From Limnothrix sp. BL-A-16 (lineage in GTDB: Bacteria > Cyanobacteriota > Cyanobacteriia > CACIAM-69d), in contig CP166615.1 in the NCBI GenBank assembly GCA_041937175.2, positions 1,312,001-1,376,000 on the forward strand: DNA of 64,000 nt. The letters are read 5' to 3'. Within the stretch, counting starts at the first letter, position 1; the number at the start of each line of letters is the position of its first letter. The position numbers were made by a program, and so were the translations under genes. Shown in pieces: positions 1 to 64,000 of the stretch. Under the pieces are notes generated by a model, which saw only the letters and a list, made by a program, of their open reading frames with translations, was not told the origin of the DNA and ran no database searches.

Positions 1-429
1 AGCAAACCCGGACACCGACAACAACCCCGTCAACAGCGCTGCACTGGGTTCATGGGCGATCGCCCCCCAAGTGGCGTTAGTCATGCCCGCGCCTCGGCCC
101 ACCCAATAGCGCCCCAAAACGACACCCCCGATCGTCAGCCATTCCCAGCCCGACTCGATCGGGAAAAACTGCCGAGCCAACCACACCGCCCCCAAGCCCT
201 TCAGGGCCTCCCCCGACACAGCCAACAGGCCCCACCAGGGCCCCCCATGGTAAAAAGCCGCCGATACACTGACATTTCCCGTGCCCAACCGTCGCAACCG
301 TTTGCCCGTGCCCCAACGCACGATCCAGTCCGTGAGGGGCAAAGCGCCCAAAGCCGGACAAAGGGTTAGCAACAGTAGAAGGCCCAAGGTCTGTTCGCTG
401 GTCATGGATGGCAACGGTCGAGGCAATGC

Positions 430-1137
430 TCAAACTAACTGTGGGAACTGACGAACTGCCACCTGTCCCCGGGAACTGAAACAAATCAGCCCTTGGCTTT
501 CCGTCGTTTGTTGCTGGCTGAATCCCGTGATCTGATAGCCCGTGGTGTCATAAAAGGTCACCATTGCGCCCTGTCGCAGGGCCAGGCGATTGAACGACGC
601 AAAATAAGCATAGTCCAGATGGTTTTGGCGGCCTTGAATTGAGGGCTGGCCCCAGTCTATGGGCCACCAGCAATCGCCCGCCCCAAAATCCATGGGGGGC
701 ATGGGGTTCCACGAATACAGCGGTTGGCTAGAGGGTTGGTTGAAGGGTTGGCTAGAGGGTTGGCTTGAGGGGGCTGGACTGGAAGGCTGGCGAGATGGCT
801 GACTGGGTGGGGCGATCGGGGCGCTTTGAAATTGCACCTGGGTTGAGTGGGAAACACCCGACGGTGGGCTTGCGGGGAATTCTGTCGCCCCAGTTTGGCA
901 CCAGTCCTGGTACAAGTCCTGGCACAAGTTGGCTACCCGAGCTTTCAGGGACTGATTAAACAGATCCCCAATCATCAGCATTCCTCCCTGCATCCATTGG
1001 CCCGACCCGCCCAACTCCGGGTGATTAAACTGGGCCATGGCTCCGCGTCCCGATCGAATCCTATCTGCCAAATGGCTGACCGCTGCCAACGAAAACCCAT
1101 GGCGATCGGCGATCGACTGTAGTCTTTGAAAATCCAT
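430..1137 (-). CDS. Hypothetical protein resembling the N-terminal part of proteins usually annotated as SHOCT-domain-containing; P/S/Q-rich linker
   Basis: Motifs MAQFNHPELGGSGQWMQGGMLMIGDLFN and WWP..WG.PS..G.QN...YAYF....RLA. 12-bp repeats at about 722-770 encode QPSS units. No C-terminal SHOCT helix is evident. Confidence 0.6.
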   Translation of the reverse strand: MDFQRLQSIADRHGFSLAAVSHLADRIRSGRGAMAQFNHPELGGSGQWMQGGMLMIGDLFNQSLKARVANLCQDLYQDWCQTGATEFPASPPSGVSHSTQVQFQSAPIAPPSQPSRQPSSPAPSSQPSSQPFNQPSSQPLYSWNPMPPMDFGAGDCWWPIDWGQPSIQGRQNHLDYAYFASFNRLALRQGAMVTFYDTTGYQITGFSQQQTTESQGLICFSSRGQVAVRQFPQLV

Positions 1138-1164
1138 GCCCCCTGCCTCAGTCCCTCACGATTT

Positions 1165-1330
1165 GATTTACTGTTTTTGAGCTACCTTTTTCGAGCTACC
1201 TTTTTTGACTATGTTGTTTTGACCGTTCTTCTTAATTACTGTTTTGATTACTCTTTTTGACTGCTGTTTTTTGACTGCTGTTTTTGATTGTTCTCTGATT
1301 ACGATTTGATTACTGCTTGATCTACGTCCT
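1165..1330. repeat. Degenerate ~12-14-bp T-rich tandem repeat (TGACTGCTGTTTTT-like)
   Basis: Runs such as ttttgactgctgttttttgactgctgtttttgattg and gagctacctttttcgagctaccttttttga. Confidence 0.7.
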
Positions 1331-1420
1331 GATTGATTAACAGTTTCATCATCGGGAACTCATCCATCGAGAACCCATCTATGGGAACTACTCGATTAGA
1401 AATCCATCGCCACTTCACCC

Positions 1421-2251
1421 ATGAAACCCACTCCTCACCCCCCTAAGCCCTTGATTTCGCAAATTCGGCGATCGGGAGCCATCCTCCGTGCCCTGAGCAC
1501 CACCTATTACGCCTATATGTTGGAATATCGGGCGGAATTATTGCTATGGGCCCTTTCGGGAGCCGTACCATTCATTTTGATGGGTGCTTGGGTCAAAGCG
1601 GCGGAAACCGGGCAATTTGGGCTGTCTTCCATCCAATTTGCTCAATATTACCTGGCCGCATTTATTGCTCGGCAAATGAACGTGGTTTGGGTGGTTTGGG
1701 AATTTGAAAAAGAAGTCAACCAAGGACTCCTTTCGCCCAAACTACTACAGCCGATCGACCCGGTTTGGCATCATCTCGTTTCCCACCTCACGGAGCGATT
1801 TGTGCGACTGCCGATCATTGGACTGCTCGTGATCTTATTTTTTGTGCTCTATCCCCAATCATTTTGGCTGCCCAGCGCCGCAAATCTCTTGGGGTTTATG
1901 ATCATTACGCTTTTGGCCTTTGGCCTGCGTTTTTTAATTCAATACACCTTTGCCATGGGGGCATTTTGGATGGAAAAAGCCGCCGCCCTAGAACAGGCTT
2001 GGTTTTTTATCTATCTGCTGGGGTCAGGAATTTTGGCTCCGTTGGAAGTGTTTCCGCCCACGGTGCGATCGATTGTGGAATGGACTCCATTCCCTTATCT
2101 GATCCACTTTCCCGCCGCCCTGTTGATGGGATTACCGGTGGATTGGGGTAAGGGACTCTTGGCGATCGGGCTGTGGAGTGGCTTTTTCTATGGCTTGAAC
2201 CGTTGGCTCTGGCGGCGGGGACTGCGGCAATATTCCGGCATGGGAGCCTAA
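1421..2251 (+). CDS. ABC-2 family transporter permease
   Basis: About six hydrophobic segments; YYAYMLEYRAE, G.LSPKLLQPIDP and PL.VFP..VR.I..WTPFPY motifs; C-terminal GLRQYSGMGA typical of this family. Confidence 0.85.
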   Translation: MKPTPHPPKPLISQIRRSGAILRALSTTYYAYMLEYRAELLLWALSGAVPFILMGAWVKAAETGQFGLSSIQFAQYYLAAFIARQMNVVWVVWEFEKEVNQGLLSPKLLQPIDPVWHHLVSHLTERFVRLPIIGLLVILFFVLYPQSFWLPSAANLLGFMIITLLAFGLRFLIQYTFAMGAFWMEKAAALEQAWFFIYLLGSGILAPLEVFPPTVRSIVEWTPFPYLIHFPAALLMGLPVDWGKGLLAIGLWSGFFYGLNRWLWRRGLRQYSGMGA

Positions 2252-2277
2252 GCAGCAGGAGCAACAACAGCGCCCAA

Positions 2278-2313
2278 GTAGGAGCGTACGGGTGTACGGC
2301 CGTGCGCCCCCAC
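2278..2313. repeat. GTAG-type REP-like palindrome between convergent genes
   Basis: GTAGGAGCGTACGGGTGTACGGCCGTGCGCCCCCAC resembles GTAGGGGCGCACGGCCGTGCGCCCCTAC with an internal 8-bp duplication. Confidence 0.55.
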
Positions 2314-2331
2314 AGGCATTTCCGTTGAGCA

Positions 2332-4596
2332 CTATTCCGCGTTTTGGAAAACCCGCCGCAGATCAATCACGTCGCTCATCTTGCGGATGTGGGTAAAAAC
2401 CCGATCGAGCTGAGTTCGATCGCAAATGTCAATGCCCAAGGTGATCATCGCCGTTTCGCCCGGTTTGGTTTTCACGGCGGCCCGGTTTACGTTCACATTC
2501 GAGTCCGCCAGTCGGGTCAGGATATCCTTGAGCACCCCCACCCGATCGATTGTTTCCACCCGAATTTCCACCGGATAGGTGGGCTGGCGACCCACATTGG
2601 TCACCTCGGGGTTCCAGCTCACCGGCACCAAGCGATCGCCCGGCACATTGGCCAAATTGCTGCAATCTTGGCGGTGAATGGCCAAGCCCCGGCTGCTGCG
2701 GGTCACCACCCCCACGATCGGCTCACCCGGCACCGCGTGACAACAGCCCGCCATGTGATGCAACAGCCCCTCTACCCCCAAAATGGGCGACAGGCGATGG
2801 CGATTTGACCCCGAATCCCCGTGGGGGCGCGGGCTGGACGATGGCATAATCACCGCCTCGGCCACCGGTTGCGCGGTTTTCACCACCTCACGAATTCGCC
2901 CCAGCAGCATATTCAACGTAATTTCCCCATAGCCCAACGCGGCCAGGGTGTCATCCACGCTGTGGTAGTTGCAGCGTTCCGCCACCGCCTGCATGGGCGC
3001 GGACTTCAGAAAACTTTCAAACCCCTGCTTACCCAGTTCCTTTTCCAGTAGTTCGCGGCCGCGGCTGATGTTTTCTTCCCGGCGCGATCGCTTGTACCAC
3101 AGCCGGATCCGGTTGCGGGCCGTGGCCGTCACCACAAAGTTCAGCCAGTCGAGGCTGGGGTGCGCATTTTTCTGGGTGATGATCTCAATGATGTCGCCAT
3201 TTTGTAGGCCCGTGTCCAGGGTCACCATCCGGCGATTCACCAGGGCCCCCGCGCAATGGTTGCCCACCTCCGTATGAATCCGGTAAGCAAAATCCACCGG
3301 AGTTGCATGGTTGCTGAGGGCGATCACATCGCCCTTGGGTGTAAAGACATAAATCTCATCCTCAAAGAGATTTTTCTTAACATTTTCCAGATACTCATGC
3401 GCATCCTTCAGATCGCTTTGCCATTCCAGCAATTGCCGCAGCCAAATAAACTTTTCATCATCGGTGCTGGCGGCTAAGTGGCTACCACCCGTTTCCTTAT
3501 ATTTCCAGTGAGCTGCAATCCCGTATTCCGCCACCCGATGCATTTCTTCGGTGCGAATTTGTACCTCCAAGGGCCGTCCCGTCAAGCCAATCACTGAGGT
3601 ATGAAGCGATTGATAGCGGTTGGGTTTGGGCAGACCAATATAATCCTTGAACCGGCCAGGAATGGGTCGAAATTCATCATGAACCACGGCTAAAGCGCGG
3701 TAACATTCATCAACCGATTGAACAATGACGCGCACGGCAGCAATGTCATAAATTTCCCAGAAGCTTTTATTCTGGCGCTGCATCTTCTGGTAGATGCCAT
3801 AGAGATGCTTGGGCCGGCCGCTGGTTTCGGCGCTTTGAATGCCGAGTTGATTAAGGCGATCGCGCAGAATTTGCAACACCCGATCGAGCCGGGCCTCGCG
3901 ATCGGTGCGTTTTTCCGCCACCAGTTCTTGAATTTCCCGATAGGCATCCGGTTGAAGATATTTAAACGACAGATCTTCCAATTCCCACTTGAAGCGCCCA
4001 ATGCCCAAGCGATTGGCCAAGGGCGCAAAAATATCCATGGTTTCTTGGGAAATCCGGCGCTGTTTTTCCGGAGCCAGGTGCTCCAAAGTTCGCATATTGT
4101 GCAGGCGATCGGCCAATTTCACCACAATCACGCGAATGTCCTTGGCCATCGCCAAAAACATGCGCCTGAAATTCTCCGCTTGCTGCTCTTTTTTACTCGA
4201 AAAATTAAACTTAGAAAGCTTCGTGACCCCTTCCACCAAAAATCGCACTTCTGCACCAAACTTGGCTTCCAAATCTTCCAGGGTTGTAGCCGTGTCTTCC
4301 ACAATATCGTGTAGAAAACCCGCTGCAATCATCTCGGGGCTGCCCCCCAATTCTCGCAGCAAACCAGCCACGGCCACCGGATGGGCAATGTAGGGTTCGC
4401 CGGAAGCCCGATATTGATCTTGATGCAGATCATAGGCAAATTGAAAGGCTCGACAAATCAAGCTGTTGCCTAGGGGGCGTTCCGCGCCTTGGGGATGATG
4501 AAAATCCTCCATTAAACATTGGCTGAGCCAAGTGGGCAGCGACAGACTGGGATATTCATCAACGGGCGAGTAATGGTGGGAAACGGCGACAACCAT
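2332..4596 (-). CDS. rel: Bifunctional (p)ppGpp synthetase/hydrolase (long RSH)
   Basis: HD hydrolase (RASGEPYIAHP, LHDIVEDT), synthetase (GRPKHLYGI, YQSLHT, EVQIRT), TGS (TPVDFAYRIHTEVGN) and ACT domains. Start placed at ATG 4596 rather than the TTG at 4719. Confidence 0.97.
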   Translation of the reverse strand: MVVAVSHHYSPVDEYPSLSLPTWLSQCLMEDFHHPQGAERPLGNSLICRAFQFAYDLHQDQYRASGEPYIAHPVAVAGLLRELGGSPEMIAAGFLHDIVEDTATTLEDLEAKFGAEVRFLVEGVTKLSKFNFSSKKEQQAENFRRMFLAMAKDIRVIVVKLADRLHNMRTLEHLAPEKQRRISQETMDIFAPLANRLGIGRFKWELEDLSFKYLQPDAYREIQELVAEKRTDREARLDRVLQILRDRLNQLGIQSAETSGRPKHLYGIYQKMQRQNKSFWEIYDIAAVRVIVQSVDECYRALAVVHDEFRPIPGRFKDYIGLPKPNRYQSLHTSVIGLTGRPLEVQIRTEEMHRVAEYGIAAHWKYKETGGSHLAASTDDEKFIWLRQLLEWQSDLKDAHEYLENVKKNLFEDEIYVFTPKGDVIALSNHATPVDFAYRIHTEVGNHCAGALVNRRMVTLDTGLQNGDIIEIITQKNAHPSLDWLNFVVTATARNRIRLWYKRSRREENISRGRELLEKELGKQGFESFLKSAPMQAVAERCNYHSVDDTLAALGYGEITLNMLLGRIREVVKTAQPVAEAVIMPSSSPRPHGDSGSNRHRLSPILGVEGLLHHMAGCCHAVPGEPIVGVVTRSSRGLAIHRQDCSNLANVPGDRLVPVSWNPEVTNVGRQPTYPVEIRVETIDRVGVLKDILTRLADSNVNVNRAAVKTKPGETAMITLGIDICDRTQLDRVFTHIRKMSDVIDLRRVFQNAE

Positions 4597-5278
4597 AGGA
4601 TTTTTGAGGGAAAAAATTAGGGTCTGGGATGGGGGGTGAGGAGCGATCGAACGAGTAATGGTCATTCCATTGGCCAATTCCCATGGATGAGAATGATCCC
4701 CAGCCTGAAGGTTGTGCAATCAAGCCCAATCCGCGCAAAGGGCGATCGGAAACGGCGATTCTTCAGGGCTGGAGCTGAACCAATGGCCAACCAATGACCA
4801 ACCAAAGTGAATGCTTAGACGGGGAAAAGGCTGGCTGAAATGGGGCCGAGTGATGACCCCAGGCTGAGGGAACATCACACATCAACTCAGCAATTCAAAA
4901 CAAAGAGCCTGAAAGCAAAATGACCTGCGGAGACGACAAGAAGAGCCTCAAACTGCTAGGGTGCTGTTAACCCCCTGGCCCTGGCTGGGGACAACACAGC
5001 GGCTGAGGCCGTTATCGCTAAAAGGAGTTTTAAATTTAGAGAACGCTGTAATTAGGTCTAACTTAGAAAGCTGGTTTCTGTCATGCTTCAACCAAATTTT
5101 CTAAGCATCCCTGACCCTTGGACTGTGGTTTGTGAACGGCCCGAAGGTTGGAGGAAATTTTTATGAAATGCAATAGATTCTACTAAATTCTCTTCGGTTT
5201 CACGCAATTGGGAATGATGTTTTTTGGATTACACCCGATCGCCCTGATCTCCGTCCCTTCATTACGACCGATCGCCCT

Positions 5279-5722
5279 ATGCAATCTCCCGATTCGATGA
5301 GTAAAAATACGTCAAATCTCAAAAAAAAAGCGCTTGACTCGCTTGAATCAGCCAATAATCGCAGTTTATCGGATAAAGGCTACGAAAAACTACGATTGGC
5401 GCTGGAATGCTTTGAATTGCGCTTGCAAGCGGCAACCCAGCCTCCGGCGGATCTGAATGAAGTGTTGGCCGATCTGCGGATGGCGGTGACGGGGCTGGCG
5501 GAGGGCAGCGGCCTGGAGCAATCACTGCAAGTGGAAATTTACAAACAGTTACGTTTGCTGGAAACGGATTGGGCATTTTTGCGAATGGCTCGCCAACCGG
5601 CGACCTTTGCCCAGCGCCGATCGACCATGCAAGAGCGACTCAAGCTGTTGCAGGGCTATTGCGCCCATGGCCAAACCCTGGCGGCGGACGAAGGGGCGAT
5701 CGCGCCAGATCACGGGCCATGA
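5279..5722 (+). CDS. patD: PatD family protein
   Basis: EIYKQLRLLETDWAFLRMARQPAT...R...MQERL..L.GYC motif; divergent from rel, as is usual in cyanobacteria. Confidence 0.8.
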   Translation: MQSPDSMSKNTSNLKKKALDSLESANNRSLSDKGYEKLRLALECFELRLQAATQPPADLNEVLADLRMAVTGLAEGSGLEQSLQVEIYKQLRLLETDWAFLRMARQPATFAQRRSTMQERLKLLQGYCAHGQTLAADEGAIAPDHGP

Positions 5723-5753
5723 ACGCGGAGGCGACTGCCTTAGGGATGCCTTA

Positions 5754-5884
5754 GAGGATGTCTGAGAAGTATCTTTCAGTACGAGCCAAGCATCAATTAT
5801 CGTGGGGGCAAGGGGCTTAAGCCCCTTGTTTGCGTTGATTGCTGGAGCATACAGAGTAGCAAGTTTGGCTTTTCAGACATCCTC
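5754..5884. mobile_element. 131-bp MITE (outer type; IS5/IS1031-like ends) carrying a REP-like palindrome
   Basis: TIRs GAGGATGTCTGAGAAG / CTTTTCAGACATCCTC; TTA on both flanks (5751-5753, 5885-5887); CAAGGGGCTTAAGCCCCTTG at 5809-5828. Confidence 0.9.
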
Positions 5885-7306
5885 TTAGAGATTATTGCCG
5901 TCGATGATCCAGCCGTTTTGCATCAGCTCGGTGGTTAGGTTGGCAGCCCCAAGACGCGATCGCCACTGTTGGGCCATGGATTGGTCGGCAAAGGGGCCAA
6001 TACGCAGACCGCCGGTTTCGTTGGGGAAAACACTGGAAGCCGGAACCCCCAGTTCACTGAGCCGGTTGATCAGTTGCGCGAGGGGCGATCGCCCATTGGT
6101 CACCACCACAAAATAGGCCGGGTCATTGGTGGCCGTGGAGTTGGCAGCGGCCAGGGTGCTGGGAAGCTGATTGCTCGATCGAGGCAAAGGCGCAAGGCGG
6201 CTGGGGGCTGGCGCAACGATCGGTTCCGAATCCGGCAGGCTGGCCATGGGTTCCGGTGGTGGCTCGGGCAAACTGCGCGATCGACTGGTGTTCCCCAAGG
6301 GGGGCAACCGGCGGCCCGCCATCGGGAGTGGAGCCGTGTTGCTGGGAGGCTGCCATTGGGGATCGCTGCCATTGGGTTCAAAGTTGGCAAAAAGTGCGCT
6401 GGGATCCGGTTCATTCTGATTAGAACCCCACGTTGGTGACCACCCGGCCGCGCCCGATCGAGCGGGCAGGGGCGATCGAACCGGTTGTACCCGATTGAAG
6501 GAATTGACGCTGGCATTAACCGTGGCATCGGATCCAGAAGCTGCCGACTCGCTCAATTCACCAATTTCAGCGGTGATCCCCCGTTGAGCCAGTTCCCGCA
6601 CCCGAGCAGTGGCATCGATCGGTCGCTCAAATAGCCCGGCCCGCACAGCCGTTTGCCCCCGGTAGGTGACAAAAGCCGCCGTGGGAGACAGTTGTTTAAC
6701 CTGCTCAAACAGTCCCAAGCTATCGCCGAGGGCATAGACCACATAACGGCCCTGGCGGGGAACCACCGGCTCAAAAAAGTTGCGATCGGTTGGGTTCGTT
6801 GGGGCGATCGCGCTGGACGGGGTTGGAGGTTCCTGCACCATGGTCACCCCCGAGCCTGCTCCCTCTTCCACCACCCAGCCGGTTTCTTCCGTAGCCGTTG
6901 GGTTCGCGATCGGGCTAGGGCGCGGCGCTTCCAACACTTCCACATCAATGGGTGAGCGCAGTGGGGGCGCAGCAGCGGGCCTTTCAGCTTCGGGGATCGG
7001 CGCGGCGGGCGCACCGGGCAAGGGCGCACCAAAGGGAAGCGTGTCATTGGCCCAAGCGACGGGGGCGATCGCTCCCAGGCCGCAGCATGTCAGCGCCATG
7101 GCCCCCAACCAACGCCCCCAGCTTGGGCCCATGGGGTTCTGGGGATTTTGGCTCGGCTGCTTCCGGCCCCGCTGGCGATGCTTTTGAGGATGGGTGGGAT
7201 GGAGTGCGCTCTTAATACCACCGTGGATATCCATAGAAACTTGAGAAACGTTGACCGCTTCGGGTTCCATATCCATTTCCATATCCATCGCCATCTTGAT
7301 CTGCAT
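5885..7306 (-). CDS. Exported Pro-rich hypothetical protein with two SPOR-like domains
   Basis: Signal-like segment ending VAWA (alternative start ATG 7132). Two compact domains (YVVY...AGLF...RELAQRGI and YFVVV...IGPFAD...WRSRL) are separated by a Pro/Ser-rich linker. Confidence 0.55.
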   Translation of the reverse strand: MQIKMAMDMEMDMEPEAVNVSQVSMDIHGGIKSALHPTHPQKHRQRGRKQPSQNPQNPMGPSWGRWLGAMALTCCGLGAIAPVAWANDTLPFGAPLPGAPAAPIPEAERPAAAPPLRSPIDVEVLEAPRPSPIANPTATEETGWVVEEGAGSGVTMVQEPPTPSSAIAPTNPTDRNFFEPVVPRQGRYVVYALGDSLGLFEQVKQLSPTAAFVTYRGQTAVRAGLFERPIDATARVRELAQRGITAEIGELSESAASGSDATVNASVNSFNRVQPVRSPLPARSGAAGWSPTWGSNQNEPDPSALFANFEPNGSDPQWQPPSNTAPLPMAGRRLPPLGNTSRSRSLPEPPPEPMASLPDSEPIVAPAPSRLAPLPRSSNQLPSTLAAANSTATNDPAYFVVVTNGRSPLAQLINRLSELGVPASSVFPNETGGLRIGPFADQSMAQQWRSRLGAANLTTELMQNGWIIDGNNL

Positions 7307-7461
7307 GGAATTGACCGTTGATTAGCCCACGACTAGCCCGCCGGTATCGGCTACGCACCCATCATCATCGCCGCCTATCATCATAGCCACGCGATCACCG
7401 CAGCATCACCCATCCAATCCGCGATCTCGAATCTTCATGGAAATGGTTGAGTTTTGCGCCC

Positions 7462-9354
7462 CTAGGTTAGGGAGTCAGGCTTAATCGGCAACTCCACCCG
7501 AAATTCCGTTCCTTGCCCGATCGCCGTACTGAATTCAATTAGTCCGCCATGGGACTTCACAATTCTTTCGCTCACGGACAAACCCAAACCCGTCCCCCGG
7601 CCCACCGGCTTGGTGGTGAAAAAGGGATCAAAGAGCTGATCTCGCGCCGACTCAGGAATCCCCATCCCGTTATCCCGCACCAACACCCGCACCCGATCGC
7701 CCAAATTGACCAGGGACACGGCCAACATGGGTTGCCAGTTGGGGTCTTGGCATTGCCGGTCTTGGCGAATTGCCTCCTCCAGCGCATCCAGTGCATTGGT
7801 CAGTAAATGCAACAAAACCTGATTAATTTGGTCGGGATAGCACAACACTGGCGACACCGCCTCATAGCGCGTTTCGAGATTGACGCTCAATCCCGTTTTT
7901 TTGGCCATGGAATCGTTGCCCGTAAGCCGATGATTCAGAATCAACAAAGCGTGCTTAATGCTCGACTGCAAATTCAAGGGCTTCATCCCCTCCTCATCCA
8001 GGCCAGAAAAGGAGCGCAAAGCCAAGACGATCGAGTTAATTCGCAGCACCCCATTCTGCATGGAGTCCATCAGCTTCAGAAAGTCGTCTTGGATGAAGGG
8101 AAGATCTAATTCCGCCTCCAAGTCCTGTAGATGTTCCGGGCGATCGGGATAGGTTTCTTGATAGGCTCGCACCACATCAATTAAATCCTTGGTGTAGTTT
8201 TTGGCATACAGCAAATTGCCCCGAATAAAACTAACAGGATTGTTGATTTCATGGGCAATGCCAGCCACCAACTGGCCCAAGCCGGACATTTTTTCCGCAT
8301 GGATGAGCTGGCTTTGGGTGTTGCGCAAATCCAACAATACCTGATTGAGGACTGCCGCCCGATCGCTCGACAAACGCTCCAATTCGGTGAGGGACTCATT
8401 GGCCCGTCGCAAATCCCCGATCGCCACGGTGCGTTCCCGATTCACCTGCACATAGCTTAAGCAAAGGCCACTGAAGGGAACCAAATAAGCCACAATTTTC
8501 AGGAAATGGGCAATATTAAACCCCGAATCAAACAGGGCCGTCGAACCAAATACCATGTGGAGCTGAGTGGCAACTTGGGGAATCATGCTGACCCAAAGGG
8601 CCAAAGAAAAATAGCTGGGATATTTTTCATAAAACCGAGGCAGTCCCCACAAACCCAAAAGGGCAAACAACACCAACGGCCCCAAATCCCAAGGACGAGT
8701 CACGATCGCATCGGGAAACAAGGTCGGTGGCAGTTTCTGACTGGTTAAGCACAGCCAAATGGTTAAATAGGCGAGCAAACCTAACCCTAAGGATGTGAAA
8801 CCAATTAATGCTGAGCTACCCAGCCCAGACCGGCCCACCCACTGCCAGCGATCGGGCAAAAGATGACTGTTGGTGTTCGTAATGGCAACCAATCCCAGGG
8901 TCAAAATAGTGCCAGAAAATAACCGACAGAGCACCCAAGTGAAAGGGATTAAGTCCACCGAGCTACCGGCAGAATCAATCAGGCGATCGGCGGCCAGCGT
9001 ATGAAATGCATCCATACAACCGGCATAAAACAACACCAACCCAATCAGCGGGGTGACCAAATCTCGATGCAACGTAAAGTGCAAAAAAGCCAACACCGCC
9101 GTCAGAGTGGCAGCAGCAAAGGCACTCCATTCCAAAATGGTGTGGGTAAAACTACCCGCCAACATGCGGTGTAACCCATCCACCAATTCCGGATCCTGCA
9201 CAAAGCTGGGATCCGTCATGGCAGGGATGACCGTCGGATCCAAGGGCTGGATCACCGTGGAAAAAGAAACCCCTGCCAACTCAAACAGCGACGGCAGAAT
9301 GGTGATTACCAAAACAGCCCCAACCCAAACTTGAATAGTGCGTGGTTGAATCAT
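7462..9354 (-). CDS. Membrane sensor histidine kinase (MASE3-like multi-TM input domain)
   Basis: H-box EKMSGLGQLVAGIAHEINNP; N/G1/F/G2 boxes (NALDA, DNGMG, FDPFFTTK, GTGLGL); N-terminal multi-TM region containing HTILEWSAF. Confidence 0.9.
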   Translation of the reverse strand: MIQPRTIQVWVGAVLVITILPSLFELAGVSFSTVIQPLDPTVIPAMTDPSFVQDPELVDGLHRMLAGSFTHTILEWSAFAAATLTAVLAFLHFTLHRDLVTPLIGLVLFYAGCMDAFHTLAADRLIDSAGSSVDLIPFTWVLCRLFSGTILTLGLVAITNTNSHLLPDRWQWVGRSGLGSSALIGFTSLGLGLLAYLTIWLCLTSQKLPPTLFPDAIVTRPWDLGPLVLFALLGLWGLPRFYEKYPSYFSLALWVSMIPQVATQLHMVFGSTALFDSGFNIAHFLKIVAYLVPFSGLCLSYVQVNRERTVAIGDLRRANESLTELERLSSDRAAVLNQVLLDLRNTQSQLIHAEKMSGLGQLVAGIAHEINNPVSFIRGNLLYAKNYTKDLIDVVRAYQETYPDRPEHLQDLEAELDLPFIQDDFLKLMDSMQNGVLRINSIVLALRSFSGLDEEGMKPLNLQSSIKHALLILNHRLTGNDSMAKKTGLSVNLETRYEAVSPVLCYPDQINQVLLHLLTNALDALEEAIRQDRQCQDPNWQPMLAVSLVNLGDRVRVLVRDNGMGIPESARDQLFDPFFTTKPVGRGTGLGLSVSERIVKSHGGLIEFSTAIGQGTEFRVELPIKPDSLT

Positions 9355-9489
9355 GGGGTCGCGATCAAAACTCTCAGGCAAACTTTCCAGCAAACGCTCA
9401 AGCTAATTCTCCAGTCAGTTCTCAAGCCAGTTCTCCAGTCAAGTCCGAAGCCCATTCCTCGGTCAGTCCCTTGGTCAATTTCTTGCTAA

Positions 9490-9588
9490 GAGGATGTCTG
9501 AAAAGTGGTTCGGATGGGCTGCCAAGCCCCTGGCTTGCGTCGATCGATAAGTCCGGCAAGTAGTAGCTGTGGCTTTTCAGACATCCTC
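9490..9588. mobile_element. 99-bp MITE (outer type, shorter variant interior)
   Basis: TIRs GAGGATGTCTGAAAAG / CTTTTCAGACATCCTC; TAA duplicated on both sides; only a remnant (AAGCCCCT) of the central palindrome. Confidence 0.88.
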
Positions 9589-9924
9589 TAAACAAGTCTC
9601 TGAGGTCATGGCCAGGAACATCCCCAACTCAACCTCTAGGTGAATTTTTGGGCAAATTTCTGAAAAGAAACAGTCTCGATGGCCATTTTTAACCCCCAAG
9701 GGCGTTGGTGGCCCAACGGTTTCCAAGGGAGCTAACTGTCCATAAAGTACCCATCAGGCAAACCAGAAAAAATCCGGGAAGGGCAATCGAAATCATCCAG
9801 AAAATTGAAGCATCAATGGTCACCCTTGGATAGCGATCGCTCGGGATAGGCAACGATCGCGGGGTTACTCGTGACGGTTCAACAAGCCGAGTTTTGAAAG
9901 GGTTTGATTGATTTTTCGCCCTAA

Positions 9925-10195
9925 GAGGATGCTTAAAAAGTATTCTTTGGCACGGGCAAGCACCAATAGCCGTGGAAGGGGCTTAGGGCCTGTCGTCGTT
10001 GAGCACGAAACCCTAGATCTGCCGTTAGCGGATCGTGGGGGACAAGGGGCTTGAGCATCTTGTTGCGACGACTAGGGCATGGAAGATTAACTGTTTCAGC
10101 ATCACCTCGAAATAATGACGACAGGCCCTAAGCCCCTTGTCTAAGTCGATCACTGGGGCGTACAGAGTAGCAATTTTGGCTTTTCAGACATCCTC
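9925..10195. mobile_element. 271-bp composite: outer MITE with an inner MITE nested in its palindrome
   Basis: TIRs GAGGATGCTTAAAAAG / CTTTTCAGACATCCTC; TAA duplication; the palindrome is split as AAGGGGCTTA[...]TAAGCCCCTTG. Confidence 0.88.
9986..10128. mobile_element. 143-bp inner MITE (IS5/IS427-like ends) with TA target duplication, carrying its own REP-like palindrome
   Basis: TIRs GGGCCTGTCGTCGTT / AATGACGACAGGCCC; TA on both sides; internal ACAAGGGGCTTGAGCATCTTGT at 10042-10063. Confidence 0.87.
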
Positions 10196-12141
10196 TAAGG
10201 GGCTCCAACGGTGATAAAGGCAGACCAGTCCCGAGGATTTGGATGCTGTTTGATGGTTTCCAGCATGGCGCTGCGCAGGGCGACAGCGGTATCGGGATTG
10301 CGCTGAAGTGCTTGATAAAAGGCAATCATCAGCGTTTTGGTGGGGTTGTCGGGCACTTTCCAAAGGGAAGCCACCACCGTGGGCACGCCGGCCACTAGGA
10401 ACGATCGCGCCAGACCCATCACCCCATCACCCGTAATGCGACCCCGACCAGTATTACAAGCACTCAACACCACGAGCTGGGCTTGCAAGCGCATGGTGGC
10501 GATTTCTGCGGCTCGTAACAGACCATCATCCCCTCGGGAGGGAGCCAGGGCCAAGAGGCCGGGCACGGCCGGCTGCACCACCCCTTCCCCCGCTAAGGCG
10601 AGGTTGGCATTGTTGCCATTGACCGTTACGTTGCCGCCAATGATCACAGAGCCAGGGCTGACAATTACGCCGCCGTGGCGAGCTTTGGGGGCGTTGGGAT
10701 CGCGCGGGCGGCCAAACTCGTTCAAATTGGCATCCAGATCCAAGACCCCGTGGGTGGCGAAATGCAGGATCCGTTGATGGGGCATTTCAGCCACGATCGC
10801 GCTTTTGGTGGCTTGATCGGTCAGCAGCGGTTGCACCCCCAGCATTTGAGCCACCGCCTGGGCTTCGGTTTCGGCTCCGGGCAAAGGAGCCAGCCGCTCC
10901 CGTTGGCCGTCGGGGCCGGCGGGCACTTCGGGCATTAAGACCGGGTTACCCACCACCAGGCCGGGCTGGGCCGCAGGGGTTTGCGTTTTACGGCGTTGCT
11001 CAGCAATGGCTAACACCTGAAGGGATGGCGTTGTGGCGATCGTCTGGGTTTGAACCAGGTAATCGCCGTTGGGATTCTGGAGGGCCGCAAAGGGAACCAG
11101 GTTAGTGGCCCCTTGCACCACAAACACCAAACGCTGTTTGGGATCGCGGGGCAATTGAGGGGCGATCGGGGCGATCAACAATTGGTAGAGTCGTTTTAGC
11201 TCGGTGGTGGCGCTGTCGGCGGTGGGTAACACAGCGGTCATGGCTCCCCGGGCCGCCAACACCAATTCCGTGAGGGATTTGGCGGACACTTGGGCGAGAT
11301 CCACCTCCTTGAAGGCGATCGACCCATTGGGTTGCACGGTCCAAATGGCGACGATCGAGTCGTCTTCCAATTCATCACCAATAATCTTCGGGGTTTTGCC
11401 CAAGACCGCATAGGTGACGAGGGTCGCGTTGAGCTGTTTGGCCAGTTGGCGAATTTGCCCGATCGACAGGGATTCAGTTGTGGGCTGGCGGGCGGCCTGT
11501 TGCATCAACACTTCCACCAGCGCCCGGGCCCGACCCCGTTCGGCCCACTCCAGGGCCGCCTCAGTTTTGCCTTGGACAATCAGCGTTCGCAACAGTTGGC
11601 GATAGGCGTAGCTTTGTTGTTCCAGCAGCGTCACCCGTTGAATATCGTTTAAGTCGCCGCTGGCTCGTTTGGTTTCCCAAGACTGAATCGCCATCAACAG
11701 ATGCTTTTCGGCGGCCGCATAGTCGCGGGTGCGATATTCCGCAATGGCCAACCGACTCAGCCAAGTTTCGTTGCCCGGGTTCCCGTTGGCAAAACGCCGC
11801 AACAGGGGAATGGCCTCCGCATCCCGCCCCAACAGCATCAGACATTGGGCCAGGGGGCCAACGGCCTCGGGGCGATTCCCGCCCCCTTGGTCGATCGCCT
11901 GTTGGTACAACCGGGCAGCTTCGGCGTATTGATCTTGGCGATAGAACAATTCATCGGCCCGTTGAATGAGGCGATCGACCTCGAGATTTTGGGCCCGGTG
12001 GGGAAGCAGGGGGCGGGACTGGGGCCGTTGATCGTTGGGGATCAAGCGCCCGGCCGCCGTCACGGGCCCGCCGAGGCTGACCGATCCCCCCACGAGCGAG
12101 ATCGTCACCATTGCTAACCAGTGCCATCGCCAAGCCACCAT
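10195..12141 (-). CDS. TPR + CHAT (caspase-fold peptidase) protein with a predicted signal peptide
   Basis: Catalytic His motif LHFATHG and Cys motif VVLSACNTGRG; VASLWKV and P.DWSAF motifs; N-terminal TPR-like helices. Start placed at ATG 12141. Confidence 0.9.
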   Translation of the reverse strand: MVAWRWHWLAMVTISLVGGSVSLGGPVTAAGRLIPNDQRPQSRPLLPHRAQNLEVDRLIQRADELFYRQDQYAEAARLYQQAIDQGGGNRPEAVGPLAQCLMLLGRDAEAIPLLRRFANGNPGNETWLSRLAIAEYRTRDYAAAEKHLLMAIQSWETKRASGDLNDIQRVTLLEQQSYAYRQLLRTLIVQGKTEAALEWAERGRARALVEVLMQQAARQPTTESLSIGQIRQLAKQLNATLVTYAVLGKTPKIIGDELEDDSIVAIWTVQPNGSIAFKEVDLAQVSAKSLTELVLAARGAMTAVLPTADSATTELKRLYQLLIAPIAPQLPRDPKQRLVFVVQGATNLVPFAALQNPNGDYLVQTQTIATTPSLQVLAIAEQRRKTQTPAAQPGLVVGNPVLMPEVPAGPDGQRERLAPLPGAETEAQAVAQMLGVQPLLTDQATKSAIVAEMPHQRILHFATHGVLDLDANLNEFGRPRDPNAPKARHGGVIVSPGSVIIGGNVTVNGNNANLALAGEGVVQPAVPGLLALAPSRGDDGLLRAAEIATMRLQAQLVVLSACNTGRGRITGDGVMGLARSFLVAGVPTVVASLWKVPDNPTKTLMIAFYQALQRNPDTAVALRSAMLETIKQHPNPRDWSAFITVGAP

Positions 12142-12238
12142 AGGGCGCTCTCCGTTGATTAACCCAAACCGGGCTACCATGACTGCAATTCCACTTCTGT
12201 TCTATCAGATCCATCAGCTCTGTCCGATTGCGCTGCCC

Positions 12239-13774
12239 ATGGCTCGGTTGCCCCGCTTAAGTTTTGATCGCGGCACTCTGATTTTGCATCCACCGCCCAA
12301 GGGCCGCAGTTGGATTGAATGGGCCGTTTGGGACGATCGAATCGAAAAGTTTCGGATTCCGGCGCATCAATACCGATCGCTGGTGGAACGCTTGCGGGCC
12401 GAGGCGATCGAGTTTCAGGACGAGGCCAAGGAATTTGCCCCCCTGGAACTGCAACCCCGGTTGCAAATGGAACCCTATCCCCACCAGCAGGAGGCCCTAG
12501 CGGCCTGGAAACAGGCGGGTCGCCAAGGGGTGGTGGTGTTGCCAACGGCGGCGGGCAAAACCTACTTAGCCCAAATGGCCATGGTGGCTACACCGCGCAG
12601 CACGTTGGTGATTGTGCCCACGCTGGATTTGATGCACCAGTGGTATGCCCATTGGTCGGCGGCGTTTCCCGATGTGGCGGTGGGGTTGTTGGGGGGTGGC
12701 TCGCGCGATCGAACGCCCCTGTTGGTGGCCACCTACGACAGCGCCGCCATCCATGCCGAAACCCTGGGCAATCAGTATGGTCTGTTGATTTTTGATGAAT
12801 GTCATCACCTGCCCAGCCAGTTTTATCGGGCGATCGCCGATTGTTCGATCGCCCCGTACCGATTGGGGCTAACGGCCACGCCCGATCGGGCGGATGGTCG
12901 CCATGTGGATTTGGATGAGCTGATTGGGCCCGAGGTCTATCGCAAAGCGCCGGAGGACTTGTCGGGCAAAGCCTTAGCCGATCACGAGGTGGTGCAAATT
13001 CGGGTGAATTTAGCTGATCGGGAGCGGGCCCGCTACGAGGCCTTGATTCAAACCCGAAATCAATTTTTGCGATCGCAGAAAATTAGCTTTGGCTCCCTGG
13101 ATGGTTGGCAGCGGTTTATTCAGGTTTCTGCCCGATCGGCCGAAGGCCGCCGGGCCTTGCTGGCGCACCACGAGGCCAAGGCGATCGCCCTCGGCACCGA
13201 TGGCAAATTGCGCCTATTAGCGGATTTATTGGCTCAACATCACCCCGATCGGGTGTTGATTTTCACCAACGACAACGCCACGGTCTATCGAATTTCCCAG
13301 GAATTCTTGATCCCCGCCATCACCCACCAAACGCCGGTCAAGGAGCGTCACGAAATTCTGCAAAAGTTCAAACAGGGGGACTATTGCACGATCGTTGTGG
13401 CCAATGTGTTGGATGAAGGGGTAGATGTGCCCGATGCGAAGGTGGCGATTTTCTTGGCGGGCAGTGGTTCCACCCGACAGTTCATTCAGCGGTTAGGGCG
13501 AATTTTGCGCAAGGGCAGTGAACCGGGCAAACGGGCCATTCTTTACGAAGTGGTGGCGGCGGACACGGTGGAGGAACGCACGAGCGATCGCCGCCGCCCC
13601 ACCGCCCCATCGGCAGCCCCACCCGATCGCGCCAAGGGCCAACTCACCTTGCTGCCCAGTCCGTCTTCCGGGCGATCGCCTCTGAAGGCCGCTGAGACCA
13701 AACCTCGCTATGGATCTCGCCAGCCGCCGGAAACGCCTGCGCCCGATCCCGATTCTGAAGAAGCTGAGCAGTAA
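12239..13774 (+). CDS. XPB/Rad25-like superfamily 2 helicase
   Basis: Walker A LPTAAGKT, DECH, LGLTATP, LDEGVDVPDA, QRLGRILR. Start at ATG 12239 (MARLPRLSFDRGTL) avoids overlap with the divergent gene. Confidence 0.9.
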   Translation: MARLPRLSFDRGTLILHPPPKGRSWIEWAVWDDRIEKFRIPAHQYRSLVERLRAEAIEFQDEAKEFAPLELQPRLQMEPYPHQQEALAAWKQAGRQGVVVLPTAAGKTYLAQMAMVATPRSTLVIVPTLDLMHQWYAHWSAAFPDVAVGLLGGGSRDRTPLLVATYDSAAIHAETLGNQYGLLIFDECHHLPSQFYRAIADCSIAPYRLGLTATPDRADGRHVDLDELIGPEVYRKAPEDLSGKALADHEVVQIRVNLADRERARYEALIQTRNQFLRSQKISFGSLDGWQRFIQVSARSAEGRRALLAHHEAKAIALGTDGKLRLLADLLAQHHPDRVLIFTNDNATVYRISQEFLIPAITHQTPVKERHEILQKFKQGDYCTIVVANVLDEGVDVPDAKVAIFLAGSGSTRQFIQRLGRILRKGSEPGKRAILYEVVAADTVEERTSDRRRPTAPSAAPPDRAKGQLTLLPSPSSGRSPLKAAETKPRYGSRQPPETPAPDPDSEEAEQ

Positions 13775-13854
13775 CGGAGGGGACTTGCAAAGCATCGATC
13801 ACCCTCGGGACAAACAGAGGGGATCTGCAAAGCACCGATCACAGTTGGGACAAA
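13775..13854. repeat. 40-bp imperfect tandem duplication ending at the foot of a REP-like palindrome
   Basis: cggaggggacttgcaaagcatcgatcaccctcgggacaaa followed by cagaggggatctgcaaagcaccgatcacagttgggacaaa. Confidence 0.85.
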
Positions 13855-13861
13855 GGGCTTA

Positions 13862-14003
13862 GGGCCTGTCGTCAAATCACCTGAAGCCCTGATTCCACCG
13901 TTAGCAGATCGTGGAGGACAAGATGCTCAAGCCCCTTGTTACGACGATTGGGGCATGGAAAATCAACCGTTGTTGTCTGATCTCAGGAAATGACGACAGG
14001 GCT
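13862..14003. mobile_element. 142-bp inner MITE (IS427-like) inserted in a free-standing REP-like palindrome
   Basis: Left end GGGCCTGTCGTCAAAT, degenerate right end AATGACGACAGGGCT; flanks CAAAGGGCTTA ... TCAGCCCCTTG; interior collinear with 9986-10128. Confidence 0.85.
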
Positions 14004-14040
14004 TCAGCCCCTTGTCTGCATTTCGAGCCTGGCGTGGAAT

Positions 14041-15447
14041 TTAGAGCGCATTACGCAGTTCCCGCAATTGTTGCAAACCGGCTTGATCCTGTCGATCGCG
14101 GTAGATCACTTCCGCCGCCTGGAGATCTGCCCGCGCCGCCCCCCGATCGCCCCGGGAGCGATGGGCCCTCGCTCGATTCAACAGGACGTTGGCATAGGTG
14201 GGCTGTAACCGCAGGGCCTCGGAATAATCCGCGATCGCCCCGAGCCAATCGCGCATTCCGGCCCGGGCTAACCCCCTGGCATGGAAGGCTTCCGCATAGT
14301 CCACATTCACCCGCAGGGCCGCTGAATAGTCCGCGATCGCAGCTTCAAAGTTGCGTCGCTGATGATAAACCATCCCTCGGTTGACATAGGCATTGGCATA
14401 GAGCGGATCCAGTTCGATCGCCCGGTTCAAGTCCGCCAGGGCCTCCCGAATTTGTCCCATTTGGAAATAGCCTAACCCGCGTAGGTTATAGGCTTCGGCC
14501 ACTTGGGGATCCACCGCGATCGCCTGGCCGTAGTCGGCCATGGCCCGGTTGCGATCGCCCGCAATGTGGCGCAACAGGCCGCGCTTCACCCAGCCGCTGG
14601 CCTGTTGGGGCCGCAGGGCCACCACCCGATCCAAATCCGCCGCCGCGCCCGGGCGATCGCCCCGGTCAAACCGCAACACGCCACGATTAAACAGGGCTTC
14701 CGCCGATTGGGGATTCCGGTCGATCGCCGCGTCAAAATCCGCCAAGGCCGCCGCCCCGTCGCCCCGTTGGCGGTGAACCGTTCCCCGGTTGATGTAGGCA
14801 TTCACATAGTTGGGATCGAGGGCGATCGCCCGATCGTAATCCGCCAAAGCCGCGGCCCAATCTTGTTGATCGCGATAGGCATTGCCCCGGTTGTAGTAAA
14901 TGGTTGGGTCATCCGCTTTTTGACTCAGGGCCGCTGAATAGTCTGCGATCGCCCCGGCCAGGTCGCCCCGGGCCCGACGCACCACCCCCCGATTCACCAG
15001 AGCATTAGTCAATTGCGGATCCAAACGCAGGGCTTCGGTATAGTCCGCGATCGCCGCTTCCGCCGCCTGCAAGTTCCATTGGGCATTGCCCCGGCTGTAA
15101 TAGAGCCGAGCCAGTTGGGCGGGGGGCAGTTGACCCGCCGGTTGCAGTTCGATCGCCTTGGAAAAGTCCGCCACTGCCCCGGCGAAGTCGCGACTACGGA
15201 GCCGTTCTTGGGCCCGGTTGGCAAAAAAGTCCGCAGATTCCTGACCGATCGCCCCTTCGGAGTCGGTAGTTTGGGCCATCCAGTGATCGGCAGCCGGAGC
15301 CAAGTTGGGTTGTGGCAGCGACGGCGCGATCGCCCTAGCCGTTGTGGCTAAGCACAAACTCGCAACGGAACCACTGATTAGGATTAGCCCTTTGCGCCAT
15401 TGCCCTTTACGCCACCGTTCTTCACGCCATTGTTCTTGTCTCATCAA
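14041..15447 (-). CDS. Tetratricopeptide repeat protein with N-terminal signal/TM segment
   Basis: Many consecutive 34-aa repeats (AY.NRG...A.ADY..AL..P). Confidence 0.92.
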   Translation of the reverse strand: MMRQEQWREERWRKGQWRKGLILISGSVASLCLATTARAIAPSLPQPNLAPAADHWMAQTTDSEGAIGQESADFFANRAQERLRSRDFAGAVADFSKAIELQPAGQLPPAQLARLYYSRGNAQWNLQAAEAAIADYTEALRLDPQLTNALVNRGVVRRARGDLAGAIADYSAALSQKADDPTIYYNRGNAYRDQQDWAAALADYDRAIALDPNYVNAYINRGTVHRQRGDGAAALADFDAAIDRNPQSAEALFNRGVLRFDRGDRPGAAADLDRVVALRPQQASGWVKRGLLRHIAGDRNRAMADYGQAIAVDPQVAEAYNLRGLGYFQMGQIREALADLNRAIELDPLYANAYVNRGMVYHQRRNFEAAIADYSAALRVNVDYAEAFHARGLARAGMRDWLGAIADYSEALRLQPTYANVLLNRARAHRSRGDRGAARADLQAAEVIYRDRQDQAGLQQLRELRNAL

Positions 15448-15461
15448 TTTCTCTCAAGCCG

Positions 15462-15920
15462 TTAGGTCAAACTGGGCACGCGATCGACCGCCCGTTGACC
15501 GCCCCAGCGCGAGACGATCGCATCGTCATATTCATCCGCCAAGGACAAAACCGCCTGCACCGATGCTTCCAATTCCGGGCGATCGCACTCAGAACCCACG
15601 ATCGCATGGTTTAGGAAAATATCACCATCGGCATCGATTCCAAAAGCCCCAAACAGCAACCGATCATTCTCACGTAATAGATAGTGCATCAGCTCCGGTG
15701 ACAAATCCACATTGGTCACCACATAGGAGCGCGTGTTCACCACCGCATCATCATCCCCCCAGGGCAACACCTCCACCAACACACAGGCAGAACCGGCGGT
15801 GATGTAAGCCGTGGGATGGGGCGCTTCCATATCAATCACCACATCGGACCAAATCCCTTGGAGCCAAGGAAAAATCTTCTCGTAACAGCTTTTTTGGGCT
15901 TCGGTTTTAAATGTCGCCAT
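15462..15920 (-). CDS. YbjN-like / type III secretion chaperone-fold protein
   Basis: GSA.V.VEVLPWG, LMHYLLREN....FGAFGID.DGDI and ADEYDD.IV.RWGG motifs; start at ATG 15920. Confidence 0.8.
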   Translation of the reverse strand: MATFKTEAQKSCYEKIFPWLQGIWSDVVIDMEAPHPTAYITAGSACVLVEVLPWGDDDAVVNTRSYVVTNVDLSPELMHYLLRENDRLLFGAFGIDADGDIFLNHAIVGSECDRPELEASVQAVLSLADEYDDAIVSRWGGQRAVDRVPSLT

Positions 15921-16130
15921 GCGGATCACCCCAAACCTATGTTGAAAAACAATCTCCTCAGCGGCAGATGATCCGCCAGCAACTCCAGCAACGGCCCTGA
16001 ATCGCCAGGGTGGGAGCTTGCTGAATTGGGCCGGCTCGATCGGGCTGCAATATTGCCGTTTTAACAAAAATCCAGAACTCCCGTCCTGATGTGGCCAATC
16101 ATTACAGCTTTTACCGGCTTGCGACTCTAA

Positions 16131-16261
16131 GAGGATGTCTGAGAAGTATCTTTCAGTATGGGCTGAAGATTAATTGTCGTAGGAACAAGGGGCTTAAGCC
16201 CCTTGTCTACATCGATCTCTGGGGCGTACAGAGTAGCAATTTTGGCTTTTCAGACATCCTC
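16131..16261. mobile_element. 131-bp MITE (outer type) carrying the REP-like palindrome
   Basis: Same TIRs and length as 5754-5884; TAA duplication (16128-16130, 16262-16264); palindrome at 16186-16205. Confidence 0.92.
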
Positions 16262-17706
16262 TAAGAACCGACCGCCCTCAGCAGTTCCGCGAAGGGTTGC
16301 CAATCGTCGGCCTGGTCGATCGCCTCCCAAACACGCTCAATTTCGGGCCGGACGATCGTGATCAACGGGTTAGCCCGCTGGAGTTGGCCAGCCACGGCCG
16401 CCAAGTCCTGATCCGATTGCTGTTGCAAAATTCGCCCATAAACTTCACACCATTTTCCCCAATAGGCCAGGGTTTCTCCTTGAGGGTTGCTGTCAGCGGG
16501 CCCCACCCAAAAGGGGCGATCGTTGGCATAGTCTTCCGGGCGATCGCGCCAACTGGGGGAAAAATGGCTGCGCAGTTTGGCAAAGAACGCGTGATAGGGC
16601 GTTTGGGAAACGGCCAAAAATTGCACCGTTGCCTCCACCAAATCATCCGCCTCCGTCTCTGCCAAATGCTCAAACCCCAGCCGGGCCGCCATTAACCGGC
16701 GATATTCTTGAGCATATTGTTCTGGGAATCGTTCCAGTCCGGCTTCTAAATCCGCCACCGGCATCACCATCTCCAACGGCCGTTGCAACAGCTCTAAATT
16801 CAGGCGACAAATGGTGGGTTGGTTGCCATAGGCATAGCGGCCGTAATAGTCAAAATAGGCCGCCGTAAATCGCAAATCGTAGGTAGGAATGAAGGCATAG
16901 GGGCCATAGTCGAAACTCTGGCCCGTGATCAACATATTGTCCGTGTTCAAAACCGCATGGCAGAACCCCGCCGCCATCCATTGGGCACAAAGCCGCGCCA
17001 CTCGCTCCACCAATTCCGCATAGAGCTTGGCTTTCCAATCCCGATCGCCCGCCCAATGGCCATAGTAGGTTTCCAGCACATGGGCCAACAGGCGATCGAT
17101 TAAATCGGGCCGCTTCAAATAGTGCAGGCGCTCAAACGTGCCAAATCGAATGTGGCTTTCTCCCATCCGCACAATTACGGACGATCGCGTGGGCGAGGGT
17201 TCATCTCCCCGCCATAGTTTTTCGCCCGTTTCAATCAGTGACAAGGTGCGTGATGTGTTGACCCCCAACCGATCGAGCATCTCCGTCGCCAACACTTCCC
17301 GCACGCCACCCTTGAGGGTTAAGCGCCCATCGCCGTTGCGGGAATAGGGGGTTTGGCCAGATCCTTTCGTGGCCAAATCATAAAGAACGCCGTCTTGGCC
17401 CCGCACTTGGCCATATAAAAACCCCCGTCCATCGCCCAATCGCGGGTTATATTCCCCAAACTGATAGCCGTGGTAACGCATGGCCAGCAGCGGTTCCCGT
17501 CCGACAAATTGCCCAAAGGCCGCCACAAAATCATCGTCACGAACCGCCGCCGGATCTAGCCCCAGCTTCGGCAGCAGGTGATCATTCCGAAAGCGCAATT
17601 GATGCATCGGAAATTCGGCGGCCGCCACCGGGTCAAAATAATCGTCCCCCAGTGACTGAAAAGCGGGTTCGTAATCCAAACGCAGAAATGGATTGGCGGG
17701 GGTCAT
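16261..17706 (-). CDS. selO: SelO/YdiU family protein adenylyltransferase
   Basis: YHGYQFG...[43 protein letters not shown] motifs. Confidence 0.93.
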
Positions 17707-18137
17707 GGTTATGAATGGGAATCGGTTGGGAATAATTGAGAAAACTAATTTAAGAAATTAAATCGTAACTGTTTGGATCGATCTGGTGGATGATTCACAC
17801 ATTTGCGGTATTCTGGGGTGCGATTATTTGCGGAGTAGCCGCGCAAAGCCTGTTCGCAAGGCATGGTTTTGGGTGCTCACTGCGGGACGATTGACGACCC
17901 AAACAACCGCCGCGATTCTCCCAAAGCAGGGCAGGATTCACGAAAAAATCTTGCCATCTGGGGCCCCCAATTGCGGCGAGTTCAGACCCAGCGCGATCGC
18001 CCATCTGGGCCAAGGCAAGGGCCCGAAAAAGATCCTTCGATCGGGGCCAAGGGCGATCGCCGCGCTGTTGAATTCTACAGTGGGAATGGGCTGGGATCGA
18101 TCGAGCCAGCCAAGGGGTCTGGCAACCTTGAATCTCC

Positions 18138-18581
18138 CTAGATAATGAAATTGCTGTCTTGGCCTTTAGCCGCTTGCCAACTGCGGGCATCAAAGTAAAG
18201 ATCTTCCAGGGAAATTCGATCGAGCGCGTCACCAATTTTCTGAGCCAGCCGCTTCCAGAGCGATCGCATTACCCAATCTTCTGCCAAATCTGCACCCATC
18301 TCTTGCCCCAGCGCAGCGGTGAATGATTCGCCCACCGCCCGCAGAATTTCTCCCAAAAAAATTTCCTTAGGGTCGCGGGCCAGTTGATAGCCACCTCGAG
18401 TGCCCCGCAGCGACTCCACCAGCCCCGCCCGCCGCAGCTCAATGAGCAATTTTTCCAGATAGGGCATTGGAATATTTTGGCGCTGGGCAATGGCGCGGAC
18501 AGGACAAGGGCCAAGACCGCGTTGCAAGGCGAGATCCAGCATCGCTTTGATGCTGTAGCGTCCGCGAGCAGTTAGCTTCAT
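18138..18581 (-). CDS. Rrf2 family transcriptional regulator
   Basis: MKLTARGRYS, YLEKLLIELRRAGLVES.RG..GGYQLA; no C-terminal Cys triad. Confidence 0.92.
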   Translation of the reverse strand: MKLTARGRYSIKAMLDLALQRGLGPCPVRAIAQRQNIPMPYLEKLLIELRRAGLVESLRGTRGGYQLARDPKEIFLGEILRAVGESFTAALGQEMGADLAEDWVMRSLWKRLAQKIGDALDRISLEDLYFDARSWQAAKGQDSNFII

Positions 18582-19186
18582 GGCTGGAACCATGACTCCC
18601 GATCGCCCCGTTTTGCTCCCAGAACCGGCGCTAAATCGCCCCCAGTGCGCCGTTCTTGTGCCGCGAAGATTATCAAGATCATTCCTCAAGTTTGCTGCCG
18701 ACCACGGTGCTTCAATGGCTCAAGAACGCCAGAATCGCCATCTGATCTTGCAAAATTCTGATGGTTAATCCCTCCTCAGACGAGAATAGGGATGTTTGGA
18801 GATCCTGTCAGCAGATCTACTGAATCAGACAATCATTGATTTTTTGAAAAAACCACTAGCGATTTAACACAAATCGTGTACCATGATGGAGCCTGATGCT
18901 AGCATGAAATTACCTTCTTGAAGTTTAAAAACACCGCTCGGCTTGGTTGGTGGAACTCATCTCCCCAATCTTCCGATTCAAGCAACTTGTCCCAGGGAAT
19001 CTTTTGGGAATCACTGGGATGTTCAAAGGCGTTTGCTGGCAAGAAGGAAGCTGCCGATCGGAACAATTCCGGTTTGCAGCCATTGCCGCGATCATCTTCG
19101 CCTTTCGCCTGAGATCCGGCAAACGCTGTATCAGTGAATTCATTCATTACTCTCTAGATTGACCAGCCTGTTGGATTAAAACAGCA

Positions 19187-19570
19187 ATGAGCAAGCGCAA
19201 AAAGACCGACCCGCAACCCTTGACCGGTGCCCAACTACTGGAAAAGGTCAAGGAACTGGAAAACGCCAGCAAGGAAGAAAAGGCGCGGGCCTGTGGTTAC
19301 TACACCACGACCAAGGATGGCGTTGATCGCGTCAACATGATGAAGTTCTATAACGCGTTGATTGACGCGGAAGGGATTGAACTCGATAACAAAGCAAAGC
19401 CCAATGGTCGGGGCGGCCGCAGTGCAAGTTATCGGATTACGGTGCAGTCGAATGGCAATTTGTTGATTGGCTCGGCTTACACCAAGCAAATGGATCTGAA
19501 GCCGGGTGATGAGTTTGAAATTACCCTGGGCCGCAAGCATATTCACCTGAAACAGGTGGAAGGCAATTAA
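19187..19570 (+). CDS. calB: Cyanobacterial AbrB-like regulator, cyAbrB2/CalB (Sll0822) clade
   Basis: SKEEKARACGYY, RVNMMKF.NALIDAEGI, GRGGRSASYRI.VQSNGNLLIGSAYTKQM motifs. Confidence 0.92.
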   Translation: MSKRKKTDPQPLTGAQLLEKVKELENASKEEKARACGYYTTTKDGVDRVNMMKFYNALIDAEGIELDNKAKPNGRGGRSASYRITVQSNGNLLIGSAYTKQMDLKPGDEFEITLGRKHIHLKQVEGN

Positions 19571-19699
19571 GCTCGAATCTGGTTGTTTCGGCTAATCGTT
19601 ATCGTGACGATTTCCATTGAGCATGGCGTGATCATGCAGTGCGCATGATCCAGTTGCATGATCAATGCATGATCAATCGGTCATCAGGAATGCTGACTG

Positions 19700-19721
19700 A
19701 CAAGGGGCCTTGGCCCCTTGT
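19700..19721. repeat. Variant of the REP-like palindrome; possible terminator
   Basis: ACAAGGGGCC-TT-GGCCCCTTGT followed by a T-rich tract, between convergent genes. Confidence 0.7.
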
Positions 19722-19856
19722 TTTGTTTTGCGGGTGTTTGGCTGTGGAGCGATCGGGCTGTGGAGTTGGTGACGGATTGGCTCTTTTGTTTCTCACATCG
19801 AGTGAACCAGGCGTGCGGCCCTGCGCCCGCTGGCAGATCCTATGGCGCGGAAATGG

Positions 19857-21554
19857 CTAGGTTCCGGCTTGGGCGATCGGGCAGGGGGTGCATTCCTGTT
19901 GGCGACGCTGCAAGGCGGATTCATAGAAAGTTTCCAGGGCCCGGACACCGTGAATTTGGTTAAATATGCGGGCCGATCGCTGGGCGATTTCTAAGCGAAG
20001 ATTCTGTCGCCAAGCCCGATCGCACCCTAACCCGATCGCCAAATCACAATAGTCTTCGGGGGTTTGGGCAATGGTTTCCGTCAGCCCCAGTTCCGTGAGG
20101 ATGGCGGCGGCATGACGACCGCGCATCAAGGCTCCGGGCAGGGTGACGACAGGGAGGCCAGCGGCGATCGCCTCCAGGGTGCTGTTGCAACCGGACCAGT
20201 CGATCGAGTCGAGGAAGATATCGGCCAGTTGGTTCAGTTGCCAAAACTGTGTTTGGGATTGGGGCGGCAGGATCGTGCAGTGGTCAGCAAAAGCCAGGCC
20301 GGCGGCCGCAAAGGCGGCCCCTAGGCGCTGGGCAAAGGGCGGGGCCGCTTCTGGAAAAGGGCTGGCAAGGAAAACGAGGCGCGATCGGGGAACCGCTTGG
20401 GCAATTTCCACCCACAGCCGATCGGCTTGGGGCAAATACTTATACAACGATTGGCAACAGAGATAAACCACTTCGTCGTCCGCCAGACCCAGTTGGGCCC
20501 GATCGAGCTGAGGCTGGGGGGCAATCGGGGGGCGATCGTAGGCGATGCCCAATCCCGGTAAACAGATCAAGGTTTCGCTGTAGTGGGTTTCGGCCTGGGG
20601 TGGTTCCATCCGATCACTCGAGAGGTAATAGTCCACCGTGGGCAGACCGGTAGTGACCGGATGGCCCCAGGTGGCGCATTGGACAGGCGCAAACCGCCAA
20701 CCGCCAATCAGATACATCACCGAATCCATGCCCACATCCAGCATCACCGCCACATCAAGCTGATCCTGCCAAGCGGCCCGGCAAAAGGCGGCATAGCGCT
20801 GGGGATTGAAGTCGTTGCCCGTTTCCCAAAAGGCAAATCGATCGCTCAGGCGGCGGGCTTCGTCCGTGGTGGCATCCCAGCGATTGCCGGCATAGTAGCT
20901 ATAGATTTCCAGGCGATCGCGATCGGCATGGCGCAACCAACCCAGGTGGGTTTTCATCACGGAGTGGTGATAAAAATGGCTGCTGAAATAGCCAATCCGT
21001 AATCGATCACCCAAGGCGCGATCACGGGGCCAGCGGGGTTGCAAGGGGGCTAAATCAGGAAAAACCGTGGCTAAGGTTTGGCACACCCAAGCACCGTATT
21101 GTTCTTGCAGGGCCCGATCGTTCTGGCCCTGGTAGTTCAAATAAAAAGGAACCCGCAGGGCGATCGCCTGTAGCGCCAACTGCATCAGGGCCGGGTGCGA
21201 TCGTGTGAGGCTAATCAGCCGATCCAATCCTTGGGCATAGTTCGATCGCGCCTGCCCGAGGGCGGCCTCGGTTTCATAAACCGATGGCAGCTTTAACCAC
21301 CCATCAAAGGCCGCCAGGGCCCCCGCATACCAAGTTTCTCGTTGGGGTTCCAGGGCCAAGGCTTTGCACCAGGCCTCGATCGCCCCGGCCACCTGGCCCG
21401 ACTGCCGCAACAGTTCTCCCAGAGCCGCGTAGGGTTCGGCGGCCATCGGATTGGTCAAGATTTGCGATCGCCAATGGGCCCGATCGACCCCCACGGATCC
21501 CGGAGCAGCCGACGGATCAAAATTAGACGGTGGGGATGGGGTGGGCGAATCCAT
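19857..21554 (-). CDS. SPINDLY/O-GlcNAc transferase-like glycosyltransferase (GT41) with TPR
   Basis: RLRIGYFS.HF..HSV, APVQCATWGHPVTTGLPT.DYYLS, QSLYKY.P, DIFLDS..WSGCNSTLEA. Exact start uncertain. Confidence 0.88.
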   Translation of the reverse strand: MDSPTPSPPSNFDPSAAPGSVGVDRAHWRSQILTNPMAAEPYAALGELLRQSGQVAGAIEAWCKALALEPQRETWYAGALAAFDGWLKLPSVYETEAALGQARSNYAQGLDRLISLTRSHPALMQLALQAIALRVPFYLNYQGQNDRALQEQYGAWVCQTLATVFPDLAPLQPRWPRDRALGDRLRIGYFSSHFYHHSVMKTHLGWLRHADRDRLEIYSYYAGNRWDATTDEARRLSDRFAFWETGNDFNPQRYAAFCRAAWQDQLDVAVMLDVGMDSVMYLIGGWRFAPVQCATWGHPVTTGLPTVDYYLSSDRMEPPQAETHYSETLICLPGLGIAYDRPPIAPQPQLDRAQLGLADDEVVYLCCQSLYKYLPQADRLWVEIAQAVPRSRLVFLASPFPEAAPPFAQRLGAAFAAAGLAFADHCTILPPQSQTQFWQLNQLADIFLDSIDWSGCNSTLEAIAAGLPVVTLPGALMRGRHAAAILTELGLTETIAQTPEDYCDLAIGLGCDRAWRQNLRLEIAQRSARIFNQIHGVRALETFYESALQRRQQECTPCPIAQAGT

Positions 21555-21754
21555 AACCATCAACGGGAACCAAAGGGGCGATCCAACCATGCCCCGATCG
21601 GGCGGCGAGCGCAATAGGCGTTCTGGGTCACGGCCAAAGATCCCAGCCCAATCAGCCTCAACCCAGTATCGAAAAAATCACCCAAATCATGACCCAGAAA
21701 ACACATCACCCAGAAAAAACCCAGAAAAAACCCAAAAATTATCAAAACATCTTC

Positions 21755-21786
21755 AAAAAAACCGCCAGATGTCTAGCATCCGGCGG
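21755..21786 (-). terminator. Probable intrinsic terminator of ndhB
   Basis: Stem CCGCCAGATG/CATCCGGCGG with an A7 run on the left, which reads as a U-tract on the minus strand. Confidence 0.7.
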
Positions 21787-21872
21787 CTTGTTGCTTGAAG
21801 TGCCATTAATCGGGAAAAACCATTGCCCGGTTTGGGTTCCTCAATGTTGTCCAGAATGTTGTCTAGGCTGGC

Positions 21873-23456
21873 CTAGGGTTCAAGGGTCGGAGCCAAAGAC
21901 ACTGCCCGATCGACCACCGGAGCCTTGGCCGTTGCCGCTGGCAACTTCAAAGAAGCTTGCAACATCGGCGATTGGGCCACCGCATCATTGGCGATCGCGA
22001 ACAGCGGATTCGACAAGATCCCCGCCAGCGATGTGGCAATCACCGACAACACCAAGCCCACTTGCAAAGGACGCATCCCCGGAAGTTTCCAGCTAATGGC
22101 CGGGTAGTTCTTCACCGACTCGGACATTTCGTGCGGTTCCTTCACCACCATCATCTTCACCACACGAATGTAGTAGTAGATGGAAACCACGCTGGTGACC
22201 AAACCCAACAGCACCAGGGTATACAGGCCCGCTTGCCAGCCCACCCAGAACAGGTAGATCTTGCCGAAGAAGCCAGCCAGGGGCGGAATGCCACCCAGGG
22301 ACAGCAGCGACACACTCAGACCCAAGGTCAACAGGGGATCTTTTTGGTAAAGCCCCGAGTATTCGCTGATCTCGTCCGTACCGGTGCGCAGGGAGAACAG
22401 AATCACGCAGGCGAAACCGCCCAGGTTCATGAACAAATAAACCAACAGGTAAAACACCATGCTGGCGTAGCCGTCGGCGCTGTTGGCCAACAACCCGATC
22501 GTCACGAAGCCGGCCTGCCCGATCGAGGAATAAGCCAGCATCCGCTTCATGCTGGTTTGGGCCAGGGCTACTACGTTCCCCAGCACCATACTCAGAATGG
22601 CCAGGGCCGTGAACACAAAGTGCCATTGTTCCGACACCAGCGGGAAAGCCGTCACCAACAGGCGAATGGCCAGGGCAAACCCAGCCGCCTTGGAACCCAC
22701 GGACAAAAAGGCCACCACCGGAGTGGGGGAGCCTTCATACACGTCGGGAGTCCATTGGTGGAAGGGCACGGCGGAAATTTTGAAGGCAATCCCCGCGATC
22801 GCGAAGACCAGCGCCACCACAATCCCAATTTGGGGCGTGGTGGGGTTGCTGGCAATTCCGGCGGCGATTTCGTTCAAGCGGGTGTGGCCACCCGAGAGGC
22901 CGTAGAGCAACGAAGCGCCATAGAGGAAGATGGCCGAGCTGGAAGCCCCAATCAGCAAATACTTGAGAGCCGCTTCGTTGGAGCGCGGATCCCGCTTCAT
23001 GTATCCCGTCAGCAAGTAGGACGCGATACTGAGGGTTTCCAGCGCCACAAAAATCATCACCAACTCGTCAGCGCCCGACAGGAACATCCCGCCAACCGTT
23101 GCCGTGAGCAAAATGACGATGAATTCGCCCAGGGCCGTGCCGGTGGATTCCACATAGGCGATCGACATCAGAATCGTAATCGCCGACGACAGGGCGATGA
23201 TTCCCCGGAAAACACTGCCCAGGGTGTCGTTGCTGAAGCCGCCTAGGAAAGAAACCGGGTCTTCCGGGTTCCATTGCAGCCACAGGGCCACCACGGATCC
23301 CAACAGACCGGCCACGGCCAGATAAGGAGTCCAGCGCGATGCGGCCCGCCCGGACACGAGATCGATTAACAAGACTGCCAGGAGGGTCAAAATGACAATA
23401 CCTTCTGGCAGGATTGCCCAAGCGTTGAGCTGTGAGGCAACGGTTGAGAAGTCCAT
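21873..23456 (-). CDS. ndhB: NDH-1 subunit 2 (NuoN homologue)
   Basis: [59 protein letters not shown]. Confidence 0.98.
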
Positions 23457-23830
23457 AGGGAATTAAATCCGTTGAGCGCTTGAAACAATTGCCATTTCTA
23501 GGTTGCAGGGAAATGCGGCCTGCGTTCGGTTAACCATTTTAGGGGTTGGCGCGTGGATCGCTACGCGATCGCGCTGGATAGGCGATAACAATCCCCAAAT
23601 GCCCCGATAACTAGCCAGTAATCGATCGCCCTTGGATCATCACCCGATCGCCGCCCGATCGCCCGGTTCGTCACTCTGAAAAACAGCCTTGGGTAGCCTC
23701 AAATTGCTTCAAGGGCTGCTGAAATTGCTTCAAATTTTCAAAGCCTCTCCGCAATATCTGTTGATTGGCCCCGCAAGATCTCCACAAAAATCCCAAAAAC
23801 TGCTCCCTACCTTCAGCATCTTCCCAGTCT

Positions 23831-24973
23831 TTAAGCAAATTGCAGCCGCAATAAAGAGAGGTCATCCTCAAAATAGCTGCGGCCACTGTTAAAGTCTTGC
23901 ACCCGATTCACGATTTGCTCCACCGCTCCCCGATCGGGAACCGCCCAGCATTCCCGCAGCACCTCCACGAAGGGATCCAGCCCCCAAACGGTACCATCGG
24001 GCATTCCCAGTTCATAAATGCCATCGCTGAAGATGTAGAGCGTGCTGCCGGGGGGGACTTCGCAAAAGGCTTCGCTATATTTAGCCTCCGCAAACATGCC
24101 AACGGGCAGCCCCACCGTTCTGAGGCGCTGGGCCGTTGGTAACGATTCTTTGCTGGGCGAGAGCAAAATTCCGGGCGGGTGGCCAGCGCTGGCATAGGCC
24201 AGGCTCCGGGTGCGGCGGCTGTAGACTCCATACCAAGCGGTGAAGTATTTGTCGTTGCGATCGTTCATCTGGAATGCGCCATTCAGGGCCCGCAACACCT
24301 CGCTGGGGCTGCCATAGTCCTGGATGGGGAGCGATCGGGAGCGTAGCAAATTCAACACCGACAACGAGGGCAGCGCCGCCTTCAGGCCATGGCCCGCCGC
24401 ATCCACCAGATAAACCACGAGTCGATCGTCATCGAGCCAATAAAAATCGAAACAGTCACCCCCCAAGCGGCTGGACGGTTCAAATTTGGCCGAAATATCC
24501 ACCGCGCCATCCATGGGTGCGGGCAGCAGGGTTTTGACATAATCGGCCGCTTCGGCCATTTCCTCTTCCAACAGCCGCTTTTGTTCCTTCAAGTCCTGGT
24601 TCAGTTGATGCAGCCGCAGGCCCGCCCGCACCCGGGCCTTGAGTTCGTTCATCTCGATCGGCTTGGACAGGAAGTCATCGGCTCCGGCATCCAACCCCCT
24701 GACCCGATCGTCCACGGAGCCAAGGGAGGTCAACAAAATGAAGAACGTGGAGGATAAACTGGCCTCCAGCTTGACCCGCCGACAAACCTCAATGCCGTCC
24801 ATCTTCGGCATCATCCAATCGCAAATGATCAGAGCGGGCTGCTGACTACAGGCCAACTCCAAACCAGCAACACCATCTTCTGCAACCAACACCTCATAGC
24901 CCTGTTTGGTCAGGGTGCGCTCTAGCAGACGGCGGATGGTGGGATCGTCATCGATAATCAGCAGACGGAACAT
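23831..24973 (-). CDS. Receiver + SpoIIE/PP2C phosphatase (RsbU/RsbP-like)
   Basis: REC domain (IIDDD, CDWMMP, KP), coiled coil, then LGGDCFD, DAAGHG, SAGHPP, FSDG, DD. Confidence 0.93.
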   Translation of the reverse strand: MFRLLIIDDDPTIRRLLERTLTKQGYEVLVAEDGVAGLELACSQQPALIICDWMMPKMDGIEVCRRVKLEASLSSTFFILLTSLGSVDDRVRGLDAGADDFLSKPIEMNELKARVRAGLRLHQLNQDLKEQKRLLEEEMAEAADYVKTLLPAPMDGAVDISAKFEPSSRLGGDCFDFYWLDDDRLVVYLVDAAGHGLKAALPSLSVLNLLRSRSLPIQDYGSPSEVLRALNGAFQMNDRNDKYFTAWYGVYSRRTRSLAYASAGHPPGILLSPSKESLPTAQRLRTVGLPVGMFAEAKYSEAFCEVPPGSTLYIFSDGIYELGMPDGTVWGLDPFVEVLRECWAVPDRGAVEQIVNRVQDFNSGRSYFEDDLSLLRLQFA

Positions 24974-25032
24974 AGGTCAAGGCAGTGGTGGCAAGATGGA
25001 ACAAGAGGAGCAGCCCAAGTATTGGTCAATTC

Positions 25033-25086
25033 AGGCGTAATGTCTTAGGCGTAATGTCTTAGGCGTGATGTCTTAGGCGTGATGTC
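25033..25086. repeat. 14-bp tandem repeat AGGCGTRATGTCTT, about 4 copies
   Basis: Directly visible; a 9-bp AAATGGGGC x3 repeat follows at about 25181-25210. Confidence 0.9.
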
Positions 25087-25669
25087 GGCGTAAGATGCAG
25101 CCGCTGAACTGAAATGAACCGAGTGAATGAAAAAAGCCAAGTGAAATACACCGGATGAAATACGCCAAATCGCGTAAATCAAATGGGGCAAATGGGGCAA
25201 ATGGGGTCAATCGAATGACATCAGGCGAACCAAATTGAGCCGATGCCAACGAGATCGCGCCGAGTCCGATGGGCCCTTGACGTAGATGAGCACCGAGAAT
25301 GGGCACCAGGGATGAGCGTCGCTGGGGATTGCCGCCATTCCAGTCGAATAGTCCGGAAGAGTTGAGCCATTCTCCGAAGCAAGTTAGCCTGGGGAGTAAT
25401 GCGTGATCCTTCACGAATTGTCCCTGGGATTGGCGGCTGAGGGTTGAGTTGGCTGGGCCTGGGCCACAACGTGCAACGGGTTGCGATCGCGCCCCGAAAC
25501 GGACGAGTCTCGGTCACGGGAATTCCGCCCTGGCTGGAGTAGGAATCGTGAGCTATCAGTGGAGTACCTAGAATGGTACGGACTACGGCTGATTTTGGCA
25601 CAATGCCTGGGATGGCGTGGCTAAAATTCAGGGTTGAGACTGAAGGCTTGAGAATTCCGAACGCTTTGC

Positions 25670-26170
25670 TTGAACGCGCCGCAGAGGTTGGATGCTTTGA
25701 ATCCCAGCGTAAACCAAACGATTCGACTTCGCATTGCTAGCGATTTGGCGGTGCTCGATCGCGTTTTGAACTGGTTTGACACGCTCGATCGACCCCATGT
25801 GCCTCGTACTGTCTGGCTCCAATGCCTCTCGGTGCTGGCGGAGGTTTTCACGAATGCGGTGCGCCATGCCCATCGCCAACACCCTTGCGACACCCCGATC
25901 GACCTGGAGGCAGAACTCACGGCCACGGCCTTGACCTTGCGCCTTTGGGACTATGGGGAGCCGTTTGACTTGCGGCAGGCGGTGTTGGAACGGGGCCAGA
26001 CTCCTGAACCCCCAGAAACTTTTGATGTTGAACAACTCAGTGGTGGCGGGCGGGGCTTGACCATCCTGAACCGGGTGGCCGATCGCCTGAGCTATGATCC
26101 CCAGCCAGATGGTCGCAACCTGTTGGAGTTTGTGAAATATTTTGAACCGGTGTTCCCGATCGGGGATTGA
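25670..26170 (+). CDS. RsbW-like anti-sigma factor / Ser-Thr kinase (HATPase_c_2)
   Basis: E.FTNAVRHAH, WDYGEPFD, GGRGL, GRN motifs; TTG start. Confidence 0.88.
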   Translation: MNAPQRLDALNPSVNQTIRLRIASDLAVLDRVLNWFDTLDRPHVPRTVWLQCLSVLAEVFTNAVRHAHRQHPCDTPIDLEAELTATALTLRLWDYGEPFDLRQAVLERGQTPEPPETFDVEQLSGGGRGLTILNRVADRLSYDPQPDGRNLLEFVKYFEPVFPIGD

Positions 26171-26171
26171 G

Positions 26172-26765
26172 TCAAGCCTCGCGGCCAAACTCGATCGCCT
26201 CATATAGATCCGCAAGGGACAATTCCACCGACACCGCATCCAACAACACCCGATCGCTCAATTGCCCATATTCACTGAACAGCCACTGCTGATCCCCCGT
26301 TCGGGCGTAGAGTTCCACATGGGGCTGATATTGATCAATTAACAGATAGTTTTGCAGACTCGCGATCGTGCGGTAGGCGGCGAATTTTTCAGTGCGATCA
26401 TAAACCGCTGTTGATTTGGAAAGTACCTCAGCAATCAGGATCGGATTCATTACCGTATCGGTGCGATCAGGCTTCCGCTCAATGGGCCGTCGCGCCACCA
26501 TCACATCAGGATAGGTATATAAATTCGGCTCCGAGATCCACAGTCGTTGATCCGCCAAAGCGAGATCATAAGCTTGTCCTCGCAAGGCAAATTTCAGAAT
26601 GGTAATTAAATTAATCGCAATAAAATTATGCTCCGGTGTACCCCCTGTCATTGGAATAACTACCCCATTGCGATATTCATTTCGAGTTTCAGCCAAAATC
26701 TCTTGGGCTAAATAATCATCAGCGGTAATGATTGCAGGTTCCGGTAATAGGGCGATCGGCATCAT
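26172..26765 (-). CDS. Uma2 family PD-(D/E)XK endonuclease (copy A)
   Basis: MTGGTPEHN, YTYPDVMV, NP.LIAEVLSKST, YDR..KF..YR.I motifs. Confidence 0.92.
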   Translation of the reverse strand: MMPIALLPEPAIITADDYLAQEILAETRNEYRNGVVIPMTGGTPEHNFIAINLITILKFALRGQAYDLALADQRLWISEPNLYTYPDVMVARRPIERKPDRTDTVMNPILIAEVLSKSTAVYDRTEKFAAYRTIASLQNYLLIDQYQPHVELYARTGDQQWLFSEYGQLSDRVLLDAVSVELSLADLYEAIEFGREA

Positions 26766-26768
26766 TCA

Positions 26769-27347
26769 CTAAAACTCCAGCGCTTCATAGAGATCAGAGA
26801 GATTTACTGTTACCGCCAGTTGATCGAACAACACCCGATCGCTCAGTTGCCCATATTCACTGAACAGCCACTGCTGATCCCCCGTTCGGGCGTAGAGTTC
26901 CACATGGGGTTGATATTGATCAATTAACAGATAGTTTTGCAGACTCGCAATCGTGCGGTAGGCGGCGAATTTTTCAGTGCGATCATAAGCCGCTGTTGAT
27001 TTGGAAAGTACCTCAGCAATCAGGATCGGATTCATTACCGTATCGGTGCGATCGGGCTTCCGCTCAATGGGTCGCCGCGCCACCATCACGTCAGGATAGG
27101 TATATAAATTCGGCTCCGGGATCCACAGCCGCTGATCGGCCACAAAAATACTGTATCCCTTTCCCTTCAAAGCGGTTCTGAGCAGAGCATTCAAGACGCT
27201 CGCAATTTCGTTATGCTCCGGTGTCCCCCCCGTCATTGGAACAACCACTCCATTGCGATATTCATTTCGAGTTTCAGCCAAAATTTCTTGGGCTAAATAA
27301 TCATCAGCAGTAATGATTGCAGGTTCCGGTAATAGGGCGATCGACAT
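26769..27347 (-). CDS. Uma2 family endonuclease (copy B; tandem paralogue)
   Basis: Same motifs; nearly identical to copy A outside two divergent blocks. Confidence 0.92.
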   Translation of the reverse strand: MSIALLPEPAIITADDYLAQEILAETRNEYRNGVVVPMTGGTPEHNEIASVLNALLRTALKGKGYSIFVADQRLWIPEPNLYTYPDVMVARRPIERKPDRTDTVMNPILIAEVLSKSTAAYDRTEKFAAYRTIASLQNYLLIDQYQPHVELYARTGDQQWLFSEYGQLSDRVLFDQLAVTVNLSDLYEALEF

Positions 27348-27416
27348 GGCAAGACTCCCGAATGATCGCTAGGGACTTTGACCCAAGCCTTCTAACAGGT
27401 GGCTTGATCCCAATCC

Positions 27417-27443
27417 AAAAAGAGGGAGAGTTAATCTCCCCCT
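27417..27443 (-). terminator. Possible terminator downstream of smc
   Basis: GGGAGA-GTTAA-TCTCCC hairpin with an A-run on the left. Confidence 0.5.
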
Positions 27444-27631
27444 AGTTCATTTTATGGTGTGAATTTGGGCAAGCGATCGCCCTGAATGCTTACGAGTCGA
27501 TCGCCCGTACTTTCGCCGGTTGCAATCGGCGCGATCGCATTCCGATCAGTTAAGTGACTTATTACCTATCGCGATCTGGTTCCACAATTTATGCAGCTTT
27601 TAGGCGATCGCTCGTCAGAATTAGAGTTTTG

Positions 27632-30600
27632 TTACAACACCACGCCCAGGACTTGGGTTTGTGCGCCTCGGGCTTGGGTCACGCCAATCACCCGATCGGA
27701 CGCTTCGATCGTGGGACGGCGCAAACTAACCACAATGAACTGTGCTTCGGCGGCCTGTTGTTTCACCATTTTGGCCAGGCGCTCCACGTTCGATCCATCA
27801 AGGAACATATCCACCTCATCGAAAGCGTAGAACGGTGACGGGCGGTAGCGCTGAAGGGCAAAAATGAAGCTGAGAGCCGTCAAGGACTTTTCGCCACCAG
27901 ACATGGAAGCCAGCCGCTGCACCGGTTTACCCTTGGGGTGGGCCACCAGGTTGAGACCGCTTTCTAAGGGGCTTTCGGGATCATCCAATTGCAAGCGGCC
28001 GTCGCCCTGGGATAGCTCGGCGAAAATGATTTGAAAGTTACGATCGACTGCATCAAAGGCCTCATAAAACGCCTGTTGGCGCAAGGTGGTGAAATTTTCC
28101 ACCCGCAATAACAATTCCGTGCGTTCTTGCTCGATCGTCGCTAGCTTTTCGCTCAGTTGATTCAGGCGGCCTTGCACCTGATCGTATTCTTCCAGGGCCA
28201 GCATATTCACCGGCTCCAGACTTTCTAACCGCCGCTGCAACATGCGAATGGTTTGATCCAGTTGTTCGCGGTGGGCAGCCAATTCGGCCGGATCGCTGGG
28301 CAAAGGTTCCGAATCGGGCGGTAGATCGGGCCGATCGCCCTCGGCCCGGTTTTCCAACTCCTGCAATTCCGCTTGCTGTTGTTGTTGGGTTTCTGCGAGT
28401 CGATCGCGCTGAAATTCCAGGGTTTGGAGCGCTTGGCGTTGACGATTCAGCGTCGTTTCTTGGCGATCGCGCGCTTGTTTGGTTTCGCCTAGGGTGGTTT
28501 CTAGGGCAGCAATTTGGGTTTGCAGATCAGCAATTTGCCGATCGAGGTCGGCTTGCTGCGCTTGCAGTTGTTGGAGCCGATCGGTCGCGGTGGTGATCTG
28601 ATCTTGGGCTTGGGCGATCTGTTGCGCCAGTTGTTGGCGCTGTTGGTTGAGGCGATCGGCTTCGCGGGTTTGGTCGGCCTGCTGGGCTTGGGCCGATCGC
28701 AAGTTATCCGCCAATTGTGAGAGCACCGATTCCCGATCGCGGATTTCCGTTTGGGCCTCGCTCCATTGGCTGTGGGCGGGCGAGTCCTCCAGTTGGGCGA
28801 TCGCCTGCCTTAGGTTGGCCAACTGGCGTTCGGCGGCCGGCAAGGCCCGATCGAGGGTGGCCAAGCGCTCCCGGCTGGTGGTCAGCTCCTGGGTCAGCCG
28901 ATCGCGTTGTTGGGCCAGGCGATCGCGCTGGCCCGTGGTGGCCGTCAGGGCCGCTTGCAGTTGCTCCAGTTGTCGTTGGGCATCGCGGCGAGTCTGGCGC
29001 AAATCGTTGAGGGTTTGGGTGTGGCGCTGGCTGTCTACTTGAGCCTGGGCGATCGCCCCATCACAACGGCCCAACACCCGATCAATATCCCGCAGTCGAT
29101 CGCGCAGTTCCGCCGCCGCCTTGGCTTCTTCGGTTTGCTCGCCACCCCCAAACCGGAGGCTCCCCCGGGACTTTTGCAAGCTACCGCCGGTCATGGCCCC
29201 GCTGGTTTCCAGCAGTTCCCCATCCAGCGTCACGATCCGATGGCGACCCAGGAGCGATCGCGCCTGATCCAACCGCTCAAACACCACCGTCCCGCCAAAC
29301 ACATACTCAAAAATGTTGCGGTAGCGATCGTCAAAATCCACCAGATTGACCGCGTAATCAATCCAGCCCGCCACCGTTGCCCGACCCCGGGCCATGGCCG
29401 CCGACTCACCGCCGCCCCCGCCGCGAATTTTGTTCAGGGGCAAAAAGGTGACACGACCGGCCCGCTCCCGTTTCAGGATTTCGATCGCCGCCGCCGCCAC
29501 CGCATCATCTTCCACCACCAAATGGCCCAGCCGCGCCCCGGCCGCAATTTCCAACGCCACCTGATAGGGCGGTTCCACCTGGCCCAAATTGGCCACCAAT
29601 CCACAAATTCCCGGCAAGTCACTTTGCAGCAGCAATTGCACCCCAAACGTGCCTTGGGCTTCCCGTTGGGCCTGGGTTTGGGCTTCCAGTTTGTCCAGTT
29701 GCCGTTGCACTTGCCGCTGCTCATCTTGCAAGCGGCTGCGGGTTTTCTGTTGGAGCTGCAATTCCTGCTCGGCGGCAGCCAACTGCTCGGCGGCCGTTTG
29801 GATTTGGGGTTCCAGGCTGCGGGTTTGCCGATCGACCGTTTGAAAGTCCCGATCGTGCTCATTCAGGCGATCGCCCGCCCGCTCCCATTCCGTGGCGATT
29901 TCCGCCAACTGGGTTTCGATTTGCTTCAGCCGCTCTTGCAACGTTGCCCGCTCCGTGCGCTGGGGATCGATCGACTCTTGGATCGTCTCCAACTGGTGGC
30001 GCAAGTCCGTTTGCTGTTGCACCCAAGCCTGGGACGCTTCCGCCAACTCCGCCGCCTCCGCCCGGGCCCGGTTCAGGTTGGCCGCTGCTCGATCGTGGGC
30101 CTGTTGCAATTCCTCCAGGCGCTCTTGCAATTCCGGCCCCGTGGCAGCCAAGGCGGCTTCGGTGCGATCGACCTCGGCTACCTCCGCCGTTAACCGGGCG
30201 ATCGTCTTTTGGTGGGTTTGTTGCTGTTGGGTCAGTTCCGTTTGTTGGCGCTGCACCTGATCCCGTTGGGCGCGGTGGGTGGCCAGCTCCGTTTGCAGGG
30301 CGATTTGTTCCGATTCCCCCAGGGATTTCACCGTTTGGTTCAGCCGCTCCAGTTCCGCCGCCTGGGTTTCTACTGCCGCCCGTTCCGCTACCAGCCGATC
30401 GGCCAACTGAGCCAAATCCTGTTCTCGCTGGGCGATCGATTGGCGCAACTGTTCCACTTTTGATTGTTCCAGCAACCAATCGACCACCGCCAAGCGTCCT
30501 TGCTGGCCCTGCATTTCCTGGCGAATTTGCTGATATTTCAACGCCTTGGTGCGGTCTTTGGCCAGGCGATCGCACTGAATTTGCAACTCTTGCTCCAGGA

Positions 30601-31267
30601 TGCGGCAACGATCTTCCCGCTCCTTCACCTCTTCCAGGGTTTGCTTGGTTTGGGTAATTTTGCGATCGAAGTTGGCCACCCCCGCCAGCTCATCAACAAT
30701 TTGCCGCCGCTCTCGGGGGTTCATGGAAATGATGCTGGTCACGTCCCCTTGCAACACCACGTTGTAGCCCTCGGGATAGATCCGCAGCTTTGAGAGGGAT
30801 TGGTGCAACTCGCTGAGGGTGCAGGGTTCGCCGCCAATGTAGTAGTTGGAGGTGTAGGTGCCCTGTTGGGTGACGCGCAGTTTGCGGGTGACAGTCCATT
30901 CACTGAGGGGCTGGCCGTCGGCATCGCGCAAACCGGGCAGGTCTTCGGCGGCTTCGGCGGAAACGGTGGCCAGCAGGGCGGCTTCTTCGCTCAGATCAAA
31001 GGTGACGGTAACGGCGGCTTCCACGGTCGATCGCTTGCCTTTGCCTTGACCTTTGCCCATTTGGCTTTGGTTCACCAAGTCGGGCAGGCGATCGGCCCGC
31101 ATTCCTTTGGAGGAGGAGAGGCCGAGGGCAAACAGCAGCGCATCCAAGATATTGGACTTACCGGAGCCGTTGGGGCCAGAAACCACGGTGAATCCGGGCA
31201 GCAAGGGAACTCGCGTCGTGCCGCCAAAGGATTTGAAGTTCGTGATTTCAACTTGCTTGATGTACAA
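27632..31267 (-). CDS. smc: Chromosome segregation protein SMC
   Basis: NFKSF, GPNGSGKSN, long coiled coils, hinge GRVTFLPL...GAMTGG, MSGGEK signature, FDEVD; TTG start. Confidence 0.98.
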   Translation of the reverse strand: MYIKQVEITNFKSFGGTTRVPLLPGFTVVSGPNGSGKSNILDALLFALGLSSSKGMRADRLPDLVNQSQMGKGQGKGKRSTVEAAVTVTFDLSEEAALLATVSAEAAEDLPGLRDADGQPLSEWTVTRKLRVTQQGTYTSNYYIGGEPCTLSELHQSLSKLRIYPEGYNVVLQGDVTSIISMNPRERRQIVDELAGVANFDRKITQTKQTLEEVKEREDRCRILEQELQIQCDRLAKDRTKALKYQQIRQEMQGQQGRLAVVDWLLEQSKVEQLRQSIAQREQDLAQLADRLVAERAAVETQAAELERLNQTVKSLGESEQIALQTELATHRAQRDQVQRQQTELTQQQQTHQKTIARLTAEVAEVDRTEAALAATGPELQERLEELQQAHDRAAANLNRARAEAAELAEASQAWVQQQTDLRHQLETIQESIDPQRTERATLQERLKQIETQLAEIATEWERAGDRLNEHDRDFQTVDRQTRSLEPQIQTAAEQLAAAEQELQLQQKTRSRLQDEQRQVQRQLDKLEAQTQAQREAQGTFGVQLLLQSDLPGICGLVANLGQVEPPYQVALEIAAGARLGHLVVEDDAVAAAAIEILKRERAGRVTFLPLNKIRGGGGGESAAMARGRATVAGWIDYAVNLVDFDDRYRNIFEYVFGGTVVFERLDQARSLLGRHRIVTLDGELLETSGAMTGGSLQKSRGSLRFGGGEQTEEAKAAAELRDRLRDIDRVLGRCDGAIAQAQVDSQRHTQTLNDLRQTRRDAQRQLEQLQAALTATTGQRDRLAQQRDRLTQELTTSRERLATLDRALPAAERQLANLRQAIAQLEDSPAHSQWSEAQTEIRDRESVLSQLADNLRSAQAQQADQTREADRLNQQRQQLAQQIAQAQDQITTATDRLQQLQAQQADLDRQIADLQTQIAALETTLGETKQARDRQETTLNRQRQALQTLEFQRDRLAETQQQQQAELQELENRAEGDRPDLPPDSEPLPSDPAELAAHREQLDQTIRMLQRRLESLEPVNMLALEEYDQVQGRLNQLSEKLATIEQERTELLLRVENFTTLRQQAFYEAFDAVDRNFQIIFAELSQGDGRLQLDDPESPLESGLNLVAHPKGKPVQRLASMSGGEKSLTALSFIFALQRYRPSPFYAFDEVDMFLDGSNVERLAKMVKQQAAEAQFIVVSLRRPTIEASDRVIGVTQARGAQTQVLGVVL

Positions 31268-31454
31268 CGGGCCGGCGACCGCTCACGGGGCGGGTTGCAA
31301 GGACGGGGCAGGCGGAAACAGCGTTCCACCGCGCTATCTTACCCAAAACTCTCGCGAAATGGCGATCGGCTGGCCATGCTGCCTCATGCCCCGTGCAGTC
31401 CAGTCTGCTATAACAATGGATTTTTGAAAGAATCTCTGAAGTTAAACCAAGATA

Positions 31455-32354
31455 ATGAAGAAACGCCGTCAACACTATGTATGGAGACATTACTTGGAAG
31501 CGTGGGCACTGAACGGAAAATTATGGTGTCATCATTTCGGCAAAAACGTGTTCTCAACAAGTACGCAAAACGTTGCCCATGAGAGAGACTTCTATCGCCT
31601 TCGCGAAATGTCTGAATTTGACCTTTCAGTAGTTAGAGAGCTGGTAATAAAGTCACTGACATTAGATCTACGTAAAATTGCTGAAGGGTGGATTTCCCAA
31701 TTTACTCAGTTATTTGAGATCAAGCGACAATTTCAAGACGCAGGATATGTGCATATCGAACTTGCCTTGGATGAATATATAAATAATTTAGAAGAGGATA
31801 TTTTGGCTGATCTTGAACAACGAGCAGTTCCGTTTCTTGAGCTGCTTCGCAGCGAGAACTCTATGTTGCTTTTTGACGCAGAAGAGTCCAGATTTCACAC
31901 TTGGTTTCTAGCTGCACAATACTTCCGTACACCAACTATGTTGGAGAAGATGACCAGTGCTCTCAGGACGATACCAGGCTTTAATGTTGATGCATCTTTT
32001 GGCTTGATTCGGACAATCTGTTCATACAATGTTGGTCATGCACTTTGGCTCAGACGGAACAATCTTCATGTGACCTTTCTCCGTGCCAGTTCTAGCCCCC
32101 TCATCACTGGAGATCAACCCATGGTGAATATGAAAGCGATTAACCTAGAACCAGGATTGCTCCCACAGGAGCTTGAACTCTACTATCCAGTATCCCCAAA
32201 TTTGGGAGTTTTATTTGACTTTGGCGCTCCTTCTCGTTCTGTCACTGTGAAGCTTCTAACTACAGAGGAAGTACGCGTCTATAATCGGATGATTATCCAA
32301 AAATCGACACGGCAAATCTACGGCATCGACCGCGCTTCCATCGAAGATATCTAA
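31455..32354 (+). CDS. DUF4238-like protein, apparently horizontally acquired
   Basis: N-terminal RQHYVWRHYLEAW, QYFRT, LITGDQP and YYPVSP motifs; visibly AT-richer than its neighbours, with no HIP1. Confidence 0.75.
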   Translation: MKKRRQHYVWRHYLEAWALNGKLWCHHFGKNVFSTSTQNVAHERDFYRLREMSEFDLSVVRELVIKSLTLDLRKIAEGWISQFTQLFEIKRQFQDAGYVHIELALDEYINNLEEDILADLEQRAVPFLELLRSENSMLLFDAEESRFHTWFLAAQYFRTPTMLEKMTSALRTIPGFNVDASFGLIRTICSYNVGHALWLRRNNLHVTFLRASSSPLITGDQPMVNMKAINLEPGLLPQELELYYPVSPNLGVLFDFGAPSRSVTVKLLTTEEVRVYNRMIIQKSTRQIYGIDRASIEDI

Positions 32355-32473
32355 TGTCAGAGCTGTAAGCTAATTTGAGCTTCTCAGAACTAAATTCGAT
32401 TATTACAAAGCTTGCTACAGCCTTTACCTCAAACGATTGGTACGTCAGATCGCAGATGATTACGAAGCTGTTA

Positions 32474-32497
32474 GTCGGTGGGCATTGCTTACCCTAC
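32474..32497. repeat. Degenerate GTAG-type REP-like palindrome
   Basis: GTCGGTGGGCATTGCTTACCCTAC, similar to GTAGGGTGGGCATTGCCCACCCTAC. Confidence 0.5.
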
Positions 32498-32567
32498 AGT
32501 CCGCTGTACTTATTAAGCGAGGTAAGGGCTGTAGTGTCGATTGGATAACTCAACTTAGCCTAAGCAA

Positions 32568-32978
32568 TTAAGGCGAAATGACTGGTATTTCTAGTCGGTT
32601 AAAACGTCGATAGATTTGAAAATCACTATCCAGGGTCATAACTGTACTGTTCGGGCGTTGCTCTGATAAACAAACTAAGCAAGCATCCGCTAAAGACATA
32701 GGCACAGATTGGTATTGACGCATCAGTTCGATGACCCTAGCCTGACTGTTCTGAAGCGAGAAATCAACCCTTAGCAATCCCCGCTCAATCCACTGAAGCA
32801 TCATCTCTCGACCACAATTGGTACGCCCGAGCAGAAACCAAGATTCCGTAAGAACGGGTTCACAGGTAATCAGGGGAGATGGCAGTTGCCTAAGCTGTTC
32901 TGTCGCCCAGTCATGGTAATGGTCACGCCGGTTAATGACGGCAACCAAGGGGCCGGTATCGATTAAAACCTCTTTCAC
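32568..32978 (-). CDS. PIN-domain (VapC-like) toxin
   Basis: LIDTGPLVA, EPVLTE, MSLADACLV, TLDSDF; the GTG start overlaps the upstream stop (GTGA). Confidence 0.9.
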   Translation of the reverse strand: MKEVLIDTGPLVAVINRRDHYHDWATEQLRQLPSPLITCEPVLTESWFLLGRTNCGREMMLQWIERGLLRVDFSLQNSQARVIELMRQYQSVPMSLADACLVCLSEQRPNSTVMTLDSDFQIYRRFNRLEIPVISP

Positions 32979-33223
32979 TCGCGCCCCATACCTTCTAGAT
33001 AGTTGGGATTTGTCGAGAGATCACTTGGCCCTTCAGCGCTGCCAATTAAAGAACCAGCGAGGTCAAATACTGAAGTAGAAGGCTCCGGACGACTGAGGAA
33101 CGGAGTAACTTGCGATCGCTCGGCCAATAGCAAGTTGATGAATTGAATCACCAGTTGTTGGAGTGCCTGGGGAAGCTGGCGAAACTGGTTTAGGAGGGTT
33201 TGCTCGATCGGGCTGGGAGTCAT
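32975..33223 (-). CDS. Putative antitoxin (DUF2281-like N-terminus)
   Basis: 82 aa, translationally coupled to the PIN gene; C-terminal GP.DLSTNP.YLEG.G motif seen in VapB-like partners. Confidence 0.75.
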   Translation of the reverse strand: MTPSPIEQTLLNQFRQLPQALQQLVIQFINLLLAERSQVTPFLSRPEPSTSVFDLAGSLIGSAEGPSDLSTNPNYLEGMGRE

Positions 33224-33461
33224 GGGGCGATTACTGGTGAGACTGTGACCATTTTATGAGAATGAATCAATTTGTTTTTCAAGGCCCGATCGCCCCGTTG
33301 GATCAAAACTCTGATTGCGAACGCTCAGACAAGTTGAGCGCCCAATCAAAAAATAGTGGACGGAGCGATCGCTTTCTGTTCCTCCACATGGGTTGGCGCT
33401 GAGGAAGTGGCGCAAGATATCTTGCAGGCATCCTCTTCCAAGTCAAGCTTTGATCGTTGCC

Positions 33462-33857
33462 ATGATGGATATCATGCCTGGAGAATTTGAAGCCCTCTCC
33501 CTCGTGGCCCTGGCGATCGCAGGGCTAGCGATTGGCGAAGTCCTCGCATTCAGCTTTTTGATGGTCTCGATCTTTGTGCGCCGAGACAAATCTCCAGGCA
33601 TCTTAAAAGGCTGGGCGATCGCCGCCGCCATCATCTTTGTCATCAACGTTTTCGCCTTTGGCTGGTTGAGCGAAATCGGTCGCCAAAATGTTGCCCGCGA
33701 TGGACAACAACAACCCCTAATCCAGCCACCCCAGCTCCTCGTGAGTAGTCTGAGCTTGATGAATGTCTTGGCCCCCACCGTGGGTGTCATGAGTCCGATC
33801 GTGCTGTTTTGGGTGAAGCACTCTCCCCGCTCTCGACATTCGCCTAGGCAAGATTAA
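33462..33857 (+). CDS. Small membrane protein, about three TM helices
   Basis: Three hydrophobic segments; start uncertain. Confidence 0.55.
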   Translation: MMDIMPGEFEALSLVALAIAGLAIGEVLAFSFLMVSIFVRRDKSPGILKGWAIAAAIIFVINVFAFGWLSEIGRQNVARDGQQQPLIQPPQLLVSSLSLMNVLAPTVGVMSPIVLFWVKHSPRSRHSPRQD

Positions 33858-33866
33858 ATGATCATC

Positions 33867-33889
33867 AAAAAACCGGGGTTATCCCCCGG
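33867..33889 (-). terminator. Probable terminator of sbtAB
   Basis: CCGGGG-TTATC-CCCCGG with an A6 run on the left. Confidence 0.7.
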
Positions 33890-33942
33890 CTCTCGTGATC
33901 AAAGTTGTGTTTCAAAACTTGTTGTGTTTCAAAACTGACGAA

Positions 33943-34293
<351 letters not shown>

Positions 34294-34358
34294 CTACTAA
34301 TCTAACGAGTCTGTCGGGCCATGAGAGAGCACCGACAGACCTCACCTGCTCAGGGCGA

Positions 34359-35429
34359 TTAACCCCCGAGTGCTTGAGCCAGCCCGATAAAAAATGGAAT
34401 GCACAGACCGATCGCGATCGGCGTACCAACGGCCGTGGAAGCACCAATGTAGGCGGAAGGGTTCGCCGATGGGATCCCGGCGCGCAAGGTGGGCGGGCCC
34501 GAAATGTCTGAGCTAGAGGATGCAATGACCGCCAGAACGACCACACCACCCAGACTGAAGTTCATCGTGTAGTGAGCAATCATGCCCAGGCCGAAGGCAA
34601 TCAGCCCATGGAGAAAGGGGGCCACCACACTGTAAACAACGTACCACTGAGCCACTTTGCGCAGTTCGCCAATCCGCGACCAAGCTTCCATCCCCATCAC
34701 CAGCATCAGGATTGAAAGCAAGCCCCGGAAAGCCGGATCGTAGAAGCCTTTATAAACGCTTTCCGGCCGGGTGAGGATCCCCAAGGCCAAACCGAGCAAC
34801 ATGGCAGACAAAGCCGGCCCTTGCAGGCTTTCTTCAATAATCGGCCAGATTTTGACCTTAGTCTGACCCTGCTGCTGATCGCGATATTCCTGACGGGTGC
34901 TGGGCTGCTCCTGGGAATCCGCAGCGGCGGCTTTGTTGCGTTTTTTCTGGTTGAGATAGATGTTCGCTACAACAATTGCCGTGACCAGCGCCGGAATATC
35001 CATAAAGGGATAGAGTGCGCCCGCCCATGCTTCATACCCAATCTTTTGTTCTTCGAGCAGGGTCAGGGCTGCCGCCATGGTGGAACCACTGACCGCCCCA
35101 AACAAGCCACCCGTTGCGATCGCATCAACGGTCTTGACCTTCGGTAGTTTGGCCAAGGTATAGCGGGCGATGAAGACAACTAGAATCCCTACGGTTGCTG
35201 CAAATATTACCGGTAAAACCATCTCGGTCAGGTTGGAATTCCGGATTGCAATTCCACCGGTTAGACCGATTTTGGTGAGCAACATGAAGACGATGATTGT
35301 ACAAATCGATTCTGGAATCACCAATTGGCTACCCAGAGCAGCAATCACCATCCCCCCAATCAAAAAACCCAATGTTGGAGATTGCAACTGGGCAATGAAG
35401 TCTTTTACGAAAAGGGACAAGAAATCCAC
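34359..35429 (-). CDS. sbtA: Na+-dependent bicarbonate transporter SbtA
   Basis: [52 protein letters not shown] start with GGAGG SD. Confidence 0.97.
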   Translation of the reverse strand: MDFLSLFVKDFIAQLQSPTLGFLIGGMVIAALGSQLVIPESICTIIVFMLLTKIGLTGGIAIRNSNLTEMVLPVIFAATVGILVVFIARYTLAKLPKVKTVDAIATGGLFGAVSGSTMAAALTLLEEQKIGYEAWAGALYPFMDIPALVTAIVVANIYLNQKKRNKAAAADSQEQPSTRQEYRDQQQGQTKVKIWPIIEESLQGPALSAMLLGLALGILTRPESVYKGFYDPAFRGLLSILMLVMGMEAWSRIGELRKVAQWYVVYSVVAPFLHGLIAFGLGMIAHYTMNFSLGGVVVLAVIASSSSDISGPPTLRAGIPSANPSAYIGASTAVGTPIAIGLCIPFFIGLAQALGG

Positions 35430-35572
35430 AAATACCTCCTAGTCCACTACATGAACTTTGAAAGTGTTAAAGAAAGTCAGAGGGAGGCGCTTCATTCCCA
35501 TAGCACAGGTTTTGCTCAAAAAACCTGTATCTAGGGTGTTGAGAAGGGGCCGATCTCCAGGCAGGTCTTGAA

Positions 35573-35620
35573 ATAGTTGTGCTGAACTAATTTCTATAGA
35601 CTCGTTCATCAGTTTTCTAT
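35573..35620. promoter_or_regulatory. Candidate NdhR/CcmR (LysR-type) operator region of sbtA
   Basis: Cluster of ATAG/CTAT half-sites and TGAAC-N16-GTTCA around CTATAG in the AT-rich spacer; no perfect ATAG-N8-CTAT. Confidence 0.4.
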
Positions 35621-36212
35621 AAAGGTGTACGTGGTGTAAATCCTTATTGGCGCTGGATTATCTTGAAAAACTGATTACGGGGTAAATCAGAACAAATATC
35701 GTGATGCTTGACTTTTAATGGCTTTGAATAATGGATGATTGGGACAATTAGAACAGCTAATTGTTGGATCAATCAAGGCAAATATATTTTTCGTTAGCTC
35801 GGGATGCATCAGGTAATTTTTTGTCTCATTTGGACTGAAGGTTCTTGACTTTGATGCCGGATTTTGCTGAACCGGCTAGTGTCAGGCGCTGACTTTCCGC
35901 CTACGGAGGGCGCAACTGTGGCTTTGGGGCTGATTGGGGGCAATGCCTCACGGGTGTGGTTCCCCGGAATTCATGCTAGGACTGAGGGGGTATGATTTTG
36001 GGGCAATGGCTGCCCGGTGTTTCCCGGAACGGCCGCGGCGGTTGAGGAGTATGTCAAAATGCTCTCTGGATTGCCGCAACCCGTTTTGAGCCGTATTTTG
36101 CAAGCCGGTTGATGGTTGGTTGCCCGCCATTGATCAGGCCCCTAGGGGAGGTGTGATGCATCCTGTTTCGATCGCGATCGCACCCTATTGCCCCTGATGC
36201 ACCCCACTTGCT

Positions 36213-37133
36213 ATGAACAAACTCATCGTTGACCTCGAAGGCCTTCGCGAACAGTTGAAAAGCGCTCGCCGTCCCCCCAAACCCAAGATGCTCGTCGTCG
36301 ATGACGAGCCGGATAATCTCGATTTGCTTTATCGCACCTTCCGCCGAGATTTCAACGTGCTCAAGGCCGAAAGCGGGGCCCGAGCCTTGGAACTGTTGGC
36401 CGAGGAAGGGGAAGTGGCTGTCATCATTTCCGATCAACGGATGCCGGAGATGAAGGGAACGGAGTTTTTGAGTAAAACCGTGCCCCAGTTTCCAGACACC
36501 GTGCGGATTATTTTGACGGGCTTCACGGATGTGGAAGATCTGGTGGAAGCGATTAACTCAGGGCAGGTGTATAAGTACATCACCAAGCCTTGGGATCCTG
36601 ATGAGTTGAAAACCGTGGTGCAACGGGCAGCCGATAGTTACGATTCTTTGAAGAATCGTTCGATCGAGCTGGAACGGGCCCAGGCACAGATGCAACTGTT
36701 GGCGGCAATTTTGGCCGCGGCCGACAGCGGCACGTTTGAGGTTTGTGCGGAGCGGCTGGCGGCGGCGTTTGTGGAACGGTTCGAGGCCGATGGCTGCACC
36801 ATTCAACTCGTGCAAGCAGGGCAACTGGGCAACCACAGCGGCCAAGCGGGAGCCGTTTCCCTGGCGGGTGATCCACTCAGCCAACAGGCGATCGCCGAGA
36901 AAAAGCTGCAAGTCTGTTTGAATGCGGCGGCGAATGCGGATTTGGCCGGAACGGCATTCTATCAAGAGGGCGGGGTGGCAACCCATGTGGTGATTCCAGC
37001 CATCTATCGCGATGCAGTTGGGGCTTTGGTGTCGTTGCAGTTTGCCAATCCCATCACCCTGGAAGAAAGCGAAGCAACCCAAATGTATTTGGCGGTGCAA
37101 CAGGCGGCCTTTGTGTTGACCACGCTGCCCTAG
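36213..37133 (+). CDS. Response regulator (receiver + GAF-like domain)
   Basis: VVDDEPDN, ISDQRMP, ILTGF, YITKPW; C-terminal GAF-like region. Confidence 0.88.
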   Translation: MNKLIVDLEGLREQLKSARRPPKPKMLVVDDEPDNLDLLYRTFRRDFNVLKAESGARALELLAEEGEVAVIISDQRMPEMKGTEFLSKTVPQFPDTVRIILTGFTDVEDLVEAINSGQVYKYITKPWDPDELKTVVQRAADSYDSLKNRSIELERAQAQMQLLAAILAAADSGTFEVCAERLAAAFVERFEADGCTIQLVQAGQLGNHSGQAGAVSLAGDPLSQQAIAEKKLQVCLNAAANADLAGTAFYQEGGVATHVVIPAIYRDAVGALVSLQFANPITLEESEATQMYLAVQQAAFVLTTLP

Positions 37134-37435
37134 GTTGAGCTGCGAATTTTTTGGGGGGATAGATTTTTGGTGAGTTGATCCCTTTTGGGGTGATTGTTAA
37201 CGAACATGTCGATCGCTCGATCGCGATCGCGCCCGAACGGTACGCTAGACCGCGCCTGATCCCACCGGATGCTCGGGTTTGCTTCTCCCAGTTAGCGAGC
37301 AAAGTCCCACAAAAATTCCAACCGGATGCGCACACTGGCGCTGAGGGGTGGCCAGATTGGCTCGATCGTCCGCCAACTGCCGATCTAGACAATCTGAGGA
37401 TTGCAACTAACGTTCGTTAACCGACCTCCAACCGT

Positions 37436-38398
37436 ATGTCCGTCGCTAGTCCCACCCGTACCATCCGCATCGGCTCTCGTAAAAGCCAATTGGCTCTTGT
37501 GCAAACGCACTGGGTACAAGGGGAATTGCAGCGGCATTTTCCAGACATTACGTTTGAGGTCTGCGCGATCGAAACCCAAGGGGACAAGGTGCTGGATGTG
37601 GCCCTGTCCAAAATTGGGGATAAGGGGTTGTTTACTCGCGAGTTGGAAGATGGAATGCGCGATGGGATCTATGATCTGGCGGTGCATTCCCTGAAAGATT
37701 TGCCAACCCGCTTGCCGGAAGGGTTGACCTTGGGTTGCGTGACAGAACGGGTGAACCCGGCTGATGCGGTGGTGCTCCATGCTCAACACAAGGGCAAAAC
37801 GATCGACCAATTGCCCGCAGGCGCTGTGATTGGTACATCGTCCCTGCGGCGGCTGGCTCAGTTGCGCTATCACTACCCCCATCTGAGCTTCAAGGACATT
37901 CGTGGCAATGTGAATACTCGGCTGAAGAAGCTCGACAGCGGCGAGTATGATGCGACGATTTTGGCGGCGGCCGGTTTGCAGCGGATGGATTTAGCCGATC
38001 GCATTGATCAATTGTTGCCGTCGGATGTGTCGCTTCATGCGGTGGGCCAAGGGGCCTTGGGCATTGAGTGCCGCGAGGGCGATGAGGACATTTTGCGCGT
38101 GCTGAAGGTGCTGGAACATGAACCCAGCAAGTGGCGCTGCTTGGCGGAACGGGCCTTCCTGCGCGATTTGGAAGGGGGCTGCCAAGTCCCGATCGGGGTG
38201 AACACCAGCTTGGAGGGTGACACCTTGACCCTGGCGGGCCTGGTGGCCAGTGTGGACGGTAAGCAACTGATCAAAGACACCGTGAGCGGCCCTCACACCA
38301 GCGCCGAAGATCTGGGCACGGAGTTGGCCCAAAAGCTGCGCGCCCAAGGGGCCCAGGAAATTTTGAATGAGATCCTGGCTCAGGTTAATCGAGGCTAG
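37436..38398 (+). CDS. hemC: Hydroxymethylbilane synthase
   Basis: [55 protein letters not shown]. Confidence 0.98.
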
Positions 38399-38560
38399 GA
38401 GGCTACCTGCGGGTAATTCCGACCCTGATGAGGCAATCCAGGCCGATTGGTTGTGAATGTTGGTTAACCCGGATCGTCCGGTTCATGCTGAATTTCGCTT
38501 GAGGATCCTGGGGGCGATCGGGCAAGATGGAACTGTCTTGCTCGATCGCCCCTTTGGCTC

Positions 38561-38869
38561 ATGGATATTGCCAGTCTTCTGTTGCGTGCGGCCGTTGCTC
38601 ACATTCCCCAAACGGTGATGATTCCCCTCTGCTTTGGGTTGGCTTGGTATTTGGTGGCCGTTCTGGTGCGATCGATCGCCAGCTTCACCCAAGAGGGCGT
38701 TTCGCGGGTGCGCACTTTGCACCAAATTCCCTGCGCGGACTGTGCCTTTTTCACGGGCGATTACCACCTCAAATGTCCCGTCCGTCCCAGCGAGGCCCTG
38801 TCAGAAGCGGCGATCAATTGTCCAGATTTCCAACCCAAAACCACCCCCCCTGGCTTAGGGGAGGTCTGA
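38561..38869 (+). CDS. Small conserved cyanobacterial membrane protein with a four-Cys motif
   Basis: TM helix then LHQIPCADCAFFTG.YHLKCPV.P..ALSE.AI.CPDF. The last codons and stop lie inside a MITE end. Confidence 0.7.
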   Translation: MDIASLLLRAAVAHIPQTVMIPLCFGLAWYLVAVLVRSIASFTQEGVSRVRTLHQIPCADCAFFTGDYHLKCPVRPSEALSEAAINCPDFQPKTTPPGLGEV

Positions 38870-39143
38870 GAAGTATTTTTTGGCATAGGTCAATCCATAA
38901 CCGTCGTCAGGGCAAGGGACTTAGGGCCGGTCGTCATTTCCATCGCCGTAGGGGTTGGGTCTCCCAACCCTAACCCGGGCGATCGCTACAACCCTGTCCA
39001 CCCCTGGGAACACCCAAGGATCACGGAAATGGGCGAGGAGACCTCGCCCCGACGACTGATCGGTTGGGAGAACGAGATTATTAGGGTTTCACGACACGTC
39101 CTAAACCCCTTATCTTTGTTGATTGATAAGACCCGCAAGGTAG
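38858..39143. mobile_element. Decayed three-level composite: outer MITE left arm, REP halves, inner MITE
   Basis: TTA + GGGGAGGTCTGAGAAGTATTTTTTGGCA matches the outer left end. Then CAAGGGACTTA[inner]TAAACCCCTTA. The right arm resembles the 9490 copy (gataagacccgcaag vs gataagtccggcaag), but the right TIR is lost, so that boundary is approximate. Confidence 0.7.
38924..39101. mobile_element. 178-bp inner MITE (IS427-like ends) carrying a GTAG-REP doublet
   Basis: Ends GGGCCGGTCGTCA / TCACGACACGTCC with TA on both sides; inverted REPs at 38948-38972 and 39031-39053. Confidence 0.75.
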
Positions 39144-39175
39144 GCAGTCTCAGCGGGGTGAGCTTGACGGCTCGG

Positions 39176-39934
39176 TTATAACCAGCCTTCCTGCTCCAGT
39201 TCCGCAATGATTTGCAGGGCGCGGGAATCTCCCAGCTTCAAGAGGGCCGATCGCGCGTCTTCCTTAATGCCGAGTTCGCGATCTTCCACCAGGGCTTCGA
39301 TCAACCCATCCACAGCTCCCGCATAGATTGCATTGGAGGGCAAGTCGCGGCACAGTTGCCCCAGGGCCCAAGCACAGTTACTGCGCACGGCCGGAACAGG
39401 ATCTTGGCGCAGGGCCACAATCAGCGGCGGCACGGCCCCCACGATCGCCTCATAACCCACAGCTCCCATTTGCCCCAGGGAACTGGCCGCCCACAGGCGC
39501 ACGGCCGCAATGTCCCGCTGCAAGGTTTGCACCAACGGAGCCAAGGCCCGGCGATCGCGCCCATTGCCCAGGGCCCAGACAATGCCTTTGCGCACGTAGC
39601 CATTCCAATCCCGTTGGAGTTGGCCAATCAAGGGGTCGATCGCCCCTGGATCTGGGTTGCGGCCCAAGGCATAGGCGGCGCTCATCCGCACCAACGGACA
39701 AACATCGTTAATGAGTAAAATCAGCCGTTCGCTGGCTCTGGGGTCTTGCAGCTCACAAAACGCCCTGGCTCCCACCGCCCGCTGGGCCGGATCCGGATCT
39801 TGCAACAGTTGCAACATCACATCTGGATCGGGGAGCGGCGCGGCTTCGCTCGGGGGTGGGGTTTCGAGAATATTCAGATGATCTGACTCTGCTGAATCTA
39901 AGTCGAGTAACCCGAGGTCATCATTCACCGGCAT
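39176..39934 (-). CDS. HEAT repeat (PBS lyase-like) protein
   Basis: Repeats VRMSAAYALG, VRKGIVWALG, VRLWAASSLG, VRSNCAWALG. Confidence 0.9.
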   Translation of the reverse strand: MPVNDDLGLLDLDSAESDHLNILETPPPSEAAPLPDPDVMLQLLQDPDPAQRAVGARAFCELQDPRASERLILLINDVCPLVRMSAAYALGRNPDPGAIDPLIGQLQRDWNGYVRKGIVWALGNGRDRRALAPLVQTLQRDIAAVRLWAASSLGQMGAVGYEAIVGAVPPLIVALRQDPVPAVRSNCAWALGQLCRDLPSNAIYAGAVDGLIEALVEDRELGIKEDARSALLKLGDSRALQIIAELEQEGWL

Positions 39935-39945
39935 AGCAGTCCTCC

Positions 39946-40611
39946 TTAGCGATCGCGGTTGGTCGATTGCGCCTGGGAGGCCGGCTTGGCCGGCTCTGGA
40001 ACCAATTCCACATTCACCTCATTCACTTCCCGGCGGCGCAGTTCCACGGACTCCGAGCGCGGCAGCAGGTTAAACACCGCTCGGAATCGATCATCCAGTT
40101 CCTCGAAAGGCACTTGACCGGCGCGATCGAGCAATACTTTTCCCGATTGATCAATTAAGACCGTTTGGGGCACAACGCCACGGTAGTAGTGCGCCGGTTG
40201 CAGTGGATCCGCCACCGGCTCCAGGGGCAGAGAATCGGCCACAATGGGCAAAAAGTCCGCCGCTTTGCCGTAAAACGCCTGCAACTGGGAGATTGTGGAG
40301 GAAAACCGCTTGCAATCGCGGCTATCGTCCACAAAAAACACCAACAGGGTGGGGCGCTGCCGTTCCCGCGATTGGGCCAAGGTCACCCGAGGCGGCACTA
40401 AAGAACCATTGCCCGCATAGAGCGCAAAAATATTGCCATCAAAATTATCGTCATTCAATGTGGCCTGGGCTGGCAGGGCCCCCAAGGCCCAACCCCCGAT
40501 CGTTAACGACAGCAGCAGGGCGATCGCCCGAGTTAGCCCCTGTCGTCCCCACCAGCGAGCAATAACGCTACCCAGTGCCCAACCCCGAACCCACATGACT
40601 ATCCGTGACAT
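39946..40611 (-). CDS. Thioredoxin-fold thylakoid protein (PSI accumulation factor family)
   Basis: Signal peptide then DD.FDGNIFALYAGNGSLVPP, DDSRDCK, YY.G.VPQTV. Confidence 0.8.
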   Translation of the reverse strand: MSRIVMWVRGWALGSVIARWWGRQGLTRAIALLLSLTIGGWALGALPAQATLNDDNFDGNIFALYAGNGSLVPPRVTLAQSRERQRPTLLVFFVDDSRDCKRFSSTISQLQAFYGKAADFLPIVADSLPLEPVADPLQPAHYYRGVVPQTVLIDQSGKVLLDRAGQVPFEELDDRFRAVFNLLPRSESVELRRREVNEVNVELVPEPAKPASQAQSTNRDR

Positions 40612-41058
40612 TGAAACCGTGACATTTAAATCGTTAAAAAACGCAAGACAAAAACGCGAAACAGACAGCGTATAAGCCCCTTGCAGAGCCTATCCTATCG
40701 CGAACCGCGAAACCCCCCACGTCTGAATTGTGGCCCAATGCCCCGATCGGTTGCCGCAGCCCTGGGACAATTGCGCCGGTCTGCTGGGGTCTCTCCGGGC
40801 GATCGCGCCAGGCTTCGTTGGCGGAAGATGTGCCACCCAACGGGCCGATTGGAATTTCCATGGGTATGATGGGGGGCAAGATCAGCCCAAAACCAGCCCT
40901 GCTCCGGTCAGTTCTCCGCTTTTTCACCGAAAGGATCCTGGTCGGCATGCTGGGTCAAGGGTTTTAGTCACCACTCCTCTTCAGCGCCCCTCTCCCCTAC
41001 GCTTCCTGTTTTCTGTTCCATTCATTAACCCATTGAGCGAGCGGCTCTAGCTTTAGCT

Positions 41059-42042
41059 ATGGTTCGGTTCCGTATTCAAGCTGACAGTGATATTCCGGCA
41101 TCCACGCAGTTGTTTAACCAAATTCGGTTTGCGATCGCTTCGCGGCAGTTTCCGCCGGGGCACCGTTTGCCCAGCACCCGCCAACTGGCCATGGAAACGG
41201 GCTTGCATCGCAACACCATCAGCAAGGTCTATCGCCAGCTTGAAGATAACGGCCTAGTGGAAGCCCAGCCCGGCTCCGGTATCTACGTGCGGGCCTTGGG
41301 TCATGAAGGCGGGGCCCAACTGCGATCGCCTGTTTTTGACAAAAACCCCGAGGCCTATCAACTGGTGAAACAGAGCCTCGATCGGCTCATCGAAGCCGGT
41401 TGCAGCCTCAGCACCGCTCGGGAACTGTTTCTGGGGGAAGTGGATTGGCGACTACGATGCAGCGCCCGCGTGATTGTCACCGCCCCTCAACAGGACTTGG
41501 GCGTGGGCGAAATTATGGCCGGTGAAATTGAGCAATCGCTGCAAATTCCCGTGCAATTGGTGGCCATGGAAGACCTGCCAGCCGCCCTCGATCGCACCGC
41601 TTCCGCCACCGTGGTCACCAGTCGCTACTTCATTGGCGATGCGGAAAAAATCGCCGCCCCCAAATCGGCCCGCGTCATCCCCGTGGATATCTATGACTAT
41701 GCCGAAGAAATTGAATTCGTGAAGAATCTCCCGGCCGGTACGCGCATCGGCCTGGTCAGCATCAGTCCCGGCTGGTTGCGAGCTTCGGAAGTGATTGTCC
41801 ACAGCTTCCGGGGCGAAGAGATTTTGGTGATGACCACCCTTCCCAGCGACACCTACAAGCTCGGGGCATTGGTCAAAACCGTGCGGTATATCGGGTGCGA
41901 TCGGGACAGCTTCCCCAAGGTCAAGGCCGCCGTTTCCGCTCACCGAGAAGACATCATCCGCCCCCCGCAGGTGATCTGTTGCGAAAACTACATCGGCAGC
42001 CAATCCATGAACCATCTCCAACGGGAGTTAGGACTGGCCTAG
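41059..42042 (+). CDS. plmA: GntR-family regulator PlmA
   Basis: IPASTQLFNQIRFAIASRQFPPGHRLPSTRQLAMETGLHRNTISKVY, DWRLRCSARV, TVVTSRYF. Confidence 0.93.
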   Translation: MVRFRIQADSDIPASTQLFNQIRFAIASRQFPPGHRLPSTRQLAMETGLHRNTISKVYRQLEDNGLVEAQPGSGIYVRALGHEGGAQLRSPVFDKNPEAYQLVKQSLDRLIEAGCSLSTARELFLGEVDWRLRCSARVIVTAPQQDLGVGEIMAGEIEQSLQIPVQLVAMEDLPAALDRTASATVVTSRYFIGDAEKIAAPKSARVIPVDIYDYAEEIEFVKNLPAGTRIGLVSISPGWLRASEVIVHSFRGEEILVMTTLPSDTYKLGALVKTVRYIGCDRDSFPKVKAAVSAHREDIIRPPQVICCENYIGSQSMNHLQRELGLA

Positions 42043-42094
42043 CAACGGTCAAGTCCAATTATTGGCCGTAGCAAAATTACTGGCCATAGCGAAA

Positions 42095-42559
42095 CTATTG
42101 GCCACGATAGTTGGACAGTCGCGCCAGGGTTGCCAAGGGCTGGACACCCGGATATTTGCGCCCCCGAATTTCCCAGGTGGGATAGCCCTCGATCCCCGCC
42201 TGTGCACACAGTTGCGGCTGCGGGTTGCGGCCTCGGGGGTCGCACTCAATGTAGCGAATTTGGTTAAACGCCTGGCCAAACAGTTCCTTTTGATTTTGGC
42301 AATGGCCGCACCAATAGGCTCCGTACATTTTTGCGCCAATTTGCCGCAGGTGCTGGGCCAACCCTTGGGGCGAAACCGCCAGCATCCCTTCCCAGGACTG
42401 TTCGATCGCCCCTTGAACGCCGGGAGCTGCGGCCTTTGCCTGGTTGGCTGGGGTGGCTGCTTCTGCCAGGGCTGCCACCAGGCCTGCTCCGGCCACGGCG
42501 GCCGCACAGCCCAGTCCAATCCAGCCCTGATTCGTTAGCAATTTCCAGTTGAGTTTCAT
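42095..42559 (-). CDS. Exported thioredoxin-like protein (like the Trx domain of cyanobacterial VKOR-Trx fusions)
   Basis: MYGAYWCGHC..QKELFG, YIECD, YPTWEI; N-terminal signal peptide. Confidence 0.85.
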   Translation of the reverse strand: MKLNWKLLTNQGWIGLGCAAAVAGAGLVAALAEAATPANQAKAAAPGVQGAIEQSWEGMLAVSPQGLAQHLRQIGAKMYGAYWCGHCQNQKELFGQAFNQIRYIECDPRGRNPQPQLCAQAGIEGYPTWEIRGRKYPGVQPLATLARLSNYRGQ

Positions 42560-42715
42560 AATCAGTCCTGTTGTTCGCGTTGGAGTGCGGGTTTGTAGGC
42601 TATTGATGCGCGGCGATCGGCAGCGGTTGCCCATTTGGTGGGGTGGAGGTTTTGTGCGATGATCGAACGACGCTTTTTGGCGGTTCATCACGCTTCAACT
42701 AACAGTTTTAACAAT

Positions 42716-43057
42716 ATGGCAGTCATTCAATTCATCCGAGGCATTAACGAAGAGGTGGTACCTGATGTCCGCTTGACGCGATCGCGTGATGGGAGCAATG
42801 GCCGCGCCATCTTTATCTTTGATAACCCTAAAACGTTGGCTGCATCCGCCGATCAAGAAATCACCGGCATGTACCTAATCGACGAAGAGGGTGAGTTGAT
42901 GACCCGTGATGTGAAAGGCAAGTTTGTTAACGGTCAGCCGTCGGGCATTGAAGCCTACTACGTCATGACCTCGGAGAACGATTGGGAACGGTTCATGCGG
43001 TTTATGAATCGCTACGCGGAAGCGAACGGCTTGGGCTTCACGAAGGCTGACAGCTAA
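42716..43057 (+). CDS. psb28: Photosystem II assembly factor Psb28
   Basis: [49 protein letters not shown]. Confidence 0.97.
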
Positions 43058-43144
43058 CGATCGCCCAACTCTTCAATTACGCCTAGCCACTCAGCGCCCG
43101 ACCATTCCACCATCCCAGAACCATGCCCGAGGGGGTGATCGCCC

Positions 43145-43663
43145 ATGAGTCAGCCACAGTCCCTGGAGGGGCCCCATCCCGATCGCGAGTCTCTTCAGGT
43201 GCGTTGTGCGGTAATCACCGTCAGTGATACGCGCAATTTTGAGACCGATCGCAGTGGGCAACTGATTCGCGATCGCCTGACCTGGGCGGGCCACGTGATC
43301 GTAACCTACCAAATTTTGAAGGATGAGCCAGAGCTGATTGCGGAAACGGTGTTGCAACTGTGCCAAAGCCCGGACATTGATGCCCTGTTGCTGAATGGGG
43401 GCACGGGCATTGCGCCTCGGGACACAACTTACGACGCGATCGCCCGGTTGCTCGACAAGACCTTACCCGGATTTGGTGAACTGCTTCGGCAACTGAGCTT
43501 TGCGGAGGTTGGCTCACGGGCCATGGCTTCTCGGGCGATCGCTGGGGTTTGCCAAGGAAAATTGGTGTTTTCGATGCCCGGATCGAGCAATGCAGTTAGC
43601 CTTGCCCTGGATTCTCTGATCCTGCCGGAGCTAGTTCACTTGGTGACTCAGCTTCAGAAATAG
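43145..43663 (+). CDS. moaB: Molybdenum cofactor biosynthesis protein MoaB/Mog
   Basis: ITVSDTR, D.SG, GGTGIAPRDTT, LPGFGE, SRA.AG, MPGS. Confidence 0.9.
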   Translation: MSQPQSLEGPHPDRESLQVRCAVITVSDTRNFETDRSGQLIRDRLTWAGHVIVTYQILKDEPELIAETVLQLCQSPDIDALLLNGGTGIAPRDTTYDAIARLLDKTLPGFGELLRQLSFAEVGSRAMASRAIAGVCQGKLVFSMPGSSNAVSLALDSLILPELVHLVTQLQK

Positions 43664-43899
43664 CGAATTGGGATTCTGGGTTACAGATTGAAGTTATTGA
43701 AGTTACAGATCGAAAGTATGGATTGAAATTTTGATTTAGGAAGCTTTCTGGGTCGATTCAACCCGAGCTTAATTCGATCTTGCTTAATTCAATCTTAATT
43801 AATCACGAACTTGCTGATCAGCTAGGTGAGTTGATCGATCGAGCGATTTAGTTCGATTGACTTCTAACCTGACTGATTTTTAATTTGATGAGTCAGAAG

Positions 43900-43980
43900 T
43901 GGGCAAGGAGAGATTCGAACTCTCATGGATTTCTCCGCCGCATTTTGAGTGCGGTGCGTCTACCGTTCCGCCACTTGCCC
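43900..43980 (-). tRNA. tRNA-Leu(CAA), CCA not encoded
   Basis: GGGCAAGTGGCGGAACGGTAGACGCA CCGCA CT-CAA-AA TGCGG, long variable arm, GTTCGAAT, CTTGCCCA. Confidence 0.95.
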
Positions 43981-43994
43981 GTAGCGCTCTGCAA

Positions 43995-44858
43995 TTATAG
44001 CGGATTTTTTGAAAAATGGTGCAACAAATCTCGATATTCTCGGCTGTGGGCCCAACGGTCAATTTCACGGGCCCGTAACACAGGAACGGGATGGGTCAAC
44101 GTCGCGGTGCGAGCGCGTTTGAGGGCGGCTCCCAGTTGGGATTGGTCGATCGCGTCATAGGCCCGAGCCTGGGCCAGGAATGCTTCGACATTCAACAGGG
44201 GCGCAAGGTTCGGCGAGCCACCCGCCAACTTCATCAACACCGAAGCCACCACCGTGGGATCTTGCACGGCCAGCAGGGCCGCCCGATCGCAGGTGAATTC
44301 TGCACAGCGAGACCACTCCAGCAGCCGCTCCTGCAAGCCCTGGGCGAACCACCGTCCCCACTCGGGCACTTGTCCCGCCGCCAAAACCAGCACGTTGGCC
44401 AAGGTCAGGTAGAGGCTATGTTCACACTTGAGATGGCCCAGCTCGTGGGCAATCACCGCCTGGGTTTCCAGGGGAGTGAGCAAATCCAACAGGGCCGAGT
44501 GAATGACCACAAAGGGCCGCCGCCCTCGCATCGCAAAGGTGTAGGCGTTGGGAACCGGATGTTGGCGCACGTAAAGCTGCGGTGCTTCCAAGTCCAACCG
44601 CTGGGCCGCCTCTTGCAAAAGATGGTGCAGGTGAGGCAGTTGGTTGGGCCCCACCAACAGGCTGGCGGCAATGTTTTCGAGATACATCACCTCTTCCGCA
44701 ATCGGGCCCACCAGATTACGCACCAGCAAATCCAAACCCGGCCAGCGATCGAGCGATTGGGTCGCGGCCAAGTCGAGGGGGTGTCGAAATTGGTTGGCGC
44801 GCAACCCCAACAGCCGCAGGGGCGTTTTGGAGGTGGAATGCTCGGAACCGTCAGCCAT
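43995..44858 (-). CDS. M48 family metallopeptidase
   Basis: FRHPLD, PNAYT, IAHELGHLK, AEFTCDRA, THP motifs. Confidence 0.92.
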   Translation of the reverse strand: MADGSEHSTSKTPLRLLGLRANQFRHPLDLAATQSLDRWPGLDLLVRNLVGPIAEEVMYLENIAASLLVGPNQLPHLHHLLQEAAQRLDLEAPQLYVRQHPVPNAYTFAMRGRRPFVVIHSALLDLLTPLETQAVIAHELGHLKCEHSLYLTLANVLVLAAGQVPEWGRWFAQGLQERLLEWSRCAEFTCDRAALLAVQDPTVVASVLMKLAGGSPNLAPLLNVEAFLAQARAYDAIDQSQLGAALKRARTATLTHPVPVLRAREIDRWAHSREYRDLLHHFSKNPL

Positions 44859-44917
44859 TGTGTTGGACAAAGGAAGATTTGGGGGATGGGCCGCGGGGCC
44901 CTGACTCTGGCTTGAGT

Positions 44918-46264
44918 TTAGCTCACGGCTGCGGGCACTGCGCCCTCTGCAAAGCCATTCAGGCGCTGAATGTTGGCCCCGATCGAGCGAAGTTTGTTTT
45001 CGATGTTTTCATAGCCCCGATCGAGGTGATGCAGGCCGCGGATCGTGGTTTTGCCCCGGGCCGCCAAGCCCGCCACCACCAGGGCCGCCCCCGCCCGCAA
45101 ATCCGAAGCGGTGACCGGCGCACCGGACAGGAACGGCACGCCCTTGACGATCGCCACCCGGTCTTTAACCCGGATGTTAGCTCCCATCCGGTTCAGCTCC
45201 GCCACATGGCGCAGGCGGTTTTCAAACACCGTTTCGGTAATGGTGCTGCTGCCTTCGCAGAGGGTGAGCAGGGCCATGAATTGGGCTTGCATATCCGTGG
45301 GGAAACCGGGGAATGGCAGGGTTTCCAGATCCGTGGCCAACAGGCCCTGACTGGGAAAAACACGGATGCTGGTTCCCTCGATCACCGTCTGCACCCCGAT
45401 CGCCTCCAACTTGGCCAGGGTGGCGCTCATGTGGTCGGGAATCACTGGCCCCACCAACAGGTCTGAGCGAGTGGCCGCTGCTGCCACCAAAAACGTTCCC
45501 GCTTCGATTCGATCGGGAATGACGGAATGTTCCGTGGAATGAAGCTTTTCCACGCCCTCAATCACCACCGTATCCGTTCCTGCGCCGCGAACCTTCGCCC
45601 CCATCGCGTTGCAGAAATTGGCCAAATCAATAATTTCCGGCTCCCGTGCCGCATTTTCCAGGATGGTTTCCCCTTCCGCGAGGGTGGCCGCCATCATCAA
45701 GGTTTCCGTGGCCCCCACGCTGGGATAGTCCAGATAAATGCGGGCCCCCGTGAGGCGCGACTTGCCGCGAATGCTGGCGAATACAATGCCGCTGTCGATA
45801 TGCACATCGGCCCCCATGGCCTGGAGACCCCGCACATGGAGTTCCACCGGCCGCGCCCCGATCGCGCAGCCGCCGGGCAGGGGGAACCGGGCCTCGCCCA
45901 TCCGAGCCAACAGGGCCCCAATGGCGAAAAAGCTAGCCCGCAGTTGACTGACCAACTCATAGGGGGCTTCGGCGCGGTTGATGTGGCGTGCGTCAATTTC
46001 CCATGTGTCGCCCAGGCAGCGGGTTTTCAGCCCCAGCGCTTCCAACACCTGCCCCATCCGCGCCACATCCACCAGCAAGGGCACGTTACGGATTCGGCAT
46101 TCTCCGGAGCACAGCACCGTGGCCGCCAGCAGTACGAGGGCAGAGTTTTTGGCTCCACTGACTGAGACATGGCCGCTGAGTGGCTGACCACCCACGATTT
46201 CGAGGATGGGTTCATCCGCTTCGCGGGAAGCAGAGAGGGGGGAAGTGCTAGACGGGGAAACTAT
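44918..46264 (-). CDS. murA: UDP-N-acetylglucosamine 1-carboxyvinyltransferase; proposed ATA start
   Basis: [59 protein letters not shown]. Start is inferred (see findings); the first canonical start is GTG 46195. Confidence 0.95.
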
Positions 46265-46624
46265 GGCCGTGGTCCTCCAAAAACGCGCGCCAAGCTGAAA
46301 TGTTGCGAGAATGCAAATTTCGTTTAGATTCTACACAACTCAACTTCCCTGGCAATGTTCTCCAGATCCCAAAACCCACGCATGGGGGGCGATCGGGCGA
46401 TTCCGATTTCGACGCTTCCCAGCAAGCTGAACCCTGGCCAGCGAGATCGGGCGGGGTGAGCCTGATTGCCTAGCCAATTCTCATCGAAGGGGGGTTAGCC
46501 AGTGCCCGAGTGGGTGCTTGAACAGGCGCTAAACATCATGGGCGATCGCCCGCGACTTGATCCCAATGGAACCCACTTTTTTAATGTTGTTCAAACAAAT
46601 CCCAAAAAAAATTTCTAAAAGGGG

Positions 46625-46652
46625 TTGCGCTCCAGACTGAAAGTGCTAATAT
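46625..46652 (+). promoter_or_regulatory. Candidate sigma70-type promoter of tRNA-Leu(CAG)
   Basis: TTGCGC-N16-TAATAT preceded by A-tracts, 13 nt upstream of the tRNA. Confidence 0.55.
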
Positions 46653-46665
46653 TGATTCCGCGCAA

Positions 46666-46749
46666 GCGGAACTGGCGGAATTGGTAGACGCGCAAGATTC
46701 AGGTTCTTGTGTTCGCAAGGACTTCCGGGTTCAAGTCCCGGGTTCCGCA
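46666..46749 (+). tRNA. tRNA-Leu(CAG), CCA not encoded
   Basis: GCGGAACTGGCGGAATTGGTAGACGCG CAAGA TT-CAG-GT TCTTG, variable arm, GTTCAAGT, GTTCCGCA. Confidence 0.96.
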
Positions 46750-46763
46750 TCTTAAACGCCAAC

Positions 46764-47540
46764 ATGATTACAAGCGTCAAAAATCCACTGGTTAAGCAGC
46801 TTAAAAAGCTTCATCAAGCCAAGGGAAGACGCGAAGAAAATCAATTCTTAATCGAGGGAACTCATCTGTTGCAAGAAGCAATTGCAGTGGATTATTCCCT
46901 CGATTTTGTTTGTTGCACACCCGCCTGGCAAGAAAAATATCCAGTGGATTTTGCACGGGCGGCGGCCCACGCCCCGATCGAGCTGGTGGCCGAACCAGTG
47001 CTCCAAGCGATTGCTACCACGGTGAACCCGGACGGGGTGGTGGCGGTGGCCCAGCGTTGCCCGATCGCCCCTCAGCGATCGCTCCAAATTGCCTTGGGCT
47101 TGGAACGGCTTCAGGATCCGGGGAACCTGGGCACGATCGTGCGGGCAGCGGCGGCGGCAGGTTGTGATCAAATTTGGTTAAGCGACGACAGCGTTGATCT
47201 GGATCATCCCAAGGTGCTGCGCTCAACGGCGGGTCAGTGGTTCCGAATGCCGATGCAGGCGGCGGAAGATTTGCGATCGACCGTGCGCGACCTGAAGCAA
47301 CAGGGTTTCAAGATTGTGGCCACAGTACCCACGGCCGATCTCAGCTATTGGGAGGCGGATTTGCGATCGCCCGTGATGGTGTTGTTGGGCAACGAGGGCG
47401 CGGGTCTTTCTCCGGAGCTAATTGCTGAAGCAGACACGGCTGTGCGCATTCCCCTTGCGCCGGGGGTTGAGTCCCTGAATGTGTCAGTGACGGCGGCGCT
47501 TCTGTTGTACGAAATTCAGCGCCAGCAAACCCAGGCCTAG
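46764..47540 (+). CDS. TrmH/SpoU family RNA methyltransferase
   Basis: ITS.KNP, LQDPGNLGTI.R, GNEGAG, ESLNV motifs. Confidence 0.93.
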   Translation: MITSVKNPLVKQLKKLHQAKGRREENQFLIEGTHLLQEAIAVDYSLDFVCCTPAWQEKYPVDFARAAAHAPIELVAEPVLQAIATTVNPDGVVAVAQRCPIAPQRSLQIALGLERLQDPGNLGTIVRAAAAAGCDQIWLSDDSVDLDHPKVLRSTAGQWFRMPMQAAEDLRSTVRDLKQQGFKIVATVPTADLSYWEADLRSPVMVLLGNEGAGLSPELIAEADTAVRIPLAPGVESLNVSVTAALLLYEIQRQQTQA

Positions 47541-47688
47541 AACCTCATTTCAGCCCAGAGCTTCACCCAAGAGTTTCTCTCCAAATCTTCAACCAGAATC
47601 TTTAACCGGCATCTTCAATCCAAATCTTCAACCAGAATCTCAGACCCAAACCTGTAGGGCCAATTCAACGGTTAGGAGCTGAGAAGTT

Positions 47689-48258
47689 CTAGGGTTCCGT
47701 GCTGGGTTGGGGCTGGCCTTCTGGTAAATCCAGTTCGATGTTGGTTCCCCGATCGAGCACTTCAATATCCCACTGACCTCGGGCCCCGCTTTCAAACACA
47801 ATAAAGCGACCATCGGGACTGATGCGGGGCGATCGTACCCAACCGCGATAGCCCTGGGTGAGCACTTGAACCTGGCCCGTTGCCCGATCGTATAGCTCAA
47901 CCTCCGGGCGGGCATAGTCGCTGGCCAGGTAAACCAAATAGCGACCGGTTTGGCTGAGGCTGGGTTGCTCGGCGATCGCGTCTCGGCGGTTCAACCGAGG
48001 CAGCTCAATGAAGCGGCGCTGCTGCAAGTCAAATAGCAAAATCTGGCGGTTGCCCCCTCGGTTGGAAACAAAGGCCAACATCCGTCCATCGCCGCTGAGA
48101 CTGGGCTGCTCATCGGCATAGCGGGAATTGAGGGTGAGGGGAATGTTGAGGTTGGCTCCGTTGCCACAAGCAACCAGGAGCGCGGCTGTGCTGAGAACAA
48201 CCGCGCTCCGGCTTAGGGCCCGTTGACCCAATCTGAGGGACGATCGCAAAACGGACAA
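47689..48258 (-). CDS. TolB-like (PD40 repeat) lipoprotein
   Basis: Lipobox LVAC; PSLSGDGR.LAFVSNR and P.ISPDGRFIVFES repeats. Confidence 0.85.
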   Translation of the reverse strand: MSVLRSSLRLGQRALSRSAVVLSTAALLVACGNGANLNIPLTLNSRYADEQPSLSGDGRMLAFVSNRGGNRQILLFDLQQRRFIELPRLNRRDAIAEQPSLSQTGRYLVYLASDYARPEVELYDRATGQVQVLTQGYRGWVRSPRISPDGRFIVFESGARGQWDIEVLDRGTNIELDLPEGQPQPSTEP

Positions 48259-48286
48259 GGGCGTTTAGGGGAAGTTTCGCTGGAGG

Positions 48287-49483
48287 TTAGCGTTCAAACT
48301 TAACGGGGCGATCGAAGTCGTCTTCGTAGCGATCGCCGCCGTTACCATCGGAAAAACGGGCTTCCGAGTCACGGTTGTTGCCCAGGGAGCCATCCCCTTC
48401 CTCATCCTTGGGACTCAGATCCAGGGGCGGACGACTGCTGGCCTGGTCGGCGTAGCGATCCCAATCTTCTTCGGTGGGTTCCGGGTCGATCGGTTGATAG
48501 GACACGTAGCTATCGGCGGGTTCCACCTCTGCGGCATAGCTATCGCTGTAGCTGCTTTTGCGGGCGGGCGGTTCGTCAACGTAGTTGGTGCGGCTGACCG
48601 GTGGCTCATCGGCCAAGGGAGCCGCGCCAGCACGACGCTTGCGAGTGGGAGCGCGATCCTCGGGGTTACTGGGTCGATCGCGCCGACTGCGAGGGGGACG
48701 ATCGGGCTGTTCCCAGCGATCTTCGCCCCAAGATTCCTCCGATCGAGTGGGTTCAACCCGTGCAGGGTCAACTCGGGTGGGGTCAACAGCAGGGCGACGG
48801 CTCGATCGGCTCACGGGCGGCTCGCTCCAATCAGCTCCCGTTTCGGGGCGGTTGGGCGGGCGCTGGGCGGGCCGACGCTTGCGCGGAACGCCACCACCAT
48901 CGGGGCTGGCTCCGGCACTGGGGCCGCCAAAGGAATCGCGGTCATCGCGTGGGGGGCGTTGGGTCGGCGGTCGGCGGCGTGGCGGTGCATCATACCCACC
49001 ATCACGACCATCGCGGCTGTCACGGACTTCACGGACATCGCGCGGTCGGCTGCCATATTCCTCGGCGGCGCGGCTGTCGCGGCTGTCGTCGCTGCCCCGA
49101 ATCCGGCGATTGTAGGGCTGGCGCTCGATCGGCTCCATGTCATCCAGTTCCGCCCGATACACCCGACTCACGGGCCGATCGTCATCCACCAGGGGCGCAG
49201 TGCGCTTGGCTTGCTCCGTGGTCACATTCCGCAACCGAATACTTTCGTAAGCGAAAAAGATGGCTGACCCTGCCAACAGGAATTGGCTGAATTGCAGAAT
49301 CGGATCCAGCCGCCAGCTATTAAAAAACAGAATGCCACCGCACAGCAGACCCACCGCCGCGAAAAAGATGTCGTAATCGCGGGCCAGTCCTGGCTTGTAC
49401 GATCGAATGAAATAGAGTGCAGCGCCCGCCACCGCGAGGATGATGCCGATGAGGCTGCCCCAGCTAAAGCCAACGTTAACCAT
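48287..49483 (-). CDS. ycf66: Ycf66 family protein with a long disordered C-terminus
   Basis: ARDYDIFFAAVGLLCGGIL.F..WRLDPILQF.QFLL, ESIRLR. Confidence 0.92.
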   Translation of the reverse strand: MVNVGFSWGSLIGIILAVAGAALYFIRSYKPGLARDYDIFFAAVGLLCGGILFFNSWRLDPILQFSQFLLAGSAIFFAYESIRLRNVTTEQAKRTAPLVDDDRPVSRVYRAELDDMEPIERQPYNRRIRGSDDSRDSRAAEEYGSRPRDVREVRDSRDGRDGGYDAPPRRRPPTQRPPRDDRDSFGGPSAGASPDGGGVPRKRRPAQRPPNRPETGADWSEPPVSRSSRRPAVDPTRVDPARVEPTRSEESWGEDRWEQPDRPPRSRRDRPSNPEDRAPTRKRRAGAAPLADEPPVSRTNYVDEPPARKSSYSDSYAAEVEPADSYVSYQPIDPEPTEEDWDRYADQASSRPPLDLSPKDEEGDGSLGNNRDSEARFSDGNGGDRYEDDFDRPVKFER

Positions 49484-49619
49484 CGTCCCTCAAGAACGTT
49501 ACGGGTTTATTCTAACGACGAACGGCGGCTCCGATGGGGTTACCGGAACCGCCGTCCTTTGCGGGCGATCGCGCCGAGGCTATCCCAACCACAGGGGTTG
49601 AGCGACACGACAAGCAACC

Positions 49620-49742
49620 TTAGAAAGTGCGCTTTACCTTGTCGTTCTGGCTGATGACGATCAAGCCAACGGTAATCGGCAGCACCACAATTACGGCTCC
49701 CAAGAGCAGGCTCCACAGGAAATTCGCCAAAGAAGCAGTCAT
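49620..49742 (-). CDS. psbX: Photosystem II subunit X (absent from the ORF track)
   Basis: Translates to MTASLANFLWSLLLGAVIVVLPITVGLIVISQNDKVKRTF; GAGG SD; yggT-psbX-ycf66 context. Confidence 0.95.
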   Translation of the reverse strand: MTASLANFLWSLLLGAVIVVLPITVGLIVISQNDKVKRTF

Positions 49743-50001
49743 AGTTATCCTCGGATTGAAAACGCACAATTGGCTCTAGGGTTGTATTTTATCGCCCGAT
49801 CGGCGCTCTGTCGCCCCAGCGGAATTGAGAATTTCCCAGATTGATCCGCCAAGCTTTACGATCATCCATGCTGCGGCTGACTATCTCCGAGCGGGGTTGG
49901 GTGGCATCTGGGCCGGGCCCTGCCCTCTGAGCCAGATTTTGCGCTAGCCATCCCCCCAAGGCCGATCGCCCGCCCTTCTCAATTTCTACCCCAAGTTCGG
50001 C

Positions 50002-50289
50002 ATGAGTACCGTTGTGATTGGATCGTGGGCCCTGAGCCTGCTGTTGGGTCTGTTCATTTTGTTGTTCATTGTCCGAATCGTGCTGACTTGGTATCCCCAG
50101 GTGGATGCCCAAAAGCTGCCCTTTAAGTTGGCGGTGGCTCCGACGGAACCCTTTTTGAAGGTGACTCGCGCGATCGTCCCCCCGATCGGCGGTGTGGACA
50201 TCAGCCCAATCATTTGGGTTGGGTTGGTCAGCCTGTTGCGTGAAGTGCTGCTGGGGCAACAAGGACTGATTACCATGAGCTTGAACTAA
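50002..50289 (+). CDS. YggT family membrane protein
   Basis: RIVLTWYP, PTEPFL..TR...PPIGGVDISPI. Confidence 0.92.
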   Translation: MSTVVIGSWALSLLLGLFILLFIVRIVLTWYPQVDAQKLPFKLAVAPTEPFLKVTRAIVPPIGGVDISPIIWVGLVSLLREVLLGQQGLITMSLN

Positions 50290-50340
50290 CCGAAATGCCG
50301 ACCCCTAGCCCAGTGCAAACGTTGTTTAGGTGGACTGTGC

Positions 50341-52041
50341 TTAGGTAGGCTGTCGATCGCTGTTGCTGGCATAGACCGGGCAACAACCATCGGGGGCCAC
50401 GCGCCGATCGGCCAGGGGAGAGGCGGGATTCCGGCAATGTTGCCCCCGATAAAACTGGCAAGTTTGGCAACAGATCAAGTCCGGTGTGTCGGGCCAGGCG
50501 GTGTTGCGATCGAGCACTTCCCGAGGGGACATGCCCCGCAACACCAAATCCGCCCCCTGCCAACGGACTTCCACCAACCCCGTTTCCGCAAAGGCTTTCC
50601 AGCGGGGGCTATGGACGATCGCATCGGGCAGATGCACCGTGGCGGCTCCTTCTCCGGTGCTGATTTCTCCTTCGTATCGCTCGATCGGGGCGGCCGGTTG
50701 GGCAAAGCTTTCCCCGATCGGCAACTCCAAAGCAGCGCCCGCACTGGGGCAATGGATTTGGTAGCGGCTGTTGAGTTCATCCAGGGCCGCCAAGCCCGCC
50801 AAATGGTCAATGCCCCCATGGACAAACACCACATGCTGGGGGCGCATGTTGTGGATCAGTTGCAGCGTGCCCAAGCCGTCCGAATGTTCCGACAGCTCGT
50901 AGGTGCTGTAAAGAATCCGATCGCCCTCATTAGGGCTGCGGAGGGGTTCGGATTCCAACCGGCCACCCGCAGCCGCCTGCACAGACACCAACCAACGTCC
51001 CGTCTGACAGAAGCGATCGCACAGTTGGGCCACGGGCAAATCATCATCCACCAACAGCAGGCAGGGGCCTTCCAACGCCAGATCGGGCCCGTTTTGATCG
51101 CTCGACAGCCGCCGCACCAGCGGCCGCACCCGATCGTCCCAAAACAGGTTTTGATGGCGGGCAAAATTCTGCACCGACTCCGGCAACCGATCAAGAATTG
51201 CCAAATAGGCATCACAGCCGGCCGCCACCTGGCGATCGACCCAAATGGTGAATTCGCGCCCTGTGAAGTAGTGGTGGCTGCGCAACAGCATCAACAGCTC
51301 TTGGCCCAGACCAAGCAGCGGCACGGGCAACAGCACCGATCGCCCCTGGGCCAGGGCTTGGCTAACCTGATCCGCTAGATCATTTTCCTGGCGGCGACGA
51401 CGCGATCGGCGGGCCACCCCGTAGGATCCCTCCACGATCAACACATCTGGCGCAAGGCCGCGCACCTCCGTGAGGGGCATTCCTTCCACCAACCGGCCAT
51501 TGGACAGAAAAAAATCGCCACTATAGGCCACGCAATATTCGCGCGATCGATTGCTGCGGGATTCGGCCCGGGACTGGTATCGCAACAGGGTGAGGGCTGC
51601 TCCCGGCAAATGACCAGCGGGCAACAACTCCACCGTCAAATCATCCGCCAAGGCCACAGGCGATCGCCAAGGAAGGGCCTGGCAAAACAGCGGAATCGAC
51701 TCCAAAGGGCGATCGAGCCAGTTGGTGGGCAACAATTGGGCCGTTTCGCCACTGGCAAAAATTGGCAAATGGGGGAACTGCTCATGGAGCTTCAGCAACC
51801 CGCGCGCGTGATCGCGGTGGGCATGGCTGCAAACCACCCAATCGGCCGGCATTCGGCCCCAACCCACTATTCCCGATCGCGGTCGGATGGGGTTTGGATG
51901 ATCCCACCCTTCGCCCAAGAGAGGCGACAGGCTCCGCAAGCCGCAGTCCAACATGACGCGATGGGTTCCCAATCGCACCACCAGGCACATCCCTTCGCCC
52001 CCATGGCCCACGGCATAGGGCAAGCACTCTAGCTCGGTCAC
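50341..52041 (-). CDS. Metallo-beta-lactamase / beta-CASP-type hydrolase
   Basis: LDCG, SHAHRDH, AGHLPGA, YSGD, EGSYG, HSD, VHG motifs; Cys-rich C-terminus. Confidence 0.88.
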   Translation of the reverse strand: MTELECLPYAVGHGGEGMCLVVRLGTHRVMLDCGLRSLSPLLGEGWDHPNPIRPRSGIVGWGRMPADWVVCSHAHRDHARGLLKLHEQFPHLPIFASGETAQLLPTNWLDRPLESIPLFCQALPWRSPVALADDLTVELLPAGHLPGAALTLLRYQSRAESRSNRSREYCVAYSGDFFLSNGRLVEGMPLTEVRGLAPDVLIVEGSYGVARRSRRRRQENDLADQVSQALAQGRSVLLPVPLLGLGQELLMLLRSHHYFTGREFTIWVDRQVAAGCDAYLAILDRLPESVQNFARHQNLFWDDRVRPLVRRLSSDQNGPDLALEGPCLLLVDDDLPVAQLCDRFCQTGRWLVSVQAAAGGRLESEPLRSPNEGDRILYSTYELSEHSDGLGTLQLIHNMRPQHVVFVHGGIDHLAGLAALDELNSRYQIHCPSAGAALELPIGESFAQPAAPIERYEGEISTGEGAATVHLPDAIVHSPRWKAFAETGLVEVRWQGADLVLRGMSPREVLDRNTAWPDTPDLICCQTCQFYRGQHCRNPASPLADRRVAPDGCCPVYASNSDRQPT

Positions 52042-52091
52042 AGGTTTGGGTTCCTTGATCGATCGGCCGCCACCGGGCCGATCGCCCTTCG

Positions 52092-52214
52092 TTAGTGAGC
52101 CGAACCGTTGCCGTGATAGTTATCCGTGTCGTAGAACCCGTTGCGCGTGCCAAAAAACAGGCAAGCCACCGTAAACAAACCGGTCAACACCGCCAAAATC
52201 AATTTCACATCCAT
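52092..52214 (-). CDS. ndhP: NDH-1L subunit NdhP
   Basis: 40 aa with a single TM and the signature CLFFGTRNGFYDTDNYHGNGSAH. Confidence 0.95.
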   Translation of the reverse strand: MDVKLILAVLTGLFTVACLFFGTRNGFYDTDNYHGNGSAH

Positions 52215-52436
52215 GGGACGCAACCACTCACACCAGCTAAAGGAAATAGGGGGGGAAGCTTGGGGAAATGTTAAATTCCCAAATTTCCCCAAATTTCATT
52301 GATGCCCCGGGCCGAAACCAAGGATCCGGCGGCGGGTTTGAGGCTTCGAGCCTTTCTTCTACCGTATCGAGCGGCTCCCAGGCTGTCAAATCGGGACGCA
52401 GCTAACGGCCCTGAGTAGATTGGGGCCAGGGCAGAT

Positions 52437-52471
52437 CAGACCCAACTCAGACCCAACTCAGACCCAACTCA
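52437..52471. repeat. 11-bp tandem repeat CAGACCCAACT x3
   Basis: Directly visible; followed by degenerate AATTCCAAAA repeats to about 52550. Confidence 0.85.
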
Positions 52472-52543
52472 GGCGCGATCGGTTGGCAGCAAATTCCAAA
52501 AAATTTCAAAAGTTAATTCCAAAAGCTAATTCTAAAATCCAAT

Positions 52544-53437
52544 TCAAATCGGGATTTCCTCGATCGCATCCCACAGGCGATCGAGCGGTTCCGTCAACGT
52601 CCAAGGCAAAGCCGCCACGGCCGATTCCGCCACCGAGGTCGATCGGCCGCAACGGCTGGCAAAGGCACACGATCGACAGGCGGGGCTGTGGGCCGGCAAT
52701 TGCGGCAGCGCCTGCCCCCCGTGGTAGGCGGTAATTGACGAGTCGATCGCCTGGGACATCTCCAGCAATTGCGCCCGAGTTGCTTGATGCCAATCTGCGC
52801 TGTATGCAAACGTTTCGCAAGCCAACTCTGGCCCGTTGGCAGCGGTTGAAGCGGCCGGTGATCGCACAAACCAGTAGCTCATGGTCAGGCGATCGGGCGG
52901 TAAATGGCTCGTTTCCGCCAACACAAAAAGATACAAACGGGTTTGCCAATCCTCTTGCAACCGATCGCGCGACAGGGGTTGGGCGTGAGTTTTCCAGTCA
53001 AAAATCTGCGCTTCCGTGGGCCGCGTCGCCAACAGGTCATACACCACAGTGAGCAAGTGATCACCCATTACCCAAGTGCGGCGATGTTCCGCATCCAGTT
53101 CCCAATCGCTGGCTCCCGATTGATCCCACCACTGGCGCAATCCAGCCCAAGTGCGATCGACCGCTTGATGGAGCGCTTGGGCTTCCGCATCCTCTCCTGC
53201 CTGCAAAACCAAGGACATCTCGGCCGCCGATTCAGCCCCCAATTCAGTGAGCTTGCATTCCGCTCCACGGTTCTGAATGGATTGTTGCATCAACCAATGG
53301 AACCGACTTCCCCAAACCATTCGTTCCTGTTGGTGGGGATTGGCCGGCAACAGTAAGCAATCCAAATAAAGATGTTGAAACTGTCGCGGACAGGTCATCC
53401 AAGCATTCAAAACCCCTTGGGACAAATGCTGCATCAT
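52544..53437 (-). CDS. PD-(D/E)XK nuclease (AddB/Cas4-like, 1+3 Cys)
   Basis: CPRQFQ, WGSRFH, YDLL, IFDWKT, QTRLY and C..C.....C motifs. Confidence 0.85.
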   Translation of the reverse strand: MMQHLSQGVLNAWMTCPRQFQHLYLDCLLLPANPHQQERMVWGSRFHWLMQQSIQNRGAECKLTELGAESAAEMSLVLQAGEDAEAQALHQAVDRTWAGLRQWWDQSGASDWELDAEHRRTWVMGDHLLTVVYDLLATRPTEAQIFDWKTHAQPLSRDRLQEDWQTRLYLFVLAETSHLPPDRLTMSYWFVRSPAASTAANGPELACETFAYSADWHQATRAQLLEMSQAIDSSITAYHGGQALPQLPAHSPACRSCAFASRCGRSTSVAESAVAALPWTLTEPLDRLWDAIEEIPI

Positions 53438-53464
53438 GCAAGGCAATATGGCTATCCAAAGCCA

Positions 53465-54070
53465 TTAAAAATCAAGTTCTTGAAATAATTCAGCGATCGG
53501 GAGGCTGAAACCTGGAATGATCGCTTCACCATCGAGGCGATCGGCTGTTTTGAGCAGGCGATCGGGTTCTTGGGGCGATCGATAAACCAAAATATAGCGC
53601 TGCTTTGGATTAATCACCCACATTAACCTTGTGCCGTTAGCAAAATATTCCGTGATTTTCCCGTCAATTTCTTCGACGGTGTTTCCTGGCGATAATCCTG
53701 GCAATAATACTTCTACGGCTAAGTCGGGTGCGCCTTCGAGAAATCCGGTGGGAAGGGTGGTGAATCCTTGAAGTCGGTTTTTGGCAAAAAAGGCTAAATC
53801 AGGCGATCGGGTGTTGCCATTTTGCATCTTGAAGCCAGTACTGGAATCAAACAGCAATCCCGGTTTTTGGCTCCGAATATAACTCCCCAATAAAATGATC
53901 AAGGTGCTGCAAATATAGCCATGTAAAGCACCGGAGTTTCCCAGATCAATGAGTTGATGATTGACGATTTCGTAGCGATGGCCGTCGTTGGGCAGCGCCA
54001 TGAAGGCGGCATCTGTCCAAGGAGATGAGGCGGAGGATTCGGGGGTGGGTCGCGGTTGCGTGAGGGTCAT
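53465..54070 (-). CDS. Uma2 family endonuclease with a 4-aa duplication next to the catalytic motif
   Basis: GHRYEIV, DSSTGF, RSPDLAF, APDLAVEVL(LPGL)SPGNT, EYF.NG.RL.W. Confidence 0.88.
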   Translation of the reverse strand: MTLTQPRPTPESSASSPWTDAAFMALPNDGHRYEIVNHQLIDLGNSGALHGYICSTLIILLGSYIRSQKPGLLFDSSTGFKMQNGNTRSPDLAFFAKNRLQGFTTLPTGFLEGAPDLAVEVLLPGLSPGNTVEEIDGKITEYFANGTRLMWVINPKQRYILVYRSPQEPDRLLKTADRLDGEAIIPGFSLPIAELFQELDF

Positions 54071-54216
54071 GGCTGGCCTCGGGCGATCGCCTGGGAATAG
54101 ACCGATTATAGCGATCGCCCCTGGGCTGACCCAGAGCGGTTGACAGGGCATAATCGAGGGGATGCAGTCGCGGACAATGGCAAGCGAGATGACGCTGAAC
54201 CCCGGAGATCGGTTAA

Positions 54217-54780
54217 ATGGCGATCGCTACAAAATGGCTATTGGGTTGCATGATTTCGTACACCATTATTGGCATTGGTGTTAGCGCCTCAGCGACCCAA
54301 CTAACATGGCTTGGGTGGTTGGCTTTTGTAGCAGTTATGGCCTGGGCTGGGGCTTGGTCTTGGGCTGGATCTGTGACGGGAACGAAGGTGGTTGGCGATG
54401 TGTTCGGCCATCTATTTAGGCTTGCAGCCAGATTCTCGCCGAGTCTTACATTTGTTCCTAACGATCGAACCTCGAAAGCTGTATACGACATCTTGATGGC
54501 GGCTTTGATGCTGGCTGTGGGTGCAGTAGCCGTTGCCTGGACGATCGCTGGGGCTGGGGTGGTGCTATGGCGCGGATCGTGGGAGTTAGTGAGTGGTTAT
54601 GGATTGCTGTTCGCAGTGCTGTGGTGGGGGAGTTGGCCCCTAAGCTTGGGTATGCTCCCGGGATTCGCGGCTGATGACCTGGGAGGCCGCAAAGCATTGA
54701 CGGTTGTTTGGCTAACGTTGGCGGCTGTGGTTGGCTTGGCGATCGGGTGGTTGATTTATCGTGCTGTGCATCCTACCTAG
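54217..54780 (+). CDS. Multi-pass membrane hypothetical protein
   Basis: About five Trp/Ala/Gly-rich hydrophobic segments. Confidence 0.6.
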   Translation: MAIATKWLLGCMISYTIIGIGVSASATQLTWLGWLAFVAVMAWAGAWSWAGSVTGTKVVGDVFGHLFRLAARFSPSLTFVPNDRTSKAVYDILMAALMLAVGAVAVAWTIAGAGVVLWRGSWELVSGYGLLFAVLWWGSWPLSLGMLPGFAADDLGGRKALTVVWLTLAAVVGLAIGWLIYRAVHPT

Positions 54781-54831
54781 CCCATTTTGATTGCGGATTC
54801 GCCGTCATTCCGGTAACAATCATTTGCAAGT

Positions 54832-54889
54832 CATCCAGATTTGGTGTTTATTGGATCGGCTGGTCATCGATCAACGCAACATGTAGCGT
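54832..54889. promoter_or_regulatory. Tandem NrdR boxes upstream of nrdJ
   Basis: CATCCAGATTTGGTGT (54832-54847) and ACGCAACATGTAGCGT (54874-54889) fit acaCwAtATaTwGtgt and are 42 bp apart. Confidence 0.75.
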
Positions 54890-54945
54890 TGATCGATGAC
54901 CAGCGGCCTTTCGTGTCGTCTCAACTGTTGTTCACAGCCAATCCC

Positions 54946-57900
54946 ATGGTGCAAGAACTGAACCGCGCTCAGCAGCAACCCGTCGATTTCCCTGACCACG
55001 CCCCCACCGCCTACCCGGTGTTTTACCGCACCTACAGCCGTCGGATGGACGGGGAGCGGGAATCGTGGCAGCAAACGACCGATCGCACCCTGCGCGGCTT
55101 GGTCAAGTTGGGCAATCTTTCCGATCAGGAAGCGAGCCTGCTCGATCGAATGCAGAAGCGGATTGTGGCGCTGCCGTCGGGGCGTTGGCTGTGGGTTGGG
55201 GGCACGGACTGGCTCGAAAACCCGCAAAACTTTTCAGGAGCCTACAACTGCACCAGCACCAATGTCATCGACTGGAAAGCCTTCGGGCTGATGATGGACT
55301 TGGCAATGATGGGCTGTGGCACGGGCGGCGTGCTGGAACCGCGCTACATTGAACAACTCCCGCCAGTGCGCAACTCAATCACCGTGACGGTGACGGGCGA
55401 GCTGGGTACGGTTCCGGTGGGTCAACGCTTGCAGGAAACAACGGTGGATATCGTTGGCAACGCGGTGCGTGTGGTGGTGGGCGACAGTCGCCAGGGCTGG
55501 GTGAAGTCTTACCAAACCTTGCTGGATCTGTGCAGCGATGAGCGCTTTGATGGCGAAGTGCAAGTGGCGATCGACCTCAGCAACGTGCGGCCGGCTGGGG
55601 AAACGCTCCGGGGCTTCGGTGGTGTGGCTAACCCGATCAAGCTGCCGGAACTCTACGATCGGGTGACTCGCATCTTGAACCGGGCGATCGGTCGGCAACT
55701 CACCTCGGTGGAATGCTGCTTACTTATCGACGAAGCGGCTGTCACAATTGTAGCCGGAAATATTCGCCGCAGTGCCGGAATCCGCCAATTTGACAGTAAC
55801 GACGAGCTGGGAGCGACTGCCAAAGACAATTTGTGGCAGCAAGATGAGTCTGGTAATTGGCGAATTGATCCCGATCGCGACTCCCTGCGGATGGCGAATC
55901 ACTCGCGAGTTTTTCATCACAAACCCACGGAAACGGAGTGCATTGACGCAGTTCGCAAGCAGTTCTATTCCGGCGAAGGTGCAATTCAATGGGCTGGCGA
56001 AGCGATCGCCCGCAGCAATGCCGATTTGATTTCTGGAACCGATGAAAAGAAAGCGTTTATTGCTGCTTTTCAGGAACAGAAGGGCGCAGAGTGGCTGAAA
56101 GCAAAGTCACCAGAAATTGATGAGCGAGAATCTGCCCATCGTCTGCAACGCTATGGCTTGAATCCTTGCATCACGGCTGATACCTGGGTACATACAGAAT
56201 TTGGCCCGCGCCAGGTCAAGGAGCTGATTGGTCAACAGCATGGAACCTATGTCAATGGCGAGCTTTTCAGCACGACGGCAGAAGGCTTTTTCTACACAGG
56301 CGATAAACCAGTCTTCAAAGTAACCACTCGCGAAGGGTTGTCGCTGCGACTGACTGCAAACCACCAACTCTTGCGCGTGAGTGCTCAAACTCAAAAACGG
56401 CAGTATTTGGAATGGACTGCTGTTGAAGATTTGCAACCGGGCGATCGCCTCTCTATTCATAATCACCGTGACATTCAACCCTGGTCGGGTCACGGGACTT
56501 CTGATGAAGGCTGGTTGCTCGGAAACCTGGTTGGCGATGGCTCCCTCGCAGAAACAAGCTGGAGCGATCAAGGAATTCTGCGTTTTTGGGGTGATTCGCA
56601 ACAGGAAATGGCTGAGTATGCTGTGGCAACGCTCCAGAAAACGGTTGCCTGTGGCGCGAACTTGGCTGGTTCCTATCATCCCCATCATCACCTACATCAA
56701 ATTGCTTCGAGTGGCTTGGCGGCCCTAGCCGATCGCTTTGGAATTCATCGACGCGAAAAATGGGTGACGGGTGAAATTGAGCGATCGAGCTATGAGTTTC
56801 ACTGCGGTTTCTTGCGGGGACTATTTGATGCTGATGGCAGTGTTCAAGGCACTCAGCAAAAAGGCATTAGCGTCCGCTTAGCCCAAAGTAACTTGGCAAC
56901 CCTAGAAGCCGTTCAGCGGATGTTGCTGCGGATTGGCATTGTTTCAACGATCTATCAAAATCGTCGGCCAGCCGGTGTCCGTTTGATGCCCGATTCTGAT
57001 CGCAACTTGGCTCCTTACTTCTGCCAAGCGCAACATGAATTGGTGATTGCCAATGACAACCTCACGGAGTTTCGTGATCGGGTCGGCTTCCGGCAACCAG
57101 AGAAACAAGCCAAGCTCAACGAGCTATTAAGTCACTACAAGCGCAAGCTGAATCGCGATCGCTTCAGTGTCACGATCGCTGAAATCGCACCTGACGGAAT
57201 TGAAGCAGTTTATGACTGTACAGTTCCTGGCCCATCACGATTTGATGCGAATGGCTTCGTGGCTCACAACTGTGGTGAAATCCTAGGCGCTGATTTCCAC
57301 TGTGTTGCCGGGAATACGCTGCTGATTACCCGGGATGGACTGCATGAAATTCAGTCCTTGGTGGGGCAATCCGTGGAAGTTTGGAATGGACGGCGCTGGA
57401 GTTCTGTCACGCCGATTTTAACCGGCCGCGATCGGGCGCTCTTCCGCGTGAATTTTGCCGATGGCACGCATTTGGATGTGACGGAAGGCCACCGATTCTT
57501 TGTCAAAGATCGCTTTGGCAAAGACTATCAAGAACGGACGACGGCCGAATTGATTGACCAGTTGCCGAATCTGAAATATGCCCTCCATACGGAACCTTTC
57601 CAAATTGACCATCGGGATGGTGAGGCGATCGATCCAATTTGGGCCTACACCCTCGGGCAATTGGTTGGGGATGGTTCTCTGTGCCAATCCCATGGCAAGC
57701 CCCAACTGCAACTGCGGCTCTATGGAGTCAAGAGCTACCAGAAGGAATTGGCGATCGCGGGTCGCACATCGGGTCAACCTCGGTTCTATGCGGAAAACCC
57801 CGACACCCCCTGCTTGCTCTACACCGGCTTTGATCGAGAATTTGATCCGGAGCAGGTGCGGAACCTGAAGCAGACCGCTGAACCCTTTGAGGCGATCGCC

Positions 57901-59355
57901 CGCTGGAATCGTGAGGCCATTCTGCACTTCATTGCAGGTTTGATTGATGCGGATGGTTCCCTAACGGCGACCGGTGGCGTTCGCCTCTACCTCTCGGGCT
58001 ACGATCGCGCCTATCGGATCTATCTGTTGTTGCTGAAATGCGGCATTCGCTCTTCCATCAACCTGATGGCCCGGGCGGAAGAAACGACTAACCTAGGTGT
58101 TCGTCAGAAAGATTTGTGGTATTTGCAAATCACCGACTGTGCCGCCATTCCTTGCCAGCGAGTAGATACCAGCCGTGGTCATCAACCGGCCGCTAAGGGG
58201 AAATGGCAGGTGATTCGCTCGATCGAACCGTTGGATGGTCGCCACGACACCTTCTGTTTCAATGAGCCAGAGTTCCACAAGGGCGTTTTTGGTGGCACTT
58301 TGACCGGCCAGTGCAACCTGAGCGAAATTCACCTCAATCAAATCGATCCGAAAGATTACAAAACTCAAGAGGATGCCTTCAAAGCCGGTGCTCTATCGGT
58401 TGCTGGGTTGCTGAATCATTGCTTCCAAGAAGAGCGCTACCAATACAGCCGATCGATTGACCCGATCGTGGGTGTTTCCTTCACCGGTTTGTTCGATTTC
58501 TTTGTGCAAGCCTTTGGGGTCGATTGGTTGCGCTGGTGGGAAGCGGGTCGCCCGGACAGCGTGCAAGGTTTGGAATTTAAAGACCAGGAGCGGCAATACC
58601 TCAGCCGTTGGCGGGAAATTGTCCATCAAACGGTTTGGGATTACTGCGATCGCCATGGTCTGCGCCGGCCCAATCGCTGCACGACGGTGCAACCCTCGGG
58701 CACAAAATCGCTGTTGACGGGGGCTTCACCCGGTTGGCACCCACCCAAGGCTGCGCGGTTCATTCGGCGGATCACGTTCCGCAAAAACGACCCGGTGGCG
58801 TTGGCTTGTCTGGACTATGGCTACAGTATTGTGCCGTCCCAGTCCGATAAGGATGAAAATGGCAATTTGCTGAATGATCCGTTTGATCCGCGCTGCACTG
58901 AGTGGCTGGTGGAAATTCCGGTGGCGGTGTCTTGGGCGGACTTGCCGGGGGCGGACACGATCGCGATCGAGCAGTTCAGCGCTCTGGCTCAGTTTGACTT
59001 CTACATGCAGGTGCAAACCCACTACACCACCCACAACACCAGCGCCACGATCGAGCTGCGGGAACCGGAAATCGAACTCCTGGGCCGGCGGATCTATCAG
59101 GCCATCCAAAACGACGAGGGCTACATCTCAGCGGCCCTGTTGGCCCGGTTTGACGATCTGCAAACCTTCCCCCGGTTGCCCTTTGAGCCAATTTCGCGGG
59201 AAACCTATCAGGAAATGTACGATGCGGCGCTCCAGCGGCGGCGGATCAGCAGTTTCCACGAGGCCCTGCGGCGCTATGACAAGGGCGAAATGGCGGAAGC
59301 GGGCCCGGCGGGCTGCGATTCGGACAAGTGCCTGCTGCCAGAAACGAAGGGCTAG
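54946..59355 (+). CDS. nrdJ: Class II (AdoCbl-dependent) ribonucleoside-triphosphate reductase with two inteins
   Basis: VFYRTYSR, LPSGRWLWVGG, AYNCTS, VAGNIRRSA, NP|CGE, |CNLSE, TTVQPSGTKSLL, C-terminal CDSDKC. Precursor 1469 aa; spliced product 764 aa. Confidence 0.96.
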   Translation: MVQELNRAQQQPVDFPDHAPTAYPVFYRTYSRRMDGERESWQQTTDRTLRGLVKLGNLSDQEASLLDRMQKRIVALPSGRWLWVGGTDWLENPQNFSGAYNCTSTNVIDWKAFGLMMDLAMMGCGTGGVLEPRYIEQLPPVRNSITVTVTGELGTVPVGQRLQETTVDIVGNAVRVVVGDSRQGWVKSYQTLLDLCSDERFDGEVQVAIDLSNVRPAGETLRGFGGVANPIKLPELYDRVTRILNRAIGRQLTSVECCLLIDEAAVTIVAGNIRRSAGIRQFDSNDELGATAKDNLWQQDESGNWRIDPDRDSLRMANHSRVFHHKPTETECIDAVRKQFYSGEGAIQWAGEAIARSNADLISGTDEKKAFIAAFQEQKGAEWLKAKSPEIDERESAHRLQRYGLNPCITADTWVHTEFGPRQVKELIGQQHGTYVNGELFSTTAEGFFYTGDKPVFKVTTREGLSLRLTANHQLLRVSAQTQKRQYLEWTAVEDLQPGDRLSIHNHRDIQPWSGHGTSDEGWLLGNLVGDGSLAETSWSDQGILRFWGDSQQEMAEYAVATLQKTVACGANLAGSYHPHHHLHQIASSGLAALADRFGIHRREKWVTGEIERSSYEFHCGFLRGLFDADGSVQGTQQKGISVRLAQSNLATLEAVQRMLLRIGIVSTIYQNRRPAGVRLMPDSDRNLAPYFCQAQHELVIANDNLTEFRDRVGFRQPEKQAKLNELLSHYKRKLNRDRFSVTIAEIAPDGIEAVYDCTVPGPSRFDANGFVAHNCGEILGADFHCVAGNTLLITRDGLHEIQSLVGQSVEVWNGRRWSSVTPILTGRDRALFRVNFADGTHLDVTEGHRFFVKDRFGKDYQERTTAELIDQLPNLKYALHTEPFQIDHRDGEAIDPIWAYTLGQLVGDGSLCQSHGKPQLQLRLYGVKSYQKELAIAGRTSGQPRFYAENPDTPCLLYTGFDREFDPEQVRNLKQTAEPFEAIARWNREAILHFIAGLIDADGSLTATGGVRLYLSGYDRAYRIYLLLLKCGIRSSINLMARAEETTNLGVRQKDLWYLQITDCAAIPCQRVDTSRGHQPAAKGKWQVIRSIEPLDGRHDTFCFNEPEFHKGVFGGTLTGQCNLSEIHLNQIDPKDYKTQEDAFKAGALSVAGLLNHCFQEERYQYSRSIDPIVGVSFTGLFDFFVQAFGVDWLRWWEAGRPDSVQGLEFKDQERQYLSRWREIVHQTVWDYCDRHGLRRPNRCTTVQPSGTKSLLTGASPGWHPPKAARFIRRITFRKNDPVALACLDYGYSIVPSQSDKDENGNLLNDPFDPRCTEWLVEIPVAVSWADLPGADTIAIEQFSALAQFDFYMQVQTHYTTHNTSATIELREPEIELLGRRIYQAIQNDEGYISAALLARFDDLQTFPRLPFEPISRETYQEMYDAALQRRRISSFHEALRRYDKGEMAEAGPAGCDSDKCLLPETKG
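56167..57270 (+). mobile_element. Intein 1 (368 aa) with LAGLIDADG homing endonuclease
   Basis: Starts CITADTWV; block B LTANH; LLGNLVGDG and FLRGLFDADG; block F VYDCTV; ends VAHN before Cys. Confidence 0.95.
57301..58311 (+). mobile_element. Intein 2 (337 aa) with LAGLIDADG endonuclease and atypical Gly-Gln C-terminus
   Basis: Starts CVAGNTLL; block B VTEGH; TLGQLVGDG and FIAGLIDADG; ends GTLTGQ before CNLSE. Confidence 0.92.
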
Positions 59356-59468
59356 GGCCGGGGGCGATCGCACCGGTTGAGGCTGGGGCCTATCATGATC
59401 AGCCCAAATGGCTGATTTTCAGCGCCCCGGCCATCCTAGACTAAAATCTGTCTTGGGTTGGTTTTGGG

Positions 59469-61235
59469 GTGATTTTGAGTTCGATCATTGCGAAATGGCG
59501 CGATCGGTTGTGCCACACACCGAATGCTGCTGAGTTCTATCAGCAATTAGCGATGGATTTGTGGGCCGCCGGTCAACTGGCCGCAGCCGATCGCGCCTTG
59601 GCCCAAGCACTGAAATTAGCTCCCGATCGCGCCAGTTTTTGGGTGCAGCGATCAGCCCTGGCCCACCAATTGGGAAACATTCAACGAGCTGCAACCGATC
59701 AGTGGCGGGCCCTGGAACTTGACCCGCAATTGGTGAGCAGTCGTGACCATTTGCAATTGGGCAATCAACTGGCCCAGCAGGGAAAATTAGCCCAAGCACG
59801 ACAATGCTATGAGTGGGCGATCGCCCAAGATCACCAATGCTGGGAAGCCTATTTCAACTGCGGTTGGATTGCCCAAAAAAGCCAGGATTTTGCGGCAGAA
59901 GTTCAAGCCTATCAACGGGCGATCGCTCAGGGTTGTCCCGATGCAAGACTGCCCGATCGCTTAGCCCAAGCCTGGGCCCGACTCGGCAAAGCGGCCTATC
60001 TCGATCGAGCCTATAAACCATCAATTCAGGCCTATCAAAATGCCCTGAGCCTGAATTCCCAACAAGCCAGCTACTGGAGTGATTTGGGTTGTGCCTTAAC
60101 CGCAGTGGGGCAATGGTCTGAGGCAGAAACAGCGCACCAAAAAGCAATTGCTCTCGATCCTCAAGCTGCCAATTATTATTACAATCTAGGAAATTTTTAT
60201 TGGAAAAAGGCTGATTATTTGCAAGCAATTTCAGCCTTTCAGGATGCGATTCAATGCAATCTTCACGATGCCAAAAGTCATTGGAATCTAAGTCATATTC
60301 TCTTGGCGCTGGGACGACTCACCGAAGGATTTCGCGAATATGAGTGGCGCTGGACAACGGTGCAACCACCGCCGGAATTATCCCATCCCCAATGGCAAGG
60401 AGAATCACTACATGGCCGCACCATTCTCTTGCAAGCAGAACAAGGGTTAGGAGATTCTTTGCAATTCATTCGCTATGCGGATTTGTTAGCAAGCTGGGGA
60501 GCAAGCGTTTGGTTTAGTGGCCCTGCCGTTTTGCATCGGCTTTTTGCCCAATTGCCCGCCATCGATCGGGTTTTGCCTGTATTGGAACCAGGACAAACTA
60601 TTCCCGGTGTAGACTATCGATCGCCCCTCTTGAGTTTGCCCCACCAATGCAAGACCGATTGGGCAACAATTCCCAACCAAATTCCCTACCTAACCGTTGA
60701 TCCTGCCTGGCCACTGCCGCCACCTTTCAAGGAATTACCCGCAAAACCCAAAAAGATTGGCATCGTTTGGGCGAGTGGCTATCGAATGGAAGATGAACTG
60801 CATGATATCTATCTGGATAAGTCCCTACCTTGCGAACTTTTGCTGAAGGCTTTGCAGGAATTTCCAGTGATGCTTTATAGCTTACAAGTTGGAAAAAATG
60901 CCCAAGACTATCAACCCTTGATGGGTCAATTTCCAAATCTCAATTTAGTGGATTGTAGCCCTTGGATTCAGGACTTTGCGGATACGGCGGCCATTTGTCA
61001 GCAGCTCGATTTGTTGATCTCGGTGGACACTTCGGTGGTGCATTTAGCAGGTGGGTTGGGCAAGCCCACTTGGGTGTTGTTGCCGGCCCGCTGTGATTGG
61101 CGGTGGCTGCTCGATCGCCCCGATTCTCCTTGGTATCCCACCATGCGGCTATTTCGACAAGCGAAGCCGGGCGATTGGTCAGAACCCTTGCAACAGGTGC
61201 GATCGGCCCTGAGCAATTGGCTCACCACATCCTAA
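59469..61235 (+). CDS. TPR + glycosyltransferase (GT9-like) protein
   Basis: N-terminal TPRs; EYEWRW, EQGLGDSLQFIRY, DFADTAA, DLLISVDTSVVHLAG.LG, DWRW....DSPWYPTMRLFRQ. Confidence 0.9.
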   Translation: MILSSIIAKWRDRLCHTPNAAEFYQQLAMDLWAAGQLAAADRALAQALKLAPDRASFWVQRSALAHQLGNIQRAATDQWRALELDPQLVSSRDHLQLGNQLAQQGKLAQARQCYEWAIAQDHQCWEAYFNCGWIAQKSQDFAAEVQAYQRAIAQGCPDARLPDRLAQAWARLGKAAYLDRAYKPSIQAYQNALSLNSQQASYWSDLGCALTAVGQWSEAETAHQKAIALDPQAANYYYNLGNFYWKKADYLQAISAFQDAIQCNLHDAKSHWNLSHILLALGRLTEGFREYEWRWTTVQPPPELSHPQWQGESLHGRTILLQAEQGLGDSLQFIRYADLLASWGASVWFSGPAVLHRLFAQLPAIDRVLPVLEPGQTIPGVDYRSPLLSLPHQCKTDWATIPNQIPYLTVDPAWPLPPPFKELPAKPKKIGIVWASGYRMEDELHDIYLDKSLPCELLLKALQEFPVMLYSLQVGKNAQDYQPLMGQFPNLNLVDCSPWIQDFADTAAICQQLDLLISVDTSVVHLAGGLGKPTWVLLPARCDWRWLLDRPDSPWYPTMRLFRQAKPGDWSEPLQQVRSALSNWLTTS

Positions 61236-61302
61236 TAGCGCGGATGCCTTAATTCACTGGATCAAATTACATGACTATTACCGTCACCTGATCGTTAAGC
61301 AG

Positions 61303-61322
61303 CAAGGGGCTTAAGCCCCTTG
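61303..61322. repeat. Free-standing REP-like palindrome between convergent genes
   Basis: Perfect CAAGGGGCTTAAGCCCCTTG with TCGT...ACGA outer flanks. Confidence 0.9.
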
Positions 61323-61443
61323 TTACCACGACTGACTCCGCAACTTTGACCCAATGCATTAAGCCTGTCACACTACTGGATTCTGATTATGGTGATCGCC
61401 TTGAGTTAAAGATTAAGTCAAAGAGTGGAGACGAAATTACAGG

Positions 61444-63081
61444 TTAGATCGGACAGTGTAAATTGCCGGATTTTTGAGAAAATTTGAAATTTTCCTGATA
61501 GTCCACGGGGCAATCAATCACAGCAGGTACAGAGTCTGCCAAGGCCTGTTTCAAAATCGGCATCAAGTCATCATTGGACTCCACTCGATAGCCTTTTAGT
61601 CCCATACTTTCGGCAAACTTCACGAAATCAGGATTACCGAATTTGACATAGTGTGATCGCCCAAAAGCATCCTGCTGTTTCCACTCAATCAGTCCATAGC
61701 CGCTGTCATTGAAAACCAACGTGACAAAGGGCGTGCCAATGCGCAGGGCTGTTTCTAATTCCTGGCAATTCATCAAAAAGCCACCATCACCAGTCACGGC
61801 CAAAACCTTGCGATCGGGATAAACCAGCTTGGCAGCGACGGCTCCCGGGATCGCAATGCCCATGGCTGCAAACCCATTGGAAATAAGGCAAGTGTTGGGG
61901 CGATCGCAGTGGTAATTCCGCGCAATCCACATCTTGTGGGCCCCCACATCGGAAATCAAAATATCTTCGGGGGCCAGCACTTGCCGAATGTCATAAACAA
62001 TTTTTTGGGGCTTAATCGGAAACGCCCGATCGCCCGCATATTGTTCATAATCTTCGCGAATTTCAGCCCGCAATTGCACCGCAAAGGGTTCCGGCTGATG
62101 GGAGCGATCGGTGCGTCGCAACAGCTCCAACAGTGAATCAGAAATATCGCCAACAACTTCCACTTGGGGGATGTAGCTACTATCAATTTCAGCGGGCATT
62201 GCCCCCACATGGATAATTGGAATTGAGCCGTGAGGATTCCAGCGTTTTGGGGAATATTCCACCAAGTCATAGCCGATCGCAATGATCAAGTCGGCGGCTT
62301 CAAACGCACAGGTAATAAAGTCTCGTTTCTGGAGTCCCGTTGTCCACAAAGCCAAGGGATGGGTGTAGGGAATAATGCCCTTGCCCATAAAGGTGTTGAC
62401 CACCGGAATGTGCAATTGGGTGGCAAACTCGGTAACCGCTTGATCGGCCCGGGCCCGAATGGCTCCATTGCCAGCCAAAATCAGGGGATTTTTCGCTTTG
62501 GCAATCAGGTTTGCGGCTGAATTGAGGGCACTGAAAGAAGCAAAGGTTTTTTCGTTCTGATCCGTGGCCAAGGGGTTGCCTTCTACGGCCATGGCAGCAA
62601 TATTTTCTGGCAAGTCAATATAAACAGCGCCGGGTTTTTCACTTTGGGCCCGTTTGAAGGCTTTGCGAATAATTTCCGGGGTGTTGCTGGGGCGAACGAC
62701 TTGGCTGCTCCACTTGGTAATTGGGGCAAAAATTGACACCAAATCCAGATATTGATGGGATTCAATATGCATTCGATCGGTGCCCACTTGTCCCGCGATC
62801 GCCACGACCGGTGACCCATCCAAATTGGCATCGGCCACACCGGTAATCAGGTTGGTGGCTCCGGGGCCCAAGGTGGATAAACAAACCCCAGCTTTGCCGG
62901 TTAAGCGACCATAAACATCAGCCATGAAAGCAGCTCCCTGTTCATGGCGGGTGGTGATGAATTGAATTGAAGATTGGCTGATGGCTTCTAACAAATGGAG
63001 ATTTTCTTCTCCAGGCAGTCCAAAAATATATTGCACGCCTTCGTTTTCAAGACATTTGACCAATAATTCTGCGGTATTCAT
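61444..63081 (-). CDS. ogdA: ThDP-dependent 2-oxoglutarate decarboxylase (acetolactate synthase-like)
   Basis: MNTAELL..CLENEGV, FGLPGEEN, RHEQGAAFMA, ESHQYLDL, GDGGFLMN..E; immediately downstream of an SSADH gene. Confidence 0.85.
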   Translation of the reverse strand: MNTAELLVKCLENEGVQYIFGLPGEENLHLLEAISQSSIQFITTRHEQGAAFMADVYGRLTGKAGVCLSTLGPGATNLITGVADANLDGSPVVAIAGQVGTDRMHIESHQYLDLVSIFAPITKWSSQVVRPSNTPEIIRKAFKRAQSEKPGAVYIDLPENIAAMAVEGNPLATDQNEKTFASFSALNSAANLIAKAKNPLILAGNGAIRARADQAVTEFATQLHIPVVNTFMGKGIIPYTHPLALWTTGLQKRDFITCAFEAADLIIAIGYDLVEYSPKRWNPHGSIPIIHVGAMPAEIDSSYIPQVEVVGDISDSLLELLRRTDRSHQPEPFAVQLRAEIREDYEQYAGDRAFPIKPQKIVYDIRQVLAPEDILISDVGAHKMWIARNYHCDRPNTCLISNGFAAMGIAIPGAVAAKLVYPDRKVLAVTGDGGFLMNCQELETALRIGTPFVTLVFNDSGYGLIEWKQQDAFGRSHYVKFGNPDFVKFAESMGLKGYRVESNDDLMPILKQALADSVPAVIDCPVDYQENFKFSQKSGNLHCPI

Positions 63082-63163
63082 AGATCAAGTTCCGGGAGCG
63101 TCAATGGTGGTTGGTTAAACAGATAAATTCCTGAAGGATGAAAGTATCTGTGGGTAATAGCAA

Positions 63164-63318
63164 GGTACAGATAGTCGTAGGAGCAAGGGGCTGAAGTCCC
63201 TTGTTTCCGTCGATGTTCAAATACCTAATGAACCCAAACGGTACAGGTAGTCGTAGGAGCAAGGGGCTTCAGCCCCTTGTCTTCTTCGATGTTCAAATGC
63301 CTAGTGAACCCAAACGGT
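63164..63318. repeat. 76-bp tandem duplication containing the REP-like palindrome and the SSADH gene 3' end
   Basis: Units 63164-63239 and 63240-63315; palindromes at 63184-63203 and 63260-63279. Confidence 0.92.
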
Positions 63319-64000
63319 TTTGGCGTTCATAAATTCCAACATGCCCTGACGAGCCAGTTCGCGACCATAGCCGGAACGTTTGATGCCGCCAAAGGGCAAT
63401 CGCGGATCCGATTTCACCAGGCTATTCACAAACACAGCACCCGCTTGTAGTTGTTGAATTCCTTGCTCAATTTCTGAAGAATCCGTAGTCCAAATGCTGG
63501 CCCCCAAGCCGAAGGGCGTGTTGTTGGCTAGGGCGATCGCCTGGTCGAGGGTTTCGGTGTGAAATAGGAGGGCAACGGGGCCAAAGAATTCCTCTTGGGC
63601 GATCGGGGCGTTGGGGGGCAAGTCCGCCAGCAGGGTTGGGGGATAGAAGTGCCCACCTTGCAGGGAGGGCGGCAGGCGATCGAGCAAGGCGGCCCGATCG
63701 CCCCCAACCACCACCCGGGCCCCGGCAGCGATCGCCCGGTTCACCTGGTCTGCCAACTCCTCCAGAATTTGGGCCGTGGCCAGGGGCCCCAACTGGGTTG
63801 CGCGATCGCCCGGATCGCCAACCACCAACTGAGCAAAGGCTTGGGCAACGGCCGCTTCAAAGGCCGGCCCGATCGATCCCACGGTGATGAATCGCTTGGC
63901 GGCGATGCAGGTTTGGCCGTTGTTCAGCATTCGAGACGCGACGGCCGTGGCCACCGCTTGCTCAAAATCGGCACTGGGGCAAACGATCAGCGGATCGCTG
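63301..64000 (-). CDS. ssaD: NAD(P)-dependent succinate-semialdehyde dehydrogenase (5' end outside the window)
   Basis: SDP.IV at the window edge, NNGQTCIAAKRF (catalytic Cys), EEFFGPV, PFGGIKRSGYGREL. Confidence 0.88.
   Translation of the reverse strand, partial: SDPLIVCPSADFEQAVATAVASRMLNNGQTCIAAKRFITVGSIGPAFEAAVAQAFAQLVVGDPGDRATQLGPLATAQILEELADQVNRAIAAGARVVVGGDRAALLDRLPPSLQGGHFYPPTLLADLPPNAPIAQEEFFGPVALLFHTETLDQAIALANNTPFGLGASIWTTDSSEIEQGIQQLQAGAVFVNSLVKSDPRLPFGGIKRSGYGRELARQGMLEFMNAKTVWVH

Follow-up and report, generated by a model that had tools for sequence, protein, structure and literature searches.

The results described below indicate that the 142-bp inner element of a three-layered repeat system is very probably a non-autonomous derivative of an IS5-family (DUF4096/DDE) transposon, which prefers palindromic targets and has nested independently both in copies of an outer MITE and in stand-alone copies of a short repetitive palindrome, hereafter the REP. 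This reading builds on element boundaries, target duplications, empty sites, enrichment at the palindrome, independence of the nestings and a parent family, all of which are established in the following sections; transposition itself is inferred from genome comparison, not from directly observed events.

Layered repeats in the window and their empty sites in a congener

The window, that is, the whole 64,000-nucleotide stretch analysed here (G000:C1:1312001-1376000), belongs to a 4.54-Mb genome of 55% G+C, in which GCGATCGC, which we take to be the HIP1 motif of cyanobacteria, occurs in 5,209 copies. Three layers of repeats are present: the palindrome (REP) CAAGGGGCTTAAGCCCCTTG, a 131-bp outer MITE carrying the REP, and a 142-bp inner MITE splitting the REP at its central TA. 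Their positions in the window are as follows.

5754..5884, + strand: intact outer MITE, flanked by TTA/TTA, with a perfect REP at 5809-5828
9490..9588, + strand: 99-bp deletion derivative of an outer MITE, flanked by TAA/TAA, without the left REP half
9925..10195, + strand: composite, an outer MITE (131-bp type, judged to be IS5-family-derived) interrupted by an inner MITE; TAA duplication at 9922-9924 and 10196-10198
9975..9985, no strand: left half of the split REP, GAAGGGGCTTA, with 1 mismatch, duplicated TA included
9986..10128, + strand: inner MITE, 143 bp, in the palindrome of the outer MITE; ends GGGCCTGTCGTCG / TGACGACAGGCCC, flanks TA/TA
10043..10062, + strand: REP inside the inner MITE 9986-10128, asymmetric allele V, CAAGGGGCTTGAGCATCTTG, without the central TA
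10129..10139, no strand: right half of the split REP, TAAGCCCCTTG, duplicated TA included
13862..14003, + strand: inner MITE in a stand-alone REP, flanks ACAAAGGGCTTA / TCAGCCCCTTG; allele V flipped at 13919-13938
16131..16261, + strand: intact outer MITE, flanked by TAA/TAA, with a perfect REP at 16186-16205
38858..39160 (right boundary approximate), + strand: decayed outer MITE, its REP split by a 178-bp inner variant
38924..39101, + strand: 178-bp variant MITE in the REP centre, with inner-type ends and an unrelated interior
61303..61322, no strand: perfect REP in another repeated context, its flank TTACCACGACTG...CAACTTTGACCC resembling a third MITE family
63184..63279, no strand: two REP variants (2 and 1 mismatches) within a 76-bp tandem repeat

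The nested layers, as described in an earlier sequence-only reading of this DNA, are borne out by the sequence, all three motifs exceeding their numbers in dinucleotide shuffles: the REP (up to 3 mismatches) has 8 matches in the window versus 0 expected, the outer end (up to 3 mismatches) 10 versus 0.79 (largest 3), and the inner end (up to 2 mismatches) 8 versus 1.77 (largest 5). In the composite at 9925-10195, whose outer MITE is perfect at its right end and degenerate at its left (GAGGATGCTTAAAAAG), the flanks GAAGGGGCTTA and TAAGCCCCTTG of the inner MITE rejoin into the palindrome CAAGGGGCTTAAGCCCCTTG with one TA. The same reading had placed the inner copies at the central TA of the palindrome with duplication of that TA, which is correct in that the flanks rebuild the REP; the third copy (38924) is the 178-bp variant, a member of a 9-copy family in which 4 of the 9 adjoin a REP half. 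The window is devoid of a transposase, also as stated.

Empty sites were found in a genome of the same genus (G002), whose contig C22 and C1:1262422-1350922 are syntenic, with an identity of about 93%. The site orthologous to the inner MITE at 13862 is an intact CAAGGGGCTTAAGCCCCTTG; the composite at 9925 is absent as a whole, the site reading ...TTTTTCGCCCTAAGGGGC... with one TAA; the site of the outer MITE at 5754 has one TTA and no element; and at the variant of 38924, G002 keeps the decayed outer MITE with an unsplit REP, CAAGGGGCTTCAGCCCCTTG. An apparent break of synteny near 38922 was dismissed, being the insertion itself, beyond which the flank continues in G002. There is also a reverse case, in which G002 has an inner MITE between GGGAGCCTA and TAAGCGG (CCTA and TAAG at the junctions) and the present genome reads GGGAGCCTAAGCAG (CCTAAG). 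Thus, the search of a related strain suggested by the earlier reading supplied empty sites for a REP, an outer host and a composite alike, and these demonstrate the element boundaries, the TA and TNA duplications and the nesting in place. At the site of the outer MITE at 16131, G002 carries a member of a third, REP-bearing MITE family instead (L045, about G002:C22:67147-67301). The sequence at 9490, formerly called a remnant, is indeed derived from an outer MITE, but what remains in the window (9490-9588) are 99 bp of a former composite, shortened by a deletion between CCAAGC microhomologies; its orthologue in G002 is an outer MITE that still holds nested pieces, namely an inner MITE in the opposite orientation and the right part of a second one.

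Genome-wide, the outer MITE has about 116 paired copies, 85 of which (85/116) show identical 3-bp flanks: TTA in 32, TAA in 26, TGA in 17, TCA in 9 and CTA in 1. The triplet is preceded by C in 67 of these 85 and followed by G in 69, so that the target is CTNAG and the duplication TNA; the TWA duplication originally assigned to this element is therefore to be revised, given the 17 TGA and 9 TCA pairs. Outer-type ends also bound MITEs with different G+C-rich palindromes inside, for example CCCCCTTAAAAAGGGGG, in Nostoc and other genera (L168, L170, L173, L223, L231), one MITE copy among these having a 41-bp extra insert.

Target choice and independent nesting of the inner MITE

By iterative peeling of full-length copies from the genome (three rounds, yielding 105, 4 and 0), 109 full-length inner MITEs were collected, whose length of 142 bp is too short for a transposase gene. 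REP halves (up to 2 mismatches each) flank 24 of them on both sides, 14 on the left only and 15 on the right only, and the remaining 56 have no REP half; TA is present on both sides in 73/109. With the inner copies removed, the genome contains 116,473 TA sites, among which 340 (0.29%) are REP centres, and 24 of 109 insertions at REP centres correspond to a binomial p of about 1e-37. The ends TAGGGNNTGTCGTC directly abut AGGGGCT in 56/162 cases here, 27/74 in a second congener (G001) and 16/72 in G002. With 24 + 29 of 109 copies at REPs, always at the central TA, and with replication in two congeners, the inner MITE behaves as a REP recogniser in the sense of Tobes and Pareja. The REP targeting surmised from the window is thus real, and it persists under control for the hexamer: insertions into CTTAAG number 16 in REPs versus 1 outside, the available sites being 309 versus 318 (Fisher p 1e-4). 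Survivorship must inflate the enrichment, probably by a single-digit factor, as insertions in intergenic REPs persist more readily than those in genes, but it does not account for the contrast at constant hexamer. The preference for the REP is strong and not exclusive, since 56/109 copies lie outside REPs. The 39 non-REP sites with TA on both sides follow the consensus gCYTARGc, a weaker palindrome, with CCTAGG 7 times, and because they share this consensus, the REP centre GGCTTAAGCC represents the best match to a general palindromic preference.

It is possible, if on the unlikely side, that there is no recognition of the REP, and that a short preference (YTAR/CTTAAG) is combined with neutral survival, through which REP-embedded copies have become over-represented. 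Such a short preference would account for the recurrence of the same palindromic core, including the seven CCTAGG, at non-REP sites, and for the fact that Streptomyces MITEs sharing these ends are mostly flanked by C-TA and TA-G; against it stands the ratio of 16 REP hits to a single non-REP hit for one and the same hexamer, at nearly equal site numbers. A longer sequence preference of about 10 bp would still fit this alternative and overlaps with our preferred explanation; the preference may reflect a 10-bp sequence only, not recognition of the REP as such. A different objection concerns the composites, which could in principle stem from one nesting event, copied whole by the transposase of the outer MITE; several composites share a length of 270-278 bp, and the guest of the focal composite is close to that of another one. 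We regard this origin as very improbable on the following grounds. The 15 inner copies in outer hosts occur in both relative orientations (7 and 8). In a maximum-likelihood tree of the 109 inner copies (142 columns only, with 61/106 inner branches unresolved), the 15 guests are scattered, needing 14 label changes, no fewer than shuffled labels do, and the well-supported branches force at least 3 and at least 6 changes for the two orientation classes. The focal guest (9986) is 97-98% identical to the non-REP copies at C1:819539 and C1:2352281 and to the guest at C1:3331424, and the hosts of these two near-identical guests are clearly divergent, their arms differing at many positions and by a 4-bp indel. 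Lastly, the host at 38858 is without a guest in G002. The composites therefore arose by independent nestings, and the single nesting that the sequence-only reading had allowed for as an alternative is contradicted.

Parentage of the MITEs and spread of the palindrome

The 15-mer end of the inner MITE, TAGGGCCTGTCGTCA, is identical at the end of a ~930-bp IS in an unrelated bacterium (L058), which has two overlapping ORFs matching DUF4096 (94 bits) and DDE_Tnp_1 (40.5 bits, over the cut-off), along with a DDE_Tnp_1_2 match of 28.1 bits, just under the cut-off of 29.2; the inner-type end also bounds TA-flanked MITEs in Streptomyces. The 16-mer end of the outer MITE recurs unchanged at either end of a 941-bp element of Scytonema (L193) with TAA/TAA flanks, whose ORF matches DUF4096 (97 bits) and whose DDE part is without a Pfam match, and the same 16-mer bounds MITEs of quite different interiors in many cyanobacteria. 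Judged by these identical ends on full-length ISs with IS5-family ORFs, both MITEs are of IS5-family descent, as the earlier reading had it, the inner being assigned to the DUF4096/DDE type and the outer to the DUF4096 type. In terms of ISfinder subgroups, the inner MITE may correspond to IS427 and the outer to IS1031.

Pfam scans of this genome revealed no intact transposase with matching ends, so that movement is past or dependent on an undetected source. Several candidate parents were rejected because their ends match neither MITE: three IS630-type copies, with ends CAGCCTTTRCC; a 912-bp IS with ends AGACCTCTTGCACGAAT and a 3-bp duplication, present in nine copies (C1:280498-281409 and eight others) that form two 91%-identical subgroups with DDE_Tnp_4/DDE_Tnp_1 matches; and a lone DUF4096/DDE IS at C1:3867133-3868066, with ends GAGCTAATTCATAAAG and a TTA duplication. 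Long-range pairs of matching ends enclosing ORFs were likewise discarded, being two MITEs around ordinary genes. One copy of the 912-bp IS is located 9 bp from a perfect REP. A truncated cognate IS does exist at C1:1150880-1151180, where an inner-type end and a frame-shifted DUF4096 fragment directly follow a REP left half and the remnant ends at a 371-aa ORF; since this remnant adjoins a REP left half, the autonomous form used the same target.

In the predicted mechanism, a DUF4096/DDE transposase would move the inner MITE in trans and duplicate the TA. The preferred target would be a palindrome of roughly gCYTARGc, for which the REP centre GGCT-TA-AGCC is the best and most abundant match in this genome, chosen by a transposase that may read its sequence and/or a hairpin structure. 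The outer MITE is a separate IS5-family derivative, which duplicates TNA in a CTNAG target and has the REP at its centre. Because the REP is the best target and is itself carried by MITEs, the inner MITE nests repeatedly and independently in outer MITEs and stand-alone REPs. Later recombination between palindrome halves would then trim the nests, giving rise to 68-bp arrays and deletion derivatives as well as to chimeras and exchanged alleles.

Several sequences look like products of the latter kind. There are 21 apparent cases of an inner MITE in an inner MITE, all in the same orientation and all with model positions 1-68 as the host part; they consist of the left 68 bp (the end plus the left palindrome half) repeated in tandem, with private mutations shared among the units and the right part never arrayed (C1:2460854-2461290, with up to five units, 68895-69255, 327365-327653 and 2500132-2500500). 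A self-nest in opposite orientation was found 0 times in this genome and once in G002. The deeper nesting looked for after the earlier reading consequently amounts, in this genome, to tandem 68-bp arrays, the peel being exhausted by the third round. REPs borne by inner MITEs were hit in 0 of ~72 cases versus 32 of ~345 for the others (Fisher p 0.003, from hand-assembled counts that are indicative only), and the simple target model does not predict the absence of opposite-orientation hits in inner-borne REPs. Further candidate products include an outer MITE at C1:1448202 with a REP and two left-part units but no right part, the G002 nest orthologous to 9490, in which one left part is missing, and a chimeric inner MITE at C1:722139-722281, in which one main subfamily on the left gives way to the other on the right at the internal REP.

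The REP occurs in 326 exact copies and in 424 copies with up to 2 mismatches, being a short, high-copy, imperfect palindrome as is characteristic of REP/REPIN sequences. When the contexts of the 424 copies were assigned by nhmmer models made from full-length MITE copies, 93 lay in near-full outer matches, 109 in near-full inner matches, 102 in partial matches to either model and 120 elsewhere; about 72% (304/424) are thus in MITE-like contexts. Orientation by the flanks of the 120 stand-alone copies reveals a conserved unit of only ~28 bp, GGGGG-CAAGGGGCTTAAGCCCCTTG-TCT. The palindrome inside the inner MITE, described before as an imperfect copy, is indeed present, but it is a discrete and recurrent allele, CAAGGGGCTTGAGCATCTTG, with three linked changes in one arm and the central TA lost, found in 40 + 28 exact copies and in both orientations. 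Its hosts are collinear MITEs, inner ones in 23 and 6 cases and outer ones in 13 and 7; in two collinear inner MITEs of the window its orientation is opposite (10043 versus 13919), and the allele is almost the sole difference between two inner copies of 97% identity, perfect in one and CAAGGGGCTTGAGCATCTTG at 10043 in the other. The 20-mer therefore changes as a unit, and this may plausibly come about when nests are trimmed by recombination or when breaks in the middle of the palindrome are repaired. At least three MITE families carry the REP centrally, including the 131-bp outer MITE. The third family, of ~140 bp with the REP at its centre, is exemplified at C1:1937622-1937763; its ends are GTAGCGCGACAGGCTTAA, it duplicates TA or TAG, and G002 has an empty site for it.

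In a wider search, the 20-mer (up to 1 mismatch) was detected in 12/31 genomes and 10/26 genera, and a reversed-pattern control in none. It reaches 12-46 copies in genomes of other genera or families (G003, G011, G013, G015, G017, G021, G030; six genomes of other families), where its local contexts are unrelated, and the inner MITE was found only in the two congeners (G001, G002) among the genomes searched. Its presence in 10/26 genera, mostly without an inner match, means that the REP does not depend on these MITEs. For the mutually propagating system that had been proposed, the outcome is therefore divided: the MITE-like contexts of 304/424 REP copies and the 15 inner MITEs in outer ones speak for it, whereas the wide occurrence of the REP without these MITEs and the 56/109 inner copies at non-REP sites speak against it.

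Two other accounts of the palindrome itself have to be weighed. That it was made by the inner MITE, as an excision footprint or as the outermost part of a longer inner element, and was not an independent target, is hardly credible: the REP arms (AGCCCCTTGTC) do match the tip of the element (GGGCCTGTCGTC), if faintly and weakly, but the element has the same boundaries at its 56 non-REP sites, and the 20-mer is abundant in genomes without an inner match (46 copies in G003, 46 in G013, 36 in G017 and 38 in G030). We also consider it unlikely, though by no means as remote, that the palindrome is a classical REP spread by the one RAYT-like tyrosine transposase of this genome, the MITEs being passive hosts that it has colonised. 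This would account for the central REP in three unrelated MITE families and agrees with the conservation of only ~28 bp in the 120 stand-alone copies. A 265-aa Y1 protein (C1:1721486-1722283) has the REP-associated tyrosine transposase as its best NCBIfam match, at 56 bits, below the cut-off of 80, and RAYT-like orthologues (60-67% identity) occur in 5/9 other genomes with at least 12 REP copies, related genomes not being independent, and as fragments in one more, versus 2/21 genomes with 0-2 REP copies. A RAYT gene flanked by REPs might have been anticipated, but at all 8 loci (this genome and 7 orthologues) the ~1.5 kb around the gene are free of REPs, even with up to 4 mismatches allowed. 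Nor is a GTAG/CGTC tag conserved, GT[AG]G standing at a fixed offset in 16/120 stand-alone copies, and among the gaps in ~130 kb aligned with G002, a small sample, there is no gain or loss of a REP only. Four local repeats with a spacing of ~510-580 bp come after the RAYT-like gene (C1:1721486-1724406), and the final ~100 bp of the gene recur in every one of them.

As a tentative and rather doubtful proposal, the REP may instead be a shared 'landing pad and cargo' module, passed as a unit and in either orientation from one unrelated MITE family to another when nests are trimmed by recombination or central breaks in the palindrome are repaired, so that a process driven by transposons, not a RAYT, would maintain and homogenise a pan-cyanobacterial REP. 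Since the transposons that target the REP also carry it, each transposition would seed a new target. If true, this proposal would cover the flipped allele, the copies that differ only by the allele, the chimeras with a crossover at the REP and the presence of the REP in three MITE families.

Relation to known systems and significance

The role of the REP as a landing site is worth comparing with that in other systems. For IS621 and the IS110 family, the REP is a preferred landing site, reached by a DEDD recombinase with an RNA guide and without a duplication of this kind; landing on a REP is common to both, and the parent of the present MITE encodes DDE IS5-family proteins. Nested plant MITEs were reportedly used by Jiang and Wessler in 2001 to read insertion preference. 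There, as here, a MITE within a MITE reveals the target preference, but the plant site is a generic TA/TAA-rich one, whereas the bacterial target described here is one specific 20-bp palindrome. Small dispersed repeats of Nostoc are said to have been described by Elhai et al. in 2008, and in Anabaena variabilis, REP dimers lie inside long palindromes (Di Nocera et al. 2013, PMC3733652). These repeats resemble ours in that a longer, MITE-like inverted repeat has a short palindrome in its middle; the small repeat is the guest in those cases, whereas here a MITE is also the guest of the small repeat, the direction being read from the empty sites.

REP-targeted insertion is established for several ISs (PMC1525189, PMC3184786, PMC3733652). 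IS1397 and ISKpn1 insert into REP loops (PMC1525189; IS1397 also PMC3184786, PMC3116915), and the other REP-targeting ISs include ISPpu9, ISPpu10, ISPa11, ISPsy8, ISRm19 and ISRm22 (Tobes and Pareja 2006, PMC1525189). Such ISs share with the inner MITE a highly selective insertion into a short, high-copy palindrome, extragenic in their case and presumably so here. In distinction from them, the present element is a non-coding MITE of an IS5-family (DUF4096/DDE) lineage, the central TA is duplicated, and MITEs, among them the targeting element, carry the target palindrome as cargo. Cyanobacteria are also known to have IS-derived MITEs of 130-170 bp in abundance, such as Nezha and the Microcystis MITE groups (PMC3184786); their ends match a full-length IS and their recent movement was deduced from genome comparison, as here, and the cited passages of that paper make no mention of palindrome-preferring insertion or nesting, unlike the present case. 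In the open-access literature, a search for nested MITEs in bacteria brought up only plant or fungal papers, one on the target specificity of IS5 in connection with MITEs and REPs gave nothing but unrelated reviews, and open-access text yielded no report of a MITE targeting a REP that MITEs also carry, no mention of the 14-mer core of the palindrome, and no paper that combines IS427, MITE, target site and palindrome.

REP hot spots for ISs being already known, what is new here is that the targeting element is a MITE and that its target is itself borne by MITEs. The system provides a natural and countable record of target choice, in which 109 insertions can be set against the empty sites of a sister species and the pattern recurs in two congeners, and a compact means of asking whether a DDE transposase reads the sequence of a palindrome or a hairpin. 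Nesting followed by recombination at a shared palindrome would be a way to shuffle and homogenise repeat families. Finally, the occurrence of the 20-mer in many cyanobacterial genera without an adjoining RAYT bears on the manner in which REP-like repeats spread.
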